A DNA stretch of 63,974 nt, filler included, from Acidimicrobiia bacterium (lineage in GTDB: Bacteria > Actinomycetota > Acidimicrobiia > Spongiisociales > SHLN01), in assembly GCA_041619515.1 (NCBI GenBank). It is 6 parts of 6 records of this genome, joined end to end, with 100 filler letters (N's around TTAATTAATTAA, not from the genome) between each part and the next. Parts side by side here need not be neighbours in the genome. Positions count along the whole stretch, not along the records: positions 12,631 to 24,878 come from JBFKDW010000084.1; 5 more parts are not named here. One strand, 5' to 3'. The position numbers were made by a program, and so were the translations under genes. The notes under the pieces are model-generated. The model did no database searches. It saw only the letters and a list, made by a program, of their open reading frames with translations, and had not been told where the DNA came from. Below, piece by piece: positions 1 to 63,974 of the stretch (position 1 is the first letter of the stretch; every line of letters starts with the position of its first letter).

Positions 1-52
1 CCGGACGCTTTGGGGGGCCATAGAATGTGCAGCACCAAACGAGGGGAAGCCT

Positions 53-298
53 GTGAAGAGAGTTTTCAAGATCGCCCTGCTGGCCGGCGTCGTTGCCGCC
101 GTCGTCAAGCTGGTCTCCACCAAGAAGGCCGAGTGGGAAGGACTCACCGAGTCCGACGTGCGGGCCAAGATCGACAGCCGGCTGCCGGAGAAGGTTCCAC
201 CAAACACCCGGGCCGCCCTGGCCGACAAGGTCGTCGACAAGATGCGCCAGCGCGGGGCCCTGACGGACGAGTCGGCGACCGCCGCACCGTCCGACTGA
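53..298 (+). CDS. Small hypothetical protein with N-terminal membrane anchor
   Basis: GTG start after a GAGGGG RBS; hydrophobic N-terminus (KIALLAGVVAAVVKLV) followed by a charged helical domain; C/G-ending codons. Confidence 0.75.
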   Translation: MKRVFKIALLAGVVAAVVKLVSTKKAEWEGLTESDVRAKIDSRLPEKVPPNTRAALADKVVDKMRQRGALTDESATAAPSD

Positions 299-350
299 GG
301 ACTTCCCGCGTCGGAATCCCTCCGGGCTTGCCGACCGGCCGGCTGCTCGT

Positions 351-929
351 TCAGGAACTCTTCTGGGCCTCTGCCCGCGCCCGCTTGCGGTAGGCGGCGA
401 CGTTCTCGCGGGTGGCGCAGGTGGTGGAACAGTGGCGCCGGGATTTGTTCTTCGAGGTGTCGACGAACACGTCGACACAGTCATGTGACGAGCACGAGCC
501 GAAGCGGTCGAGCCCAACGTCGCACAGCACCACGCTGAGGCCCATCGCCGTTGCCGCCGCCAGCCACTCGGCGGTGCCGCCCGAGCGCGGCTCGAAATGC
601 ATGTGGGGTTCCGCCGAGTGCACGCTGATGCGAGGGACCGCCTTGGCCCCGGCCAGGATCTTGTTGAGCAAGGCGGCCGCCTCGCGTTCGTCCTGGGCAG
701 AGAACACCTCGCGCAGCTGCTCCCGCAGGCGGCGAACCGCTTTCAGGTCTTGGTCGGTCGGGGTTCCTGGATGCCAGTCCTCACGATGCCAGTCCTGCTC
801 GTAGCCGGCCAGGAAGGCATTCAGCTCGTCGACGGTGGTCAGATGGTCGGTCTGCGCCACGATTTCATTGGTGTTCACCAGGTCGACCGCCATCCTGACG
901 GCTAGATCATCGTAAGTGGAGAAATTCAC
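351..929 (-). CDS. CGNR zinc finger / ABATE domain putative transcription regulator
   Basis: N-terminal 'AVDLVNT'; C-terminal C-x4-C...FVDTSKNKSRRHCSTTCATRENVAAYRKR zinc finger. Confidence 0.9.
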   Translation of the reverse strand: MNFSTYDDLAVRMAVDLVNTNEIVAQTDHLTTVDELNAFLAGYEQDWHREDWHPGTPTDQDLKAVRRLREQLREVFSAQDEREAAALLNKILAGAKAVPRISVHSAEPHMHFEPRSGGTAEWLAAATAMGLSVVLCDVGLDRFGSCSSHDCVDVFVDTSKNKSRRHCSTTCATRENVAAYRKRARAEAQKSS

Positions 930-958
930 TTGACCTATTACCTCGGCTGTTGTATGGT
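930..958 (+). promoter_or_regulatory. Putative housekeeping-sigma promoter for the 1002/1268 genes
   Basis: TTGACC-N17-TATGGT in an AT-rich divergent intergenic region. Confidence 0.55.
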
Positions 959-1001
959 GTAACTATCAAACACATCATAGACCATTACAGAGAGGATAGC
1001 A

Positions 1002-1271
1002 ATGGTCAACATCCTGGAAATCCACAGCGCTCTCACCAACGGCCGGCACAGCCCCACCCGCCCTGCCGGCCGGCGAGCAGAGCGGCCGTCTCACCTGCGG
1101 CCGCCCGTCCGGCCCCTCGACGAGGTGCTGCGCGACCTGGCGCAGACCCGCCGGCACTACGAGAACCTCCGGATCGGCGACGGCCCCCTGGCCGAGCGGG
1201 CGCACCTGGTCTCCGCGCTCCACGCCCTCCGGGCCGAGGCCTCCCTCGCCCGCATTGCGAGGAGGTCATGA
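1002..1271 (+). CDS. Small hypothetical protein
   Basis: AGAGGA RBS before ATG; stop overlaps the next start (ATGA). Confidence 0.6.
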   Translation: MVNILEIHSALTNGRHSPTRPAGRRAERPSHLRPPVRPLDEVLRDLAQTRRHYENLRIGDGPLAERAHLVSALHALRAEASLARIARRS

Positions 1272-1495
1272 TGCACCACCCGATCACCGCTCAGCTTCTC
1301 ACCGAGATCGTCATGAACGAGCGCAGGCGAGAGGCCGATCAGCAGCGACTGGCCAACCGGGGACGGGCCCGCCACCGGGGTATGGACCACGCCTCCCCAG
1401 CCCGCCGGCTCGGCCGCGGGCCCCGCGACACCCGTCCCCGCGGCCGGGTGCGGCGGCGGCGAGCAGACCGGCGGGCGGACGGTCGCCGCCCGTAG
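1268..1495 (+). CDS. Small Arg-rich hypothetical protein (MMHHPITAQLLTEIVMNERRREADQQRLA...)
   Basis: GGAGG immediately upstream; ATGA translational coupling with the previous gene. Confidence 0.55.
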   Translation: MMHHPITAQLLTEIVMNERRREADQQRLANRGRARHRGMDHASPARRLGRGPRDTRPRGRVRRRRADRRADGRRP

Positions 1496-1498
1496 GCG

Positions 1499-2002
1499 TC
1501 ACAGGCGTGAGAACGTCACCAGCGGAACGTAGAACCATGCCCACAGTGCCAGAGCCGCTATCGCCGAGACCGTGAGGGCGGCCAGCACCGAGCCCGCCAC
1601 CACGATCGCGACCAGATACACGGCGGCGGTCAATGCGGCGGTGAATGTGATGGTCCCGGCGATCGTCATCCGCACGGCGTAGGCGAGGTGTCGCTCCGAG
1701 TGGCGCCGCACTCCCGACACGGGTGCGCGCACCCGTTGGTGGGCACTGGGCGCAATCAGCAGGATCGAGGAAACCGCCGAACCGAGAAAGGCCGCCATGA
1801 AGAGGTACTTCTCTCCGGTGGCGAGCTCGGCAAAGGGCGCTTGGAACGGGAGCGTCAGGAGGAACGCAAACAGCACCTGCACGCCCGGCAGGGTGGTGCG
1901 CAGGCCCTCCAGCACCGCTCTGAACTCGTCGTCCACGCGTTCGGTGTCCTCAGACCCCGGGTGGGTGTCGGGCCGCTCGTCGAGAATCTGGTTGTCGCTC
2001 AT
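1499..2002 (-). CDS. DUF6328 family membrane protein
   Basis: Motif LEGLRTTLPGVQVLFAFLLTLPFQ..F and 4 TM segments; start placed at the ATG 9 nt after a SigB-type promoter. Confidence 0.85.
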   Translation of the reverse strand: MSDNQILDERPDTHPGSEDTERVDDEFRAVLEGLRTTLPGVQVLFAFLLTLPFQAPFAELATGEKYLFMAAFLGSAVSSILLIAPSAHQRVRAPVSGVRRHSERHLAYAVRMTIAGTITFTAALTAAVYLVAIVVAGSVLAALTVSAIAALALWAWFYVPLVTFSRL

Positions 2003-2011
2003 CAGCTCGAG

Positions 2012-2037
2012 ATACCCACATCTGCCGGCAGCCAACC
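2012..2037 (-). promoter_or_regulatory. SigB/SigF-type promoter (GGTT-N16-GGGTAT) for the DUF6328 gene
   Basis: Minus strand reads GGTT-ggctgccggcagatgt-GGGTAT, 9 nt before the ATG. Confidence 0.6.
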
Positions 2038-2055
2038 CCGGGGCGGGCCCGGAGG

Positions 2056-2081
2056 GTTTGGCTCAACGGCCCGGCGGGTAA
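2056..2081 (+). promoter_or_regulatory. SigB/SigF-type promoter (GTTT-N16-GGGTAA) for the AI-2E gene
   Basis: GTTT-ggctcaacggcccggc-GGGTAA, 9 nt before GTG 2091. Confidence 0.65.
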
Positions 2082-2090
2082 CGGCCCGGT

Positions 2091-3254
2091 GTGAGCAACG
2101 AACGCCAGCCTGAAACCATTCGCGAGGGCACGCCGCCCCGCCTCCACGTCCTGGATGCCATCCGGGACGGCCAGGTGCCCTCGTGGCTTCGCACCGCAGC
2201 AGCCGTCGGGTGGCGGCTGCTGGTTGTGTGCGCCGTCGTGTTCGTGGCCGCCGCCGTGGTCAGCCGCTTCCAGGTCATCGTGGTCCCGCTCATCGTCGCC
2301 CTGCTCATCGCCGCCTTCCTCGCCCCGCCGGTGCGCTGGATGGAGCGGCGCGGTGTCCATTCGCTGGTGGCCACCTGGATCGTGATCCTGGCCGGCGCAG
2401 CCCTGGTTGCAGGACTCGGCTGGCTGATCGTTCCCCGCCTGGCGGCCGGATTCAATGACTTCGGCACGGCCCTCACCGAGGCGTACCAGGACTCCAGGGC
2501 CTGGCTCATCGAAGGACCGCTCGCTCTCGACCCCGCAGATGTGCAAGACACCGAGGACCGCATCGCCCACCGGTTCCGGCAGTTGGCGGAAACCGGCTTG
2601 ACGACCAGGGCAACCCTCATCGTCGAAGTGATCACCGCCATCTTTCTCACCCTCGTCATCACCTTCTTCTACGTCAAGGACGGCCCGGCATTTCGCGACA
2701 AGATCCTCGGCCTCGTTCCGGAAGAGGACCGCAGGCGCGCCCGGGCGGCCTTGCACGAAGGCTGGTGGGTGACCCAGCGATACCTGCTCGCAGTGGTAGT
2801 CGTCGGGGCCGTCGATGCGGTGATCATCGGGGCCGGCCTCGCCGTCATCGGCGTGCCCCACGTCCTCTCGCTGATGGCGCTGACCTTCCTTGCCGCCTTC
2901 TTTCCACTGGTCGGCGCGATCTTCGCCGGCGGTGTGGCAGCCATGCTCGCCCTCGGAGCGGGCGGTGTGTCCGACGCCTTGCTCGTGATCGGATTGACGG
3001 TCATCGTCCAGCAGGTGGACGGAGACGTCGTGGCGCCGCTGGTCTACTCCCGGGCGGTCGATCTCCATCCCCTCGCCGTCCTCCTGGCGCTGACCGCCGG
3101 GGCTGTGATCGGCGGCATCATCGGAGCCTTCCTCGCCGTCCCGGCTCTGGCGGTCACTCTGGCAGTGGCGCGCACATGGAGGGCACCGGCCGGCGAGCTG
3201 GACCAGCCTGCGTCGGTGCGTGCGGCCGAGCCATCCGCAGCAGCCGCCGGCTGA
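2091..3254 (+). CDS. AI-2E family transporter
   Basis: Multi-TM protein with FFYVKDG, FFPLVGA and QQVDG..V.P....AVDLHPLAVLLAL motifs. Confidence 0.9.
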   Translation: MSNERQPETIREGTPPRLHVLDAIRDGQVPSWLRTAAAVGWRLLVVCAVVFVAAAVVSRFQVIVVPLIVALLIAAFLAPPVRWMERRGVHSLVATWIVILAGAALVAGLGWLIVPRLAAGFNDFGTALTEAYQDSRAWLIEGPLALDPADVQDTEDRIAHRFRQLAETGLTTRATLIVEVITAIFLTLVITFFYVKDGPAFRDKILGLVPEEDRRRARAALHEGWWVTQRYLLAVVVVGAVDAVIIGAGLAVIGVPHVLSLMALTFLAAFFPLVGAIFAGGVAAMLALGAGGVSDALLVIGLTVIVQQVDGDVVAPLVYSRAVDLHPLAVLLALTAGAVIGGIIGAFLAVPALAVTLAVARTWRAPAGELDQPASVRAAEPSAAAAG

Positions 3255-3295
3255 CGCCTGCCCCTGAGGTCCCGGCGGTCTCCGAAGCGAGAAAT

Positions 3296-3321
3296 GTTTA
3301 GCCGGCGTTGCCGGCGGGTAT
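3296..3321 (+). promoter_or_regulatory. SigB/SigF-type promoter (GTTT-N16-GGGTAT) heading the stress operon
   Basis: GTTT-agccggcgttgccggc-GGGTAT upstream of the GGGAGG RBS of 3354. Confidence 0.7.
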
Positions 3322-3353
3322 CCCAGGAGCAAGCTATTCGAGGGGAGGACAAC

Positions 3354-3956
3354 ATGACCCAGACGCAAGTCACCGAGACCGAGGTGCGTGGCGCCGAAGT
3401 CGACATGACCACGATCAAGGACCGCTTCGGCGGCGGCGATGTCATCGCCGCTCTCGTCGGGATGTTCGTCGGGCTGGGCGTGCTCGTATTTCTAGGAGCA
3501 TTGCTCGCAGCCGGCGGCGCGTCCATCGACTACCAGCTCAACGCCATCGACATCGACGGCAACCTGCAGGAGATCGAAGTGGTCGGCGCCATCGTGGCCA
3601 TCGCAGTCGTATTCGCGTCGTTCCTGGCCGGGGGCTATGCCGCCGGAAGAACGGCACGGTACGAAGGCGGAGTCAACGGCCTGAGCGCGTCCCTGCTGTT
3701 CGTGCTGCTCGTCGCCGCCTTCGGGGCGCTCGGCACGTGGGTGGGAGTTGAGTACAACGCTTTCGGCGCAGCCGACCTGCCGAACTGGTTCGCCCAGTTC
3801 GACGCTCAGGACGTCACGCTCAAAGCCGTCGCAGCCGCAGCTGCCGCAATCGTGGCCAGCCTGCTCGGCGGATACATCGGTGGAGTGCTCGGAGAGCAGT
3901 ACCACCGCGACGCCGACGCCACGCTCGTGCAAGAGACCGTCGACCAAGTCGCCTAG
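3354..3956 (+). CDS. 4-TM membrane protein (YrzE/TIGR04086-like)
   Basis: GGAGG RBS; RFGG, GGYAAGRTARYEG and GGYIGGVLGEQYHR motifs typical of stress-cluster membrane proteins. Confidence 0.75.
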   Translation: MTQTQVTETEVRGAEVDMTTIKDRFGGGDVIAALVGMFVGLGVLVFLGALLAAGGASIDYQLNAIDIDGNLQEIEVVGAIVAIAVVFASFLAGGYAAGRTARYEGGVNGLSASLLFVLLVAAFGALGTWVGVEYNAFGAADLPNWFAQFDAQDVTLKAVAAAAAAIVASLLGGYIGGVLGEQYHRDADATLVQETVDQVA

Positions 3957-3982
3957 CCGACAAACCCACGAAAGGAGGAGCC

Positions 3983-4042
3983 ATGTATATCGGAGTCGGA
4001 ACCCTGATCCTGATCATCCTCATCCTGATGTTGATCTTCTAA
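3983..4042 (+). CDS. 19-aa hydrophobic microprotein MYIGVGTLILIILILMLIF (below the ORF-track cutoff)
   Basis: Strong AAAGGAGGAG RBS just upstream of ATG; a single TM helix; sits inside the operon. Confidence 0.75.
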   Translation: MYIGVGTLILIILILMLIF

Positions 4043-4076
4043 CAAGCCACCACTCAGCACAACGAAAGGACCAACT

Positions 4077-4430
4077 ATGACAAGAACCACATTGAGCGCT
4101 TCGTCCCTCATCGGCAACGACGTTCGCAACGGGGTCGGCGACGATCTCGGTGATGTCAAAGACATCATGATCGACGTCGAAACCGGCACCATCGCATACG
4201 CCGTGCTCGACATGGGGGGCTTCCTCGGCATCGGAAACAAGCTGTTCGCGGTGCCGTGGCGGGCGCTGTCGCTCGACACCGACTCGCACGAGTTCGTGCT
4301 CGACGTCGACAAGGAGACGCTCGACAACGCTCCCGGCTTCGACAAGGACAACTGGCCGGACTTCTCCGACCGGGTGTGGGGCACCACCGTGTATGCGCAC
4401 TATCGGCTCCGTCCTCACTGGGAGAACTGA
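4077..4430 (+). CDS. PRC-barrel domain protein
   Basis: LSASSLIG..V....GDDLGDVKDIMID..TG.IAYAVL..GGFLGIGNKLFAVPW..L; NAPGFDKDNWPD. Confidence 0.92.
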   Translation: MTRTTLSASSLIGNDVRNGVGDDLGDVKDIMIDVETGTIAYAVLDMGGFLGIGNKLFAVPWRALSLDTDSHEFVLDVDKETLDNAPGFDKDNWPDFSDRVWGTTVYAHYRLRPHWEN

Positions 4431-4501
4431 GCCGCACGCGTCACGACGAGAGAGCAATCGCCCCGGGAATCGCCGGGGCCGACACGGAAGGAACAACGAA
4501 G

Positions 4502-4702
4502 ATGGAATGGCATGAGAAGCTTCAGAACGAAGGCACGTGGCAGAACCTCAAAGGCAAGCTGCGTGAAGAATGGGCCGAGCTCACCGACGATGAGCTCGAA
4601 GAGGCCCGCGCCAACTGGGACCAGTTCGTCGGCACGGTCAAGGAGAAGACCGGGGCCGCCGCTGAAACCGTCGAAACCAAGGTGAAAGCCCTGGTCTCCT
4701 AG
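4502..4702 (+). CDS. CsbD/YjbJ family general stress protein
   Basis: EGTWQNLKGKLREEWAELTDDEL....WDQFVG.VKEKTG; GAAGGA RBS. Confidence 0.88.
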   Translation: MEWHEKLQNEGTWQNLKGKLREEWAELTDDELEEARANWDQFVGTVKEKTGAAAETVETKVKALVS

Positions 4703-4724
4703 CCGGCCACATTCGGCAACTCAC

Positions 4725-4754
4725 GAGGGCCCGCAGCCACGGCTGCGGGCCCTC
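4725..4754. terminator. Bidirectional GC-rich hairpin between convergent genes
   Basis: GAGGGCCCGCAGCC-AC-GGCTGCGGGCCCTC, a perfect 14-bp inverted repeat. Confidence 0.75.
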
Positions 4755-4792
4755 CGGCGTCTACGCCCACATCGTCGGTTGCTCGAGCGCCT

Positions 4793-5137
4793 CTAGAAGA
4801 AGTTCAGCTCTTTCCCGGCTTTGGCGTAGAGGGCAAGACGGTGCTCCATCATGTCGCCGGCGAAGTACGTGTGGAACGCGAAGCCTTCACAGGTCAGCAT
4901 CGCCTTGTCGCACAGGACGATGAACTCGTCGTTGTCGACGATCTCGAAGATGGTTTCCATCTCACCACGCACGACCATCATCCCGTCGTTGACGTGCATG
5001 AGGATGAGCGGCTCGGTCACCTTGTTCTCGGCAACCAGCTTCTCGAAGAACATGCGGAAATCCGCCAGGTTCTCGAGTGCCTTGGCCTCCCGACCGGGAA
5101 GTGCCTTGACCCACTTGAACACAAGTGCATAGTCCAC
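4793..5137 (-). CDS. Hypothetical protein (114 aa)
   Basis: GAGGAG RBS, normal codon usage, globular composition (PGREAKALE motif). Confidence 0.75.
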   Translation of the reverse strand: MDYALVFKWVKALPGREAKALENLADFRMFFEKLVAENKVTEPLILMHVNDGMMVVRGEMETIFEIVDNDEFIVLCDKAMLTCEGFAFHTYFAGDMMEHRLALYAKAGKELNFF

Positions 5138-5288
5138 AGCAATCTCCTCTCGCTAGGGACGGTCTCCCCAACCTTCAATTGTGCCCGGGGTCAAAAAGGG
5201 TGCCTAGGGCTGGAATGCCCGAATCGCCTCCTCCGAAACCCATCTGCGGCCCCGTCGCAGCGCTCCGCAGCCCGCTCGCCGGGTGGTG

Positions 5289-5310
5289 TGTCACACCCGG
5301 TTGGTACGTT
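5289..5310 (+). promoter_or_regulatory. RecA-NDp/PafBC-like DNA-damage promoter (TGTCAC-N10-TACGTT), leaderless
   Basis: TGTC motif with the N10 spacing to TAnnnT; ATG 6 nt downstream. Confidence 0.55.
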
Positions 5311-5316
5311 GCGGGT

Positions 5317-6540
5317 ATGAAGTCTGGGATTGGCAAAATGCCTGAAATGAGGCGGGTCGTGGGTGATCGGCGCGATGCGCAGCGGGTGGTGGAGGCGCAT
5401 GCGGCGTTGGGTGCGGCGCTGGTGGGGGTGTTGGATCTGGTTGCCGAGTTGGATGCCGATGAGGCGTACCTGGCCAACGCGGCGACCGACATGGTCTCGT
5501 GGTTGACGTTCGACCTGGGAGTTGCCCCCGGCACCGCTCGGCGGTGGATGCGGGTGGGTCGCCGGTTGCCTGAGTTCCCGTTGCTGCGGGAGGCGCTGGC
5601 GGCGGGGGTGGTGTCCTTTGACGAGGTGGCGGTGCTGGTGCGGTTCGCGACCCCGGAGACCGAAGCCGCCTTGTTGGAGTTGACCCGCCAGGTTCCACAG
5701 GCCGAGTTGGCGGCCGCCATCAAGGAGCACCTGGAGATGTCGGCACCGGAAGAGCAGCCGGCTGAGTTGGTGGCTGATCGGCCGGCCGCGGAGCTGCGGA
5801 TGTGGTGGGAGGAGAATGACCTGCAGGTGCGGGGTCGCATCCGGGGTGTCGACGGGCTGCTGGTGGAGACCGCTCTGCTGCGGTACGGGGCCAAGGCGCC
5901 CGTGGATCCCACCACCGGGCTCTTTCGTGACCCCGACGTACGCCAGGGTGAAGCCTTGGTTCAGCTCGCTTCCGAAGCCACCCGCTCCGACGGCGACCCC
6001 GACCGGGCCACCGTGGTCGTCCACGTGACGGCCGATGAGCTGAGGGACCCCGACTGCGCCATCCGTATCGGAGGCAAGACGATGCAGCGGGACGAGTGGC
6101 TGCGGCTCACCTGTGACGGGCGTATCCAACCAGCCATCGACGACCCCACTGGATTCACTATCGGAGTGGGACGCACCACCCGCCGGATCCCACCCTGGCT
6201 GTCACGGCTGGTGACCGGTCGCGACCGGGGATGCCGCTTCCCCGGATGTGGGCGCACCCGCTGGACCCATGCCCATCACATCATCCACTGGGCCAACGAT
6301 GGTCCCACCAACCTCGACAACCTCCTCACCCTCTGCGGATTCCACCACCGGCTCATCCACTCCGAGGGCTGGACCATCACCGGCCACCCCAGCGGAGACC
6401 TGGTCTTCCGAAACCAGTGGGGCAGCATCCACCAACCCGCCCGCCCCCGCTTCCACCCCGGCCATATCCAACACCTGCTCAACAACATCGAGAACTACCG
6501 GCAACGCCGACACCTCGCTCTCGCCAACGCTCCACCCTGA
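5317..6540 (+). CDS. DUF222 (13E12 repeat family) HNH endonuclease
   Basis: RDRGCRFPGC...HAHHIIHWANDGPTNLDNLLTLCGFHHRLIH HNH motif; RLTCDG and GRTTR.IP motifs. Confidence 0.92.
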   Translation: MKSGIGKMPEMRRVVGDRRDAQRVVEAHAALGAALVGVLDLVAELDADEAYLANAATDMVSWLTFDLGVAPGTARRWMRVGRRLPEFPLLREALAAGVVSFDEVAVLVRFATPETEAALLELTRQVPQAELAAAIKEHLEMSAPEEQPAELVADRPAAELRMWWEENDLQVRGRIRGVDGLLVETALLRYGAKAPVDPTTGLFRDPDVRQGEALVQLASEATRSDGDPDRATVVVHVTADELRDPDCAIRIGGKTMQRDEWLRLTCDGRIQPAIDDPTGFTIGVGRTTRRIPPWLSRLVTGRDRGCRFPGCGRTRWTHAHHIIHWANDGPTNLDNLLTLCGFHHRLIHSEGWTITGHPSGDLVFRNQWGSIHQPARPRFHPGHIQHLLNNIENYRQRRHLALANAPP

Positions 6541-6556
6541 CGAGTTGTCGTTCGGA

Positions 6557-7566
<1,010 letters not shown>

Positions 7567-7570
<4 letters not shown>

Positions 7571-8787
7571 ACCGGCGCCTCTTCCGGCAGGTAATAGCTG
7601 TGGAGTGCCCGCACTGCCTCTTCGCCACGGTCGGCGTCGATGACGCACGAGATACGGACTGCCGAGGTGGAAATCATCGAGATGTTGATGCCGTGATCTG
7701 CCAGCACCCTGAACATGTCGGCGGCAACGCCCGGATGGTTCCGCATGCCGGCGCCGACCAGCGAAACCTTGGCGATGGCGGGGTCGACGTCCACCCCCTC
7801 GGCACCCAGCTCGGGAACCACCCGCTCGGCGGCCGCCCGGGCCCTGTCGAGCTGTTCTTGGCGCACAGTGAAGCTGATGTCGGTGATGCCGGCGTTCGAC
7901 ACGTTCTGGACGATCATGTCGACGTCGATGTTGTCGCCGGCGAGGGCCCCGAACAGCTTGGCGGCGATGCCGGGCTGGTCGGGAACGCCATGCACGGTCA
8001 CCTTCGCTTCGGTGTCATCGTGGGCGACACCGGTGATGACCGTCTGCTCCATGACTTCCTCCTTGATCCACGTGCCGGGCTCATCGTGGAACGATGAACG
8101 GACATGCACGGGGATGCTGAACCGGCGGGCAAACTCTACCGATCGAGCCATCAAAACCCCGGCCCCCGCCCCGGCCAGTTCCAGCATGTCCTCATACGAC
8201 ACTTCGTCCAGCTTGCGAGCAGACTCCACCAGGCGCGGGTCGGCCGTGAACACCCCGTCGACATCGGTGTAGATCTCACACACGTCCGCCCCCAATGCGG
8301 CCGCCATGGCGACGGCGGTGGCATCGGAGCCACCCCGGCCGAGGGTGGTGACGTCCCGGCTCTCCGGGTCCACCCCCTGGAACCCCGCCACGATGACCAC
8401 CAGCCCGTCGTCGAGGTACTGGCGCACCCGGTCGCCGCGAATAGCGGTGATCTTGGCTCCACCATGGACCGAGTCGGTGAGGATGCCGGCCTGCGAGCCT
8501 GTGAGACTGGCGGCCTCGACTCCGAGATCCCGGATGGCCATCGCCAGCAGCGCCATGGAAATCCGCTCCCCGGCAGTCAGCAGCATGTCCATCTCCCGCC
8601 CCCCCGGCCGGGAGCTGACATGGGTGGCGAGGTCGATGAGGTCGTCGGTGGTCCGGCCCATGGCAGAAACCACCACGACCACGTCGTGGCCTGCTTTGCG
8701 GGTCTCGACCACCCGGCGGGCCACGTTGGCGATCCGCTCGGCGTCACCCACCGACGTGCCGCCGTACTTCTGGACCGTGAGGGACAT
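7567..8787 (-). CDS. ask: Aspartate kinase
   Basis: [37 protein letters not shown] and two ACT domains; TATACT-N7-ATG leaderless start. Confidence 0.97.
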
Positions 8788-8865
8788 GGCGCGGAGTATA
8801 TGAGCGCGCAACCGTTGCGCCGGTCGCAATATCGGAGCAGTCAGCCTCTCTATGATGCAGCCTTC

Positions 8866-9714
8866 ATGACGAGCAAGCGAGAGCGCCAGAGAGTCAACCG
8901 GGCGGCCCGGCGGGAGGCCGAACGCAAGGCAGCCCAACGAGCTGCTCGCATCCGGACTGCCCGCAATATCGCGATCCTGGTGGTCGCGGTGCTGGGGCCG
9001 CTGCTGCTGTTCTCCTTGCTGTCGGGCAACGACTCCGAGCCCGATGCCGCCACCACCACCACCATCGGAGTGACCACCACAACCACCCCGGAACAGGCTC
9101 GCCTCGCCACCAGCTACGAGTTGTTTGCCGGCCAGCCCACCGCATGCGGTGCGGAGACGCCGCCCGCCCCCACCGAGATGAGCTTCGAGGCAGCCGAGGA
9201 CCAGGAGATCCCACCGGATGCCGAGGTCACCGCCGTCCTCACAACGTCGTGCGGCGACATCACCATCGAGCTCGACCGGGCAGCGGCACCCGAGACCGTC
9301 AACAGCTTCGTGTTCCTGGCCCGTGAGGGCTACTTCGACGGCTCCCCGATGCATCGGATTCTGCCGGCCTTCGTCATCCAGGGCGGCGACCCGACGGGCA
9401 CCGGCCTCGGGAGCCCCGGCTACTCACCGGCCGACGAGTTCCCCGAGCCGCTCACCACCTACGACCCCGGCGACGTCGCCATGGCCAACTCCGGTGGCGA
9501 GGCCACCGCCGGCAGCCAGTTCTTCATCGTGCTGGAGGAGAACCAGCTCCACCTGAGCGGCTCCCAGTTCACGACGTTTGGCCGGGTGATGGGAAGCGAA
9601 GACGCCATCGAGGCGATCCGGGCGGTTCCGCTCGGATTCAACGAGTTCGACGCCGACCCCTCCCGACCGCTCGAATCGGTGTACATCGAGTCGGTCACCA
9701 TCGACGTCACCTAG
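8866..9714 (+). CDS. Membrane-anchored cyclophilin-type peptidyl-prolyl isomerase
   Basis: [30 protein letters not shown]; basic N-terminus, TM helix and Thr-rich linker. Confidence 0.93.
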
Positions 9715-9734
9715 CCGGGCCGGGCCGCGACCTG

Positions 9735-10583
9735 ATGGCAGTCGACCTTCACACGCACAGCAGCTACTCGGACGGATCCGACACGCCCGCCGAGCTGGTC
9801 GCCGAAGCGGAGCGGGCCGGGCTCGAAGCAGTAGCGCTCACCGACCACGACAACCTGGATGGCATCGCCGAGGCAGCGGAAGCTGCCGCCGAGCACGGCA
9901 TCGAGCTGGTCCCCGGCGTCGAGCTGTCCTGTGAATGGGACCGGGGTGGCTTCCATATGATCGTGCTCTTCCTCGAGCCGGGCACCGGGCCATTGCAGGA
10001 TCGACTGGCCGAACTCCAGGCGGGCCGCACCAACCGCAACCGGCAGATGGTGGACAAGCTCGCCGGACTCGGCGTCGAGATCACCTACGAAGAGGTCTTG
10101 GAGGAGGCCGGAGGCACCGGCATGGGCCGGCCACACATGGCCGCAGTCCTGGTCCAGAAGAAGGTGGTCGGGTCGATGTCGGAAGCGTTCGATCTCTACC
10201 TGGGCGCGGGCCGCCCCGGCTACGTGGGGCGGCCCCGCCTCGCCCCGGAGGAGGCGATTGCCCTCGCGACTGACTCGGGGGCGGTGCCCATCGTCGCCCA
10301 TCCCCACACCCTCGGGATCTTCCGGGCGGAACTGGACGATGAGCTGGAGCGGCTGGCCGGTCTTGGACTCGTCGGCCTGGAGACGTACTACCCCGAGTAC
10401 GAGCAGGACACTCGCCTCGAGTTGGTAGAGCGGGCACGCCGGGTGGGGCTCATCCCGTCGGGAGGATCCGACTATCACGGCAGCTACAAGCCGGGTCTGC
10501 GGCTCGGAAACGGGTACGGCGACCTGATGGTGGGGCGTGAAGTGCTCGAGGAGTTACGGGCGGCCCGCAAGCTCGGGAACTAG
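9735..10583 (+). CDS. PHP domain phosphoesterase (TrpH/YciV-like)
   Basis: DLHTHSSYSDG, ALTDHD, GRPH, AHP, GGSDYHG. Confidence 0.93.
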   Translation: MAVDLHTHSSYSDGSDTPAELVAEAERAGLEAVALTDHDNLDGIAEAAEAAAEHGIELVPGVELSCEWDRGGFHMIVLFLEPGTGPLQDRLAELQAGRTNRNRQMVDKLAGLGVEITYEEVLEEAGGTGMGRPHMAAVLVQKKVVGSMSEAFDLYLGAGRPGYVGRPRLAPEEAIALATDSGAVPIVAHPHTLGIFRAELDDELERLAGLGLVGLETYYPEYEQDTRLELVERARRVGLIPSGGSDYHGSYKPGLRLGNGYGDLMVGREVLEELRAARKLGN

Positions 10584-10624
10584 TTACCTCAATTGGGCCT
10601 GCTGGGCTGCCGAAGAATTGGGAG

Positions 10625-11893
10625 ATGGAGCAGACTCCGCAGGCCCCGCCGGCCTACGACGACATCGGACCGGCCTTCGACCGGACCCGTACCGTCAACC
10701 TGATCCTCGCCAGCGTCGCCATCTTCGTGATCGGCCTCGAGGTCGGGTTGGTGGCGTTCGCCCTCGCCTTGGCAACCCTCGTGGTGGGGGCGGGATCGAA
10801 CGAGTACCGCCGGCGCCGACCCGGGCGATCCACGTCGGTGGCAGTCGCAATCGACGTGACCATGGTCGGAGTGGTCCTGTTCCTGACCGGCACGTGGCCG
10901 ACACTCCTGCTGGCGGCCACTCCCTACATGCTCGTGATGGCGTTTCTGTTGCTTCCGCCCGGACGCGCCCTGGTCGTCGTCGTCTACATGGGTGCCCTGT
11001 TCACCACCGCACACTTCTTCGCACCAGCCCCGTTGTCCGACGTCGTCGACAGTCTCTACGTCAACGTAGTGACGGCGGTGCTGTTCCTCATCCTCACGGT
11101 CATCGAAGTGGCATCTGCTTCCGGCTCACTTCACAAGATCCGGGGGGTGGAGCGCAAGATGCTCGAAAGCGCCCGGCAGGCAAATCTCGCCAAGGACCAG
11201 TTCGTCTCCATGGTCAGCCACGAGCTCCGGACACCGCTCACATCGATCGCCGGGTTTGCCGACACGCTGCGAGCCGGGTGGGCCGAGCTCGACGCCGCCG
11301 AGATCGACGAGTTCCTCGAGATCATCGCCACCCAGGCCGACCACCTCCAGCATCTGGTCGAAGACATCCTCATCCTCCCCCGGCTGGAAGCCGGCAAGCT
11401 GGCGATCACCACCGAGCCGGTCGACCCTGCTCTGCTGACCCACCGGATCGTGTCCGTCGTGTTTCCCGCCGGGGGCGCCATCGATGCCCGGGTGGAGATG
11501 ACGGGGGGAACCGCAGTGCTGGCAGACGCCCGCAGGGTCGAGCAGGTTCTTCGCAACCTGCTGGGCAACGCCAGGAAGTACGGCGGCGACGAGATCCTCG
11601 TCCACGGACAGGAGACCGACGATGCCTACCTCATCTCGGTAACCGACAACGGGCCCGGGGTGGCTCCAGAGGACCAGCAGCGAATCTTCGATCACTTCGA
11701 GCAAGGGTCCAAGGGTGACGATCGCACCGAGGGCGGGGTGGGGCTGGGCCTTCCCATCGCCCGGCAGCTCGTTCAGGCCATGGGAGGCCGGTTGACCTAC
11801 AGCGACGCGTTCCCGCACGGAGCCAGTTTCGCCTTCAGCCTTCCTCTTGCCGACCGGCCGGCCGTGGCCGAGAAGAGCCAGCGGTCGGCCTGA
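10625..11893 (+). CDS. Membrane sensor histidine kinase (HisKA + HATPase_c); no adjacent response regulator
   Basis: About 5 TM segments; SHELRTPLTSI, NLLGNA.KY, DNGPG, GVGLGL. Confidence 0.93.
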   Translation: MEQTPQAPPAYDDIGPAFDRTRTVNLILASVAIFVIGLEVGLVAFALALATLVVGAGSNEYRRRRPGRSTSVAVAIDVTMVGVVLFLTGTWPTLLLAATPYMLVMAFLLLPPGRALVVVVYMGALFTTAHFFAPAPLSDVVDSLYVNVVTAVLFLILTVIEVASASGSLHKIRGVERKMLESARQANLAKDQFVSMVSHELRTPLTSIAGFADTLRAGWAELDAAEIDEFLEIIATQADHLQHLVEDILILPRLEAGKLAITTEPVDPALLTHRIVSVVFPAGGAIDARVEMTGGTAVLADARRVEQVLRNLLGNARKYGGDEILVHGQETDDAYLISVTDNGPGVAPEDQQRIFDHFEQGSKGDDRTEGGVGLGLPIARQLVQAMGGRLTYSDAFPHGASFAFSLPLADRPAVAEKSQRSA

Positions 11894-12101
11894 TTGGAGG
11901 GGCCGGGCCGGGAGCGCCGGCCGGCTGCCCGACACCCCAGCCGCTCGGCTCGTACTGCGGCAGCTCAACCCGCCAGCGGGAGACGGTGGTCATCTGTCGT
12001 GACCGTGCCTCCGACTCGGACAGGATCGCGTGCAGGGCAGCGGCGACTGCTGCCGTCTCGTAGGGGCCGGCTCCTCCGACGATCTCGAAGTCTGGCGTCA
12101 T
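11835..12101 (-). CDS. Small protein resembling an acyl-CoA carboxylase epsilon subunit
   Basis: FEIVGGAGPYETAAVAAAL...SRW pattern; ATGA-coupled to mce. Confidence 0.5.
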   Translation of the reverse strand: MTPDFEIVGGAGPYETAAVAAALHAILSESEARSRQMTTVSRWRVELPQYEPSGWGVGQPAGAPGPAPPIRPTAGSSRPRPAGRQEEG

Positions 12102-12502
12102 GGCGACTCCACCAGCTCGATGAGGGTGCCGGCCAGCGATTTCGGATGCACGAACGCAATCCTTGCTCCCCCGCCACCAATGCGGGGCTCCTCATCGATC
12201 AGCTGTGCTCCCTCGGCTCGGAGATGATCGAGGGCCCCCTCGATGTCGGCCACGGCGAAGGCGACGTGATGCATGCCCTCGCCGCGCTTGGCGAGAAACC
12301 TCCCGACCGGGGAATCGTCGCTCAGCGGCTGGAGCAGCTGCACGTGTGAGCCACCGATGGCGATCATGGCCTCCTCGACGCCCTGGCTGTCGACCACCTG
12401 CCGGTGGACGGGCTCCACCCGGTACTGGCGCTGGTACTCATCGAGGGCGGCGTCGAGGTCCCGCACGGCAATGCCGATGTGGTCGATGTTGATGAGGAGC
12501 AT
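12098..12502 (-). CDS. mce: Methylmalonyl-CoA epimerase
   Basis: IDHIGIAV, QGVEEA, RFLAKRGEGMHHVAF, IAFVHPK..GTLIELVE. Confidence 0.95.
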   Translation of the reverse strand: MLLINIDHIGIAVRDLDAALDEYQRQYRVEPVHRQVVDSQGVEEAMIAIGGSHVQLLQPLSDDSPVGRFLAKRGEGMHHVAFAVADIEGALDHLRAEGAQLIDEEPRIGGGGARIAFVHPKSLAGTLIELVESP

Positions 12503-12530
12503 GCGGGACAGGTTAGAGGGACCGTCGGTC

Positions 12531-12630
12531 NNNNNNNNNNNNNNNNNNNNNNNNNNNNNNNNNNNNNNNNNNNNTTAATTAATTAANNNNNNNNNNNNNN
12601 NNNNNNNNNNNNNNNNNNNNNNNNNNNNNN
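12531..12630. other. Artificial contig linker
   Basis: N44-TTAATTAATTAA-N44, with stops in all six frames. Confidence 0.98.
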
Positions 12631-12726
12631 AGCGACCGGGGCTGTTTGCGGCCGGCCAACTCCGTGGGCTGAGCGACCGGGGCTGTTTGCGGCCGGTCAA
12701 CTCCGTGGCTGAGCGACCGGGGCTGT
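12631..12726. repeat. Tandem ~40-bp repeat (2 copies plus a partial), truncated by the contig end
   Basis: AGCGACCGGGGCTGTTTGCGGCCGG(C/T)CAACTCCGTGG(G)CTG repeated head to tail. Confidence 0.85.
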
Positions 12727-12781
12727 CTGTGCCCGGGGGGCAACCCGGTCGATCCAACCCGGAGCCGAGCTGGGCCACCAG

Positions 12782-12853
12782 AGCTGGCGGTGGGGATCGA
12801 ACCCACGACCTGCTGCTTACAAGGCAGCTGCTCTACCACTGAGCTACGCCAGC
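12782..12853 (-). tRNA. tRNA-Thr (UGU)
   Basis: Reverse complement GCTGGCGTAGCTCAGTGGTAGAGCA-GCTGC-CTTGTAA-GCAGC-AGGTCGTGGGTTCGATCCCCACCGCCAGCT folds as a cloverleaf; CCA not encoded. Confidence 0.97.
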
Positions 12854-13031
12854 ACGCTGCTAGAGCGTAGTTTGTCGACGCGGTTTGCCCCGCCTTCCTT
12901 TCACCCGCAAACCTCCGCCCAGGGACGCTCGACGGGAGGAGCCCCACCAGGGCTCACGTCTCGCGCGGAACGCGCGAGAATCAATCTCAAAATCCCACTA
13001 CCCGCGCGACCGCTGCTTTACCCTCTCCTCG

Positions 13032-13292
13032 ATGCTTACCGATCGCGAAAAATCAGTCCTCGAATTCGAGGGTTCCTGGTGGCTCTATCCCGGTCCCAAG
13101 GACCGCGCCATCCGCGACTACCTGACAATGAGCGCCACCCGCTATTACCAGATTCTTCGCCGCGTGCTCGATCATCCCGAGGCTCTCCAGTTCGCCCCGC
13201 TCACCGTCCGCCGTCTGCGCCGCGTGCGCGATGAGAGTCGTGAGCGCCGGGTGATCGAGCGGTTTCAGGGTGGCGATCACCCGAGCCGCTAG
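13032..13292 (+). CDS. DUF3263 domain protein
   Basis: LTDRE..VLEFE..WW...G.K..AIR....SATRYYQ.L......EAL...PLTVRRLRR.R. Confidence 0.92.
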   Translation: MLTDREKSVLEFEGSWWLYPGPKDRAIRDYLTMSATRYYQILRRVLDHPEALQFAPLTVRRLRRVRDESRERRVIERFQGGDHPSR

Positions 13293-13297
13293 CAGCC

Positions 13298-14500
13298 GTG
13301 GATCGCGAGGCCGTATTCGGCTCCATCCAGCGGCTCGGCATCGTTGCGTGGAGCGCACTCGGGGCCCTGGGGGTGCTGTGGGTGGCGCTGTACGTGGGGT
13401 CGCAAATCGCCATCATCTTCCCACCGCTGGTGCTCGGCGTCGCCATCATCTACCTGCTGAACCCGTTCGTGACGTGGCTCGAGCATCGTCGCGTCCCTCG
13501 CGTGGTGGGAGCCGTGCTCGCCTATGTCTTGCTGGTCGCTCTCTTCAGTGCTGCGGCATTCTTCATCGTGCCGGTCCTGGTTTCCCAGGGGCAAGATCTC
13601 GCCGACCGTTTCCCAGATTTGCTGGAGGACGCCCAGGAGGAGATCTCGCGGCTGGGGGACCGGTTCGGGCTATCCGTCGACGTGTCACTCCCGACCGGCC
13701 AGGAGGTCTCGGATTGGTTTTCCGATCCCGCCAACCAGGACCTGATCCGGAGCCAGCTGGGCACGGTGGCGGACTGGACATTGAACATCTTCCAGGCGGT
13801 CCTGGTGGCGCTGGTGGCTCCGGTCGTTGCCTTCTACCTCATGCTCGACCTGCCTGCGGTATCCGAGCGCCTGCGCAACCTCGTCCCCCAGTATTGGCGG
13901 GACGAGGTCATGTACGTGTTCGTTCAACTCTCGACTGCCATCGGAGGCTTTGTGCGGGGCCAGCTGGTGGTGGCGTTCATCGTCGGCGTCATGACGAGCA
14001 TCGGCTTCTGGATCATCGATCTGCCGTTCTGGCTTCTCATCGGCATGATCTCCGGCTTCTTCAATATCATCCCGTTTGTAGGACCGTGGGTGGCGGGCGC
14101 CCTCGGATCACTGGCCGGCCTCACGTCCGGCGACCCGAGCAAGGCGCTCTGGGCCGCTTTGGTTGCGCTCATCGTTCAGCAGATCGACAACAACTTTGTG
14201 AGCCCGGTTGTCCTCCGAGCCACCGTTCGCCTCCATCCGGCCACTGTGTTGCTGGCATTGTTCGCCGGCGGGGCCGTCGGCGGCCTGTTCGGGGTGCTCA
14301 TGGCCGTTCCCGTCGTGGCGGTCATCAAGATCCTCACCGGCCACGTGTGGCGGACTCGGGTGCTCGGACAATCCTGGGACGAGGCGCGGGAGGCGTTGAT
14401 CGACGACGAGCCCACCCGGGAAACCGTGCTCACCCGGTTCCGCGACAGCGAGGAAGACTGGCCGGAGGAGCCCGAGCCGGGAGGGGCCGACGACTCCTAG
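13298..14500 (+). CDS. AI-2E family transporter
   Basis: YLLNPFV, GGFVRGQL, NIIPFVGP, QQIDNNFVSP, LHP motifs. Confidence 0.92.
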   Translation: MDREAVFGSIQRLGIVAWSALGALGVLWVALYVGSQIAIIFPPLVLGVAIIYLLNPFVTWLEHRRVPRVVGAVLAYVLLVALFSAAAFFIVPVLVSQGQDLADRFPDLLEDAQEEISRLGDRFGLSVDVSLPTGQEVSDWFSDPANQDLIRSQLGTVADWTLNIFQAVLVALVAPVVAFYLMLDLPAVSERLRNLVPQYWRDEVMYVFVQLSTAIGGFVRGQLVVAFIVGVMTSIGFWIIDLPFWLLIGMISGFFNIIPFVGPWVAGALGSLAGLTSGDPSKALWAALVALIVQQIDNNFVSPVVLRATVRLHPATVLLALFAGGAVGGLFGVLMAVPVVAVIKILTGHVWRTRVLGQSWDEAREALIDDEPTRETVLTRFRDSEEDWPEEPEPGGADDS

Positions 14501-14563
14501 AAAGCGCGAAATTCGTTCTTAAGCCGTTTAGGCTGCGGAAGCTTCCCCAACCGAAAACGCACC

Positions 14564-15532
14564 GTGCTCGACTTCCTCCTCGGCAGCTTCTTCTTGTTTC
14601 TCTTCCTGCGGGGGTGGGCGCGCGGGTTCGTCCGAGAGGCCATGGACCTGCTCGGAGTGGTCGTCGGCCTGGCAGTGGCGTTCCGTCTCAGTCCGGCGGC
14701 CGGGGCGGTGGTCTCGGGAATCCTCGGCTCGAGCCCTACCGTATCCCGGGTCATCGGCGGGCTGGCGCTGTTCGTGCTCATCGGCGGCATGGCGGCGGTC
14801 ACAGCCCATTACCTGCATCGAGTGGCCCGCCTGCCCGGGCTGGCACTGGGCAACCGCCTCACCGGCGCCGGTCTCGCCCTCGCCTGGGGAGCGTTCCTGG
14901 CGACCCTACTGCTGTCGGTCGTCTCCCTGTTTCGGCTCCCGGCAGCCGTAGCCGGCCAGATCGAGGAGTCGTCGGTCGCCGCCACCCTGACCGACCCCGC
15001 CGGAGTCCCGCAATCGGTGTTCGCTCAAGTCTCGGGAGATCACGTGCTCGGGGTCCTGCTGAGCCTCGACGACCTCATCGGTGGCCGCAGCGCCATTATC
15101 GAGGGGGACGAGCGGGTTGAGTTCGAGCCGATCGAGGCCGGCGCCCTGATTCCCGACTCGCCATCTGTGCTCCAGTTGTACGAAGGGCTGAACGAGGAGC
15201 GATCGAAGGCCGGCCTCGCAGCGCTCGCCTGGTCAGGCCCACTGGCGGCTGTGGCGCGCGACCACGCCAGTGAGATGTACCGGTCCGGCTACTTCTCACA
15301 TGAATCGCCGGTTACCGGAAGGGTTGCCGACCGTCTGGCTGGGGCCGGGCTCAGCTACCCCCGGGCCGGCGAGAACCTGGCCCTGGCGGCCGATGCCACC
15401 GAGGCGCACGAGGGTCTCGTTGCCAGCCCAGCCCATCTGGCCAACATCGAGAGCGGGGGCTTCACCGCCGTCGGCATCGCCGCCATGCGAGGCCCCCTCG
15501 GCCTCATGGTGGTGCAGGTCTTCGTCGGCTAG
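14564..15532 (+). CDS. CvpA (colicin V production) family domain fused to a CAP/SCP domain
   Basis: RGWARGFVRE TM domain; NEERSKAGL..L, HASEM...YFSH.SP, GENLA, SPAHLANI. Confidence 0.88.
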   Translation: MLDFLLGSFFLFLFLRGWARGFVREAMDLLGVVVGLAVAFRLSPAAGAVVSGILGSSPTVSRVIGGLALFVLIGGMAAVTAHYLHRVARLPGLALGNRLTGAGLALAWGAFLATLLLSVVSLFRLPAAVAGQIEESSVAATLTDPAGVPQSVFAQVSGDHVLGVLLSLDDLIGGRSAIIEGDERVEFEPIEAGALIPDSPSVLQLYEGLNEERSKAGLAALAWSGPLAAVARDHASEMYRSGYFSHESPVTGRVADRLAGAGLSYPRAGENLALAADATEAHEGLVASPAHLANIESGGFTAVGIAAMRGPLGLMVVQVFVG

Positions 15533-16434
15533 CCGCCCTCGGCCGGCGGGGCGACGGGCTGCTCCTCAGGCGGGGTGGCCTCGGGAGCACGGACCTGCTC
15601 CTCCGGCGGGCGGATGGAGCCGCCGGGTTCTCGCAACGGCATCGGCGCCGTCTCCTCGCCGTTCTGGGCAAGGCTCGATTTGACCGATATCAGGAAGCCG
15701 ACTGCAAAGATGAGCGTGATCGCCACCGCGATCAGCGTCCAGGGGATCGGCCTCCCCGGCGATTCGAGAACCGAGCTGGCAAACAGCCGAGTCTCTGAGT
15801 CGGAGAAGGGAACCGTCCAGGTGAGGGGCCCGCTCTGGCTGTTGCTCCCGGTCGTGCTGTCGATCTCACCCGGCATGGCAAGGCTCACGGTCACGTCCAC
15901 CGCGTCGCTGAATTGGAGTGGGCTCTCGTCGACGAAATAGGGCGCAACATCGGCGATGCCCGTGAGCGGGTTGAGGCGGCCGTCGAACTGGAGTGTTCCC
16001 TCTTCCGCTGCGATCTCAACTTCGCCGATGCCGGGGGCCAGGCCCTCCAAGATCTGGGCGAGGGTGTCGGCACTCACGACATTGGTGCTGGCCGTGTAGC
16101 GGGTGACGGTGCCCGGGGTGACTGTGAACGGGAGGCCGAGTGACGGCCCCCTGGTGGCGATGAGATCCTCGAACTCCCTCCCGGTGAGCCGATAGAGATC
16201 GATGAATTCATCGTCGACGTCGATATCGACCGCCAGCGACCCCGATCCGTCCTGCTGAAGGGAGATATCGATGCCGATGTCGATGCTGCACGAACTCGCC
16301 GCCAGGGCAAGCAGTGCGATGAGCGCCGCCCGCCTTACACTGCCTCCTTTGAATGATCGTGAAACCCTAGGTGCAGCTTGGGCAGAGGCCGCGGATAAGC
16401 TCGCCAGATGGACGCGCGCAGTTCTGCTCTCCAT
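15529..16434 (-). CDS. LppM-like lipoprotein with C-terminal TM (true start probably near 16338)
   Basis: RRAALIALLALAASSC lipobox, DGSG motif, MPGEI..T.....LTW, C-terminal TM and Pro-rich tail. Confidence 0.75.
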   Translation of the reverse strand: MESRTARVHLASLSAASAQAAPRVSRSFKGGSVRRAALIALLALAASSCSIDIGIDISLQQDGSGSLAVDIDVDDEFIDLYRLTGREFEDLIATRGPSLGLPFTVTPGTVTRYTASTNVVSADTLAQILEGLAPGIGEVEIAAEEGTLQFDGRLNPLTGIADVAPYFVDESPLQFSDAVDVTVSLAMPGEIDSTTGSNSQSGPLTWTVPFSDSETRLFASSVLESPGRPIPWTLIAVAITLIFAVGFLISVKSSLAQNGEETAPMPLREPGGSIRPPEEQVRAPEATPPEEQPVAPPAEGG

Positions 16435-17148
16435 GAGGCCTTCGTCGGCGCATTCCGGCCCTATCTGAAAGCAATTCTCAGCGAGCGCAGCCTGCCTCCC
16501 GTGCCGGAAGCCGTGATCGACGAGGCCGAACGCTGGCTGGCAGATGAGCTGGCGGGTGTGCTGGAGCTCCCCTATGGAGAGCAGCGGCGCTCACCGCTCG
16601 AGGTCTTTCAGGAGGCGATGTCGGGGCCGACCGCCGCCTTGTCCGCGGCGGGAGCCAAGCGTGCGCTGCGCGACCCAACGTCGGTGGCGGCACTGCCGGG
16701 CGACATCTTCGCCGTTGCGCCGGCATCCTCATCGGCACTCGGGCAGGAAGCGTTCGAGGCCCACCTGGGCTGGGGTGTCGAGAAGGCCAGGGCACTGGCT
16801 CACCTCGTAACAGGGGAGGGCAGGCGGGTGGTGGTGGTCTCCGGTGATCTGATGGATCGGAGCCGATTTGAAGACGCCATCAATGGGGCCGGCCTGCATG
16901 TGGCGGGCTGGAGCGCGGAGGCCACCGGGTCCGAAACTAGGCCGGTCGCCGCATTTGTCGATCTCACCCATCCGGAGGCGGATGCGATGATCAGGTCGCT
17001 GGCGGCCGCCGGCGTGAGGATCACCGCCTACGGCCCCCATGTCGATGCCGACGCAATGACTCGCGCTCGGCTGCTCGGAGCCGACCTCGTGTTGCCCCGT
17101 TCCCGTCTGTTCAGAGCGATCGCAGAGTATCTTCCCCGCCCGGCGTGA
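16408..17148 (+). CDS. Hypothetical protein with C-terminal receiver-like domain
   Basis: C-terminal DLMDRSR...VDL...AYGPHVD....AR..GAD.VLPRS. Confidence 0.75.
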   Translation: MDARSSALHEAFVGAFRPYLKAILSERSLPPVPEAVIDEAERWLADELAGVLELPYGEQRRSPLEVFQEAMSGPTAALSAAGAKRALRDPTSVAALPGDIFAVAPASSSALGQEAFEAHLGWGVEKARALAHLVTGEGRRVVVVSGDLMDRSRFEDAINGAGLHVAGWSAEATGSETRPVAAFVDLTHPEADAMIRSLAAAGVRITAYGPHVDADAMTRARLLGADLVLPRSRLFRAIAEYLPRPA

Positions 17149-17157
17149 CGGCGCGGC

Positions 17158-17658
17158 TCATTCCGCGGCAGCCTCAGCCTCGTCTTCGGCCTGAGCCGGT
17201 GGCTTGTCTCCGACCGTCTCGTCGTGTAGCTGGAGCCAGCGGGCGAGGCCGGCTTCCCCGAGCTGCCGGTAGCGCTGGGCGAACCGCTCGGCGTCGGCCG
17301 CAGTGACCTCTCCGGGCTCGCGAGCCGCCAGGTAGAACTCGATGTCGGTCGCCAGCGCGTCCATTCTCGCCCGGTTCGTCGTGTGCATGATCCAGAGCCC
17401 GCGATGATCGAAGAACGCCTCCCAGGCGTTCAACACCACAATGACGGCGCCGAACACGAGAGCGATGTTCTTGGTGGCTTCCTGGTTGACGAAGTCGCCT
17501 TCCAGCCCGAGCAGAACGGTGATTCCCCCCGCCAAGACCACGGCGAGCGTCTTGAGGACGAGCGCCTTGAATCGTTCCCAGCGCAGCCGTTTCGTCTGCC
17601 AGGCGATCCTCTCCTGCAAGTCACGCCGCAGGTATTCGAGAGACTTGGCGATCTCCAT
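17158..17658 (-). CDS. SLATT / DUF4231 two-TM domain protein
   Basis: I.W, two TM helices, then AWEAFFDH.GLW.......M..L helical C-terminus; GGGAG RBS. Confidence 0.75.
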   Translation of the reverse strand: MEIAKSLEYLRRDLQERIAWQTKRLRWERFKALVLKTLAVVLAGGITVLLGLEGDFVNQEATKNIALVFGAVIVVLNAWEAFFDHRGLWIMHTTNRARMDALATDIEFYLAAREPGEVTAADAERFAQRYRQLGEAGLARWLQLHDETVGDKPPAQAEDEAEAAAE

Positions 17659-17838
17659 TCCGATTCTCCCTTCGGGCCGCTACCGAACAGGGGCGGTTCT
17701 CCCGGACCCCACCCCAAGTTACACAGGGAGGCTTGATCATGTCTCGGTTTGCCCAGTTCGGCCGACACGCTCTGTGGTGTAGCTGTACGCTTATTCCCAG
17801 GGGTCGGCTTCGCCGGCATGGGCAGACGGGAGCTGGGC

Positions 17839-18273
17839 ATGGGAGCACGTGAAGCAACTGCGGTTGGTGACGCCGCCGAACCGGTCGCAACCGAAACCGG
17901 TCCGCCGGCGCTGCGAGATCGGCTCGGCGCCTGGTTGGCTGCCAACGCCACTGTGGTCAATTGGGTCGTCTCTCTCGTCGCAGCGGGGTTACTCCTCTGG
18001 GCGGCCGTGCAGTGGTCGGGCAAGGCCACCGAGTTGACATCGCCCTGCCAGGAAGCTGCCGTGGCACCGGCTCTGTGCGACGAGGTGCCCGAGTTCCTGC
18101 AAGGCGCCCAGTTCGCGGTAGCCATGATCGGTATCGCGGCCGCGGCGGTGGCGGCAGTGTTGTCGCTGGCCCAGGCGTTCCTCGGTCGGCGCCTTCCGCT
18201 CGTCAAGTGGGCCGCCTTCGTGCTCCTGGGAGCGACCGTCGTGTGGTTCGGCATCTACTGGATCGGACGGTAG
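17839..18273 (+). CDS. 3-TM hypothetical membrane protein
   Basis: Three hydrophobic segments with a Cys pair in the loop; start uncertain (17818 or 17839). Confidence 0.65.
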   Translation: MGAREATAVGDAAEPVATETGPPALRDRLGAWLAANATVVNWVVSLVAAGLLLWAAVQWSGKATELTSPCQEAAVAPALCDEVPEFLQGAQFAVAMIGIAAAAVAAVLSLAQAFLGRRLPLVKWAAFVLLGATVVWFGIYWIGR

Positions 18274-18307
18274 TTCTTCTAGGACCATCCCCCCGAGGGC
18301 GATGCGG

Positions 18308-21300
18308 TCAGCTGCTGCCCTTGAGCAGGATGCGTCGATCACCCTCACCGGCGTAGAGGAGCTCCAGAACCTCGCAGCGGTCGCCGGTGAGGTCGAAGGT
18401 CACGGTCAACACACAGGACTCGTTCGGCCCGAGTGAGGTGCCGACACAGCCCGTGGCCTGGAAGTTGGTGAGGCCCGCGATCCCGGTGATCGTGACCGGC
18501 GTGCCACCGACGTTGACGACGTCGACCTGGTGCGTCGACGTGGTGGAGTCGAAGGCCAGCAGCTCGCTCTCGATCTCGACGAATGCCGGACCGGCCGGCG
18601 GCGGCACCGTCGGCGGAGGAGTGGGCCCCGCTTGTCCACTGCCGGTCAGGGCAACCTTCGTTTCGCCCGGTGTGCCGTCGTGGGTGATCACCAGCTCCGT
18701 CGGAGGGGCAGGCCCGACTGCGGATGGAGTGAATACCACCGTTATCAGGCAGGAGTCTCCACTCGCCAGGGGCGCCCCTTCACAGTCCGAATCGGCTGTG
18801 AAGGCCTCGCTGCCCGAGATGGCCGGTGGTTCGATGGTGAGCGGGCCGTTGCCGACGTTGGTGAGGGTTACGACTCGCTCGACGCTGGTTCCGACCGCCA
18901 CGGTGGGGAAGGCGATGGCATCCGGTTCGGCCGCAGCCTCGCCCCTTCGGGCCGGGATCTCTACCTGTGCTGTGGCCGCGCTCTGGTCGACCGAGTCTTC
19001 GGCTACGGTTATCTCGAACTGGAGGGTGTTCCCACCCGCCGCATCCGGTAGCACCTGAACCCGGGCGATGAGCGTCTGCGCGCCGGCCAGCTCCCGTAGC
19101 TCGCACGTCGAGTCGCACGTCCGTCCACCTTGATCGACGAGCTCGATGCTGAGCTCGGGCGGAGCCTCGGAGACTCGCACGGTAACGCCGCTCACCGGTG
19201 AGTCTCCACTGCTCACATTGACCTCGTATTCGACCGTTGTGCCGATCACGGCCTCTCTGCTCGGTGGAGAGATCTCGACTGAGAGGACCGGGCCCACACC
19301 ATTCTGGGAAGTCGAGGTCGTGCCTGAGGTTGTTGTCGTCGTGTCGCCGTTGCCGCCGTCGACGTCCGGGGGGGTGGTGCCGGTTCCGCCGTTGCCCGTA
19401 GGTGATGTCGTGTCGGGCGTGGGTGGCTCATCGGCCATGACAACCTGAAGGTCGGCTGTGATGGTGCCTTCGGGGTCCGTGACGCTCGCCGAGAGCGCAG
19501 CCCGGGCATTGGTGGTCGATGCCCGGGTGTACACGACCCGCAGCTCGCACGACGACTCGCGCTCCAGCACGGCGATGGTGCCATCGGGGTCCAGCAGGCA
19601 CGGCCCGACCAGATCGATGGCGTCGGCCGCCAGCGGGGCGTCGCCGCCCAGCGAGACGCTGTCCGAATCGCGATCCACGTCCCCGCGTCCTCCGTCGACG
19701 GTGAATTCGGGGGAATCGACGCCAATCGCTATCGGTCCGATGTCGTCCTCGGTCTCATTGACCAGAGAGATCACCCGCGGGACGGACTCTCCTATCTCGC
19801 CGCTCGAGATGAACGTCAGGCCGGACGGTTCGAAGGTGAGCTGCTTGGTCCAACCCCCCACCGAGGCCCACGCCGTTACGAAGAGCAGCAGGGCGCCTAC
19901 CAGCCCTGCAACCACCGCGGCCCCGGCCGGGACCTTGGCCGGCACTGCTTTGACCAGCTTGAGGTTCTGCTTGGTGACGTTGGCCGCCCTGGTCTCGCCG
20001 AGTTCGGTTCGCAGGTCGAGTGCCTCGGTGAGATAGGCGAGGCCGGCGGCATCGTCTCCCAGCCCGATTGCCCGCGCGCCCAGTTGGTGCAAGGCCCACG
20101 CCTTGGCGCTGAGCCCCGTTTCCCCCAGGCCCTCGGCGGCGGCGAGCGCATGCTCGAGGACCTGCTTCCAGGCGGCCCAATGCAGACCCAGGGCGATCCC
20201 ACGATCGGTTGCTCTGGCCACCCGGATCACTTCGGTCCACTGCTCGGCTTCCACGCCCCATTCGAGGGCCCGCAGAATGAACTCCCGGTCACGGTTGATG
20301 TCGTCGTTGGTGACCTCGGGTGACTCCGACCAATCGGCCAGGTTGCTGAGGAGCGCTCCCATCCAGTCAGATGGGCTCCAGTGTTTGAGGGCTCCTTCGG
20401 CTACCGTCCCCGTCAAGCTGTAGCGGGGCGAATGCTGTTCGACTCGCTCCTGGTCGATCAGGGCCCGGATTTCCTCGTGGAGCGAAGTAGGCAGGCCTTC
20501 CAGGTCGTCTTTCAGGATTCGCTCGAGCAGCGTCAGGCTCACCGGCACGAGGGCGGCGTCGAGGATCTCGGCGACTTTCTGTTGGATCGGTGTGAGGTCG
20601 GCTCTCACCGATTCTGCGACCACTTCGCTCGGCTCGGCAGTCCCCTGATAGGTGCGGGCTACCTCCGCCAGCGACTTGCCACCCAGCACGGCGTTGCGTG
20701 CCTCGATGAGATGTCCGGGATGGCCGTCGAGCGCCTTGCAGATCTCCCGGGCGGCGTCCCGTTCGTCCTCGGCGATCGGCCGGCCGAGCTGCTTCTCGAA
20801 GAAGGTGAGGGCGTCGTCGGCGGCCAGGCCGCGCAGCGGCCGGCCTTTGGGGAAGGGGGCGGCGGATTCCGCCGAGACCACGAAGGTCGACATGGGAAGC
20901 GTGTTCACGATGTTCTCGACTGTGTCGGCATCGAGGTGGACGTCGTCCAGGATGACGAGCGCCTGCTTCTCCTGCAGGGCAAGCCGGATGGTCTCGGGGC
21001 TCTGCTTGAGCGGCGGATCAGTGGTGTAGAACGCCTTGTACAGATTCTGCAGGAGGTCCGCGTAAATGGTGTCTTCCACGTTTACATCTTCCGGCGTTTC
21101 TGCGACTTCGGGATCCGGTGCAGGTCGGCTGGACGGTGCGGCCGGCACCTTCTGATAGACGACGCCGTCCGGGAAGTCGCCGGTGTCGTCGAATGCAATG
21201 CTTCGCAACAGTGCGGTTTTCCCCCATCCGGGCCCGCCGTAGGCACCGAAGGTCTCCCCGTTCCCGAGCGCCAGCCGGGCTGCGTCTAGCTCTGCGTTGC

Positions 21301-22225
21301 GCCCGATGAATCCCTTGAGGGGCTTGAGGAATGGCTTGACGGGGGCGGGATGTTCCACCGGGGTGGGAACCTCGTCATCTTTCACCCGGACGACTACGGC
21401 ACCGTCGTCTGACTCCAGATCGACCGTGACCATCACCTCGCCAGACACCGCAACGGTTGCCTTGCCGTGCTTGGTTTCTACGGCCTCTGCCTCGACCGGC
21501 CGGCGCTCGGAGACCATGGCGGTAGCGCTGCCGATCTCATATGGTTCGAGTGTTCGGTGGGCGATCCCGATGTCGAGCGCAAACCCCAGCTTGTCGTCGC
21601 GCTCGAATAGCTGGGCTTTGCCCGCCGCCAGGGCGTCGTCGAACGTCATCACACCGTCACTGTTGCGTCCCATCGTCTCGGGATGGCCGTCGGTCGGGTT
21701 GTCCCGCAGCTTGGCGCTGGACGCGAACCCGGTGCACTCGATCGCCAGATAGTTGCCGCTATCGACCAGGTCTCGAAGGTCTTGGATTTCCTTGACGAGG
21801 TCACCCAGCTTCGCCTTTCCGGCTCGTTTCAGGCCGTTCCAATTTGCGAGATCGTCGGATATCGATACGACGACGAAGGCGTGGCTCTGCATGATGACCA
21901 GCACGGGTAGCAGGTTGTAGGCCTCGGCCAGCCCGGCGAACAGGACCGAGAGGTCGAGGCATGTTCCGCGGCCTGCTCCGGAGAAGATGTCGGCAGGGGT
22001 GCGGATCTCCTGCAGCTTGTCGTCGTATCGAAACGGCTCGAGGTCGTAGTAGATACCCGCCTGCAGCAGCTTGGTGTAGATCAGCTCGAGTTTCCGACGG
22101 CGGCCGTCGGGCGTATCTTCCAGGTCGAAGGTGTTTTCGTCCAGCTTTCCGAGCAGCGGCTCGGCGCGCACGGTGACGTACTTCGCCAACTCCTTCTCGC
22201 TGAACTTCGACCAGGGGGGATACAC
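18308..22225 (-). CDS. Multidomain membrane STAND/NB-ARC protein: papain/transglutaminase-like domain, NB-ARC, TPR, TM, Ig-like (ASH/choice-of-anchor D, DUF11-like) repeats
   Basis: GTCLDL/HAF/IECTG; FIGR..E, GGPGWGKT, LVILDDV, LDGHP; AWALHQLG TPR; TM at about 19855-19923; TLTNVGNGPLTI and GDSC.ITVVFTP repeats; GGAGGT RBS. Confidence 0.88.
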   Translation of the reverse strand: MYPPWSKFSEKELAKYVTVRAEPLLGKLDENTFDLEDTPDGRRRKLELIYTKLLQAGIYYDLEPFRYDDKLQEIRTPADIFSGAGRGTCLDLSVLFAGLAEAYNLLPVLVIMQSHAFVVVSISDDLANWNGLKRAGKAKLGDLVKEIQDLRDLVDSGNYLAIECTGFASSAKLRDNPTDGHPETMGRNSDGVMTFDDALAAGKAQLFERDDKLGFALDIGIAHRTLEPYEIGSATAMVSERRPVEAEAVETKHGKATVAVSGEVMVTVDLESDDGAVVVRVKDDEVPTPVEHPAPVKPFLKPLKGFIGRNAELDAARLALGNGETFGAYGGPGWGKTALLRSIAFDDTGDFPDGVVYQKVPAAPSSRPAPDPEVAETPEDVNVEDTIYADLLQNLYKAFYTTDPPLKQSPETIRLALQEKQALVILDDVHLDADTVENIVNTLPMSTFVVSAESAAPFPKGRPLRGLAADDALTFFEKQLGRPIAEDERDAAREICKALDGHPGHLIEARNAVLGGKSLAEVARTYQGTAEPSEVVAESVRADLTPIQQKVAEILDAALVPVSLTLLERILKDDLEGLPTSLHEEIRALIDQERVEQHSPRYSLTGTVAEGALKHWSPSDWMGALLSNLADWSESPEVTNDDINRDREFILRALEWGVEAEQWTEVIRVARATDRGIALGLHWAAWKQVLEHALAAAEGLGETGLSAKAWALHQLGARAIGLGDDAAGLAYLTEALDLRTELGETRAANVTKQNLKLVKAVPAKVPAGAAVVAGLVGALLLFVTAWASVGGWTKQLTFEPSGLTFISSGEIGESVPRVISLVNETEDDIGPIAIGVDSPEFTVDGGRGDVDRDSDSVSLGGDAPLAADAIDLVGPCLLDPDGTIAVLERESSCELRVVYTRASTTNARAALSASVTDPEGTITADLQVVMADEPPTPDTTSPTGNGGTGTTPPDVDGGNGDTTTTTSGTTSTSQNGVGPVLSVEISPPSREAVIGTTVEYEVNVSSGDSPVSGVTVRVSEAPPELSIELVDQGGRTCDSTCELRELAGAQTLIARVQVLPDAAGGNTLQFEITVAEDSVDQSAATAQVEIPARRGEAAAEPDAIAFPTVAVGTSVERVVTLTNVGNGPLTIEPPAISGSEAFTADSDCEGAPLASGDSCLITVVFTPSAVGPAPPTELVITHDGTPGETKVALTGSGQAGPTPPPTVPPPAGPAFVEIESELLAFDSTTSTHQVDVVNVGGTPVTITGIAGLTNFQATGCVGTSLGPNESCVLTVTFDLTGDRCEVLELLYAGEGDRRILLKGSS

Positions 22226-22266
22226 GGTGGGCTACACCTCCCGTCCTGGCTGGAGAGGAGTGTGTT

Positions 22267-23715
22267 TCATCCCATGACCTCGAAGACATCGTGGACCGGC
22301 TCGGGATCGGTGGGCCCCGGATCCACCACTGCCAGCTCGATCCGGTGCAGGCCGGGTTTGAGGCCTTCGAGGGTGGCATGCCAACCGTCCTCACCCTCGA
22401 TCAGGTCGAATGGCTGCGTCGGCTGTCCCGTATCCACGCCCGTGACCCGGGCCACCAGCTGCCCTTCGACGCCGACCGGTTCGTTTCCCTGGATGGTGAG
22501 GACGTTTGCCGAGATCGTGACCGGCTCTTCTTCCAAGTACAGATCGTCTACTTCGAGCGAGAGCGCCAGCCCCTCCGCCGCTTCGCCTTCGATTTTGAGC
22601 CCGCGAAGGGCTTCGAGCTCGTCCTCGGACTGGAGCTGCTTGATCTCCTCCAAGAGGATCTCGAGAAGAGTGCCGTTGGCTTGCAAAGAGCTGTGGCGCT
22701 CCGGGAAGAAGATCGGCCCGGCCTTCTTCTCCATGCCGATGGGCACGGCCGAGACTCGCGGGACGGTTCCGTCCCCGCCTTCTTGATGGGTCCCCACTCC
22801 CTTTGGTGGCTTCTTGAGGATCTCGACTTTGCCGTCGGCAAAGATGGCCGACTGGCTGGTCTTCTGTCTGACTCCCACTACCGGGATGAGCTTGTAGGCG
22901 TCGGCGGGACGCGCTTTGGCGTGTTCCTCGATGTCCAGGTGAAACTGGAAGGCATGTTCTGCCATCGCCCGATCAATGCCGTGGATGTCGAAGTCCTTCG
23001 GGTACAGCATCTTCTCTTCATCCCCACCACCGACCATCGGGTACCGCGGCATCAACTCGTACACGGACGGGAATGTCCGCATCGCATCGGTCAGGTCGAG
23101 GAAGGCCTTTTTGAATCCGTTCGCCAGCGTGCCGACGGCGTCGACGGATCCCCGATGGGGAGTCCCGAATGTGATGAGAGCCTTGCAGGTCGGCCAGCCC
23201 TCGAGCACCTCCAGGTAATACCGGGACACGAGGCCGCCCATGCTGTGGGCCAGGAGGATCACCTTGGCGTCGGGGTAGTGCTGCTGCCATGCCGGCAGCT
23301 TCTCATCGATGAGCTCCTTGAGGCGCTGCGCCGAGCTGCGATTGCTGCGGCGCCAGTCGTAGGGGAACTCGTAGAAGTTGTTGGGCTCGGGGTCGGCGAT
23401 CTCGCCCGGCGCCACCTCGAAGTTGTCTGTGATCAGCCGCGAGATGGCCGTGTACCCATCGATTTTCCATAGGCCGGGGATGATGTGGGTGTCGGACAGG
23501 ACCCGCGTGGCCTCAATGCCGTCTTTGAGGACCTTCTGGTTCGGGTCGTCGTCCTGGACGTGCATCGCTTCGAGTTCCCTGCCGAAGTTCCTCAATATCT
23601 TGAACACGGCGCTGCCCGAGTTCGCCCACAGGTCTTTCTCGTTCTTCTGGAGGACGCTTCCACTGATGCCGGGCAGGAGTACGACGAGGTCTTCGATCGG
23701 CGGCTTGTTTCCCAT
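22267..23715 (-). CDS. LCAT/PGAP1-like alpha/beta-hydrolase (lipase/acyltransferase) with C-terminal beta-sandwich
   Basis: LLPGISGS.L, FPYDWRRS, AHSMGG nucleophile elbow, GTPHRGS, GDGTVP, HSSL; no signal peptide. Confidence 0.9.
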   Translation of the reverse strand: MGNKPPIEDLVVLLPGISGSVLQKNEKDLWANSGSAVFKILRNFGRELEAMHVQDDDPNQKVLKDGIEATRVLSDTHIIPGLWKIDGYTAISRLITDNFEVAPGEIADPEPNNFYEFPYDWRRSNRSSAQRLKELIDEKLPAWQQHYPDAKVILLAHSMGGLVSRYYLEVLEGWPTCKALITFGTPHRGSVDAVGTLANGFKKAFLDLTDAMRTFPSVYELMPRYPMVGGGDEEKMLYPKDFDIHGIDRAMAEHAFQFHLDIEEHAKARPADAYKLIPVVGVRQKTSQSAIFADGKVEILKKPPKGVGTHQEGGDGTVPRVSAVPIGMEKKAGPIFFPERHSSLQANGTLLEILLEEIKQLQSEDELEALRGLKIEGEAAEGLALSLEVDDLYLEEEPVTISANVLTIQGNEPVGVEGQLVARVTGVDTGQPTQPFDLIEGEDGWHATLEGLKPGLHRIELAVVDPGPTDPEPVHDVFEVMG

Positions 23716-23725
23716 GCTCTCTCCC

Positions 23726-24878
23726 TCAGTTCTCGTTGAAGAATGCGTCGCGGGCGGCCACCCATTCCTCGTACGCGGCCCACGGATCCTCGCCCGGCTC
23801 GGTGTCGGCTGCCGGCACCGGCACCGGCGGTTTTGGTGTAATCGTCACGAGCAGCATCCCGAACAACAGGGTGATGAGCGCCACCAGGGCCAGGTCCATC
23901 GTCTTGACGCCGGTGAACGGCAGCTGCGGGCGGATGACCACAATTCCCTTGACCGCCACCCCGAACGCAGCGGTCAGCTCGTCGTCGCGGTTGTTCTCGA
24001 GATTCGGCTCCAGGTCGAGCCGCGGATGGCGAGCGAACACCGAGCTGAGCAAGGCGTCGTCGGCGGCACTGTCCGGGCTGACCAGGACATCCAGCGTGAT
24101 GTCGACGATGCCACCGGCGGGGATGGTCCCCAGTTCACACGCCACCACCCGGCCGCTGACCGTGCACGCGTCCGGTAGCAGCCCGAGGTCGGGCACGACG
24201 TCGTCGTCCAGCGTCAGTTCGGCGGTGACGTCGGGGACCGCCTGGTCACATAGGGTGTTCTTGACTGCGATCACGTACAGGAAGGCGTCGCCCGGTGCGT
24301 CGATGAGCGGGTCCCCGGTCACGGATCCGATCGGCCCGTCATCGGCCGGCCCGTCGGCCAATATCGCCACCAGGTCGCAGGTTGTGCTGTTGGTGAAGGT
24401 GCAGGTGACGGTTTCTCCCCCTTCAAGGTCGATGTTGGCCGGATCCGATCCGTCGCTGCAGTTGGCGACCAGGGCCCAGTTGGCCGGGACCGCCTCGGAC
24501 ACCGAGTAGGTGCCGGGTGCCAGCAGGCCCGAATCGTTGCGATCACCGTCTCCCAGCTGGAACCCGGGGCCGTAGCTGGTGGTGAAGCTGAAGGTCTGAC
24601 CCGATGGAGTGAACTCCCGCACCGACTTGACGACGATGATCCGACCCTGGTTGCCGTTGGTGGCCTGGTTGGTGAAGGTGCAGGTGATGATGTCGCCTGC
24701 TGTCACGGTGTAGGTGGCGGTGCCGGTGCTGATGTCGCCGGTGGCGTCGCCGCCGATGCAGGTGATGTCGGTGAGGGTCCACCCGGGAAGGCTGGTTTCG
24801 GTGACCGTGTAGGTGCCGGGGTCAACGTCGAGGGAGGCGGTGTCGTTGTCGGCCAGGGTGGCGGTGAGGTCCCCGGTG
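23726..24878 (-). CDS. Cell-surface repeat protein (SpaA/prealbumin-like repeats + DUF11), LPFTG sorting motif + TM; 5' end truncated by the contig break
   Basis: PGTY.V.E..P..W...C......G....CTFTN repeats, VACELGTI, LPFTG; the frame stays open to the linker. Confidence 0.85.
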
Positions 24879-24978
24879 NNNNNNNNNNNNNNNNNNNNNN
24901 NNNNNNNNNNNNNNNNNNNNNNTTAATTAATTAANNNNNNNNNNNNNNNNNNNNNNNNNNNNNNNNNNNNNNNNNNNN
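24879..24978. other. Artificial contig linker
   Basis: N44-TTAATTAATTAA-N44. Confidence 0.98.
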
Positions 24979-25117
24979 CATTCGATGTATGGACATTTCA
25001 GGCCCTCCATTCGACGGGGTGGGAACGAACCGGCGAGCAGACTCCAACGAATGGCTCGGACACCTGGGCACGGAGCCCATCCCACCACCCGATTCTATCG
25101 GTCAGCGATCTGTCGCC

Positions 25118-25140
25118 GGGTGCATCGCGTGTGTGCACCC
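25118..25140 (-). terminator. Hairpin downstream of the glutaredoxin gene
   Basis: GGGTGCA-N9-TGCACCC inverted repeat 13 nt past the stop. Confidence 0.4.
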
Positions 25141-25153
25141 CTCGAAAGCGCGG

Positions 25154-25435
25154 TCAGGCTTCCGGGCGGGTCATCTCTGCCAGTCGGCCGTCGGCGTCGA
25201 GGATTTGGAGGTCTTCCCAGCTGCCGATGTGCTCGCCGCCGATGAAGATCTGCGGGATTGACCGCGAACGCGGCAATCGGCGGGTGTACTCCTCGAGTCG
25301 ATCGGGATCGGAGATGTCGTACTCGACGTACTCGAGCCTGCGCGCCCGCAGAAGGGCACGGGTCTGGGCACAATAGGCGCAGCCCGGCCCCGAGAACATT
25401 TCGATCATCGGGGCCGGCGCAACGCTTTGCGACAC
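25154..25435 (-). CDS. Glutaredoxin (Grx3-like)
   Basis: CAYC active site, SIPQIFIGGEHIG. Confidence 0.92.
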   Translation of the reverse strand: MSQSVAPAPMIEMFSGPGCAYCAQTRALLRARRLEYVEYDISDPDRLEEYTRRLPRSRSIPQIFIGGEHIGSWEDLQILDADGRLAEMTRPEA

Positions 25436-25444
25436 GTCGATCTC

Positions 25445-26017
25445 CTAGCTGTGATCGACCTTGAGAATCGGCTCACCGCCGAGGAAGACCGGCTCGAGCA
25501 CCACACCGAGGGCGTCGCCGAACTTCGAGATCGCGATGTACTGCGTGATGACGTATACGGCCTCGACAATCTGTGACTCGTCGTAGTGCGCCTTGACCCG
25601 GTCCCAGATGTCGTTGGAGATGCGGTTGGCATCGACGCCGATTTGCACCGTCAGGTCGAGCAGGGCTACTTCGCCTTCGGTGAAGTGCTCGCTCTTCTTG
25701 TACTTCTCGCCTTCGATATCGGCGATCTTCTCGGCCGAGATGCCGAGCCGCTGCGAAACCGCCTCATGCTGTACCACGCAATACTGGCACTCGTTGCGGT
25801 GCGTCGCCTTGAGGATCAGGAGCTCCTTGGTCGGCCAATCGAGATACGAGTCCTGGAGCATCTCCATGACCGACTCGGTGAAGATGGCGCCGAGTTTGGG
25901 GGTGTGGCCGAAGACTTTGAAGATGTTCAGCAGCAATTCGAACCGCTCTTCGGCATCGTTGTAGAAGCTGTTGGTCAGCTCGTCGGCTTGCTCTCTCTCC
26001 ACATAGGAAACGGACAT
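25445..26017 (-). CDS. Carboxymuconolactone decarboxylase / AhpD-like peroxidase
   Basis: KELLIL.....NECQYCVVQH, LGIS.EKI, FTEGE.ALL; GAGGAG RBS. Confidence 0.88.
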   Translation of the reverse strand: MSVSYVEREQADELTNSFYNDAEERFELLLNIFKVFGHTPKLGAIFTESVMEMLQDSYLDWPTKELLILKATHRNECQYCVVQHEAVSQRLGISAEKIADIEGEKYKKSEHFTEGEVALLDLTVQIGVDANRISNDIWDRVKAHYDESQIVEAVYVITQYIAISKFGDALGVVLEPVFLGGEPILKVDHS

Positions 26018-26055
26018 GGTGACTCCTCTGATAGGCGGCGCATCTCTTCCGAGAT

Positions 26056-26077
26056 TTTTGGATCATATGCTTCAAAA
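26056..26077. promoter_or_regulatory. Candidate TetR operator palindrome
   Basis: TTTTGGATCATATGCTTCAAAA (9 of 11 pairs symmetric) between the divergent genes. Confidence 0.6.
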
Positions 26078-26096
26078 TGCTGTACTGTCAACCTCG

Positions 26097-26696
26097 ATGA
26101 CACAGATCACTGGACGACCTCGCGAATTCGACGAATCAGCGGTGCTCGACCGCGCCGTCGACCTGTTCTGGCGAACGGGTTATCGCCAGACCACGACCCG
26201 TGAGCTGGAAGCGACGCTGGGGATTAGCCAATCGAGCATCTACAACGCCTTCGGTTCCAAACAGGGCCTCATGGAAGCCGCCCTCGACCGTTACGAGTCG
26301 ATGACGTCACGGGCGCTGCTGGAACCGCTCGAGCAAGCAGATCACGGGCTCGATGCCATCAGCAGATTTTTCGATTCGCTCGCCCGATGGGTGAGCGAAG
26401 ACGGCAAAGGTGGGTGCATGATCATCAACCTCATGGCCGAAGACGGGGGTGGCGACCCACGGATCCGCGAGCGAACCCTGAGTTACCGGGGCCGGGTACG
26501 CGGGGCGCTGCGCGAGGCGCTCGACCGGGCCATCGCCGCAGGCAAAGCCCAGCCCGGCCACGTCGACGTGCGAGCCGACCTCCTGTTTGGGGAAGTCCTC
26601 GGCATCAACGTCGTGGCGCGGGGCGGGGCCTCTTCGGGCGAGGTTGATCGCCTAGTCGCCGGCGCTCGACATCTGATTGACAGCTGGCGCATGTAG
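26097..26696 (+). CDS. TetR/AcrR family regulator (NemR/ComR-like)
   Basis: GRPREFD...LDRA..LFW..GY..T....L...LGIS.SSIYNAFGSK; GCMIIN. Confidence 0.93.
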   Translation: MTQITGRPREFDESAVLDRAVDLFWRTGYRQTTTRELEATLGISQSSIYNAFGSKQGLMEAALDRYESMTSRALLEPLEQADHGLDAISRFFDSLARWVSEDGKGGCMIINLMAEDGGGDPRIRERTLSYRGRVRGALREALDRAIAAGKAQPGHVDVRADLLFGEVLGINVVARGGASSGEVDRLVAGARHLIDSWRM

Positions 26697-26756
26697 CGGC
26701 CGCAGGCGGGCCGGGGCCCGTCCCGCGTATCATGCGAGCCGGCGACGGGAGGCAGG

Positions 26757-28703
26757 ATGAGCGAAGAACGACAGGCTCTGGAGAATCTGCTCGAAGAGAA
26801 TCGGCTGTTTCAGCCATCTGCCGAGTTCGCGGCGGCGGCGAACGCCGGATCGGAGATCTACGAGCAAGCAGACAAAGACTGGCTCGAGTTCTGGAAAGAG
26901 CAGGCGCTGAGCCGCGTCAGCTGGTTCACGGAGCCGAGTGTGGTCCTCGACGACTCGAACCCCCCCTTCTACAAGTGGTTCAGCGACGGGGAGCTCAACC
27001 TGTCGTACAACTGCCTGGACCGCCACCTCGAGACGCAGGGCGAAAAGGTTGCCTACCACTGGATAGGAGAGCCGGGCGACACCCGCACCATCACCTACCG
27101 GCAACTGTACGAGGACGTGTGCCGGTTTGCCAACGCCCTCTCCGAGCTGGGTGTCGAGCGGGGCGTCCGGGTGGCCATCTACCTTGGGATGATTCCCGAA
27201 CTGCCCGTCGCCATGCTCGCCTGTGCCCGCATCGGGGCCGTGCACTCCGTCGTGTTTGCCGGCTTCTCGGCGGACGCCCTGGCCGATCGCATCGACGACG
27301 CCGCCGCCAAGGTCATCATCACCTCCGACGGCGGATGGCGCCGAGGGTCGGTCGTGCCTCTCAAGGCGGCCGCCGACGTGGCGGCCAGCCGCTGCCAAAC
27401 CATCGAGCACATCGTCACCGTCAAGCGGACCGATTCCGAGGTGGTCATGAGCGAAGGGCGCGACGTCTGGTACCACGACATCATCGCCGACCAGCCGGCA
27501 ACGTCGGAAGCGGCAGTGCTGGGGGCCGAGGACCTCCTCTACATTCTCTACACCTCGGGTACGACCGGAAAGCCGAAGGGCATCGTGCATACCCAGGGCG
27601 GCTATCTGACAGGAGCCGTGACCACGCACCACTACGTGTTCGACCTCAAGCCCGACGACGTGTACTGGTGTGCTGCCGACATCGGATGGGTGACCGGCCA
27701 CTCGTACATCGTGTACGGACCGCTCGCCAACGGTGCGACCGGCGTCATGTACGAGGGCGCCCCCAATTACCCGGACTTCGACCGGCTGTGGCAGATCATC
27801 GACGAGTACAAGGTGACGATCTTCTACACCGCCCCCACCGCCATCCGGGCATTCATGAAATGGGGAGATCAATACCCCGCAGCCCACGACCTCAGCTCGC
27901 TGCGGGTTCTGGGAACGGTGGGTGAGCCCATCAACCCCGAGGCCTGGATGTGGTACCACGAGCACATCGGCGCCGAGCGGTGCCCGATCGTTGACACCTG
28001 GTGGCAAACCGAAACCGGAGGCATCATGATCACGCCGCTTCCGGGTGCGGTCGCAACCAAGCCCGGTTCGGCGACCCGGCCATTCCCCGGCTTGAAGGCG
28101 AACGTCGTCGACGAGAACGGCGACGAGGTACCTCTGGGCGGAGGCGGCTATCTGGTGCTGGAGCGGCCCTGGCCGTCCATGCTGCGCACCATCTATGGCA
28201 ACGACCAACGATACGTGGACACGTACTGGTCACGGTTCCCCGGCCGCTACTTCCCCGGCGACGGCTGCAAACGCGACAAGGACGGCTACTACTGGCTGCT
28301 GGGCCGGGTGGATGACATCATGCTGGTGAGCGGCCACAACATCTCCACTACCGAAGTGGAGTCGGCGCTCGTGTCCCATCCCTCGGTGGCAGAGGCGGCT
28401 GTCGTCGGCCGTTCCGACCCCGTCACCGGGCAGGCGATCGCAGCCTTTGTGACGGTGCGGTCGGGCATCGTGGGCGACGAGGACCTGATCGCCGACCTGC
28501 GCACCACGGTGGCCGACAAGATCGGCGCCATCGCCAAGCCTGCCAGCATCGTGTTCACCGACGACCTCCCCAAGACGAGGAGCGGCAAGATCATGCGCCG
28601 CCTCCTGCGCGACATCTCAGAACAGCGTCACCTCGGTGACGTCACCACGCTGGCGAACGCCGACGTCGTCGAGGAGATCGCCCAGAAGGCCGGCAGGGGC
28701 TGA
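26757..28703 (+). CDS. acs: Acetate--CoA ligase
   Basis: YTSGTTGKPKG, GEPINPEAW, DTWWQTETG, LPKTRSGKIMRRLL. Confidence 0.97.
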   Translation: MSEERQALENLLEENRLFQPSAEFAAAANAGSEIYEQADKDWLEFWKEQALSRVSWFTEPSVVLDDSNPPFYKWFSDGELNLSYNCLDRHLETQGEKVAYHWIGEPGDTRTITYRQLYEDVCRFANALSELGVERGVRVAIYLGMIPELPVAMLACARIGAVHSVVFAGFSADALADRIDDAAAKVIITSDGGWRRGSVVPLKAAADVAASRCQTIEHIVTVKRTDSEVVMSEGRDVWYHDIIADQPATSEAAVLGAEDLLYILYTSGTTGKPKGIVHTQGGYLTGAVTTHHYVFDLKPDDVYWCAADIGWVTGHSYIVYGPLANGATGVMYEGAPNYPDFDRLWQIIDEYKVTIFYTAPTAIRAFMKWGDQYPAAHDLSSLRVLGTVGEPINPEAWMWYHEHIGAERCPIVDTWWQTETGGIMITPLPGAVATKPGSATRPFPGLKANVVDENGDEVPLGGGGYLVLERPWPSMLRTIYGNDQRYVDTYWSRFPGRYFPGDGCKRDKDGYYWLLGRVDDIMLVSGHNISTTEVESALVSHPSVAEAAVVGRSDPVTGQAIAAFVTVRSGIVGDEDLIADLRTTVADKIGAIAKPASIVFTDDLPKTRSGKIMRRLLRDISEQRHLGDVTTLANADVVEEIAQKAGRG

Positions 28704-28757
28704 GGTCTGGTCGAAGCCGCTGATCGCTCGACGCGCCCGCTCGGGATTTGACCGGGG

Positions 28758-29183
28758 TCAGCCGGCTGAGACCTTGCGGGCCTCCTGGTATGCCAGCCAG
28801 AACATGAACGCGGCGAGGAGCGGGGCGATCACCACCAGTGCCCACTCCGTGTCGGCGTCGGTGATGAACAGCTGATAGATCAGGGCGTACGCCTGGTAGG
28901 CCCCGAACGCGGTCCAGAAGATCGCACCGAACCAGTGGGTCCAGGCAGGTTCTGCGCCTTTCGGCCACTCCTGCCACTGCTCGAGCGCCATCGTGCCGAA
29001 GCCGAGCACACCAAACCCGGCAAGAGCGAACATGAACCAGTTCGTCTCCTCGGCCCAGGTCACGTTGCCAACCATGGCCAGGGCGCAGAGCACGCTGGCC
29101 ACGACGCCGATTCCAGCCCAGACCAGCTTGCGGGTCTCATGCTGCCGGCCAAGCAGGCTCACGGCGTGATGATGTGTAGTCAT
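28758..29183 (-). CDS. 4-TM hypothetical membrane protein
   Basis: GGAGGT RBS before MTTHHH; four hydrophobic segments. Confidence 0.7.
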   Translation of the reverse strand: MTTHHHAVSLLGRQHETRKLVWAGIGVVASVLCALAMVGNVTWAEETNWFMFALAGFGVLGFGTMALEQWQEWPKGAEPAWTHWFGAIFWTAFGAYQAYALIYQLFITDADTEWALVVIAPLLAAFMFWLAYQEARKVSAG

Positions 29184-29300
29184 GGCCACACCTCCGTTCA
29201 CCCCGATCATCCCATGAGCTGCGCCCGCCACGGAAGGGGCCTTCGTCCCAACCGTGACCCGCTGCCTCCCGGCCGGGCGGCGAGCGGCGGCGCGGGAACG

Positions 29301-30485
29301 TCAGGCCTGGTGAGACCGTCCCGCCCGGGTCACCAGGAAATCGTCGAGCTTGATCCACGGCTCGACTTCGAACTCGGTGCTGTCGAGATACCCGGACCCG
29401 TTTGCCGCCTTCAAGATCCAGGGGTCGTAGGGCTTCTCCACCTGTTGGCCCGCCTTCACCTCGACGCGACGCGGCGGAATCGGGTCCTGAAAGGCGAGGG
29501 GCGTGATGGTTTCCACCCCCCTGCGATGCAAGACGCTCTCGTGGATCACGGGCTTGTCGGCGCGGCCCGACGGCCACGCCCGCTGCGCCCGGCGGAAAAC
29601 CTTGGCCGATCGCTTGCCGCGGGAGTCGTGCATGTAGTCGCCGGGGTCTTCCTCGTTCGGTCTCACCCGGTCCGGCTGGGTGTCGCCCTTCAAGCGCAGG
29701 CCACACGACACCGCCTGTTGCAGCAGCCAGGAGTACGGAATATTGGCGAGGGCCTTGCCGGAGGCGTATCCGCCTCCCACGTCGGTGTGCATGCCGGCAA
29801 ACCACACCTGGCGGATCTGTCGGTCGGTGACATCGGGCGGCAGCGGGTTCCACAGGATCGGGTGGAACGTCTTGCGCTCGTCGTCGATTGCCAACGCCTG
29901 ATAGGCCCTGCGCACGTTGGAGCTGAGGTCGAAGTTATGGAACTTGTGCCGAAAGCCCGGCACCTTGTCTACGAATGCCGCGACACCCGGAAGCGGAAAG
30001 CCGAGGGCTGCAACGGTGTCGTACACACCCAGGAACTCGATCGGGACACGGGTAGTGCCGTTTCCGGCGAGGAAGTCATCGCGCCGCTTCTCATAGCTTG
30101 GGCGGCTCCGGCGTTTGTAGAGCTTGAACGCGTCGTCGATCAGCCGGGGACGCGAGCGGGGCAGGATGCCGAACTCGTTCACGAAGCTTGCCAGGCTCCG
30201 CACGGTGGCCGCTCCGCGGCTGAAGCCGAGCATAAAGATGTGGTCGCCCATCTGGTACTGCTCGAAGATGAAGAGATAGGCCTGTCGCATGTTCTCGGTG
30301 AAGCCGCGTCCGAAGGCGTTCCCGGTGACCTTGCGCCAGCCGGTGCCGGCACCGGCGTCGTAGAACAGCACTTGTTCGAAGGTCCGGTCCTCGGCGGCAT
30401 CGTAGATGTTGTAGATGTTCGTGTTGTAGCCCTTGCCACCTTCTTGGCCGGTGCCGTCCGACAGCACGACGATGTTCTTCGGCAT
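29301..30485 (-). CDS. DUF2235 (Tle1-like) alpha/beta hydrolase
   Basis: KNIVVLSDGTG, GFSRGA, GVYDTV, ALAIDDER, QVWFAGMHTDVGGG. Confidence 0.93.
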   Translation of the reverse strand: MPKNIVVLSDGTGQEGGKGYNTNIYNIYDAAEDRTFEQVLFYDAGAGTGWRKVTGNAFGRGFTENMRQAYLFIFEQYQMGDHIFMLGFSRGAATVRSLASFVNEFGILPRSRPRLIDDAFKLYKRRSRPSYEKRRDDFLAGNGTTRVPIEFLGVYDTVAALGFPLPGVAAFVDKVPGFRHKFHNFDLSSNVRRAYQALAIDDERKTFHPILWNPLPPDVTDRQIRQVWFAGMHTDVGGGYASGKALANIPYSWLLQQAVSCGLRLKGDTQPDRVRPNEEDPGDYMHDSRGKRSAKVFRRAQRAWPSGRADKPVIHESVLHRRGVETITPLAFQDPIPPRRVEVKAGQQVEKPYDPWILKAANGSGYLDSTEFEVEPWIKLDDFLVTRAGRSHQA

Positions 30486-30730
30486 CTCACCCTCCGAGGA
30501 TCGGCTCAACTCTGAGGCTATCAAATCGGAGGACACGCTCCCGGCCGGGCTCCCGATCCGATGGTGCCGATCGGGAGTCCTACGGCACGATCCAGAGGCG
30601 CTCTCGCACAGCAGAGCGAGAAGACGGCGGCTCTCCAGGAGAGAGATTGTGCCGCATGCGGGCAGATCGGCCGCCCCCGAGACCCCGCCGGGCACCCGGC
30701 TGCCTGCGCGACCGGGGCGGGTCACCTGAC

Positions 30731-33700
30731 CTAGGTCAGAACCGGTTCACGCTCTGGATCGTCGATGTCCTCGTGTCCTGCCTCCAGGTCCTGAGACGGG
30801 CCCGCGGCTCCTTCGAGGATCCAGAAATTGTCGCGCTCACGCTCCCACGTCTTGAGAATATGGGCCGCCCGGGAGCTCCCGGTCTGCCCGACGTGTTCCT
30901 CGATCAACTCGTGGAGCCGGCGGCGCTCTGTCTCGACCAGGCGGCGGGCGAACGGAGCGGTGTCGGCAAGTGAGCGAATCGCCACCCAGTCCGGGTCCCA
31001 CATGTAGAGGGTTCCACCCGTCATGCCGGCCGCCAGATTGCGTCCGGCCGGTCCAAGAACCACCGCAGTCCCGCCGGTCATGTACTCACACCCGTGATCG
31101 CTGCAGCCCTCGACGACGGCGACCGCCCCGCTGTTGCGAACCGCGAACCGCTGGCCGACCGGGCCGGCGATGAAGAGCTTGCCGCCGGTAGCCCCGTACA
31201 GGACGGCGTTGCCGGCACCGTGGGCCGGACCGACCGGCTCGCGCAGGGTCGGAACGACGGTGATCGTGCCGCCCCCCTGGCCCTTCCCGACATAGTCATT
31301 GGCAGTGCCGTCCAAGCGAATGCTGATTCCCGGGGCCAGGAAGGCACCGAGGCTCTGCCCGGCGGTCCCGGCCAGGCGCACACGAATGGTTGCCTCCGGG
31401 AGCCCGTCGGGGTATCGAGAAACGACCTCGCCCGAGAGCCTGGTGCCGACGGTGCGGTCCCGGTTGGTCACCGGGTACGAGATCTCGACGGTGTCCACGC
31501 CGGCGTCGGCCGAGGCCACCCAGTCAGCCATCAGGGCGTCCCCGACGGCCGAACGCTCCACCTCCCGGAACCCGGGGTGACGCTGGCGGGAGCGCACGTC
31601 GACGAGCAGGCGTGACAGACCGGCGGCGAGCGTCGAGTTGGCCGAGATCGGCTCCAGCAAGTCGGCCCGTCCGATCACCTCTTCCAAGCTGCGGGCCCCG
31701 ATCCTCGCCAAATGCCTCCGAACTTCCTCCGAGAGCAACCGGAACATCTGCACGACCTGATCTGCGGAGCCGGTGTACTTGGCTCGCAGGTCCTCCCGCT
31801 GGGTGGCGATGCCGACCGGGCAGGTGTTCTCATGACACTGGCGGACCATCTTGCAGCCGAGCGCCAGGAGCGGCAGGGTTCCAAAGCCGAAGCGCTCGGC
31901 TCCCAGCAGCGCCGCCACGACCACGTCGCGACCGGTGCGCATACCCCCGTCGGCTTCGAGCGCCACTCGCGAACGGAGGCCGTTGGCGACCAGGGCCTGA
32001 TGGGCTTCGGCCAGTCCGATCTCCCACGGTGAGCCGGCGTGCTTGATGGATACCAGCGGCGAGGCTCCGGTGCCGCCGTCTGAGCCGCTGATGAGCACGA
32101 CATCGGCCTGCGCCTTGGCAACACCCACTGCAATGGTCCCCACCCCCGGCTCGGAGACCAGCTTGACCGACACCCTGGCAGTCGGCTTGAAGGTCTTCAG
32201 ATCGAAGATGAGCTGGGCGAGATCCTCGATGGAATAGATGTCGTGGTGAGGAGGGGGCGAGATGAGCGTGACACCCGGCTTGGTATGGCGCAAGGCAGCG
32301 ATCTGCTCCGTGACCTTGTGACCCGGGAGCTGGCCGCCCTCCCCCGGCTTGGAGCCCTGGGCCATCTTGATCTGGAACTCCTCGGCCGAACCCAGATAGG
32401 CGGGCGTCACACCGAAGCGTCCACTGGCAACCTGTTTGATTGCAGAGTTGCGCGGCGTCCCGAAGCGGGCTTGGTCCTCGCCTCCCTCGCCGGAATTGGA
32501 GAGCCCGCCGATGGCAGACATCGCTTCTGCCAGCGCCTCATGCGCCTCAGGCGAAAGTGCGCCGAGCGACATCGCCGCCGTGCTGAAGCGCCGCATGATG
32601 GACTCGACAGGCTCAACCTCCTCGAGCGGGACTGGCTTGGCTGGTGCGAACTGCAGGAGGTCTCGGAGCACCGCCGGTTCCCGGGCGGTGATTTCGGCGA
32701 GGTACGCTTCCCAGGCCTCGTAATCACCGGCCCGCACCGCCTTCTGGAGGTTGAGCACAACCTTGGGCGACGTGATGTGAGGGATCCCGCCCCGCCGATG
32801 CTTGTAGAAGCCCCCGACCTCCTCTTCGCCGGCTGCGTAGAGCGCATGACGCGCCAGGGTCGCCTCCGCGATCTCGCGAAAGCCAATGCCGTCCACTCGG
32901 CGATGGGCGAATCCGAAGGCCTGCACGGTGACGTCCTCGTCGAGCCCGATGACCTCGAACAGCTGGCTGCCCCGATAGGCGCTGATCGTGCAGATTCCCA
33001 TCTTCGAGAAGATCTTCAGCAAACCCTTCTCGACTGTCGAGCGGTAGTTCTCCTGAGCGTTGATGGGCGTCTCCTCCACCACCCCCGTCTCCGCCAGGGC
33101 GCGTACTTCCTCGATGGCCATATAGGGATTGACGGCCGAGGCTCCGCACGCAATGAGACACGCCAGATCGTGTGAGTCTCGCGGCTCGCCGGAGACCACG
33201 ACGATCGAGGCGTGCAGCCGCCGCCCGGTCCGGATGAGGTGGTGGTGGACGGCGCCGGTTGCCAACAGCATCGGGATCGGCGCCCGGTCGGCGTCGACCT
33301 CCCGGTCCGACAGGACGATCACGGTGGCCCCGTCATCGACCGCCGCTGCCACTTGCGCACACAGGCCTGATAGCGCCTGTCGCATACCCTCGGGACCATC
33401 GGAGGCCTCGAACACGGCAGGCACCCAAGTCGAGCGGAACCCGCTGTCGGGCGAGCCGGTGATGCGGTCCACGTCGGCCCCGCTGAGAATCGGGGACGGC
33501 AGCTCCATGAGATGGGCCTGCTGTGGGGTTTCTTCGAGCAACGAGCCGCGACGTCCCAGATAGGTGCGCAGGGACATCACCAGCCGTTCGCGTATGGGGT
33601 CCATGGGCGGGTTGGTCACCTGGGCGAACATCTGGTGGAAGAAGCGCGACAAGCGCGGCAGCGGATCGGTGAGCACCGCCAGCGGCGTGTCGTTGCCCAT

Positions 33701-35155
33701 CGAGCCGACCGGCAGCCTCCCCTGGGCGAGTTCGGACAGAATCAGCCGCCGCTCTTCCGGCGTGTACCCGAACACTCGGGCCAGGGCCGCCGCGTCGATC
33801 CCTTCGTCCGGATATGGATCGAACGGGTCCTGCACATACGCGGTTTGGGTGCTGATCCACTCCCCGTACGGCCGGCGGTGCGCCAGCGAATGGCGGACGG
33901 CGTTCGTGAACCTGATGTCTCCAGACTCGAGGTCGAACACCACCATCTCCCCTGGGCCCAATTGGCCGGTAGAGGTGGCATTGCCCTCCTCGATCGGGTT
34001 CACACCGGCTTCGGAGGCGACGACGATGGTCTCGGGGGTGACGGTCCAGCGCGCCGGCCGCAGGCCGTTGCGATCGAGGGAAGCCATCAGAGTCACGCCA
34101 TCGGTGGCGGCGATGGCAGCGGGCCCGTCCCACGGCTCGGACAGGAAGGCGTGATACTCGTAGAACGCCTGGACAGCCGGATCCAGGTCGGCGACGTTCT
34201 CCCAGGCCGACGGGATCAGCATCTCCTTGACATGGGCGAGCGACCGGCCGCTCCGCACCAGAACTTCGAAGGCGTTGTCGAGATGCCCACTGTCGCTCTG
34301 GCCGGGCTCGAGCAGCGGGACCAGCTCTGATGTGCGGTCGTTCCACAGCGGTGATCGCAGATCTACCTGCCTGGCGGCCATCCAGGCCCGGTTGGAGTTG
34401 ATGGTGTTGATCTCGCCGTTGTGACCGAGCATTCGAAACGGCTGGGCCCGCTCCCAGGAAGGGAACGTATTGGTCGAAAACCGCTGATGGAATATTGCAT
34501 AGGCGGTCTCGAATGACGGGTCCACGAAGTCCCGGTAGAAGTCTTCGATGAGCCGGGCCGTGAAGAGACCCTTGTAGACAACGGTGCGAGCCGAGCTGGA
34601 AGGGATGGAGAAGCCTTCGATGGCCGCCGCCCGGGCGGTCCGCTCGGCCGCCTTACGGGCAAGAAACAGTCGCCGCTCGAGGTCCTCCACGTCCGAGACT
34701 TCCGGTCCGGCATCCACGAGGACCTGCTCGATGCGGGGCATCGACTCGCGGGCAGCGGTGCCGAGCACGGCAGGATCGATGGGAACCGTTCGCCACAGCA
34801 GCGAACTGAGGCCCTCGTGCTCCAGCGCGGCGTCGACCAGGGATCGGGCAGGCTGGGGGTTGGCGGCGGGAAGGAAGGCGAAAACCACACCCAGCCAGCC
34901 GGGTGAGGGAGCGGCTATGCCGCGATTCTCCAGCTCACGGGCAAGGAGCCGATGCGGCACCTGGGTGAGGAGACCGGCGCCGTCGCCGGTTCCATCGGCG
35001 GAGACCGCCCCCCGATGGTCCAGGTTGACGAGGCAGCGCACCGCGTAGCGCAGCATGCGGTGGCTCGCCTGGAGCGAGCGGTCCGCAATGAACCCCACCC
35101 CGCACGCATCACGCTCGGAAGCCGGGTCGTAAAGCGGGTACGTCGTTCTAGACAT
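30731..35155 (-). CDS. gltB: Glutamate synthase large subunit
   Basis: ERDACGVGF, HNGEINT, EPWDGPA, QGSKPGEGGQLPG, ISPPPHHDIYSIEDL, C..VRQCHENTC 3Fe-4S motif, GXGXG domain. Confidence 0.97.
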   Translation of the reverse strand: MSRTTYPLYDPASERDACGVGFIADRSLQASHRMLRYAVRCLVNLDHRGAVSADGTGDGAGLLTQVPHRLLARELENRGIAAPSPGWLGVVFAFLPAANPQPARSLVDAALEHEGLSSLLWRTVPIDPAVLGTAARESMPRIEQVLVDAGPEVSDVEDLERRLFLARKAAERTARAAAIEGFSIPSSSARTVVYKGLFTARLIEDFYRDFVDPSFETAYAIFHQRFSTNTFPSWERAQPFRMLGHNGEINTINSNRAWMAARQVDLRSPLWNDRTSELVPLLEPGQSDSGHLDNAFEVLVRSGRSLAHVKEMLIPSAWENVADLDPAVQAFYEYHAFLSEPWDGPAAIAATDGVTLMASLDRNGLRPARWTVTPETIVVASEAGVNPIEEGNATSTGQLGPGEMVVFDLESGDIRFTNAVRHSLAHRRPYGEWISTQTAYVQDPFDPYPDEGIDAAALARVFGYTPEERRLILSELAQGRLPVGSMGNDTPLAVLTDPLPRLSRFFHQMFAQVTNPPMDPIRERLVMSLRTYLGRRGSLLEETPQQAHLMELPSPILSGADVDRITGSPDSGFRSTWVPAVFEASDGPEGMRQALSGLCAQVAAAVDDGATVIVLSDREVDADRAPIPMLLATGAVHHHLIRTGRRLHASIVVVSGEPRDSHDLACLIACGASAVNPYMAIEEVRALAETGVVEETPINAQENYRSTVEKGLLKIFSKMGICTISAYRGSQLFEVIGLDEDVTVQAFGFAHRRVDGIGFREIAEATLARHALYAAGEEEVGGFYKHRRGGIPHITSPKVVLNLQKAVRAGDYEAWEAYLAEITAREPAVLRDLLQFAPAKPVPLEEVEPVESIMRRFSTAAMSLGALSPEAHEALAEAMSAIGGLSNSGEGGEDQARFGTPRNSAIKQVASGRFGVTPAYLGSAEEFQIKMAQGSKPGEGGQLPGHKVTEQIAALRHTKPGVTLISPPPHHDIYSIEDLAQLIFDLKTFKPTARVSVKLVSEPGVGTIAVGVAKAQADVVLISGSDGGTGASPLVSIKHAGSPWEIGLAEAHQALVANGLRSRVALEADGGMRTGRDVVVAALLGAERFGFGTLPLLALGCKMVRQCHENTCPVGIATQREDLRAKYTGSADQVVQMFRLLSEEVRRHLARIGARSLEEVIGRADLLEPISANSTLAAGLSRLLVDVRSRQRHPGFREVERSAVGDALMADWVASADAGVDTVEISYPVTNRDRTVGTRLSGEVVSRYPDGLPEATIRVRLAGTAGQSLGAFLAPGISIRLDGTANDYVGKGQGGGTITVVPTLREPVGPAHGAGNAVLYGATGGKLFIAGPVGQRFAVRNSGAVAVVEGCSDHGCEYMTGGTAVVLGPAGRNLAAGMTGGTLYMWDPDWVAIRSLADTAPFARRLVETERRRLHELIEEHVGQTGSSRAAHILKTWERERDNFWILEGAAGPSQDLEAGHEDIDDPEREPVLT

Positions 35156-35262
35156 GAGACCTCCCCGACCGGAACGGCAAGTGTAGGCGACGAACCCGCT
35201 CACGGGAACTGGGGTGTCCCCACAGTTCATCTTCTCGCCGTCGCGGCCGGTATCGTGCATGG

Positions 35263-35730
35263 ATGCCGGTGATAGTGATAGGCGCCGACACGGACCACGG
35301 ACTGGCCGTTGCTGCTGCGCTGACCACACGCGCCGGCGAAGTGCGGGCGTTCGTGACCGATCCCGATTCGGCGCCGGCGCTTCGCAATCTGGGTATCAAG
35401 GTTGCGATTGGAGACGTTTCCGACGCATCCCACATCGAGGGGGCAGCGCACGAGGCGTTCTCGGCGGTGCTCATGGCCGAAGCCGGCCTCGACGACCGGG
35501 AACGCTCGTTTTCCACCTCATACGACATGCTGGTGTCGGCGTGGGCTCGTGGCCTGAACGACGCCGGAGTCCGACGGATCATCTGGGTGGGCCCCGACGC
35601 TCGCCCACCCGCTCCCATCGCGTCCGCCGCCGCCGAGACCGCCGCCATCGACGTCCGGGGGCGCAGCGCGGCGGAAGTGGCTGCCGAGGCAGTTCGCCTC
35701 GACGACCTGGCAGAGGTGGACCGGGACTAG
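35263..35730 (+). CDS. Short NAD(P)-binding (NmrA-like) Rossmann protein
   Basis: VIVIGADT..G, VRAFV, KVAIGDVSD, AGVRRIIWV. Confidence 0.75.
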   Translation: MPVIVIGADTDHGLAVAAALTTRAGEVRAFVTDPDSAPALRNLGIKVAIGDVSDASHIEGAAHEAFSAVLMAEAGLDDRERSFSTSYDMLVSAWARGLNDAGVRRIIWVGPDARPPAPIASAAAETAAIDVRGRSAAEVAAEAVRLDDLAEVDRD

Positions 35731-36614
35731 GACGGCGAAAACGTGCTCGGGGACTGGACCGCCGGCAGTTCTCCCGTCTCCCGGTACCGCCAGGCGTTGG
35801 TCACCAGGGCGGCACCAACGATGGTGGCGAGGGCCCCGACATACAGCCACAGCAGCGCAAACGCCACCCCGCCGAGGGCCCCGACGGTGGTTCCGAGCGC
35901 GTCGGCCCTCTGCAAGTAGGCCCCGAACAGCAGGCTGGCCCCGGCGGTGCCGGCAGTGCCGACCAATGCGGCGGTCGCCGAAGCCGGGAGCGGTTGGGGG
36001 GGACCCCAGTGGTAGAGCACCCGCAAGAACAAGAACAGACCGATGGACGCCAGCGGGATTCGTAACAGCTCGAAGAGGCTCGCCAGCAGGCCGATGCCTG
36101 TCTTGTCATCGATGAATTCCGAGAAGGCGCCGCCGATGACCAGCAGCAGTGTGGTGCCTACCAGAGCGCTTCCGGCCGCCAGGGTGAGGGCAATGGCTGT
36201 GAGGCGAACCTCCCAGCGCGGACGGTGTTCCACCTGTCCTTCGACCCGGGCGAGCGCCCGCTGCATGGCGATGACGGCCCGCGACCCGATGAACAGCGAG
36301 GCGATCACGCCGATGGCAACCAGCAAGGCTTGGCGCCCATCGAGCTGAGCTTCGACATCGAGAATGATGTCCCGGATCACGTCGGTCACCGCCGGCGGCG
36401 CAAACAGCTCAACGGACTCGAGGGTCCGGTTGAGCGACGCCACATCACGGCCGAGAAATGAAGCAGCAGCCACCGCCACCAGCAGCAGCGGGACGAGAGC
36501 GAAGAAGCTGTTGAACGCCACGGCAGCCGCGTAGAGCATCACATCCGCGCGGCGAAGGCGTTGCCAGAAGGCGATTGGCCAGGCCACCGCCCGGCGAAAT
36601 TGGGTGAGAGCCAC
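35727..36614 (-). CDS. YihY/virulence factor BrkB family membrane protein
   Basis: YAAAVAFNSFFALVP, GALGGV...LLWLY....I.GA. Confidence 0.9.
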   Translation of the reverse strand: MALTQFRRAVAWPIAFWQRLRRADVMLYAAAVAFNSFFALVPLLLVAVAAASFLGRDVASLNRTLESVELFAPPAVTDVIRDIILDVEAQLDGRQALLVAIGVIASLFIGSRAVIAMQRALARVEGQVEHRPRWEVRLTAIALTLAAGSALVGTTLLLVIGGAFSEFIDDKTGIGLLASLFELLRIPLASIGLFLFLRVLYHWGPPQPLPASATAALVGTAGTAGASLLFGAYLQRADALGTTVGALGGVAFALLWLYVGALATIVGAALVTNAWRYRETGELPAVQSPSTFSPS

Positions 36615-36666
36615 GGTGAGGAGAGCTTAGGACTCGCAAACTCGCGAAATCGGTACCATCGCGCGC

Positions 36667-36911
36667 GTGAAGCGTTTCCTGATTGGGCTCGGACTGTTCC
36701 TCGGAGCCTGCTCTCCCCTCTCAGACGTAGTCGACAGCGGCACCGTGCCCACCACACTGGTGGAGACGACAACAACGACCGCACCGATCGCGCAGGTCGC
36801 TGCCGCCGAGCCCGCCCCCACCACGACGACCACGACCCTCCCGCTCGCCCGGTTCGTGGACGCCCGCACCGTGCAGGCGCCCCCAACCGGTCCGGTGGAG
36901 GGGCTCCTCCA
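36667..36911 (+). CDS. Lipoprotein, N-terminal fragment truncated by the contig end
   Basis: MKRFLIGLGLFLGAC lipobox, Thr-rich linker. Confidence 0.7.
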
Positions 36912-37011
36912 NNNNNNNNNNNNNNNNNNNNNNNNNNNNNNNNNNNNNNNNNNNNTTAATTAATTAANNNNNNNNNNNNNNNNNNNNNNNNNNNNNNNNN
37001 NNNNNNNNNNN
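36912..37011. other. Artificial contig linker
   Basis: N44-TTAATTAATTAA-N44. Confidence 0.98.
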
Positions 37012-38129
37012 AAGCCGAGCTCATCGATGATCCTCAGCTCATGCTCGAGACGGGCTGCCGCCCCGGGTTCGACCCCACCGGCGCCATCTGGATACACATC
37101 CCGGGCACCCTCGAACACGAGATGACGCAAATAATCCATCTCGCTTCGGAAATGACCGGGCATGGGGAAATCGGGGAGGCGGGGAGCCACCAGCCGCAGA
37201 TCGAACGCCAGGCTCTCCCCCAACTCGGCGGCAGTGGCAACCGCCCCCGGAAAGGAAGCGAAGCGACGGGCCATCTCGGCCGGTGGCCGAAGGAAGCGTT
37301 CGTCGGTGGCAGGACGAAACCCGTCGGCGGCGTCAAGATCCCTCCGCCCACCAATGGCAGCCAACACCTCGGAGAGATCCACTCGATCACGGCTGTGATA
37401 GTGGACGTTGTTGGTAGCCACCACCGGGATTCGCATCCGTCCCGACATCTCGGCAAGCAGCCGGTTGCGTGGATCGTCCTCAGGCATCGCGTGGTCCCAC
37501 AGCTCGGCATAGAGACGATGGTCGAACACCTCTCGCAGCCTGCCGAGCTCCCGTCGCACGCCTGCCGCATCGCCCGCTGCTGCCGCCCGGGGCGCCGCCC
37601 CCTGGTGGCACCCCGTGAGTGCAACCAGCTCACCCCGCTTGGCGGCTGCCGCCAGGTCTTCCCATGCGTAGACCGGCCGGTCCTTCTCCCCGCGAAACTG
37701 TGCCCGCGTGATGAGCTCACCGAGCGCGGCATACCCCGCCGGTGAACCAGCCAGCAGCACGAGATGGTCGGTTGGATCCGACCCGACGGGCTTGGACCCA
37801 TGCATCTTGCGAATCCGACCCCGGCGCTTCAGATTGGGGCTCTGCGCCGTTTCGGGATTCCTGCCCGGTCCGGGGATGGGGTCGGGGTCGGGACGGCTCG
37901 CACCCACCGGCAGGCCGATCTCGGCCCCGTACACGGCGGGCAATCCAACCTCTCGAGCTGCTTCGTTGAACTGGACTGCGCCGTAGAACCCGTGGTGGTC
38001 CGTGACTGCCAGCGAGGTGTACCCGAGCTCGCCTGCCCGTTCCACCAGCTCAAACGGCCACGAGGCACCGTCGAGAAACGAGAAGTTGGAATGGCAATGG
38101 AGCTCGGCGTAGGCGACCACAATCACCAT
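37012..38129 (-). CDS. dnaE2: Error-prone DNA polymerase DnaE2 (N-terminal PHP part, truncated; true start may be GTG 38120)
   Basis: YAELHCHSNFSFLDGAS, LAVTDHHGFYG, VATNNVHYH, RLEHEL.II; SOS box directly upstream. Confidence 0.92.
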
Positions 38130-38149
38130 TATCGAACATATGTTCGATA
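38130..38149. promoter_or_regulatory. LexA (SOS) box within the dnaE2 promoter
   Basis: Perfect palindrome TATCGAACATATGTTCGATA (GAAC-N4-GTTC), in the spacer and -10 of TTGACA-N18-GATAAT on the minus strand (38157-38128). Confidence 0.92.
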
Positions 38150-38205
38150 CGTGTCAAACCGAGGAAACCCTCAAGCCGGCTCCCCGATGCGACGTCTCAG
38201 TACCC

Positions 38206-38703
38206 ATGTACACCTCGTTTCCGATCCGGGCCGTCCTCCTCAGCCTGACCGGTGCCCTGCTCGGGAGCACGTTGTGGCTGCTCATCGCGCTTGCCGCCGA
38301 CCTCGAGCGGGCCATACCGGCTTTGCTGGTTGGAGTGTTCGCCGGGGCCGCCACCCGCATCGAACCCTGGCGGGGCCGTGCCACCCAGTTGTTCTCACTT
38401 GCCTTCACCCTGGTCGGGCTCATGATCGTCCAGTACTTCGTCCTTCGCCATGCCGTCGTCACCCAGCTGGTCGATGCCGGTGAGAGCAGCTCGATCCCCA
38501 TGCTGCTTTCGCCGGCGGCCACGCTGTCTGTCACCTTCGGGTGGCTGCGCATCTATCCGATCGACATAGTGTTCTGGGCCGTGGCGGCTGCCGCCGGGTA
38601 TCTGCTCCCGGCCGGCTCCTGGGATGGGCTGGGAGTATCCGACACCTTCGTAGAACGGATGGACAGCGCGTACCATCGGGAAAGTGAAAACACCGCCCCC
38701 TGA
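38206..38703 (+). CDS. Hypothetical membrane protein (4 TM)
   Basis: Hydrophobic segments; PIDIVFWAVA motif. Confidence 0.7.
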   Translation: MYTSFPIRAVLLSLTGALLGSTLWLLIALAADLERAIPALLVGVFAGAATRIEPWRGRATQLFSLAFTLVGLMIVQYFVLRHAVVTQLVDAGESSSIPMLLSPAATLSVTFGWLRIYPIDIVFWAVAAAAGYLLPAGSWDGLGVSDTFVERMDSAYHRESENTAP

Positions 38704-39778
38704 CCTCGATGACGCCCGCCGCCGGATCGCGGCAGCCGAACTGGTGGCCGAAGCGAGCAATCATCTCACTGCCGATCTCTACTCGCAGCTCGAGTTCTCG
38801 GATCTCGTCGCGGTCAAGACTCTCCTGAAGAAGTTCTTTTCCGCCCAGCCCTGGGCAGAGGACGACTCGGCCCGGCTCGACGTCTTGCTGAGCCGCAACG
38901 TCGCCGAGCCGACCGGCTGGTTCGAACATCACCTGGGCGCCGGGCTGCGGCTCCTGCACGGATTCGATGACGGCACCTATCACCTGTGGGCAACGGGTGG
39001 AACCGATGAGGAGACCGGAGCATCCATCTTCGACCGTGCATTCGCCGGTCCGGTGCAGCCTGAGGCCACGCCCAATCCCCGCCACGTTCGGTTCGTCCTG
39101 GGCGGAACACCTTCGCCCGGAACGTGGTACCGGCGGGGAGACGACATCGACGACACGCGGGTGAGCTCGTTGCTGGCGGATGCCGACATCACCGATGTGC
39201 TGGTGGCCGGTGACTTCGTGGCCGTCGGCCTGCGGCGGGCGTCCATGTGGAAGGACCGGCTCGATGATCTGGTCGAAACCGTCACGACCTTGTTCTGGAC
39301 CCCCGAGCGGGTTCTCTCACAGCCGGACGGCCCGACCCGTGACGAGCTGGTGTCGGGACGGGCCGGGGGCACGGAGCTGCATCTCCTCGATCCCGACCAT
39401 CCGCCCAGCCGGAGAAGACTGCTCGCAGCATTGGAGAGCACCGATCCGAGGGCCCGGCGAATGGCCGTCGCCACCCTGGGCCAGTCATCCGATCCGGATG
39501 TCGCCATCTCCACCCTGAATGGCGCCTCCTCGGACCCGTCCCGGATCGTTCGCCGCACCGTCGTCGACGTCGCCGTTGACCTGGAAGCCGAGCCCGTGCG
39601 CCCGATCCTGGAGCGGGCGCTGGAGGACGAGGACGACTGGATCAGATGGAAGGCGGTCAAGGGCCTGTCGTTGCTCGGTCTGGGCGACAGCGCGCCACAG
39701 GTGGCGGGGCTCGCCGAGGACCCCGATTTTCACGTGCGATTCGAAGTCGCCGCCGCCCTCCGCAGAAACCGGCGCTAA
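38684..39778 (+). CDS. Nfu/NifU N-terminal (scaffold) domain + HEAT repeat protein
   Basis: EATPNPRHVRF...DFVAV....W (Nfu_N-like); repeats DP..R..AV..L, DEDDWIRWKAV, DPDFHVRFE. Confidence 0.8.
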   Translation: MKTPPPDLDDARRRIAAAELVAEASNHLTADLYSQLEFSDLVAVKTLLKKFFSAQPWAEDDSARLDVLLSRNVAEPTGWFEHHLGAGLRLLHGFDDGTYHLWATGGTDEETGASIFDRAFAGPVQPEATPNPRHVRFVLGGTPSPGTWYRRGDDIDDTRVSSLLADADITDVLVAGDFVAVGLRRASMWKDRLDDLVETVTTLFWTPERVLSQPDGPTRDELVSGRAGGTELHLLDPDHPPSRRRLLAALESTDPRARRMAVATLGQSSDPDVAISTLNGASSDPSRIVRRTVVDVAVDLEAEPVRPILERALEDEDDWIRWKAVKGLSLLGLGDSAPQVAGLAEDPDFHVRFEVAAALRRNRR

Positions 39779-40182
39779 GCCGCCGCCCGCTCGAGCCGCT
39801 TGGTCGGCCGAGACAAGATGTACCAGCAGATCGCGACCGCCAAAACGGCCAAGCCGACACCCAGGTACACGTTGCGAACCGCCAGCCCGATGGTCAGGGA
39901 AAAGCTGAGGGTCACCGCTACCACTCCGGTGATCTTCATGCGGCGAGTGAAGCCCTTCCCGTCCCGATAGTCGCGGATCATCGGTCCGAACAGCCGATGG
40001 TTGAGAATCCACTGGTGAAGCCGCTCGTTCCCCATCGCAAAGAAGAACGCAGCCAACACAATGAAATCGAAGGTGGGAATCCCGAGAACGCCGACACCGA
40101 TGAACCCCAGCCCGAGAAACAGGAGGCCGAGAATGGTGTATAGAACCCGGAGCACCCGGCTTCGGGACAACCTTTGCGACAT
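39775..40182 (-). CDS. YbaN (DUF454) family membrane protein
   Basis: GLGFIG..V.GIPT..F..LAAFFF....ERLH.W.LNH..FGP.IRDY. Confidence 0.92.
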   Translation of the reverse strand: MSQRLSRSRVLRVLYTILGLLFLGLGFIGVGVLGIPTFDFIVLAAFFFAMGNERLHQWILNHRLFGPMIRDYRDGKGFTRRMKITGVVAVTLSFSLTIGLAVRNVYLGVGLAVLAVAICWYILSRPTKRLERAAA

Positions 40183-40254
40183 GCGAGGAGCATACCGCTC
40201 CCGGCGGCACAACCCCGAGGGCGCGCCGGCCGCACAGAGCTCAGCCGCCGGACA

Positions 40255-40509
40255 CTACGAGGGGCGCTCCACACTCAGCACCCGGACCGCAAGAGCGCCC
40301 GGTGACAGCGGGTCGCCACCGATGTGGAAGATCAGCTCAGCGCCTTCCAATCGTGAACCGGCGGCGGCCTTTCCAAACTGGCGCTGCAGGGCGGCGGGCG
40401 AAATGTTGGAGAGCGCCCCGACCTCGACATGCACCCTGGTGGCCGGCCCACCATCGAGGCGAAGTTCCGCTTCCTCCATCAGGCGCTGCACCAATGATCC
40501 GTTCGACAT
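40255..40509 (-). CDS. Degenerate HypA-like protein (no Ni-binding His, no Zn finger)
   Basis: SLVQRL.....V.VEVGALS.ISP.AL...F..AA.GS.LEGAEL, with C-terminal VRVLSVE. Confidence 0.65.
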   Translation of the reverse strand: MSNGSLVQRLMEEAELRLDGGPATRVHVEVGALSNISPAALQRQFGKAAAGSRLEGAELIFHIGGDPLSPGALAVRVLSVERPS

Positions 40510-40567
40510 GAGACATTATCGGCACCCGTGACAAAATCCTGGATGGAACGAACCTAGGCTCCACCCG

Positions 40568-40987
40568 ATGCGCATTCTCTTCGTCTGTACCGGCAACATC
40601 TGCCGTTCTCCCTTTGCCGAAGCGCTGGCGCGTCACCTGTCCCCCGACCCCCGCTTCGAGTTTGCCAGCGCCGGCACGTTCGCGATAGACGGAGCTCCCG
40701 CCACCCGCGCCGGCATCACTGTTGCGACCCGGCTGGGCGCAGCCATGGCAAACCATCGAGCGACCCCCCTGACCGGGGCCGTCGTGACGCACGCCGACCG
40801 TGTCTACGGCATGGAGGACGACCATGTGTCGGCGGTGCTAGCCCTCGACCCTGGGGCCCGCGTCGAGCTGCTCGACCCCGCCGGCGCTCCGGTCGCCGAC
40901 CCCTACGGTGGCAGCAGCACCGAGTATCAGGCGAGCTTCCTGCACATCCGCCAGGCATTGCTGCAGCGGCTGAACGAGTGGACGTGA
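40568..40987 (+). CDS. Low-molecular-weight protein-tyrosine phosphatase family
   Basis: ILFVCTGNICRSP, SAGT, DPYG. Confidence 0.93.
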   Translation: MRILFVCTGNICRSPFAEALARHLSPDPRFEFASAGTFAIDGAPATRAGITVATRLGAAMANHRATPLTGAVVTHADRVYGMEDDHVSAVLALDPGARVELLDPAGAPVADPYGGSSTEYQASFLHIRQALLQRLNEWT

Positions 40988-41043
40988 CCTTGCCGCAAGG
41001 GCGCATCGACAGCCTAAGCTGACCACATGAGGAGGCCCATCAC

Positions 41044-42831
41044 ATGAAAGAGTTTCACCTGCCCGCCCTTGTAGAGGTCGGTTCCGACGACAACGCGATC
41101 GCTGCCCTATTCGACGAGGCCGAAAAGCACCCGGACCGGCCGGCAATCGCCTATCGCGATGGAGACCATTTCGTAGATGTCGGCCTCGGAGATTTCGCAC
41201 AGAACGTCCGCAAGCTCGCCGCCGGCCTGATCGCGCTCGGCATCGAGCCGGGATCGAAGATCGCCTTGCACTCAGGCACCCGCCCCGAGTTCACCTATTT
41301 CGACTACGCCATTTGGGCAGCGGGTTGCGTGACCGTTCCCATCTACGAGACCTCCTCCGAGGAGCAGGTCGAATGGATCATCGGTAACAGTGAGGCGGTA
41401 GCGGTCATTTCCGAAACCCAGGAGATGAAAGACACATTCGATTCCGTCTCCGACAGCATCCCAACCTGTGAACATTCCATCGTGATCGAGCACGGCGGTT
41501 TCGACCACCTCCTCGAGATCGGTGCCGGCATCGACCCCGCCGAAGTGGACCGGCGATGGAAGGCCATCAAGGCGGAGGACCTCGCCACCCTGGTGTACAC
41601 GTCGGGAACCACCGGCCGGCCCAAGGGGTGCATGCTCACCCATCACAACTTCATCTTCCTGGTTCGCCAGCTGGTAGCGGCGGTCCCGCCCGCCTTTCAC
41701 GAGGGGAGCTCAACCCTGTTCTTCCTGCCGCTCGCACACATCTTTGCCAGAGTGGCACAGGTCAGCTGCGTGACGGCAGGCGTCAAGCTCGGGTACTCGA
41801 CCGGAGTGCCACAGCTTCTCGAAGAACTGGCGATGTACCGGCCGACGTGGCTGTTCAGCGTTCCCCGCGTGTTCGAGAAGGTGTACAACGGAGCCCAGCA
41901 GAAGGCCCATTCGGAGGGCAAGGGCAAGATCTTCGATCACGCCGCCAAGGTGGCAGAAGAGTATTCCCGCCAGCGGCAAGCGGGCCGCGTCAAGCCGCTC
42001 ACCAAGGTGCAGCATGCGGTGTTCGACAAGCTCGTGTACTCGAAGCTGCGGGAGGCCTTCGGCGGCCGGGTCGACTACGCCATATCGGGTGGCGCCGCTC
42101 TAGGGGAACGCCTCGGCCATTTCTTCACTGGAATCGGCATCCATATCCTCGAGGGGTACGGACTCACCGAGACTACGGCCGGCTCCACATTGAACCGGCC
42201 CGATGCGACCGAGGTCGGCAGCGTCGGACAGCCGATTCCCGGTGTGAGCGTGGCAATTGCCGATGACGGGGAGGTGCTCCTCAAGGGCCCCAACATCATG
42301 CGCGGCTACTTCAAGAACGATACCGCCACCGCCGAGTCGATTGACGCCGACGGCTGGTTCCACACCGGGGACATCGGCGAGCTCGACGGTGCCGGGTTCC
42401 TTCGCATCACGGGACGCAAGAAGGAGATTCTCGTCACCGCCGCCGGCAAGAACGTGGCTCCAGCGGTGATCGAAGACCGCATCCGGGCCCACCCTCTCAT
42501 CAGTCAGGCGATGGTGGTCGGAGACGGCGAGAAGTTCGTCGCCTGCCTCATCACCATCGACGAGGAGGCGTTTCCGGCCTGGGCGGCGGAGAAGGGGAAG
42601 GGCGGCAGCGGCGTCGCAGATCTATTGGACGACCCCGACTTGCGGGAAACGGTCCAGGAGGCCATCGACGACGGCAATAGGGCGGTGTCGCGGGCCGAAG
42701 CAGTTCGCGAGTTTCGGATCCTTCCGGACGACTTCACGATCGACAGCGGCGAAATCACTCCGACCCTCAAGCTGCGACGGGCGGTCGTGATGAAGAAATA
42801 CGCGAGCACGCTCGAGGACATCTACCGCTGA
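41044..42831 (+). CDS. fadD: Long-chain fatty acid--CoA ligase (FadD15-like)
   Basis: YTSGTTGRPKG, LPLAH, EGYGLTET, TGDIG, GKNVAP, TPTLKLRR; GAGGAGG RBS. Confidence 0.93.
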   Translation: MKEFHLPALVEVGSDDNAIAALFDEAEKHPDRPAIAYRDGDHFVDVGLGDFAQNVRKLAAGLIALGIEPGSKIALHSGTRPEFTYFDYAIWAAGCVTVPIYETSSEEQVEWIIGNSEAVAVISETQEMKDTFDSVSDSIPTCEHSIVIEHGGFDHLLEIGAGIDPAEVDRRWKAIKAEDLATLVYTSGTTGRPKGCMLTHHNFIFLVRQLVAAVPPAFHEGSSTLFFLPLAHIFARVAQVSCVTAGVKLGYSTGVPQLLEELAMYRPTWLFSVPRVFEKVYNGAQQKAHSEGKGKIFDHAAKVAEEYSRQRQAGRVKPLTKVQHAVFDKLVYSKLREAFGGRVDYAISGGAALGERLGHFFTGIGIHILEGYGLTETTAGSTLNRPDATEVGSVGQPIPGVSVAIADDGEVLLKGPNIMRGYFKNDTATAESIDADGWFHTGDIGELDGAGFLRITGRKKEILVTAAGKNVAPAVIEDRIRAHPLISQAMVVGDGEKFVACLITIDEEAFPAWAAEKGKGGSGVADLLDDPDLRETVQEAIDDGNRAVSRAEAVREFRILPDDFTIDSGEITPTLKLRRAVVMKKYASTLEDIYR

Positions 42832-42832
42832 G

Positions 42833-43561
42833 CTAGCCGATGAAGGAGTCGTAGCCGAGGCCGATGAGGTAGCTGGCGACCGCGCCCACCCCGGCTACTG
42901 CGATGTTCTCGAGGCCGCTGGTCACGGGGTTCTTGCGGGTCATCTGAGTCTTCGCAGCCCCGACGGCGAATAGGCCGACGGCGGCCGCGAGGGCGGCGAC
43001 GACCAGCGCTTCATCCGGGTTGCTCATGAACACAAACGGGAGGACGCTGGGGAGCGAGCCGGTCAGAAACAGGAGGCCGGACGCCACCATTGCAAACAGC
43101 GGATTGCGGCGGCCGTCGTCGGTCACCCCGAACTCGAACGCCTTCATGAGCTCCATCAGCACGTCCTCGTCCTCGGCAGCCGAGGCAACCACCGCTTCGA
43201 TGGCAGCCGGGGCGATCCCTATGTTCGCCAGATAGTCGCGCACCTCGTCGAGCTCACGGTCCTTGTAATACTTGAAGTGCTCGCGCTCCAGCTCGAGCTC
43301 GCCGTCGATGGCCTCCTCCTGAGACTTCGTCGCCATGTACTCACCTGCTGCCATCGAGACGGCGCCTGCGAAGGCCCCGGCGAGCGCCGCCAGGAGCACG
43401 ACCTTGGAGCTCTGGCCTCCGCCGACCACGCCGACGACGAGCAGGAATATCGAGACCAGACCGTCGTTGACGCCCAGGATGATGTCCCGTAGGTATTGGG
43501 ACCGGGGACCCAGGTGCTCGCGGTACGGCGGGATTTCCTCTGCGGCGGTGGGAGCGGACAT
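42833..43561 (-). CDS. VIT1/CCC1 family Fe/Mn transporter
   Basis: LRDIILGVNDGLVS, AGAVSMAAGEYMA..SQ.E. Confidence 0.93.
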   Translation of the reverse strand: MSAPTAAEEIPPYREHLGPRSQYLRDIILGVNDGLVSIFLLVVGVVGGGQSSKVVLLAALAGAFAGAVSMAAGEYMATKSQEEAIDGELELEREHFKYYKDRELDEVRDYLANIGIAPAAIEAVVASAAEDEDVLMELMKAFEFGVTDDGRRNPLFAMVASGLLFLTGSLPSVLPFVFMSNPDEALVVAALAAAVGLFAVGAAKTQMTRKNPVTSGLENIAVAGVGAVASYLIGLGYDSFIG

Positions 43562-43598
43562 CGCTACCTATGGTACCTACGCGAGCGCGAACTCCCTG

Positions 43599-44252
43599 CT
43601 AGCGACGGGCACCGAGCATGAGGAGAGCCTGGTCCATCCACTCGTACCACGCCAGGGTCATCTCCGCCCGATCTATGAAACGGGCCGGGTACAGCGGAGC
43701 GCCGACCGCCACTCGGATCGGATGTCGCCGGAGCTTGAGATCCTCGAGGCCCATCGCTTGGCCCGTCCCCCACAGCGCCATCGGAACCAGCGGGCAGCGG
43801 GCCCGGATGGCCAGCCACGCCGCCCCCTGCTTGGGGGGGCTCTCCCCCCACTCACTGACCCTCCGGCCCTCCGGGAACAGCGCGACTGCGCCGCCTCCGT
43901 TGAGGTGGTTCAGCGCAGTGCGCATCGATCGCAGAGGCACCGTTCCCCGCGGCATCGGAATCACCCCCAGGTAGTAGGTGAGCGCATCGAAGAATTTCGA
44001 GCGGCCGAACAGCTCGTCGACGCCCAGGAAACGGGTGGGGCGGCCGGCTGCTACCGCCGCCACAAACGGGTCGACGTGGCTGAAATGGTTGGCGGCTATC
44101 ACCAGTGGGCCGCGTGGGATCGCATTCTCACCGACGATCTCGAAATCCCACACCTTGCGCAGCGCCGGTTCGACAATCCGATGTGCGCCCCTCCACAGAT
44201 TGTGAGCCGCGATCGGGAATCCCGGTGAAAAGCGGGGCTGTACGACGGACAC
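43599..44252 (-). CDS. Lysophospholipid acyltransferase (PlsC-like)
   Basis: NHFSHVD (NHxxxxD) and LFPEGRR motifs. Confidence 0.9.
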   Translation of the reverse strand: MSVVQPRFSPGFPIAAHNLWRGAHRIVEPALRKVWDFEIVGENAIPRGPLVIAANHFSHVDPFVAAVAAGRPTRFLGVDELFGRSKFFDALTYYLGVIPMPRGTVPLRSMRTALNHLNGGGAVALFPEGRRVSEWGESPPKQGAAWLAIRARCPLVPMALWGTGQAMGLEDLKLRRHPIRVAVGAPLYPARFIDRAEMTLAWYEWMDQALLMLGARR

Positions 44253-44291
44253 CCCCGGACTCTAGAATCCCCGGCGCGGAGGTACGAACAG

Positions 44292-45053
44292 ATGAGCGTG
44301 ACTCGGAAATGGCCCCTGCTTCCCCTGGCGGGTGGTGCGGCCGTCATGGGACAGATTCTCTATGCCGCCCACCGTCCCGACCTTCCCTCATACGACAACT
44401 ATGAGACCTCCGGCGCCCTCGGAGACCCCTCGCGACCGGGCCTGAGGCTGGTTGCGCTGGGCGACAGCTCGATTACCGCCCCCGGCGCCGACCGGGTGGA
44501 CGACGCGTGGATCCGGAGAGTCGCAGAGGCCCTGACCGACAGATACTTCGTGCATCTCCACGCCGTGGCCGTCGGCGGGGCCAAAGCGTCCGACGTGCTG
44601 GCCCACCAACTGCAACCCGCTCTCTCACTGCAGCCCGAGCTTGCCATCGTTTCAGTTGCTGCCAACGACGCGATACGAGGAGTCCCTGCGCGGCGGTTCG
44701 AGCGACAGCTCGATGAGATCGTCCGGTCGCTGGTCGGAGCCGGTTCCCTGGTCGTGGTGGTCGGCGTCGGGGATATCGGCTCGGTCCCTCGATTGCCCGG
44801 CTTCCTTCGCTGGTACCTGACCAAGCGCTCGGCAATGATGGACGAGGTTTCTGCGGCAGTGACGAGACGCTACCCGGGCGCCGTCAAGGTCGATGTGCGG
44901 GGGGAGCTGTCGGAGGCATTTTGGAGGGATCCGACGATGTTTGCCGGTGATCGTTTCCACGCCTCGAGCTATGGCCACGAGCACTTTGCCCACCATATCC
45001 TGGTTGCAGTCGACCGGGCACTGGCGGAATCTCCCGATCACCGGCGCAGGTGA
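44292..45053 (+). CDS. SGNH/GDSL hydrolase
   Basis: LGDSS, AND, DRFH motifs. Confidence 0.88.
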   Translation: MSVTRKWPLLPLAGGAAVMGQILYAAHRPDLPSYDNYETSGALGDPSRPGLRLVALGDSSITAPGADRVDDAWIRRVAEALTDRYFVHLHAVAVGGAKASDVLAHQLQPALSLQPELAIVSVAANDAIRGVPARRFERQLDEIVRSLVGAGSLVVVVGVGDIGSVPRLPGFLRWYLTKRSAMMDEVSAAVTRRYPGAVKVDVRGELSEAFWRDPTMFAGDRFHASSYGHEHFAHHILVAVDRALAESPDHRRR

Positions 45054-45390
45054 TCGGCGCTCGAACGGCTAGGCGGCCTCGTTGAGGTCCTGGTGGTCGG
45101 CGCAGTATGCGTCGCCGCTTTCCCGAACCAGGCAGCAGCCGAGCGCCACGCAAATGCAAGTCGGTTTCATAGTCCCCTCATCGGCATGATCTCGAAAAAA
45201 CTGATCGCGAAAAAGAAATTAGGAGGAACCTCCCACCGGATGCAAATAGCTCGACCGCGCTTCGTCGGACTGCCTGTCACTCAAGGTGGCGAGCCCGCCG
45301 ACCAACACGACAAGCAATCGGACATCAGACTAGATTCACGTGGAAACGCGAAACCAATCCTTGAACTGGGCCGTGCAGGCGGCGGGAGAC

Positions 45391-46524
45391 ATGGGAACGA
45401 GAACAAGACGGTTTGGTCTCTATCTGTCCGACCTCAACCGCGACAGGAACGACAGTCACGGGATCATCAACTATGCGATCGGGCTGGCCAATGCCCTCCC
45501 GCGGGCCATCGGGGCAGCCGAGCGCCTCTTCATCTACGCCAACCCTGCCATCATTCACGAGCTCGACGCAGTCGAGTCCGAGCGGGTCACCATCCGCCGC
45601 ACTCCTCCCCCAACACCCGCCCAGCGGCTCCTGTCCGACCACTGGATGGGCATTCGCCGCGCCGCTCGGGATGACATCGCCGTTCTCCACTTCCCGAAAG
45701 GGTTCATCCCGATAGTTCCGCCCGGCCGCACCCGCCTGGTGGCAACGCTGCACGACGACATCCCGCTGATGTACTCCCGGGGAGACTTCGGACGCGAGCA
45801 CATATCTCTCAAGTCCCGCTACTTCACGTTCTCGCTGAAACACACGCTGCGGCGGGCGCACGCCCTCGTCACCGTGTCCGACACCTCACTCGGCCGCTTC
45901 ATGGATCTCGCCAAGAAGACGGAAGTCTCGATGCCTCCGAGCTTCATCTCCTACCAGGGGATCACCCTGCCACTGGCAGACCCGATCCCGGTCGAGGACA
46001 AGAGGCCGGTGCTGCTCCACATCGGCTCGAACAAGCCTCACAAGCGCTCGTTCGAGGCCATCGAGTTCATGCTGGAGTACGCTCGGTCCTCGCCGCTCGA
46101 CCTTCGGCTGACGATTCTCGGCACCCTGACCCGTGAAGCCGAGCTCCTCCTCCAGAAGAGCTCGGCCAATCGGATCAAGCGAACGCTCTCCGGCCATGAG
46201 CTCGCCCGCATGCTCGGGCAATCCCGGGCGCTGGTGTTCAACTCGGAGCGGGAAGGCTTCGGGCTCCCCCCGGTCGAGGCGTACGCGCTCGGCACACCCG
46301 CCGTCTTCGCCAGAACCGACGTGATGGTGGAGGTACTCGGCTCCACACCAGGTGCCTATAGCCCGCGCAGCTATGAGGGATTCTCCCAGGCCATGGACTC
46401 GGTCCTGGCGCTCGACACCGGCGACCTGTCGAGGATCCGACAGAGCATCCTCGACCAATACAGCTGGGATGCGGTAGCGCGCGAGACGGTGAAGGCCTAC
46501 CGGCAGGTGGCCGCCGACGGCTGA
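45391..46524 (+). CDS. Glycosyltransferase family 4
   Basis: TLHDDIP, TVS, EGFGLPPVEA..LGTP, YSW; start may be 45340. Confidence 0.88.
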   Translation: MGTRTRRFGLYLSDLNRDRNDSHGIINYAIGLANALPRAIGAAERLFIYANPAIIHELDAVESERVTIRRTPPPTPAQRLLSDHWMGIRRAARDDIAVLHFPKGFIPIVPPGRTRLVATLHDDIPLMYSRGDFGREHISLKSRYFTFSLKHTLRRAHALVTVSDTSLGRFMDLAKKTEVSMPPSFISYQGITLPLADPIPVEDKRPVLLHIGSNKPHKRSFEAIEFMLEYARSSPLDLRLTILGTLTREAELLLQKSSANRIKRTLSGHELARMLGQSRALVFNSEREGFGLPPVEAYALGTPAVFARTDVMVEVLGSTPGAYSPRSYEGFSQAMDSVLALDTGDLSRIRQSILDQYSWDAVARETVKAYRQVAADG

Positions 46525-46547
46525 ACCGACGGGTAGCCTGACCGTCG

Positions 46548-48035
46548 ATGGACAGGCACGGCGGCATTCTGCTGCACCCCACCAGCCTGCCCGGGCCCTA
46601 CGGCATCGGCGACCTGGGGCCGGGCGCGTACCGATGGCTCGATTTCGTCTCGCAATCGGGCTGTCGCTTCTGGCAGCTCCTGCCACTGGGGCCAACCGGC
46701 TACGGGGATAGCCCGTATCAGACGTTCTCGGCCGTCGCCGGAAACCCCAACCTGGTGAGCCCCGAGGCGCTGGCCCTCGATGGGTTCATCGATCCCCCGG
46801 GATCCCCGGGCCTCCCCGACACCCACGTGGACTTCGGGCAGGTGATTCCCTGGAAACGGAGGATGCTGGCGGAGGCTTTCGACCGATTCCGCACGTGGCC
46901 GGACGATCACCCGCTGCGGGGGGATTTCGAATCATTCACACTGGCCAACGACGACTGGCTCCCAGACTTCACCATGTTCATGGCGCTCAAGGAGGTCCAC
47001 GAACTGGTTTCCTGGGTGGAATGGCCGCCGGCATATCGGGACCGCGATCCGGCGGCTCTCGCCGAGGCGGCCACGAGCCTCGGTGACGTCCGCCGGCGGA
47101 TCGCCTTTGAGCAGTTCGTGTTCTTCCGGCAATGGCGTCACCTGCGGTCCGCCGCTCACGAGCGCGGCATCCAGATCATCGGGGACATCCCAATCTTCGT
47201 CGCTCACGACTCGGTCGATGTCTGGGCCAATCGAGACCTCTTCACTATCGACGCCGCCGGCCACCCTCAAGTGGTAGCGGGCGTGCCCCCCGATTATTTC
47301 TCCGAAACCGGCCAGCTGTGGGGCAATCCGCTGTACCGATGGGCGGCACATCGCCGAACCGGATACCGCTGGTGGATCAGGCGCGTCCAGGCGCTCCTCG
47401 AGCTGGTGGACATCATCCGCCTCGATCACTTCCGCGGGTTCTACGACTACTGGGAGGTCCCGGGGGACGCCGAAAACGCCATCACGGGACGCTGGCGCCG
47501 TGGGCCGGCTGGGGGTTTGCTCCGCGCCATACGAGATGAGCTGGGAGCACTGCCGCTCATTGCCGAGGATCTGGGTGGCGACATGGGCCCGGGCGTTGCC
47601 CGCCTGCGAGAACGATTCGGGCTGCCCGGCATGAAGGTGACCCAGTTCGCCTTCGATGCCGGACCTCAGCACGAGTTCCTGCCGCACAACTATGTCGGCT
47701 CCAATTGGGTTGCCTACACCGGCACGCACGACAACGCCACCGTGCAGGCCTGGTTCGACAGCGCCGGTGATCAGGAACGGGAGTACGCACTGCGCTACAC
47801 CGCAGCCGACCCCGCCGAAATCCACTGGGCGATGTTGCGCCTGACCTGGTCGTCAATCGCCAGAATCGCCGTGGCGCCACTCCAGGACTTCCTCGGGTCG
47901 GGCGAGGAGGGCCGCATGAACACCCCGAGTGTGCTCGGTGGCAATTGGCAGTGGAGGATGGCCGATGGCGACGCCGACGCCGGACTAGCCGGACGGATCC
48001 GGTCGCTGAACGAAACCTACGGCCGGCTCTCCTAG
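46548..48035 (+). CDS. malQ: 4-alpha-glucanotransferase
   Basis: GILLHPTSLP, GVPPDYFSETGQLWGNP, RLDHFRGF, YTGTHDN, GNWQWR. Confidence 0.96.
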   Translation: MDRHGGILLHPTSLPGPYGIGDLGPGAYRWLDFVSQSGCRFWQLLPLGPTGYGDSPYQTFSAVAGNPNLVSPEALALDGFIDPPGSPGLPDTHVDFGQVIPWKRRMLAEAFDRFRTWPDDHPLRGDFESFTLANDDWLPDFTMFMALKEVHELVSWVEWPPAYRDRDPAALAEAATSLGDVRRRIAFEQFVFFRQWRHLRSAAHERGIQIIGDIPIFVAHDSVDVWANRDLFTIDAAGHPQVVAGVPPDYFSETGQLWGNPLYRWAAHRRTGYRWWIRRVQALLELVDIIRLDHFRGFYDYWEVPGDAENAITGRWRRGPAGGLLRAIRDELGALPLIAEDLGGDMGPGVARLRERFGLPGMKVTQFAFDAGPQHEFLPHNYVGSNWVAYTGTHDNATVQAWFDSAGDQEREYALRYTAADPAEIHWAMLRLTWSSIARIAVAPLQDFLGSGEEGRMNTPSVLGGNWQWRMADGDADAGLAGRIRSLNETYGRLS

Positions 48036-48538
48036 AGGTACAACCCGGAGGAGCTTTCGGATGCCGGGGCAGGTGACTCCTTGGCGTCGAGTGCGTGCAA
48101 AGCCTCCAGGTTCTGCATTGCGGCCCGCTGCACCGCCACCTGCTGGCCCCACAGGCTTGCCCTGATGCCGTGGAAGAGGCCTTCCAGCCATCCGGCCAGC
48201 TGGGCCTGAGCGACCCGCACTTCGGCCTCCGATGCGCCCTCCTGCAGCGGCAGGACCACCGCATCGAGCTCGTCCCGAAGCTCGTCCGACATGATGTCCC
48301 GCAGCGAGGCCACCGTTCGCCCGTGGACGTTCTGCAGGCGAGCCACGGCGTTGTCGTCCAAATCGATGCTCCGCACTTCCACGAGCATCGCCTGGGTCAT
48401 CGAGGCGATCCTCACGAGCTTCAAGGGCTCGGATACCATGGGGCCGTCGGCGTCCTCGACCACCTCGGGATCGGCGGGAGCATCCTGGTCGTCGAGAACC
48501 TCGGGGGTTTCAGGCTGGGGTGCGGGTTCTGTCGGCAT
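48032..48538 (-). CDS. bpa: Bacterial proteasome activator (Bpa/PafE)
   Basis: P.KL.RIASM...L.EVR, E.RVAQAQL.GWLEGLFHGI; C-terminal GLYL (GQYL-type HbYX motif). Confidence 0.92.
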   Translation of the reverse strand: MPTEPAPQPETPEVLDDQDAPADPEVVEDADGPMVSEPLKLVRIASMTQAMLVEVRSIDLDDNAVARLQNVHGRTVASLRDIMSDELRDELDAVVLPLQEGASEAEVRVAQAQLAGWLEGLFHGIRASLWGQQVAVQRAAMQNLEALHALDAKESPAPASESSSGLYL

Positions 48539-48635
48539 GAACGGATGGTAGTGCCTTGCGAGTGGCTGAACCCATGGGCTGCGGGTACTCTGTCGCTCCC
48601 CTCACCTCGAAGTGAGGGACACGAGGAGGGTTCCG

Positions 48636-48917
48636 ATGATCACACGAACACGACCGCTCGTCACGCTCATGGTTGCCTTGGCAATGCTCGCAACCGCTTG
48701 TGGGGGCGATGACACCGGCAGCGGTGAAACGACGACCACTGTGCCGGCGGCGACGACGACCACCGCAGCGGCCGGCCTGCCGGATTTGGGGGGTCGGACG
48801 GTGACGGTGGGGGTGGAGAATGCCTATTTCCCGTTCAACTTCCTGGATGAGACGGGCAATGGGGCAGGCTGGGACTACGACGCCTGGAATGCCATCTGTG
48901 AGGCGCTCAACTGCGTG
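48636..48917 (+). CDS. Polar amino-acid ABC transporter substrate-binding lipoprotein (truncated)
   Basis: GAGGAGG RBS, LATAC lipobox, VGVENAY.PFNF...GWDYD...IC..LNC. Confidence 0.8.
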
Positions 48918-49017
48918 NNNNNNNNNNNNNNNNNNNNNNNNNNNNNNNNNNNNNNNNNNNNTTAATTAATTAANNNNNNNNNNNNNNNNNNNNNNNNNNN
49001 NNNNNNNNNNNNNNNNN
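48918..49017. other. Artificial contig linker
   Basis: N44-TTAATTAATTAA-N44. Confidence 0.98.
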
Positions 49018-49041
49018 CTTCTTGCCTGCTACGTCGGTCAT
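49018..49041 (-). CDS. First codons (MTDVAGKK) of a gene coupled to gmd, probably GDP-L-fucose synthase
   Basis: ATGA overlap with the gmd stop; identity inferred only from the usual gmd-fcl order. Confidence 0.4.
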
Positions 49042-50075
49042 TCGGGGCCTCCCTGCCATTCGACGTGGCTGTAGCCGGCGTCCACCAGCGCCCGCTCCCG
49101 GGCCGCCGCCTCCAGATCTGCTTCGACCATCATCTCCACCAGCTCGTCGAAGCCGACCTCGGGAGCCCAGCCGAGAGTGTTCCTCGCCTTGGTCGAGTCC
49201 CCCTGCAGGACGTCTACCTCGGCCGGCCGGAAGTAGCGCGGGTCGATCTCGACGTGCTCCTCCCAGGTCCGATCGACCAGACCGAAGGCGCGGATCACGA
49301 ACTCGCGCACCGAATGCCGCTCGTCGGTGCTGATCACGAAGTCGTCCGGCTGGTCGGTCTGCAGCATCATCCACATCGCCTTGACATAGTCACCGGCGAA
49401 GCCCCAGTCGCGCTCGGCGTCGAGATTGCCGAGGAAGACCTTCTCCTGCAGGCCGTGGACGATCCGCCCGATGGCACGGGTGATCTTGCGGGTGACGAAG
49501 GTCTCGCCGCGGCGGGGCGACTCGTGGTTGAACAGAATGCCGTTGCACGCAAACAGGTCGTAGGACTCTCGATAGTTCACCGTCTGCCAGAACGAGTACA
49601 CCTTGGCCACCCCGTAGGGGCTGCGGGGGTGAAAGGGCGTCGTCTCGCTCTGCGGCACTTCCGCCACCTTGCCGTACATCTCCGATGAGGATGCCTGGTA
49701 GAACCGCACCGGCGTGTCGAGCTGCCGGGCCGCCTCCAGGAGCCGCAGGGTGCCGAGCGCATCGATGTCGGCGGTGTAGATCGGGTTCATGAACGACACC
49801 GCCACGTGCGACTGCGCACCCAGGTTGTAGATCTCGTCCGGCTTCACGTCGGTGACCAGCCGCGTGAGGCTGTTGCCGTCGCCGAGATCGCCGTAGTGGA
49901 GGAAGAGGCGGGCGGTGTCCAGGTGCGGATCGACGTAGAGATGATCGATCCGATCGGTCCCGAAGGTCGAGGCTCGCCGAATGATCCCGTGCACCTCGTA
50001 GTCCTTGCGCAGGAGGAACTCGGCGAGATATGAGCCATCCTGGCCGGTGATGCCCGTGATGAGAGCCCGCTTCAC
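49038..50075 (-). CDS. gmd: GDP-mannose 4,6-dehydratase
   Basis: [53 protein letters not shown]. Confidence 0.97.
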
Positions 50076-50228
50076 CTACAGCTCCCTCGTTGATCTCGCT
50101 GGCGGCACCGCCGGAGTCTATGCCCGACCGCCACCGGGCCGGATGCATGTGCGCCGAACCAGCAGTCCCAGGGTGGGTCGCCGCGGTGGCGACGGTCCTC
50201 CGGCATCGAGGGCCTCGGCCGCACGCCG

Positions 50229-51491
50229 CTAGCCCGACGGCACCGACCCGGCGGTCGATGCCGGACGGTTGGCGAAGGCTCCGCCGAATCTGTGGATCCA
50301 GATGGCGGCTTCCAGCAGGCGAGCGGCGGCAAGGCCGACGGCGGCTCCCATGCCGCCGCCCACGAACGCGCCCACCCCGGCGCCCAGGACCAGCAACGGG
50401 GCCGAAAGGCCGGTGGCCCTCAGGTAGTCGGTGGCGGCTCCCAGCGCTTTGATCCCGATCTGAAACCCATGGGTCACACCCCGGGCGATGATGATGGCCA
50501 TCACGACGGGAAGGAAGCGCCTCACTTCCGCCCAGTCGTTTGGGATGACCCGCTGGCCCACACTCGCCGGAACCAGCAGCCATGCCGCTCCGAGCACCAA
50601 CGCGGCCGCGCCCAGACCGATCGCCGCCCAGTAGATGGCTCGCCGAAACCGTCCGGCATCCCGGGCCAGCAACCGGACGCCCTCGGAGACGCCAAACGGC
50701 CCGACTCCCAGGTAGAGGACGTTGAGCGGGCCCAGCAACAGGCGGGCCCCCGCGATGGTGCCGAGTGCCACCACCCCCGCCACTCCTCCGATGAGATAGT
50801 CGGTGGCCTGGGCGGCTCCTTTGGCGAGGGTGGCACCCCCCAGCAACCTCGACCCGATCCCCCGGTGCGACCGCAGCCAGGCGGTCCCCACCGAGAACCT
50901 CGGGAACGCCCGCGCCTGCGCCGCCGCCACCAGGCCGGCCAGGCCACCGGTGACGCCCCATACCAGCACGAACACGGCAACAACCGGCGTGTCGACCACG
51001 ACGATCACCGCCGCCACCGCAGCCAGCTGCAGCACACCCCACAGGGCATCATTCCAGAAGGCCTGGGCCGGCTGCCCGGCGGCAAAGAAGGCGAACCGGT
51101 AGGTGTCTTGCAGCATGAGGCCCGGCAGCGTCACCGCCAGCACCACCAGGGTTTCGCGCAGGGATCCGGACGCCAGCACCATCGCTCCGGCGATGACCAC
51201 CAGGCCGGCTGCCGCTCCCAGCATCGCCGCGGTTGCGGCCGATTCGCTGGCGGCCCGCCGGTGGGCAGCAGGATCTGCTGCACTGAAGCGAATCACGAGC
51301 GGATCACCGGCCAGCGAGCGAACGGCGTTGGTCACGAGCTTGTATGTGCTGTAGGCGATGGCGAAGACGCCGAAGCCGCCCAACGACAGGGTGCGAAGGA
51401 CGATGTAGGAGAGGACGAAGTTGGTCAGCGACGAGGCGGCCTGGTCCGCCAGTACCCACCCGGCTCGCCGGCCCACGGCCCGGACATTCAT
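50229..51491 (-). CDS. Polysaccharide flippase (Wzx-like)
   Basis: ADQA.SSLTNF, QD.YRFAFFA, about 12 TM segments, located in a glycan locus. Confidence 0.78.
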   Translation of the reverse strand: MNVRAVGRRAGWVLADQAASSLTNFVLSYIVLRTLSLGGFGVFAIAYSTYKLVTNAVRSLAGDPLVIRFSAADPAAHRRAASESAATAAMLGAAAGLVVIAGAMVLASGSLRETLVVLAVTLPGLMLQDTYRFAFFAAGQPAQAFWNDALWGVLQLAAVAAVIVVVDTPVVAVFVLVWGVTGGLAGLVAAAQARAFPRFSVGTAWLRSHRGIGSRLLGGATLAKGAAQATDYLIGGVAGVVALGTIAGARLLLGPLNVLYLGVGPFGVSEGVRLLARDAGRFRRAIYWAAIGLGAAALVLGAAWLLVPASVGQRVIPNDWAEVRRFLPVVMAIIIARGVTHGFQIGIKALGAATDYLRATGLSAPLLVLGAGVGAFVGGGMGAAVGLAAARLLEAAIWIHRFGGAFANRPASTAGSVPSG

Positions 51492-51493
51492 GA

Positions 51494-52453
51494 TCAGCCG
51501 CCCAGCGGGCGCGGGCTGGTGTAACCCAGCGCCGGCGTGAGGTCGCCGGCAACCGACGCGAAGTGCGCGGCCACTCTGGGAGTGAACAGGCTCTCCCAGT
51601 CCCCGGCCCGGCCGCTGCGCATGTGCGAGGTGCGGTCCTCGGTGCCCGGGGACCGTCCGCTGAGGCGCCGGAAGCTGTAGGCGTCCACGAGCTCCCGGAC
51701 CTGATCGGCGGGAAGCCGGATGTCGAGGAACGCCAGCAAGTCTGCCATCGTCTCAGGCCCCGACGCGACGAGATCCTCATATCGCACGATCCTGACGTTC
51801 TCGTCCAAGGATCCCCGCTCGGCCCAGGATCGCAGCGCTGCAAACCCCCCCTTCTCCTCCCAACGGTCTATGGCGTAGCAGAGACCGTCCTCCTCCGACA
51901 GTTCCAGGAGAGTCGCCCGGGCCTCGGTGAAGCCCGGTTCCACCAGGGCCAGGATGTGCGTGCTACGGGTCGAGAAGTACCAGGAAGCGATGAGATCGCG
52001 TGGGTCTCGCATCACGAAGAACGCCCGGTACGGCTCCGGCTTTGGCATGGCGGCGAAGTTGTCGTAGGTGATGTAGAGGGGGGAGACGATGGCACCCGGC
52101 CGAAAGCCGTCGGGGAAGGATCGTTCGGAGATGTTGCGCACCTCCCTGACTGGGTCCCGGGACTGGTAGTGGTAATGCGAGAGTCCCGAGTACGCGAAGG
52201 TGGCGGGATCCGACAACATCGCCATCATCCATTGACTGCCCGTCTTCTGGATGCAGCAGTGGAAGACGTTCTGGAATCGGCTCCGATGCCGGACGGGAAG
52301 GTAGAACTTGCGGAGCTCGGTGGCGCGTGAGCGGGTGCGAGCATACTGGCGCACGAGGCGAGAGGGAATTGCGTGTCGGAGCCGCGAGCGGCGGCGTCTG
52401 AAGGCCGTGAATCGACGGGTTGCCGCCGAAGCTGCCTTCATTCGTACGTCCAT
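51494..52453 (-). CDS. Sulfotransferase domain protein
   Basis: QKTGSQW 5'-PSB loop, RDPRDLIASWY 3'-PB motif, VRYEDL, RSGRAGDW; start may be 52501. Confidence 0.88.
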   Translation of the reverse strand: MDVRMKAASAATRRFTAFRRRRSRLRHAIPSRLVRQYARTRSRATELRKFYLPVRHRSRFQNVFHCCIQKTGSQWMMAMLSDPATFAYSGLSHYHYQSRDPVREVRNISERSFPDGFRPGAIVSPLYITYDNFAAMPKPEPYRAFFVMRDPRDLIASWYFSTRSTHILALVEPGFTEARATLLELSEEDGLCYAIDRWEEKGGFAALRSWAERGSLDENVRIVRYEDLVASGPETMADLLAFLDIRLPADQVRELVDAYSFRRLSGRSPGTEDRTSHMRSGRAGDWESLFTPRVAAHFASVAGDLTPALGYTSPRPLGG

Positions 52454-52832
52454 CAGTTCCGGCCCCTTCCGTGGGCTCGCCAGCGTACCGATACCACTCA
52501 TCGTGACGTTCTGCGTCTCGAGCTCTCCTGCCGATCACGCTAGCCGCAACGGGTCACAGCACAACTCCGACAGGTATCGACCTGGGAACCGGCGTACTGA
52601 ACCTCCACTACACTTAGTAGTCAGCCCGCAGCAAGCTCTCTCGCTGAGGATCGCATGCCACCACACCCCAGGTTCAGCCTCATCCGCCCAATTCGATTTC
52701 TGGCCGGGCCGCCGTCACGCGTGCGTAACCTGAGGCCCGGCGCTGGGAGCACGAGAGCTCAACCCGGGGTCGCCAACGACCGAAGATCGCGCTGATCGGT
52801 AGGCCGACGATGCAACGAGTGGAGGAACGAGT

Positions 52833-54347
52833 GTGAGTGCCCGGGCGCCGGACCTAGCGACCCGACTGCGCCGCCGGCGCTACGAAGTCGGTGAGGCGCT
52901 CTCCACCTCCAACCTCGGGGGGGCCTTCCGGCTCGTGGTCGTTCCGCTGACGGTCCTGGCGCTCGTCTCCGCCGTCGTTGCCGCCGCCTTCGGCGAGTTC
53001 GCTCACCTGACGCTGCCGCTGCTAGCACTCGTGATCGTCTCCTACCCCATCATCCACGATCGCAACTACGACATCGTTTCACCCTGGACCCTCGTGTGGT
53101 TTGCGACGCTGATGGGCGGGCCCGTGCGGGGGATCTACATCGTGCTCGAATGGCCCGACTTCGGCACGATCAACTACCTCTTCTTGCGGGGCCAGGACGA
53201 TTCGTTCTTCATCGGGCCGACCGTGATCATATTGCTCGGTCTCGCCTCGTTCGCGTACGGGTTCTCGATCAGATCGCGGGGTGCCGGCACCCGGCTCCCC
53301 AGACTGCTGAGGGGTGGAAGCTGGGATCCCCAGCGCATGTGGTTCGTGGTGGCCGGCCTGGTGGTGCTGTCCCTGGTGTCACTGATGTCATTCGTTTCCC
53401 AGCTGGGCGGGTTTGATCCGACCAACGTCTCGGGCAAGCGCGGCGTCCTCACCGGCCTCGACATCGACCAGAACTACCAGAGCTTCTACCATCTGCGGAT
53501 TCTCAACGATTTCGGGATGCTGGCCGCACTGGTGGTTCTCGCCTACTACGCCTTCTCCAGCAAACGGCTCACCCCGATGCGAGTGGCGCTGGTGGGAGCT
53601 TTGTTCGTCAATGGGACCTTGCTCAGCCTCTGGGCCAGCAGCCGCAAGAGCGTGCTGTTCCCCGCCACGTCGGCGCTCGTCATCTGGCTGCTGGCGGGCA
53701 GGGCGGTGAAGATACGCACGCTACTGATCGTCGCCCTCAGCGGTCTCCTCATCTTCCAGGCAATGTCCTTCGCCAGGAAGGCCCGGGATGAATCCTTTGG
53801 CGACGTGGTGGCCGTGGCGGTCGATCTGCGCCACTCGCTCGACCCCATAGTGGTCAACCGAGGGTTCCTCAGCCTCACCACCAGCGCCCATGTCATCGAC
53901 GCGATCCCCGACAGGCTGGAATATGCCTACGGCGAGACCTTGGCGGTGCCCCTCCTGGCACCGGTCCCCCGCTTCCTGTGGAAGGACAAGCCGGTCGTCA
54001 ATGCCGGACCGAGGGTCGGTGCCCTCGTATTCAACCAGGAGAACGGGGCGGGCAACCCGCCCGGCATGATCGCCGAGCTCTACTGGAATTTCTCATTCAT
54101 CGGCGTGGTGTTGGGGGGTCTGGGCATCGGGTTCCTCTCGCGGCGCCTGTACGAGACGATGCGCCCGTACGCAGGCAGGCGCAACATGGCCGTCCTCTAT
54201 GCGGTCGCAGTGTTGCCGCTGCCGTACACGATTCTCACCGGCGAGATCACCAAGAGCGTGACTGCGATGGTGATCGACATGGTCCAGGTTGTCATCGTCC
54301 TGGCTCTCATCAGCAGCGCACGAGGGCGCCGGAGAGTCAGGGCGTGA
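52833..54347 (+). CDS. O-antigen/oligosaccharide repeat-unit polymerase (Wzy-like)
   Basis: More than 10 TM segments; PVPRFLWKDKP and PPGMIAELYWNF..IGV loop motifs. Confidence 0.8.
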   Translation: MSARAPDLATRLRRRRYEVGEALSTSNLGGAFRLVVVPLTVLALVSAVVAAAFGEFAHLTLPLLALVIVSYPIIHDRNYDIVSPWTLVWFATLMGGPVRGIYIVLEWPDFGTINYLFLRGQDDSFFIGPTVIILLGLASFAYGFSIRSRGAGTRLPRLLRGGSWDPQRMWFVVAGLVVLSLVSLMSFVSQLGGFDPTNVSGKRGVLTGLDIDQNYQSFYHLRILNDFGMLAALVVLAYYAFSSKRLTPMRVALVGALFVNGTLLSLWASSRKSVLFPATSALVIWLLAGRAVKIRTLLIVALSGLLIFQAMSFARKARDESFGDVVAVAVDLRHSLDPIVVNRGFLSLTTSAHVIDAIPDRLEYAYGETLAVPLLAPVPRFLWKDKPVVNAGPRVGALVFNQENGAGNPPGMIAELYWNFSFIGVVLGGLGIGFLSRRLYETMRPYAGRRNMAVLYAVAVLPLPYTILTGEITKSVTAMVIDMVQVVIVLALISSARGRRRVRA

Positions 54348-54463
54348 TTCGGCCGGTTGACCGCGACGGCGACTCGGCGCGATGAGGATGCCGGTCGAAG
54401 CAGTCGAAACAGGACGGCCGATGTGGCGCCCCGTACCGGGCACGACCGGGCCAGATTCGGCAC

Positions 54464-55378
54464 ATGGATTCTGAGCCACGCTCCCGCGTGCTGCCTGCTG
54501 GAGCGCCCATGAGCCGTTTTTCCAAACTCCCGGTGGGTGCCCTGATTCGTGAGCAGCAGAACCGGGCGGCCCGCAAAGCCACCGAGCTCATCGCCCGCCG
54601 ATGGAACGACTCGCTCGGGATCTGGCTGGCAGTCGGATATCCCAAGTCGGGGACAACCTGGTTGTCGCGAATCCTCGCCGACTACCTCAGACTGCCGTCG
54701 CCGACGGACTACCGACTCCCGGTGGCGATGCCGGCTGTGATTCACTGCCACTGGCGCTACGACGATCGATTCCGGCGCAGCTTCTACATCTATCGTGACG
54801 GACGGGACGTGATGGTCTCGCTCTACTTCCACTGGATGGCGCGGCTGGACAACCCGAAATCACCTCGATTCAGCCGGGCCCTGCGCGAGAAGTACGAGGG
54901 TGCGATGGGCGCCGGGTTCGACCCGACGGATGCAGTCGGGAACTTGCCTAGCTTCATGCAGCTGGAATACGAGAGGCCGCGGGGGAGCCGGATCAACTGG
55001 ACCAACCACGTCGGGCAGTGGTACCGCCCCGGCGGGCGCCCCGGAGTGGCGTACGTCAGCTTCGAGGAGCTGTTGACTTCGCCGCTCACCATCCTCACGA
55101 GGGGCTTCGAGCAGCTCGGCCACCAGCCCGTCGACGAGGAATCATTGCAGGAGGCGATCGATCGCCACAGCTTCCAGAGGGTGGCCGGCCGGGAGCGCGG
55201 GGTCGAGGACCGGACGTCGTTCTTTCGTAAGGGCGTCGCCGGTGACTGGCGGAACTACTTCACGGCCGAGGCCGCTGAGGTGTTCGACCGGTACTACGGA
55301 GACACGCTGATCGCCCTCGGATATGAGCCGGATCGGTCGTGGGTCACCTCGACGGACTGGCCGGCGCGGGGACTCTGA
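54464..55378 (+). CDS. Sulfotransferase (Sulfotransfer_1, SULT-like)
   Basis: YPKSGTTWL, RDGRDVMVSLY, FFRKGVAGDW. Confidence 0.93.
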   Translation: MDSEPRSRVLPAGAPMSRFSKLPVGALIREQQNRAARKATELIARRWNDSLGIWLAVGYPKSGTTWLSRILADYLRLPSPTDYRLPVAMPAVIHCHWRYDDRFRRSFYIYRDGRDVMVSLYFHWMARLDNPKSPRFSRALREKYEGAMGAGFDPTDAVGNLPSFMQLEYERPRGSRINWTNHVGQWYRPGGRPGVAYVSFEELLTSPLTILTRGFEQLGHQPVDEESLQEAIDRHSFQRVAGRERGVEDRTSFFRKGVAGDWRNYFTAEAAEVFDRYYGDTLIALGYEPDRSWVTSTDWPARGL

Positions 55379-55405
55379 CCGACTGAGGGCGCCGGCGTGC
55401 CGCCC

Positions 55406-56356
55406 TCAGCGCTGGTACCCGAGCGTCTCGACCAGGTCGCCGGTGCGTTCGTAGAACACGTCGATCAGGTCGTCGTCGAAGTGGCGCTTCCAGTCGCCGG
55501 CCCGGCCGCTGCGCAAGTGTGACCTGGTGTCCTCGGTCCCGCTTTCCCTGCCCGTCAGCCGCTTGAAACTGTACGAGTCGATCAACTCTTCAAACTCGGC
55601 GGGGGGAATCCGAATGTCGAGAAAGTCGAAGAGCCGGCGCATGGTGGCGGCGCCTTCGGAAGACACGAGATCCTCGTAGCGGACGATCGTCACGTTGTCG
55701 TCGGCGGGAGCCCCGACAGCCCACGAGGCGAGCGCATCGAATCGCCCGCGATCTTTCCAGTAGTCGATGGCGTACACGAGGCCTTCGGCAGCCGGGAGCC
55801 GCTGCAGATCGGCCCGAGCCTTGACCAGCGGGTTGTCGGCCCGCTTGTCGACGATGTGATTGTCCCGCGCCGAGTAGTACCAGGACACCACGAGGTCCCG
55901 GGGATCGCGCATGACGAAGAACGCCCGGTACCGGGGCGGTTTCGGCATCAGCTGGAAATGCGGGTAGTTCACGTAGAGCGGGCTGACGATGGAATGGGGT
56001 GGAAAGGGCTTGGGAAAGAAGCGTTCCGAGATCCTCTCCAGGTCCTGCATGTCGGTCCGGCTCTGATAGTGGAAGTGGGACAGCCCGCTGTAGCGGAACA
56101 CCACGGGATCGGACAGGACCGACATGATCCACTGGCTTCCGCTCTTGTGCTCACTGCAGTGGTAGATGTTGGTCATGCTGGTCCGTTCCACCACCGGCAT
56201 GACGAATCGGCGATACTCGGTCAGCACCGAGCGGGCCTGGTTGTAGCGACGCACGATCTGCGGCGGCACGTAATGGCGCGCCTTGGAGTACCGGCGCTTC
56301 AGCATCGTCGAGCGGCGGCGGCTCACAGCGAGCGAACGAGTCAGGATGTCCTTCAT
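55406..56356 (-). CDS. Sulfotransferase domain protein (paralog of 51494)
   Basis: HKSGSQW, RDPRDLVVSWY, VRYEDL, RSGRAGDW. Confidence 0.9.
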   Translation of the reverse strand: MKDILTRSLAVSRRRSTMLKRRYSKARHYVPPQIVRRYNQARSVLTEYRRFVMPVVERTSMTNIYHCSEHKSGSQWIMSVLSDPVVFRYSGLSHFHYQSRTDMQDLERISERFFPKPFPPHSIVSPLYVNYPHFQLMPKPPRYRAFFVMRDPRDLVVSWYYSARDNHIVDKRADNPLVKARADLQRLPAAEGLVYAIDYWKDRGRFDALASWAVGAPADDNVTIVRYEDLVSSEGAATMRRLFDFLDIRIPPAEFEELIDSYSFKRLTGRESGTEDTRSHLRSGRAGDWKRHFDDDLIDVFYERTGDLVETLGYQR

Positions 56357-56446
56357 GCCAGCGCCTCGAGCGGTAGGAAGCCGTGATCATCATATGCGCG
56401 AACGCCATGGCTCACTTCGTCGATGATCTGCCGCCAAGGCGATGGG

Positions 56447-57328
56447 TCAAGACGAAGCCGGGCCAAGGTGGTACTTCTCTCGCAGCGTGTCGAGTGTCCA
56501 GGGTGCCTCGGAAAGGCCGGGAACGTCCGAATAGCGCGCGATATCTCCGCCGAGGCCGTCGAGGAGGAACTCAACTGACTCAGGCGAGGGCGATTCGGCG
56601 GGGACCGATCGTTCCCGCAGAACCATCCGGCCGATCCGTTCGCGCATGGGTGCCGACAGCATCGGTCGAATCAGGCGCTGATACGGTGCGGATTCCTGGA
56701 GCATCCTCCACCGACCGAGCTCGCTGTGGCTGCCGGCTCGTTTGAATACCGCCGACTCGTCGATGCCGGCCGTGTCGGGGGATACTCCGAGAAACTCACT
56801 GATCTGAGCAACGGTGTCCTTGCGGGCGGCAACGAACGTATCGAAGATCACCACCATCACGTTGCCCGGCCCAAAGGCCTCGATCCACGGGGTGGCTTGC
56901 ATTGCGTACGAGCTGTAGGAGACATAGCGTCCGTGGCTCCGCAGCGCCTCATCGAGAGGTTCTGAAACGACGCCGTGCGCCAATTCGTGCCGGTACTGGC
57001 TCACGATCCGCTCCACCGGCTCCCGCACGACGTACACGATCTTGAGGCCGTCCCCGAGCACCTTGAACGCCCGCTCCGGGACGCCTCGCACGTCGGGGAG
57101 CTTGCTGTAATCGGTGGAGGCATCGCCGCACACCTGGGTTGGGCTCGCCCTCCGGTAGAGCTTCTCGTAATCACGAAGACCGTCTGCGGTCAGAACGTGC
57201 TCACGGGCGAGATTGCCGGGCTCCTTGTCGACGGGGAAGAAGACCGCTCGATTCTCCAGCAGATCCCGATACAGGGTGGTGCTTCCGGACTTCATCGCGC
57301 CGATGATGAGGAAATGAGGAAGCGTCAT
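56447..57328 (-). CDS. Sulfotransferase family protein
   Basis: PHFLIIGAMKSGSTTLY, KEP, DASTDY, REPVERIVSQY. Confidence 0.9.
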   Translation of the reverse strand: MTLPHFLIIGAMKSGSTTLYRDLLENRAVFFPVDKEPGNLAREHVLTADGLRDYEKLYRRASPTQVCGDASTDYSKLPDVRGVPERAFKVLGDGLKIVYVVREPVERIVSQYRHELAHGVVSEPLDEALRSHGRYVSYSSYAMQATPWIEAFGPGNVMVVIFDTFVAARKDTVAQISEFLGVSPDTAGIDESAVFKRAGSHSELGRWRMLQESAPYQRLIRPMLSAPMRERIGRMVLRERSVPAESPSPESVEFLLDGLGGDIARYSDVPGLSEAPWTLDTLREKYHLGPASS

Positions 57329-57410
57329 GTGATCGGGCGGCAGTATAGATCGACGCCTCGCGCTGCCTCCACGGGGCCCGCCGCAGCCGTAACGGCCCTC
57401 TCCTTTCTCC

Positions 57411-58508
57411 TCATGCTCGGCTCAGCTCCACCGCCATGGCGACCATCCTGCCGTACGGCCGGGTTGCGGTCAGCGCCGCTATCCGGCGGCCACCTGCTTC
57501 GATGAGTTGGCGGCGTGGCTCCTGCTCGGTAAGCAGCACGGCGGCCTTCTTGGCGAAGTCGTCCGGGTCGAGCGGATTGAAGAACCATGCTGCGTCGTCG
57601 CAGACGTCGTGAGCGTACGGACGGTCGGCGGTCAGCACCGGCGTGCCGTGAGCCATCGCCTCGAGTTGGGAGAGGCCGACCGTCTCGGTGACCGACGACA
57701 GGCAGACGAGGTCCGACAGCTCGTACGCCTCGGACACTTCGGAAGGGTCGAGGGTCCCGAGTCCGACCACGTGCGGAGCCGAGGCGTACTCGTTGGTGGG
57801 AGGCAGAGACATGAAGAGGGTGGCGCCCGGTAACAGCTCCTGAAGTTTGGGCATCGCTCGAGCCAGCACCCCGAGGTTCTTGTGGGGAAGGTCTGACCCG
57901 ATGTACAGGAGTCTCTTACCGGGAGACACCCGGCGCATCGGCTCGAGAGCCGGAGCGCCCACGGTCGGGGCGGCGGGCCGGGCAGCGGTCGGCATGACGC
58001 TGACGACCCTATCCGGTGGGAGCCGGTGGGCTTCCCGAACCCGCTGCGCCATGGTGGGCGTCTGGACGATCACGAGCTGGGCCGCCCGGCTGGCGGCCCC
58101 CATCACCCACCGCATCACCAGCATGCGAAGACGGGTGGCGGCCGGGAGGGCCCGGAGCGCCTCGTCGGAGTACGGATTCGGCTGCTGGATGAAGACGACG
58201 GTGGGCAGGCTCACACCCCTCACCTGTCCCGTCAGCGAGACGAGAACGTCGGCGTTTCGCCGCCGGGCCCGGCGGCCCGCCACGAGCAGTTTCCAGATCG
58301 ACCGGTAGAGCACAATGCGGCGCGCCAGGGGTTGCTCGATGACGTCGATCCGATCATCGGCTGGAATGTGATACTGGCGAAGGGACGCCGGATCGGCGAA
58401 CACGGTGACCCGCCTGATCCGCGGATCGGCGACGACCTCCTCGAAGAAGGCGGAGGCGACGATGGCCGTTCCCCCCTCCATGCCTACCGCCTCGACAGCC
58501 AGATGCAC
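57411..58508 (-). CDS. Glycosyltransferase family 4
   Basis: PHKNL, ETVGLSQLEAMAHGTPV, F.P.DP. Confidence 0.88.
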   Translation of the reverse strand: MHLAVEAVGMEGGTAIVASAFFEEVVADPRIRRVTVFADPASLRQYHIPADDRIDVIEQPLARRIVLYRSIWKLLVAGRRARRRNADVLVSLTGQVRGVSLPTVVFIQQPNPYSDEALRALPAATRLRMLVMRWVMGAASRAAQLVIVQTPTMAQRVREAHRLPPDRVVSVMPTAARPAAPTVGAPALEPMRRVSPGKRLLYIGSDLPHKNLGVLARAMPKLQELLPGATLFMSLPPTNEYASAPHVVGLGTLDPSEVSEAYELSDLVCLSSVTETVGLSQLEAMAHGTPVLTADRPYAHDVCDDAAWFFNPLDPDDFAKKAAVLLTEQEPRRQLIEAGGRRIAALTATRPYGRMVAMAVELSRA

Positions 58509-58621
58509 CGGTTCTTCCTCTCAGCTGCGACGGCTCGTTCGAGAGGCAATGGTAACGATGCCGACGGAGGGCCGATCCAGCCCGGTTTGGCCGGGCCGGG
58601 CAGCCCGATACGGACGGGCCG

Positions 58622-59524
58622 CTAGCTGCTGCGATGACCATTGCGGCTGTCCAGCCAAATCCGCGTCGCCTCGGTGAGCTCCTGTGCCCTCCGCCTGTCC
58701 GGCTCGGGTGTTTCGTCCATACGCCGGCTGATCCGGTCCCGATCGTACTTACGGGCGAGGTAATCGAACACGGCGGGATCCTGGGAGAGGCGGGCGAAGT
58801 CGAGTATCCGGCGGATCGTCTCGCTCGAGAGGTCGCGGACATCCACCTCCATGTAGCGATCGGGGACCGTCGCTCCGAACCGGGCGGCGGATTCGACGCA
58901 CATGCGCCACTGCACGGCGGCCACTTCGACGATGTCGAGCTCCCGCACCATCTCGGCCAGCCCCGGGATGCGTGGGCCCCACAGGGAGGGGCCGAGCAAC
59001 CGATCCATGCTCGCCGGCGCGGATCTCCTCAGCACATCGGGGCCGTAATAGGCCAGTCGCCGCCAGCCGAGCTCCCCCCACCGCTCGGCGAGTCGGGACC
59101 CACGCTGCGGATTGTGTGTGCGACCCGGCCGCAAACCCTTGGCGTCCTTCCATTTGCGGGCGATCGACAGCACCGATTCGACCGGGTCACGGCGAATGTG
59201 GATGTAGCGGGCGTCCGGGAAGACGACATCGACAAATCCGGGCCGCAGCGAGTTTGCCGGCTGCTTTTCGACGAGCCGCCGCCGGCCCGCTTCGCCAACG
59301 AGCCGGGCGAACTCATCGCGAATGTATTCGACGACCGCGGGTCGGGCGTCTGAGGCCCGCAACATGTCCGACTTGCGGTCGTTTCCATACCGCCACAGGA
59401 ACCGTCGTTCGTTCGCATAGAAGACGTCCGGATGTTCTGAGAGGGTCTCACCGAATACGCTGGTGCCGGACCTCGGCGCCCCCAGGATGATGATCGGCGC
59501 CTCGATGAGGGCGTCGTTACGCAT
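58622..59524 (-). CDS. Sulfotransferase (Sulfotransfer_3-like)
   Basis: PIIILGAPRSGTS, VEKQP.N, FPDARYIHIRRDP...S. Confidence 0.9.
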   Translation of the reverse strand: MRNDALIEAPIIILGAPRSGTSVFGETLSEHPDVFYANERRFLWRYGNDRKSDMLRASDARPAVVEYIRDEFARLVGEAGRRRLVEKQPANSLRPGFVDVVFPDARYIHIRRDPVESVLSIARKWKDAKGLRPGRTHNPQRGSRLAERWGELGWRRLAYYGPDVLRRSAPASMDRLLGPSLWGPRIPGLAEMVRELDIVEVAAVQWRMCVESAARFGATVPDRYMEVDVRDLSSETIRRILDFARLSQDPAVFDYLARKYDRDRISRRMDETPEPDRRRAQELTEATRIWLDSRNGHRSS

Positions 59525-59657
59525 ATGGGGTCACACTACCAGCGCGCTGTCGGTGGCCGGTCCGGTGGCTGCGGCTGTGCGGGTCTACGCGGCCGACGGA
59601 TTCTGTCGGGCACCGGCGTCGATATAGTGCAGGGTCGCATCGAAAGGAACCACCCCG

Positions 59658-60443
59658 GTGAAGATCAAGGAATACGTCGGCCGGGTGGCCGAGAAGTCGG
59701 GCTTCACCGTCGTGCGGGCCCGGGCGATGCGTCAGCGCCGTGAGTCCGACGCCCGCCAGATCGCCACAGCCGTCACTCGTGCGGAGAAGCTTGAGCTGCC
59801 CGACACCGCACACCGCATCCCGCTCCTCGCCGACCTGATCGGCACGACCGTGACCGAGGGCCTCTACATCGTCGCCGGGCTCCACGCCGCCCTGCAATAC
59901 GACGGGGACGTCTGCGAGTTCGGAGTCGCCCAGGGGGCAACGTCGGCCCTGCTGGCCAACGAGCTGCATCCGACGTCGAAGACGCTGTGGCTGTACGACT
60001 CGTTCGAAGGGCTCCCGGCGCCGACGAAGGAAGATGTCCTCATCGACGACGTTTTCGGCCTCGGCTCGATGGGTGCCTACCGGGGCAAGATGGCGTACTC
60101 GGAGGACGTGGTTCGCCATCGCCTCCGGAACCTCCCCACGCCGTTCGACCGGTACCGCCTGGTGAAGGGCTTCTTCAGGAACGAGCCCGCCACTCCCGGA
60201 CCCGATGCGATTTCGTTCGCCTACATCGATTTCGACCTCTACGAGCCGATCCGCGATGCGTTGGCATTCGTTCACCCCCGTCTTCCCACCGGCGCCGTCG
60301 TCATCGTCGACGACTACGGGTATTTCTCCGCCGGCGCCAAGCAGGCCGTCGACGAGTTCGTCAACGCCCATGCGGGTACCTACGAGGCGTTCGTGCCGGA
60401 TACCGCCTACGGGCACTTCTGCGTCCTGACCCGTATTCAGTAG
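59658..60443 (+). CDS. TylF/MycF/NovP-family O-methyltransferase
   Basis: GDVCEFGVAQG, YDSFEGLP, KGFF, IDFDLYE, VDDY. Confidence 0.92.
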   Translation: MKIKEYVGRVAEKSGFTVVRARAMRQRRESDARQIATAVTRAEKLELPDTAHRIPLLADLIGTTVTEGLYIVAGLHAALQYDGDVCEFGVAQGATSALLANELHPTSKTLWLYDSFEGLPAPTKEDVLIDDVFGLGSMGAYRGKMAYSEDVVRHRLRNLPTPFDRYRLVKGFFRNEPATPGPDAISFAYIDFDLYEPIRDALAFVHPRLPTGAVVIVDDYGYFSAGAKQAVDEFVNAHAGTYEAFVPDTAYGHFCVLTRIQ

Positions 60444-60534
60444 GTCCGGCCGGCGCGTCAACGACTCCGCCACCGGCCTCGCCCTGTTTCCGAAGCGGTG
60501 GTGTCGATGAGTCCGGCAGGCCGATTCGAGTCTC

Positions 60535-60769
60535 CTAAATGGGTGGGGTGGTGAGCCCGGCGTCCCAGATCTTGGTGGTGGCGGCTTCGGGGACGATGAC
60601 CGGATCGGACCAGCCGGTGGCAGGGTCGAAGTCACTGTCGCGGGCATCATCGGTGCCCTGATTGGGCAGGGTGAGGGTGAAGCCACCGGGGACGATGATT
60701 CGCAGCCGGTATTCGCCGGGAGCGGCCCGGAACTTATACACCCCCACCGGGTTGGTGGTCACCGACCGC
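60535..60769 (-). CDS. C-terminal SdrD B-like domain of a surface protein (5' truncated)
   Basis: TT...G.Y.F...PGEY....P.G.......G.DD..DSDFD..TG......DAG. Confidence 0.75.
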
Positions 60770-60869
60770 NNNNNNNNNNNNNNNNNNNNNNNNNNNNNNN
60801 NNNNNNNNNNNNNTTAATTAATTAANNNNNNNNNNNNNNNNNNNNNNNNNNNNNNNNNNNNNNNNNNNN
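60770..60869. other. Artificial contig linker
   Basis: N44-TTAATTAATTAA-N44. Confidence 0.98.
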
Positions 60870-61112
60870 CTGGTGCATCTCAGCCGCGAAGGGCGGGTGG
60901 TGATGATCGCCCCCCAGGAAGCCGGCTTTCGCAGCGACGACACCCACGTCGAGTTCATGGACGACTCGGCTCTTCGATCTCTGCTCGAAGGGCACCGGCT
61001 CGACGTCGTAGACGAGTACTCGTTCCCGTTCTTCCGGGCCGCCGGGAGGTATTTCCGCTACAACGAGTTCGTGGCGGTCGGCAGGCGCCGGGCCGAGCCG
61101 GGCACGACATGA
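60870..61112 (+). CDS. C-terminal fragment, probably a class I SAM methyltransferase
   Basis: L...GRVVMI.P......D.THV; ATGA-coupled to the next gene. Confidence 0.55.
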   Translation: MVHLSREGRVVMIAPQEAGFRSDDTHVEFMDDSALRSLLEGHRLDVVDEYSFPFFRAAGRYFRYNEFVAVGRRRAEPGTT

Positions 61113-61705
61113 CCAGCCGAGACTGGGACGCCCGCTACTCGGGCGACGATTTGGTCTGGTCGGCCGACCCCAACCAGTTTCTGGTCTCGGAGGTTGCTGC
61201 GATGGAGCCGGGGCGGGCGCTGGACCTGGCGTGCGGGGAGGGACGCAACGCGGTGTGGCTGGCCGAACTCGGTTGGAACGTCACCGCGGTCGATTTCTCG
61301 CCGGTGGGGATCGACTCGGGCCGGCGGCTGGCAGATCGGGCCGGGGTCACGGTCGACTGGCTGGTGGCAGACCTCACCACCTGGCAGCCTCCCCATGCCG
61401 CCTTCGATCTCGCGATCATCCTGTACCTGCACATCCCGGCTCCCCAGCTTCGGGCCGTGCTGGGTGGCGCCCTGGCCTCTCTGGCGCCGGGTGGCTCGCT
61501 GCTGGTGGTCGGCCATGCCATCCGGAACCTGACGGAGGGCTTCGGAGGGCCGCCGGTGGCCGAGCTGCTCTACGACCCGGCGCAGATCGCCGGTGAACTG
61601 GGCGGACTCATCATGGAACGGGCCGAAGAGGTGGAACGGCCGGTGCTCGACAATGGGGTGACCCGCGTCGCCATCGACGCCCTGGTGCGGGCCCGGCGGG
61701 CCTAG
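61109..61705 (+). CDS. Class I SAM-dependent methyltransferase
   Basis: WDARY, PGRALDLACGEGRNAVWLA, VDFS, LAPGG.LLVVGH. Confidence 0.93.
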   Translation: MTSRDWDARYSGDDLVWSADPNQFLVSEVAAMEPGRALDLACGEGRNAVWLAELGWNVTAVDFSPVGIDSGRRLADRAGVTVDWLVADLTTWQPPHAAFDLAIILYLHIPAPQLRAVLGGALASLAPGGSLLVVGHAIRNLTEGFGGPPVAELLYDPAQIAGELGGLIMERAEEVERPVLDNGVTRVAIDALVRARRA

Positions 61706-62787
61706 TCCTCGTCGGTCGGCTCGGGCGCGGTGCCCACGATGTGGGGAGAAGGCTCCGCCTGCTCCGGCGGCCGGTTGAACAGGTAGTAGGCGCCGGCCAG
61801 CAGGAGAAACGCGCCGATCGCCCACAATGCGATCGGTGCGGTCGTGCGTCCCAGGCGCAGCTGGCCTCCGTACTCGTCGGCGTCGTCAACCGCCGCCTGC
61901 AGCGACTCCTCGGTCGGGGCGTAGTTGAGGTTGTACACCACGACCGGATCGAGGTCGACCCCCGGGAGCTCGACCACCGCCTTGCGGACATCGTTCTTGT
62001 TGATGTCGATGAGGACGCCGGTGTCGGGGTCGACCCAGTAGCGAGCGGAGAACTCATAGGTGTAGCTGAGGGGGATCTCGTCGGGCAGCAGCGGCAGCAG
62101 GGTGTCGAGCGCGCCGATGATTTCGTCGGGGAGGTTCAGCAGCGGTGCCAGCGAGGGAACGGCCGCCTTGGGAAGGGCATCCGGGAACTCCGCCAGCGTG
62201 CCGGCATCCACGATCGGAAGCGGGCCCGACTCCGCAGTGAACACATAGGTCTCGCGACCCTCCCGCTCTTCGCGTCCGGCGTATTCGAGGGTGACGGTTT
62301 GGGCGGGGTCACCGTTCCAGCCGACGTAATCGCGGGCTTCGGTGTCGATCGGGAAGCCGACTACCAGGCCCTCACGGGGCAGGACGAGGCCATTGTCGGT
62401 GAAGTTGTCGATCGACTCCATGCTGACCCGGTCGATCGTGTAGAAGTCATCGGACCCGGTGAGACGGGCGCCGGCGATGGGAGTTCCCGGCGCCGCCACG
62501 AGGTTGGCGGTGTCCTGGACGAGGGCCTTGTCGCCGTCGACTTCGACCACCTTCACCGTCCGGTCGGAAATTACCGGCAAGCCTGTGAAGAAGAGGGGGT
62601 TGCCCGAAGGGTTTTCGAGCTCGGCGCGGTTGAGGATGTCGACGGTTCCCGCATAGGTGCGGGTCGAATCGACATCATCCGGGAACTTTGCCAGGCCGGG
62701 CACGACGACGAAACGAAGCACCAGGCCGGCGATGATGGCGAGAGCGCCCAAACCCAGCAAGAGCTTCGCACCCATTTTGTTCTTCAT
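61702..62787 (-). CDS. DUF3068 (PorA-like) membrane protein
   Basis: N- and C-terminal TMs; EGL...FP..TE...Y..W and YWVDPDTG motifs. Confidence 0.85.
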   Translation of the reverse strand: MKNKMGAKLLLGLGALAIIAGLVLRFVVVPGLAKFPDDVDSTRTYAGTVDILNRAELENPSGNPLFFTGLPVISDRTVKVVEVDGDKALVQDTANLVAAPGTPIAGARLTGSDDFYTIDRVSMESIDNFTDNGLVLPREGLVVGFPIDTEARDYVGWNGDPAQTVTLEYAGREEREGRETYVFTAESGPLPIVDAGTLAEFPDALPKAAVPSLAPLLNLPDEIIGALDTLLPLLPDEIPLSYTYEFSARYWVDPDTGVLIDINKNDVRKAVVELPGVDLDPVVVYNLNYAPTEESLQAAVDDADEYGGQLRLGRTTAPIALWAIGAFLLLAGAYYLFNRPPEQAEPSPHIVGTAPEPTDED

Positions 62788-62912
62788 TGGCAGGACCCTC
62801 CGTCTCGGACTGTCGAGCATAGACGCCCAACCAGGGCGACGTCCACGCCCACGCCCGGGCGCGTCGGGCGCAGACCGAGCGGGCTCGCCGGGAGGCCCGG
62901 TACTCTCCGGCT

Positions 62913-63557
62913 GTGCACCCACTCGAACAGTCCCTGATTCTCACCGTGAAGTGGTTGCTGCCGGCGCTGGCCGCCTCGCCGATACTGCTAGCCGTTCCGC
63001 AGCCGGATCGCCCGCTCGGGTTGTTCACGGCCCAGCTGACGCTCCTCGTGGTGTTCGGCGTGGCGTTGGCGGTGAACCTGGCTCGCTTTGTTCTCTCCGA
63101 GAACTGGTTCGGGTCGCGGCGATGGCCGGCGAGCCGGCGCCGCCTGGCCGCCGCCTGCACGCTGGTGGCGCTCGACGCCGGGGCTGTTGCGCTGCTCACC
63201 CTCGCCTCATCCGCCGCCCTGCGGCTCGAGCCGTCGCTGCAGTTCCTCCAGCTCTTGTCGGCACTCGACATCGCCGGGGCAGGCACCGCCATCGCCCTCG
63301 GCGCATTCCTGCGCTGGCGAACCCGCCTGGCGGCGGCGCTGGGAGGAGCGGTGCTGGGCGCAGTCTGCATCCTGGCGGCGTGGCGCTACCTGGATATCGT
63401 CGGGTTCACGGCCACCGGGGGCTGGAAGGTGTCGGCCTCAGACCTGATGCGCTACGTGATACCGGTCGACATGGTCGCCGCCATTGCCGCAGTTGCCATG
63501 CTGTGGGTGGGAGCTCACACCGGTTTGCGCACCGAGCACGAGAGACTCCAGTCGTAG
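62913..63557 (+). CDS. Hypothetical multi-TM membrane protein
   Basis: About 6 hydrophobic segments; PSLQFLQLLSALDIA. Confidence 0.7.
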   Translation: MHPLEQSLILTVKWLLPALAASPILLAVPQPDRPLGLFTAQLTLLVVFGVALAVNLARFVLSENWFGSRRWPASRRRLAAACTLVALDAGAVALLTLASSAALRLEPSLQFLQLLSALDIAGAGTAIALGAFLRWRTRLAAALGGAVLGAVCILAAWRYLDIVGFTATGGWKVSASDLMRYVIPVDMVAAIAAVAMLWVGAHTGLRTEHERLQS

Positions 63558-63974
63558 GGCTGAAAGCGGATCTGGCGCCGGCCCGACGCCAGCCATCGCT
63601 CGATCTCCTCCGGCAGCCACGGCGAGATGGCGGCGGTCAATCGCCTCCTGCCGGCCGGGAGAAATGTGGGCATTCGCCGGGGCCGGACGAAGTCCCCGCC
63701 GTACCAAAGGAAGACCCGGCTCAGAAGCAGCGTGTCGCCTTCGACAACGGCTGCCCCTGCCGCCAGGAACGAGCGAAACTGATCATCGAGCTGCATCTCG
63801 AGCCGATCCCCGACGAAAGGCTCGTACCGTAGGGTGGGACACGACGCAGCTCCGCAAACGAGCGCCGCGTGGATGCGCGGATCCTTGAAGCGGCGGATCT
63901 TCCCATGCTCGATGTCGTCGAGGCTCAGGGCCGTGCCCGCCACGGTTGCGTACTCTCGGGTGAACGCTCCGGGC
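63515..63974 (-). CDS. DUF547 domain protein (runs off the window edge)
   Basis: SLDDIEH..IR, DPRIHAALVCGAASCP, LSRVF.WY..DF, YDWSL. Confidence 0.9.
   Translation of the reverse strand, partial: PGAFTREYATVAGTALSLDDIEHGKIRRFKDPRIHAALVCGAASCPTLRYEPFVGDRLEMQLDDQFRSFLAAGAAVVEGDTLLLSRVFLWYGGDFVRPRRMPTFLPAGRRRLTAAISPWLPEEIERWLASGRRQIRFQPYDWSLSCSVRKPV

Follow-up and report, generated by a model that had tools for sequence, protein, structure and literature searches.

The window, a stretch of 63,974 nucleotides made up of six contigs of an Acidimicrobiia bacterium joined by N linkers, carries three minus-strand ORFs at positions 23726-24878 (5' end open), 22267-23715 and 18308-22225, and this three-gene locus stops at the end of contig C84. 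A first-pass annotation had described three co-oriented genes with gaps of 10 and 41 nt and a ribosome-binding site at each of the two downstream genes. The same ORFs and gaps were recovered here, with purine-rich Shine-Dalgarno-like stretches upstream of both downstream starts (hydrolase and receptor). A sigma-70 promoter scan of the locus gave no sites, and its terminator-like matches were uninformative. The features are:

17158 to 17658, minus strand: two-helix membrane protein with a SLATT domain (NF033634, E 2e-20), 650 bp downstream of the receptor
17749 to 18273, plus strand: membrane protein with three helices, convergent with the receptor gene, in the same place in G028, a genome from another family of the host order
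18308 to 22225, minus strand: single-pass membrane STAND/NLR receptor of 1305 aa, in the order peptidase, degenerate motif linker, AP-ATPase/NB-ARC, TPR, transmembrane helix, Ig ectodomain
18308 to 19855, minus strand: its ectodomain (residues 791-1305), with Ig domains of ASH/choice-of-anchor-D type, Thr/Pro/Gly linkers and 9 Cys
19865 to 19933, minus strand: single transmembrane helix (residues about 765-787, with the hydrophobic stretch called at 765-783) after the TPRs, with a Lys-rich N-terminal flank
19946 to 21340, minus strand: STAND ATPase, helical/winged-helix and TPR part (residues 296-760), from motif counts, a structure model and Foldseek
21383 to 21478, minus strand: Val/Gly-rich linker (residues 250-281) aligned with the family motif position, degenerate here, with Gly262 and Gly275 kept
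21530 to 22225, minus strand: transglutaminase-fold thiol peptidase domain (residues 1-232), predicted triad Cys89/His115/Glu163
22267 to 23715, minus strand: LCAT/PGAP1-like alpha/beta hydrolase of 482 aa, triad Ser158/Asp315/His341 (Pfam LCAT and PGAP1)
23726 to 24878, minus strand: 3' part of a surface protein with SpaA_4/SpaA_2 repeats (Pfam), LPFTG (23909-23923) and a membrane anchor
24638 to 24878, minus strand: portion of a tandem SpaA repeat unit of 291 bp and assembly break point, from likeness to contig C127 and end overlap

The 241 bp of the repeat at the C84 end are 98.8% identical to C127, the ends of the two contigs share a 33-bp exact overlap, and the public sequencing runs show the tandem joint of the repeat and raised depth. 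The signal peptide and N-terminus of the surface gene lie on C127; contig C68 was rejected as the 5' part, as it had no nucleotide match to the C84 end. C127 also has a C25-like peptidase and a second LCAT-like gene, the latter grouping with the CHAT/C25-linked side of the hydrolase tree. These two genes were rejected as part of a conserved unit, being absent from G028, from G306 (a genome with a receptor relative) and from the congener G234. The description of the first gene product as an LPxTG, sortase-type, SpaA-repeat protein holds for its LPFTG, hydrophobic stretch and repeats, and the genome encodes a sortase, but the tail is acidic instead of the usual basic and only the 3' part is on C84. 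On the other side of the locus, the three-helix protein had no family match in profile searches, and the SLATT gene was missing beside every relative (77 loci checked).

For the receptor, Pfam gave an ASH/HYDIN-type Ig match and NB-ARC at E 1e-4, just under the cut-off, and homology added a DUF11-like domain in the ectodomain. The P-loop NTPase carries Walker A (G330-T337), Walker B (D427/D428) and a GxP-type motif (GHP, 501-503) followed by helical and winged-helix domains, as in the AP-ATPase/NB-ARC class. The STAND/TPR part was modelled with a pLDDT of 89.9, and the best Foldseek match of the ATPase part was Apaf-1 (3sfz, E 2.6e-9). The Walker A Lys is kept in 89 of 93 aligned rows and the first Walker B Asp in 91 of 93. 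The AHSMGG motif, Cys89 and Walker A Lys (Lys336) named in the first-pass annotation are all present. From membership of this family, ligand-triggered nucleotide exchange and oligomerisation of the receptor would be expected.

The peptidase domain was modelled with a pLDDT of 96.6, and structure comparison returned transglutaminase-fold matches (best Z 9.1, rmsd 3.1, 130 aligned), which include peptidases, deamidases and acyltransferases; Foldseek alone gave no match at E 0.001, and the profile found nothing below E 0.8 among solved-structure sequences. Fold and Cys-His-acid triad together are those of a transglutaminase-like thiol enzyme. Of 152 homologues, 150 retain Cys89, all retain His115 and 151 retain Glu163, and two have Ser; with the model and the fold matches, this makes an active peptidase plausible. 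The receptor paralogue L142 has Ser in place of Cys in this domain and no adjoining hydrolase. A catalytic core (residues 46-171, E 6.5e-15) is shared with the anti-phage protein ProA (NF058533), presumably of the Prometheus system, but the score was 54 bits against a cut-off of 1500 and the rest of the 1903-position model is missing from the receptor. The domain occurred in only 2 of 401 genomes of the host phylum and was absent from the 251 cyanobacterial and 251 Anaerolineae genomes searched; viral contigs gave three partial matches, none with the hydrolase. As it is so rare in sampled genomes, the pairing described below could not be extended by genome sampling.

The middle gene had been called a signal-peptide-less LCAT/PGAP1-like serine hydrolase, which agrees with its two Pfam families and with the lack of a signal peptide or hydrophobic helix. 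Its best solved relative is a phospholipase/acyltransferase, and a linker with the conserved Arg371 (Arg in 39 of 42 rows) precedes a C-terminal domain of about 100 aa. This hydrolase is linked to the peptidase domain and not to the receptor. On plasmids it lies directly upstream of all three full-length copies of the peptidase domain, in three phyla, where the fused sensors are unrelated and cytoplasmic; it also directly precedes a fourth, diverged copy in a MoxR-vWA locus, and hydrolase and peptidase domain are joined in two database proteins. The hydrolase was found in only 7 of 72,556 plasmids, three of the seven preceding CHAT genes, and CHAT is carried by 74 of 85 longer homologues. The plasmid search gave no match to the receptor core. 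In a quick hydrolase tree, the peptidase types split at a branch with support of 100, with L159 and P0209 as exceptions. Among genomes, the hydrolase was present in 10 of 301 from the host order and 0 of 13 from the host family. There are about 16 membrane receptors of the peptidase type, and the neighbouring genes are known for only 3 of them.

The arrangement of a hydrolase next to a sensor-fused thiol peptidase is that of protease-activated hydrolase modules. The first-pass annotation had given the ATPase a protease-like and a phospholipase-like output; the functional link to the hydrolase stands, but not a second output in parallel, as the hydrolase is better read as a downstream partner of the peptidase. 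Judged by this gene arrangement, the peptidase probably activates the adjacent lipase-like enzyme. A complex prediction for hydrolase and peptidase domain scored 0.21 against a mark of 0.32, in a run whose controls did not fold.

The receptor belongs to a wide, little described family, found in 7 of 401 genomes of the host class. A transmembrane helix follows the TPRs in 95 of 104 complete receptor cores, and the flank before the helix is the richer in Lys/Arg for 13 of 14 receptors of the peptidase type; across the family it is richer in 58 of 98 and poorer in 26. Cys counts are even in 78 of 84 complete ectodomains (four of them with zero Cys), and 32 of 53 scanned ectodomains hold surface-type families (ASH/Ig, FN3, LysM, PAN, CBM96, cadherin, collagen). 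The proposed STAND ATPase with a membrane anchor and extracellular Ig domains is thus supported as an N-in/C-out topology by these signatures. Elsewhere the same core pairs with DUF4062, CHAT, trypsin or caspase/TIR. For the fused and two-gene forms, long branches meet in the FastTree tree and no direction of change was read from it.

Many receptor relatives have an N-terminal RHIM/BASS-like motif that is repeated in the adjacent caspase, CHAT, TIR, Bell-like or helical partner, which is the BASS/RHIM arrangement of NLR and neighbouring effector. The motif was found in 16 of 96 adjacent genes compared with 1 of 1112 others, and motif-type composition with [IVL]Q[IVL]G in 45 of 92 family members. 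The commonest partner is an unannotated helical protein of 140 aa with the motif at its N-terminus; in the ESM Atlas it resembles TCAD2 (0.91, a lead only), and TCAD is absent from the main text of PMC7159879. At the window locus amyloid signalling was rejected: neither receptor, hydrolase nor the other locus proteins scored above 3 bits with the motif HMM, and the linker has no Gln/Asn and 19% Asp/Glu. The enzyme of this locus is fused to the receptor.

The domains, intact catalytic motifs, topology signatures, hydrolase-peptidase linkage and swapping of effectors and ectodomains, all computed here, point to a conflict receptor that spans the envelope and controls an effector activated by proteolysis, a reading to which we give an even chance. 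We infer its cue, oligomerisation, cleavage, lipid substrate and lethal outcome as follows. The Ig ectodomain would report a surface cue such as an adsorbing phage, damage to the wall, or another cell (predator or neighbour), and clustering through the single helix would free the TPR-held, ADP-bound AP-ATPase. The freed ATPase could oligomerise and bring the fused Cys-His-Glu peptidase domains together. These would process the LCAT-like hydrolase encoded alongside, whose C-terminal domain would hold it inactive until then, with the Arg371 linker as a candidate site. The released serine hydrolase may then attack membrane lipid beside the receptor, and the damage could leave the cell dormant or kill it abortively. 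This scheme is an analogy drawn from PMC12642450, in which the tested zymogen is of about 33 kDa and caspase-cut; the hydrolase here has 482 aa and no similarity to the caspase-linked one at L144 (E 9.8).

An unlikely alternative is cytoplasmic sensing, in which the TPRs would bind an intracellular (phage) protein as in Avs, with the helix and Ig domains only anchoring the complex or being shed and the lipase-like effector kept near its substrate. The TPR part does sit between ATPase and helix, and the same hydrolase-peptidase pair serves wholly cytoplasmic sensors. However, the TPR part is short and conserved and the ectodomain is the variable part, which is the pattern expected of an ectodomain sensor, and the ligand-binding types LysM, CBM96 and PAN are located outside. 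As for shedding, the helix of the closest relatives ends in an Ala-X-Ala-like sequence that could be a signal-peptidase site, but only 14 of 98 family members showed Ala-X-Ala close to the end of the helix.

Non-lethal surface signalling appears improbable. In this reading, contact or adhesion would turn on the peptidase-fold enzyme to modify other targets by deamidation or acyl transfer, and lipid remodelling by the LCAT-like enzyme would serve aggregation, kin recognition or development. It would suit the phospholipase/acyltransferase relative of the hydrolase, the frequency of the family in lineages with filamentous or aggregating members, the mostly housekeeping genes, not defence-island genes, that adjoin the receptors, and an adhesin-like surface gene upstream in the host genome (G000), G028 and G306. 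Against it, the interchangeable partners caspase, CHAT, TIR, DUF4062, trypsin with Trypco2 and Bell-like are death or conflict effectors in the literature, the distribution is patchy, and the plasmid copies lie among transposases.

The surface gene had been taken as part of a three-part unit, which was not supported: of 77 genome loci, only that of G028 has both surface gene and hydrolase next to the receptor, in the same order (44%, 66% and 50% identity for surface gene, hydrolase and receptor). The hydrolase was not found in 55 metagenome receptor loci. Conserved adjacency was seen for hydrolase and peptidase domain but not for the three-gene set. That the wall-anchored SpaA protein is an obligatory co-receptor, docking onto the Ig ectodomain and passing on the cue, is very doubtful. 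In its favour, G028 shares the gene order, a different surface gene directly precedes a receptor relative in G306, and SpaA and DUF11 domains are found within receptor ectodomains too. Against it, the 94 genes adjoining receptors include no other LPxTG or Ig surface gene, surface-protein homologues stand alone in G234 with neither hydrolase nor receptor, and one transferred cassette could be common to the host and G028. The sequences suggest that the gene of the LPxTG protein is linked only locally and that its role is accessory at most.

More broadly, and tentatively, with a little under an even chance of being right, the trans-envelope receptors may be bacterial 'receptor NLRs', analogues of death or Toll-like receptors, in which a swappable ectodomain acts through one helix on an Apaf-1-like switch. 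Output would reach a caspase, CHAT, TIR, Bell-like or new helical partner through amyloid templating of the RHIM-like kind. At the present locus it would instead go through the fused transglutaminase-fold peptidase, which would unlock a phospholipase of LCAT type. To our knowledge, characterised bacterial NLR-type sensors mostly read cytoplasmic signals. The family may let bacteria start defence or self-destruction from an extracellular cue; if so, they could commit to regulated death before or without cytoplasmic infection, and apoptosome-like signalling after surface detection of attackers or non-kin would become directly testable in a one-helix family with exchangeable ectodomains. Cultured Streptomyces and Rhizobium carry the hydrolase-peptidase pair on plasmids (CP090840.1, NZ_CP140847.1), as does a cultured cyanobacterium, and the candidate amyloid motif and unannotated partner are present in cultured Nostoc, with a Nostoc paludosum pair at L034; none of these parts therefore needs the uncultured host to be tested.

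Compared with known systems, the receptor shares the effector, STAND, helical repeat order and the Walker and GxP-type motifs with AP-ATPase/NB-ARC NLRs (Apaf-1, CED-4, plant NB-ARC, bacterial Avs), but continues beyond the TPRs into one transmembrane helix and an extracellular sensor that varies between members. A PADLOC search (PADLOC-DB 2023) of five proteins gave no match at E 0.05 to Avs/AVAST, bNACHT or any other system. In NLR amyloid signalling (BASS/RHIM; 10.1101/2020.01.06.895854; 10.1101/2024.11.07.622273), a short Gln/Asn/Gly/Val/Ile-rich motif is likewise found in the NLR N-terminus and an adjacent effector (Bell-like, TIR, CHAT, caspase), and all-in-one forms exist too, whereas the receptors here span the membrane and the window motif is degenerate; 'transmembrane' does not occur in 10.1101/2020.01.06.895854. 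The bNACHT proteins with transmembrane regions (10.1101/2022.07.19.500537) and DGR-diversified periplasmic CLec STAND sensors (PMC10907252) are also predicted to read membrane or periplasmic signals, and transglutaminase-like peptidase is among their listed effectors. Those are NACHT/nSTAND1 clades with several transmembrane segments or CLec, in contrast to the AP-ATPase, one helix and Ig-type ectodomains here, with no DGR seen.

The layout had been considered uncharacterised, and no published description of the receptor family or the hydrolase-peptidase pair was found in mainly open-access main texts, but the underlying logic is known, as hydrolase/thiol-peptidase pairs on STAND sensors were predicted in PMC7159879 and tested in PMC12642450 (section 7). 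In these modules the hydrolase is likewise directly upstream of a thiol peptidase on a variable sensor, including STAND, and one such pair, L183, sits in a ternary locus with MoxR-vWA. The phrase 'transmembrane STAND ATPases' appears a single time in the available text of PMC12642450, in connection with Pepco proteases (Fig. 5A), and L147 (Trypco2 with trypsin-STAND-TM) may be of this type. The words 'transglutaminase', 'papain' and 'LCAT' do not occur in that paper, and the caspase-like protease and the LcHydrolase type of protein with its two Arg-Gly sites, compared by description, are not seen here. The peptidase here is transglutaminase-fold where theirs is caspase-like, the hydrolase is a longer LCAT-type enzyme with an extra C-terminal domain, and the sensor crosses the membrane; the transglutaminase-fold peptidase and LCAT-type hydrolase are a new protease-effector pair.

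The larger result of this analysis is the receptor family that stands behind the locus. The three ORFs all lie on the minus strand, with gaps of 10 and 41 nt and Shine-Dalgarno-like stretches, just as the first-pass annotation had described. The features concerned are:

12531-12630, 24879-24978, 36912-37011, 48918-49017 and 60770-60869: artificial N linkers that join six contigs
17158-17658: SLATT gene, downstream of the receptor
17749-18273: three-helix membrane gene, downstream of the receptor; the receptor of the relative G028 has a counterpart beside it
18308-22225 (-): receptor
22267-23715 (-): LCAT/PGAP1-like hydrolase
23593-23710: 5' part of the hydrolase gene, with a second allele of seven differences in public runs X1 and X5
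23726-24878 (-): surface gene (SpaA/LPxTG), 3' part
29301-30725 (contig C85): protein with a Tle1-like phospholipase domain, with no relation to the three-gene locus

As the linkers are artificial, gene neighbourhoods spanning them are not real. The locus ends where contig C84 of the 3.1-Mb host genome (66% G+C) ends, and the surface ORF, the first of the three, lacks its 5' end. The signal peptide of this gene was found on contig C127, which terminates in a SpaA repeat common to the end of C84 (241 bp at 98.8%, with an exact overlap of 33 bp). In public runs from three studies, which cover the locus, a 291-bp tandem unit had approximately 2-3 times the flanking depth, so the assembly break is a collapsed repeat. 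G028, a genome from the host's order in which surface gene, hydrolase and receptor follow the same order (contig C96, locus L002), is also broken at such a site, with a 61-bp overlap. Upstream, beyond the break, C127 (locus L001; 510-1952 (-), 1968-3386 (+), 3606-4912 (+)) carries a second LCAT-like hydrolase in divergent orientation to a C25/caspase-clan peptidase, followed by the 5' portion of the surface gene; one surface gene is therefore flanked by two different hydrolase-peptidase modules. The hydrolase-C25 link is also present in database proteins P0160 and P0209.

The fold of receptor residues 1-232 was predicted with a pLDDT of 96.6. In a wide fold search the top match was 3kd4 (Z 9.1, rmsd 3.1, 130 aligned), with PeiP, TglA, PeiW, PNGase and LapG at Z 7-8; these values are middling one by one, and nearly the whole list belongs to the transglutaminase-fold superfamily. 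The triad is conserved among 152 homologues (Cys89 in 150, His115 in 152 and Glu163 in 151). With 276 clusters at E 1e-30, on bodies including NACHT, nSTAND1, NB-ARC, beta-propeller and others, the domain appears from sequence to be a mobile N-terminal effector. Residues 240-765 (predicted fold, pLDDT 89.9) best matched Apaf-1 (E 2.6e-9), followed by PH0952 and plant NB-ARCs; conservation extends to its Walker A, Walker B and GHP motifs. A single helix (~765-787) and Ig domains follow. A PADLOC profile search of the locus proteins gave no match.

Using the ATPase-TPR core as query, a GTDB scan gave 161 confirmed relatives, the best 80 of which yielded 77 loci, and at least 55 metagenome loci carried the core; hosts include Anaerolineae, filamentous cyanobacteria, Acidobacteriota, Actinomycetota and others. 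A helix (mean hydropathy ≥1.6) lies just past the TPRs in 95 of 104 complete cores, these being the ORFs, out of 143, with a complete core end and an uncut 3' end. Ectodomains were scanned for 53 of the 63 listed: 32 matched families (ASH/Ig, FN3, LysM, PAN, CBM96, cadherin/Big_9, collagen, CARDB or DUF11) and 21 matched none. Cys counts were even in 78 of 84 ectodomains which, together with the Lys/Arg bias, supports an N-in/C-out topology. At the N-terminus, members add Zn ribbons, DUF4062, CHAT, trypsin or the peptidase, and the label of this addition changed 17 times over a FastTree of 103 cores, indicating that effectors are exchanged. Tandem receptor genes with cores near-identical within each locus (L006, L011, L057) suggest local repertoire expansion. 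A second peptidase-type receptor of G028 (L142:9126-13124, on G028:C29) has a Cys-to-Ser nucleophile, no adjoining hydrolase and a 5'-nucleotidase C-terminal-like domain at its ectodomain end.

Most family members start with a motif (consensus I.G.VSGQVAVG..ILQIG..HGGVV) whose Gln/Asn/Gly/Val/Ile fraction is 0.55, versus 0.22 in the core. It has an [IVL]Q[IVL]G core in 45 of 92 members and is RHIM-like. A motif HMM trained on receptors only scored at least 12 bits in 16 of the 96 genes that adjoin a receptor on its strand, versus 1 of 1112 other genes, with gene calls of our own and some of the loci related. Among 94 adjacent genes (48 Pfam-scanned, the rest classed by pattern, prior scans or near-duplicate status) were 15 encoding a 140-aa helical protein, recognised by pattern, and 11 caspases; further partners were CHAT, TIR and a Bell-like protein. 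The helical protein (L014:12494-12922, L034:13445-13876 and 14 more loci, in several phyla) is unannotated, gave no match in a Pfam scan, carries the motif N-terminally and is encoded directly 3' of motif-bearing receptors; it is a candidate new executioner or decoy. The Bell-like protein (L070:4257-4670), labelled from our reading of its N-terminal sequence, carries at its C-terminus a motif that matches the N-terminal end of the adjoining membrane receptor. A dense conflict locus (L144:6651-17534) contains an MBL hydrolase, motif-CHAT, membrane receptor, alpha/beta hydrolase, two caspases and a TPR protein.

Among untruncated receptors, 11 carry a fused enzyme as labelled by hand, and every one of these was without a strong motif and without a motif partner. 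Among the 75 without a fused enzyme, 51 had a strong motif and 16 a motif partner, so most of these also lack an adjacent partner. The pattern fits the split between two-gene and all-in-one systems in the accessible text of 10.1101/2020.01.06.895854. The receptor studied here is of the all-in-one type; its linker aligns to the motif, with Gln/Asn lost and no motif HMM score.

The hydrolase triad is conserved over 42 rows (Ser158 in 42, Asp315 and His341 each in 41), and among solved structures group XV phospholipase A2 is its nearest relative (E 3e-4). The first-pass annotation had proposed surface protein, lipase and membrane receptor as one trans-envelope system, and a conserved adjacency of the three genes did not emerge: the hydrolase adjoins the receptor core in 1 of the 77 genome loci, drawn from the best 80 of 161 relatives, and in 0 of 55 metagenome loci among the matches listed. 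The hydrolase thus travels with the peptidase domain and not with the ATPase. Seven plasmids matched this domain, three with coverage of at least 80%, and in all three (Streptomyces, Rhizobium and Sphaerospermopsis; sensors cytoplasmic) the hydrolase lies directly 5', at 40-46% identity. A fourth plasmid locus holds the hydrolase, a diverged peptidase, MoxR and a SAV_2336-type gene, a layout resembling the ternary systems outlined in the available part of PMC7159879; records of the other three partial matches lack the hydrolase. Altogether the hydrolase was found on 7 of 72,556 plasmids (8 places, 7 of them inspected), the remaining three having it 5' of CHAT genes (at L181 the CHAT assignment is our own reading). 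In P0011 and P0203 hydrolase and peptidase domains form one protein, apparently joined by frameshift.

CHAT is part of 74 of 85 longer hydrolase homologues, and 6 of 8 other hydrolase loci in the host's order adjoin CHAT genes; at L159 the hydrolase is 5' of a truncated TPR-rich ORF, and L160 meets a contig end. A quick tree (n=39; labels of P0160, P0212 and P0227 inferred by us) placed copies linked to the peptidase apart from those linked to CHAT or C25, with a support of 100; L159 and P0209 are the exceptions. A linker Arg ahead of the C-terminal domain, kept in 39 of 42 rows and as [IL]RG in 6 of 7 peptidase-linked hydrolases, is a candidate cut site. In four Acidimicrobiia (L161, L162, L164, L165) CHAT-transmembrane helix-CBM9 proteins adjoin LCAT-like genes; they form another type of single-pass receptor protease, paired with this same family of effectors.

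By analogy with the accessible account in PMC12642450, in which cleavage of a hydrolase zymogen by a caspase yields fragments that kill, the most likely mechanism, to which we give about even chances, is one in which an extracellular cue would cluster the receptor, the clustered receptor would form an ATPase oligomer, the oligomer would activate the peptidase, and the active peptidase would process the hydrolase, which would then damage the membrane. Another possibility, which we consider unlikely, is that the TPRs sense in the cytoplasm and the membrane part is a tether. Non-lethal signalling is less probable again. An obligatory three-part machine is the least probable. The first-pass interpretation is supported in part: the link to the hydrolase stood, through the peptidase domain, and the three-gene adjacency was seen in 1 of the 77 genome loci, that of G028. 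G306 has an unrelated DUF7507/DUF11 surface gene 5' of its receptor relative, and none of the 94 adjacent genes was a further surface gene. The congener G234 has surface-gene homologues in housekeeping surroundings, with no match to receptor or hydrolase, and the host genome encodes a sortase. The surface gene is treated as accessory.

It is already known that STAND sensors can carry thiol peptidases and have hydrolases as partners. In the portions of the sources available, multi-helix NACHTs are predicted to read periplasmic signals (10.1101/2022.07.19.500537), and periplasmic targets of CLec STAND (PMC10907252), amyloid coupling (10.1101/2024.11.07.622273) and effector types (PMC8195603) are covered. 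Neither a family of single-pass AP-ATPases whose ectodomains are exchangeable and whose motif is paired nor the transglutaminase-fold/LCAT pair was found in the literature searched; figures, source-data files and subscription papers lay outside its scope and could contain either. Within that literature, the phrase 'transmembrane STAND ATPases' was found in no paper besides PMC12642450, whose accessible text names them once, and the figure of that paper may include the single-pass receptor family, because locus L147 is a Trypco2 with trypsin-STAND-TM.
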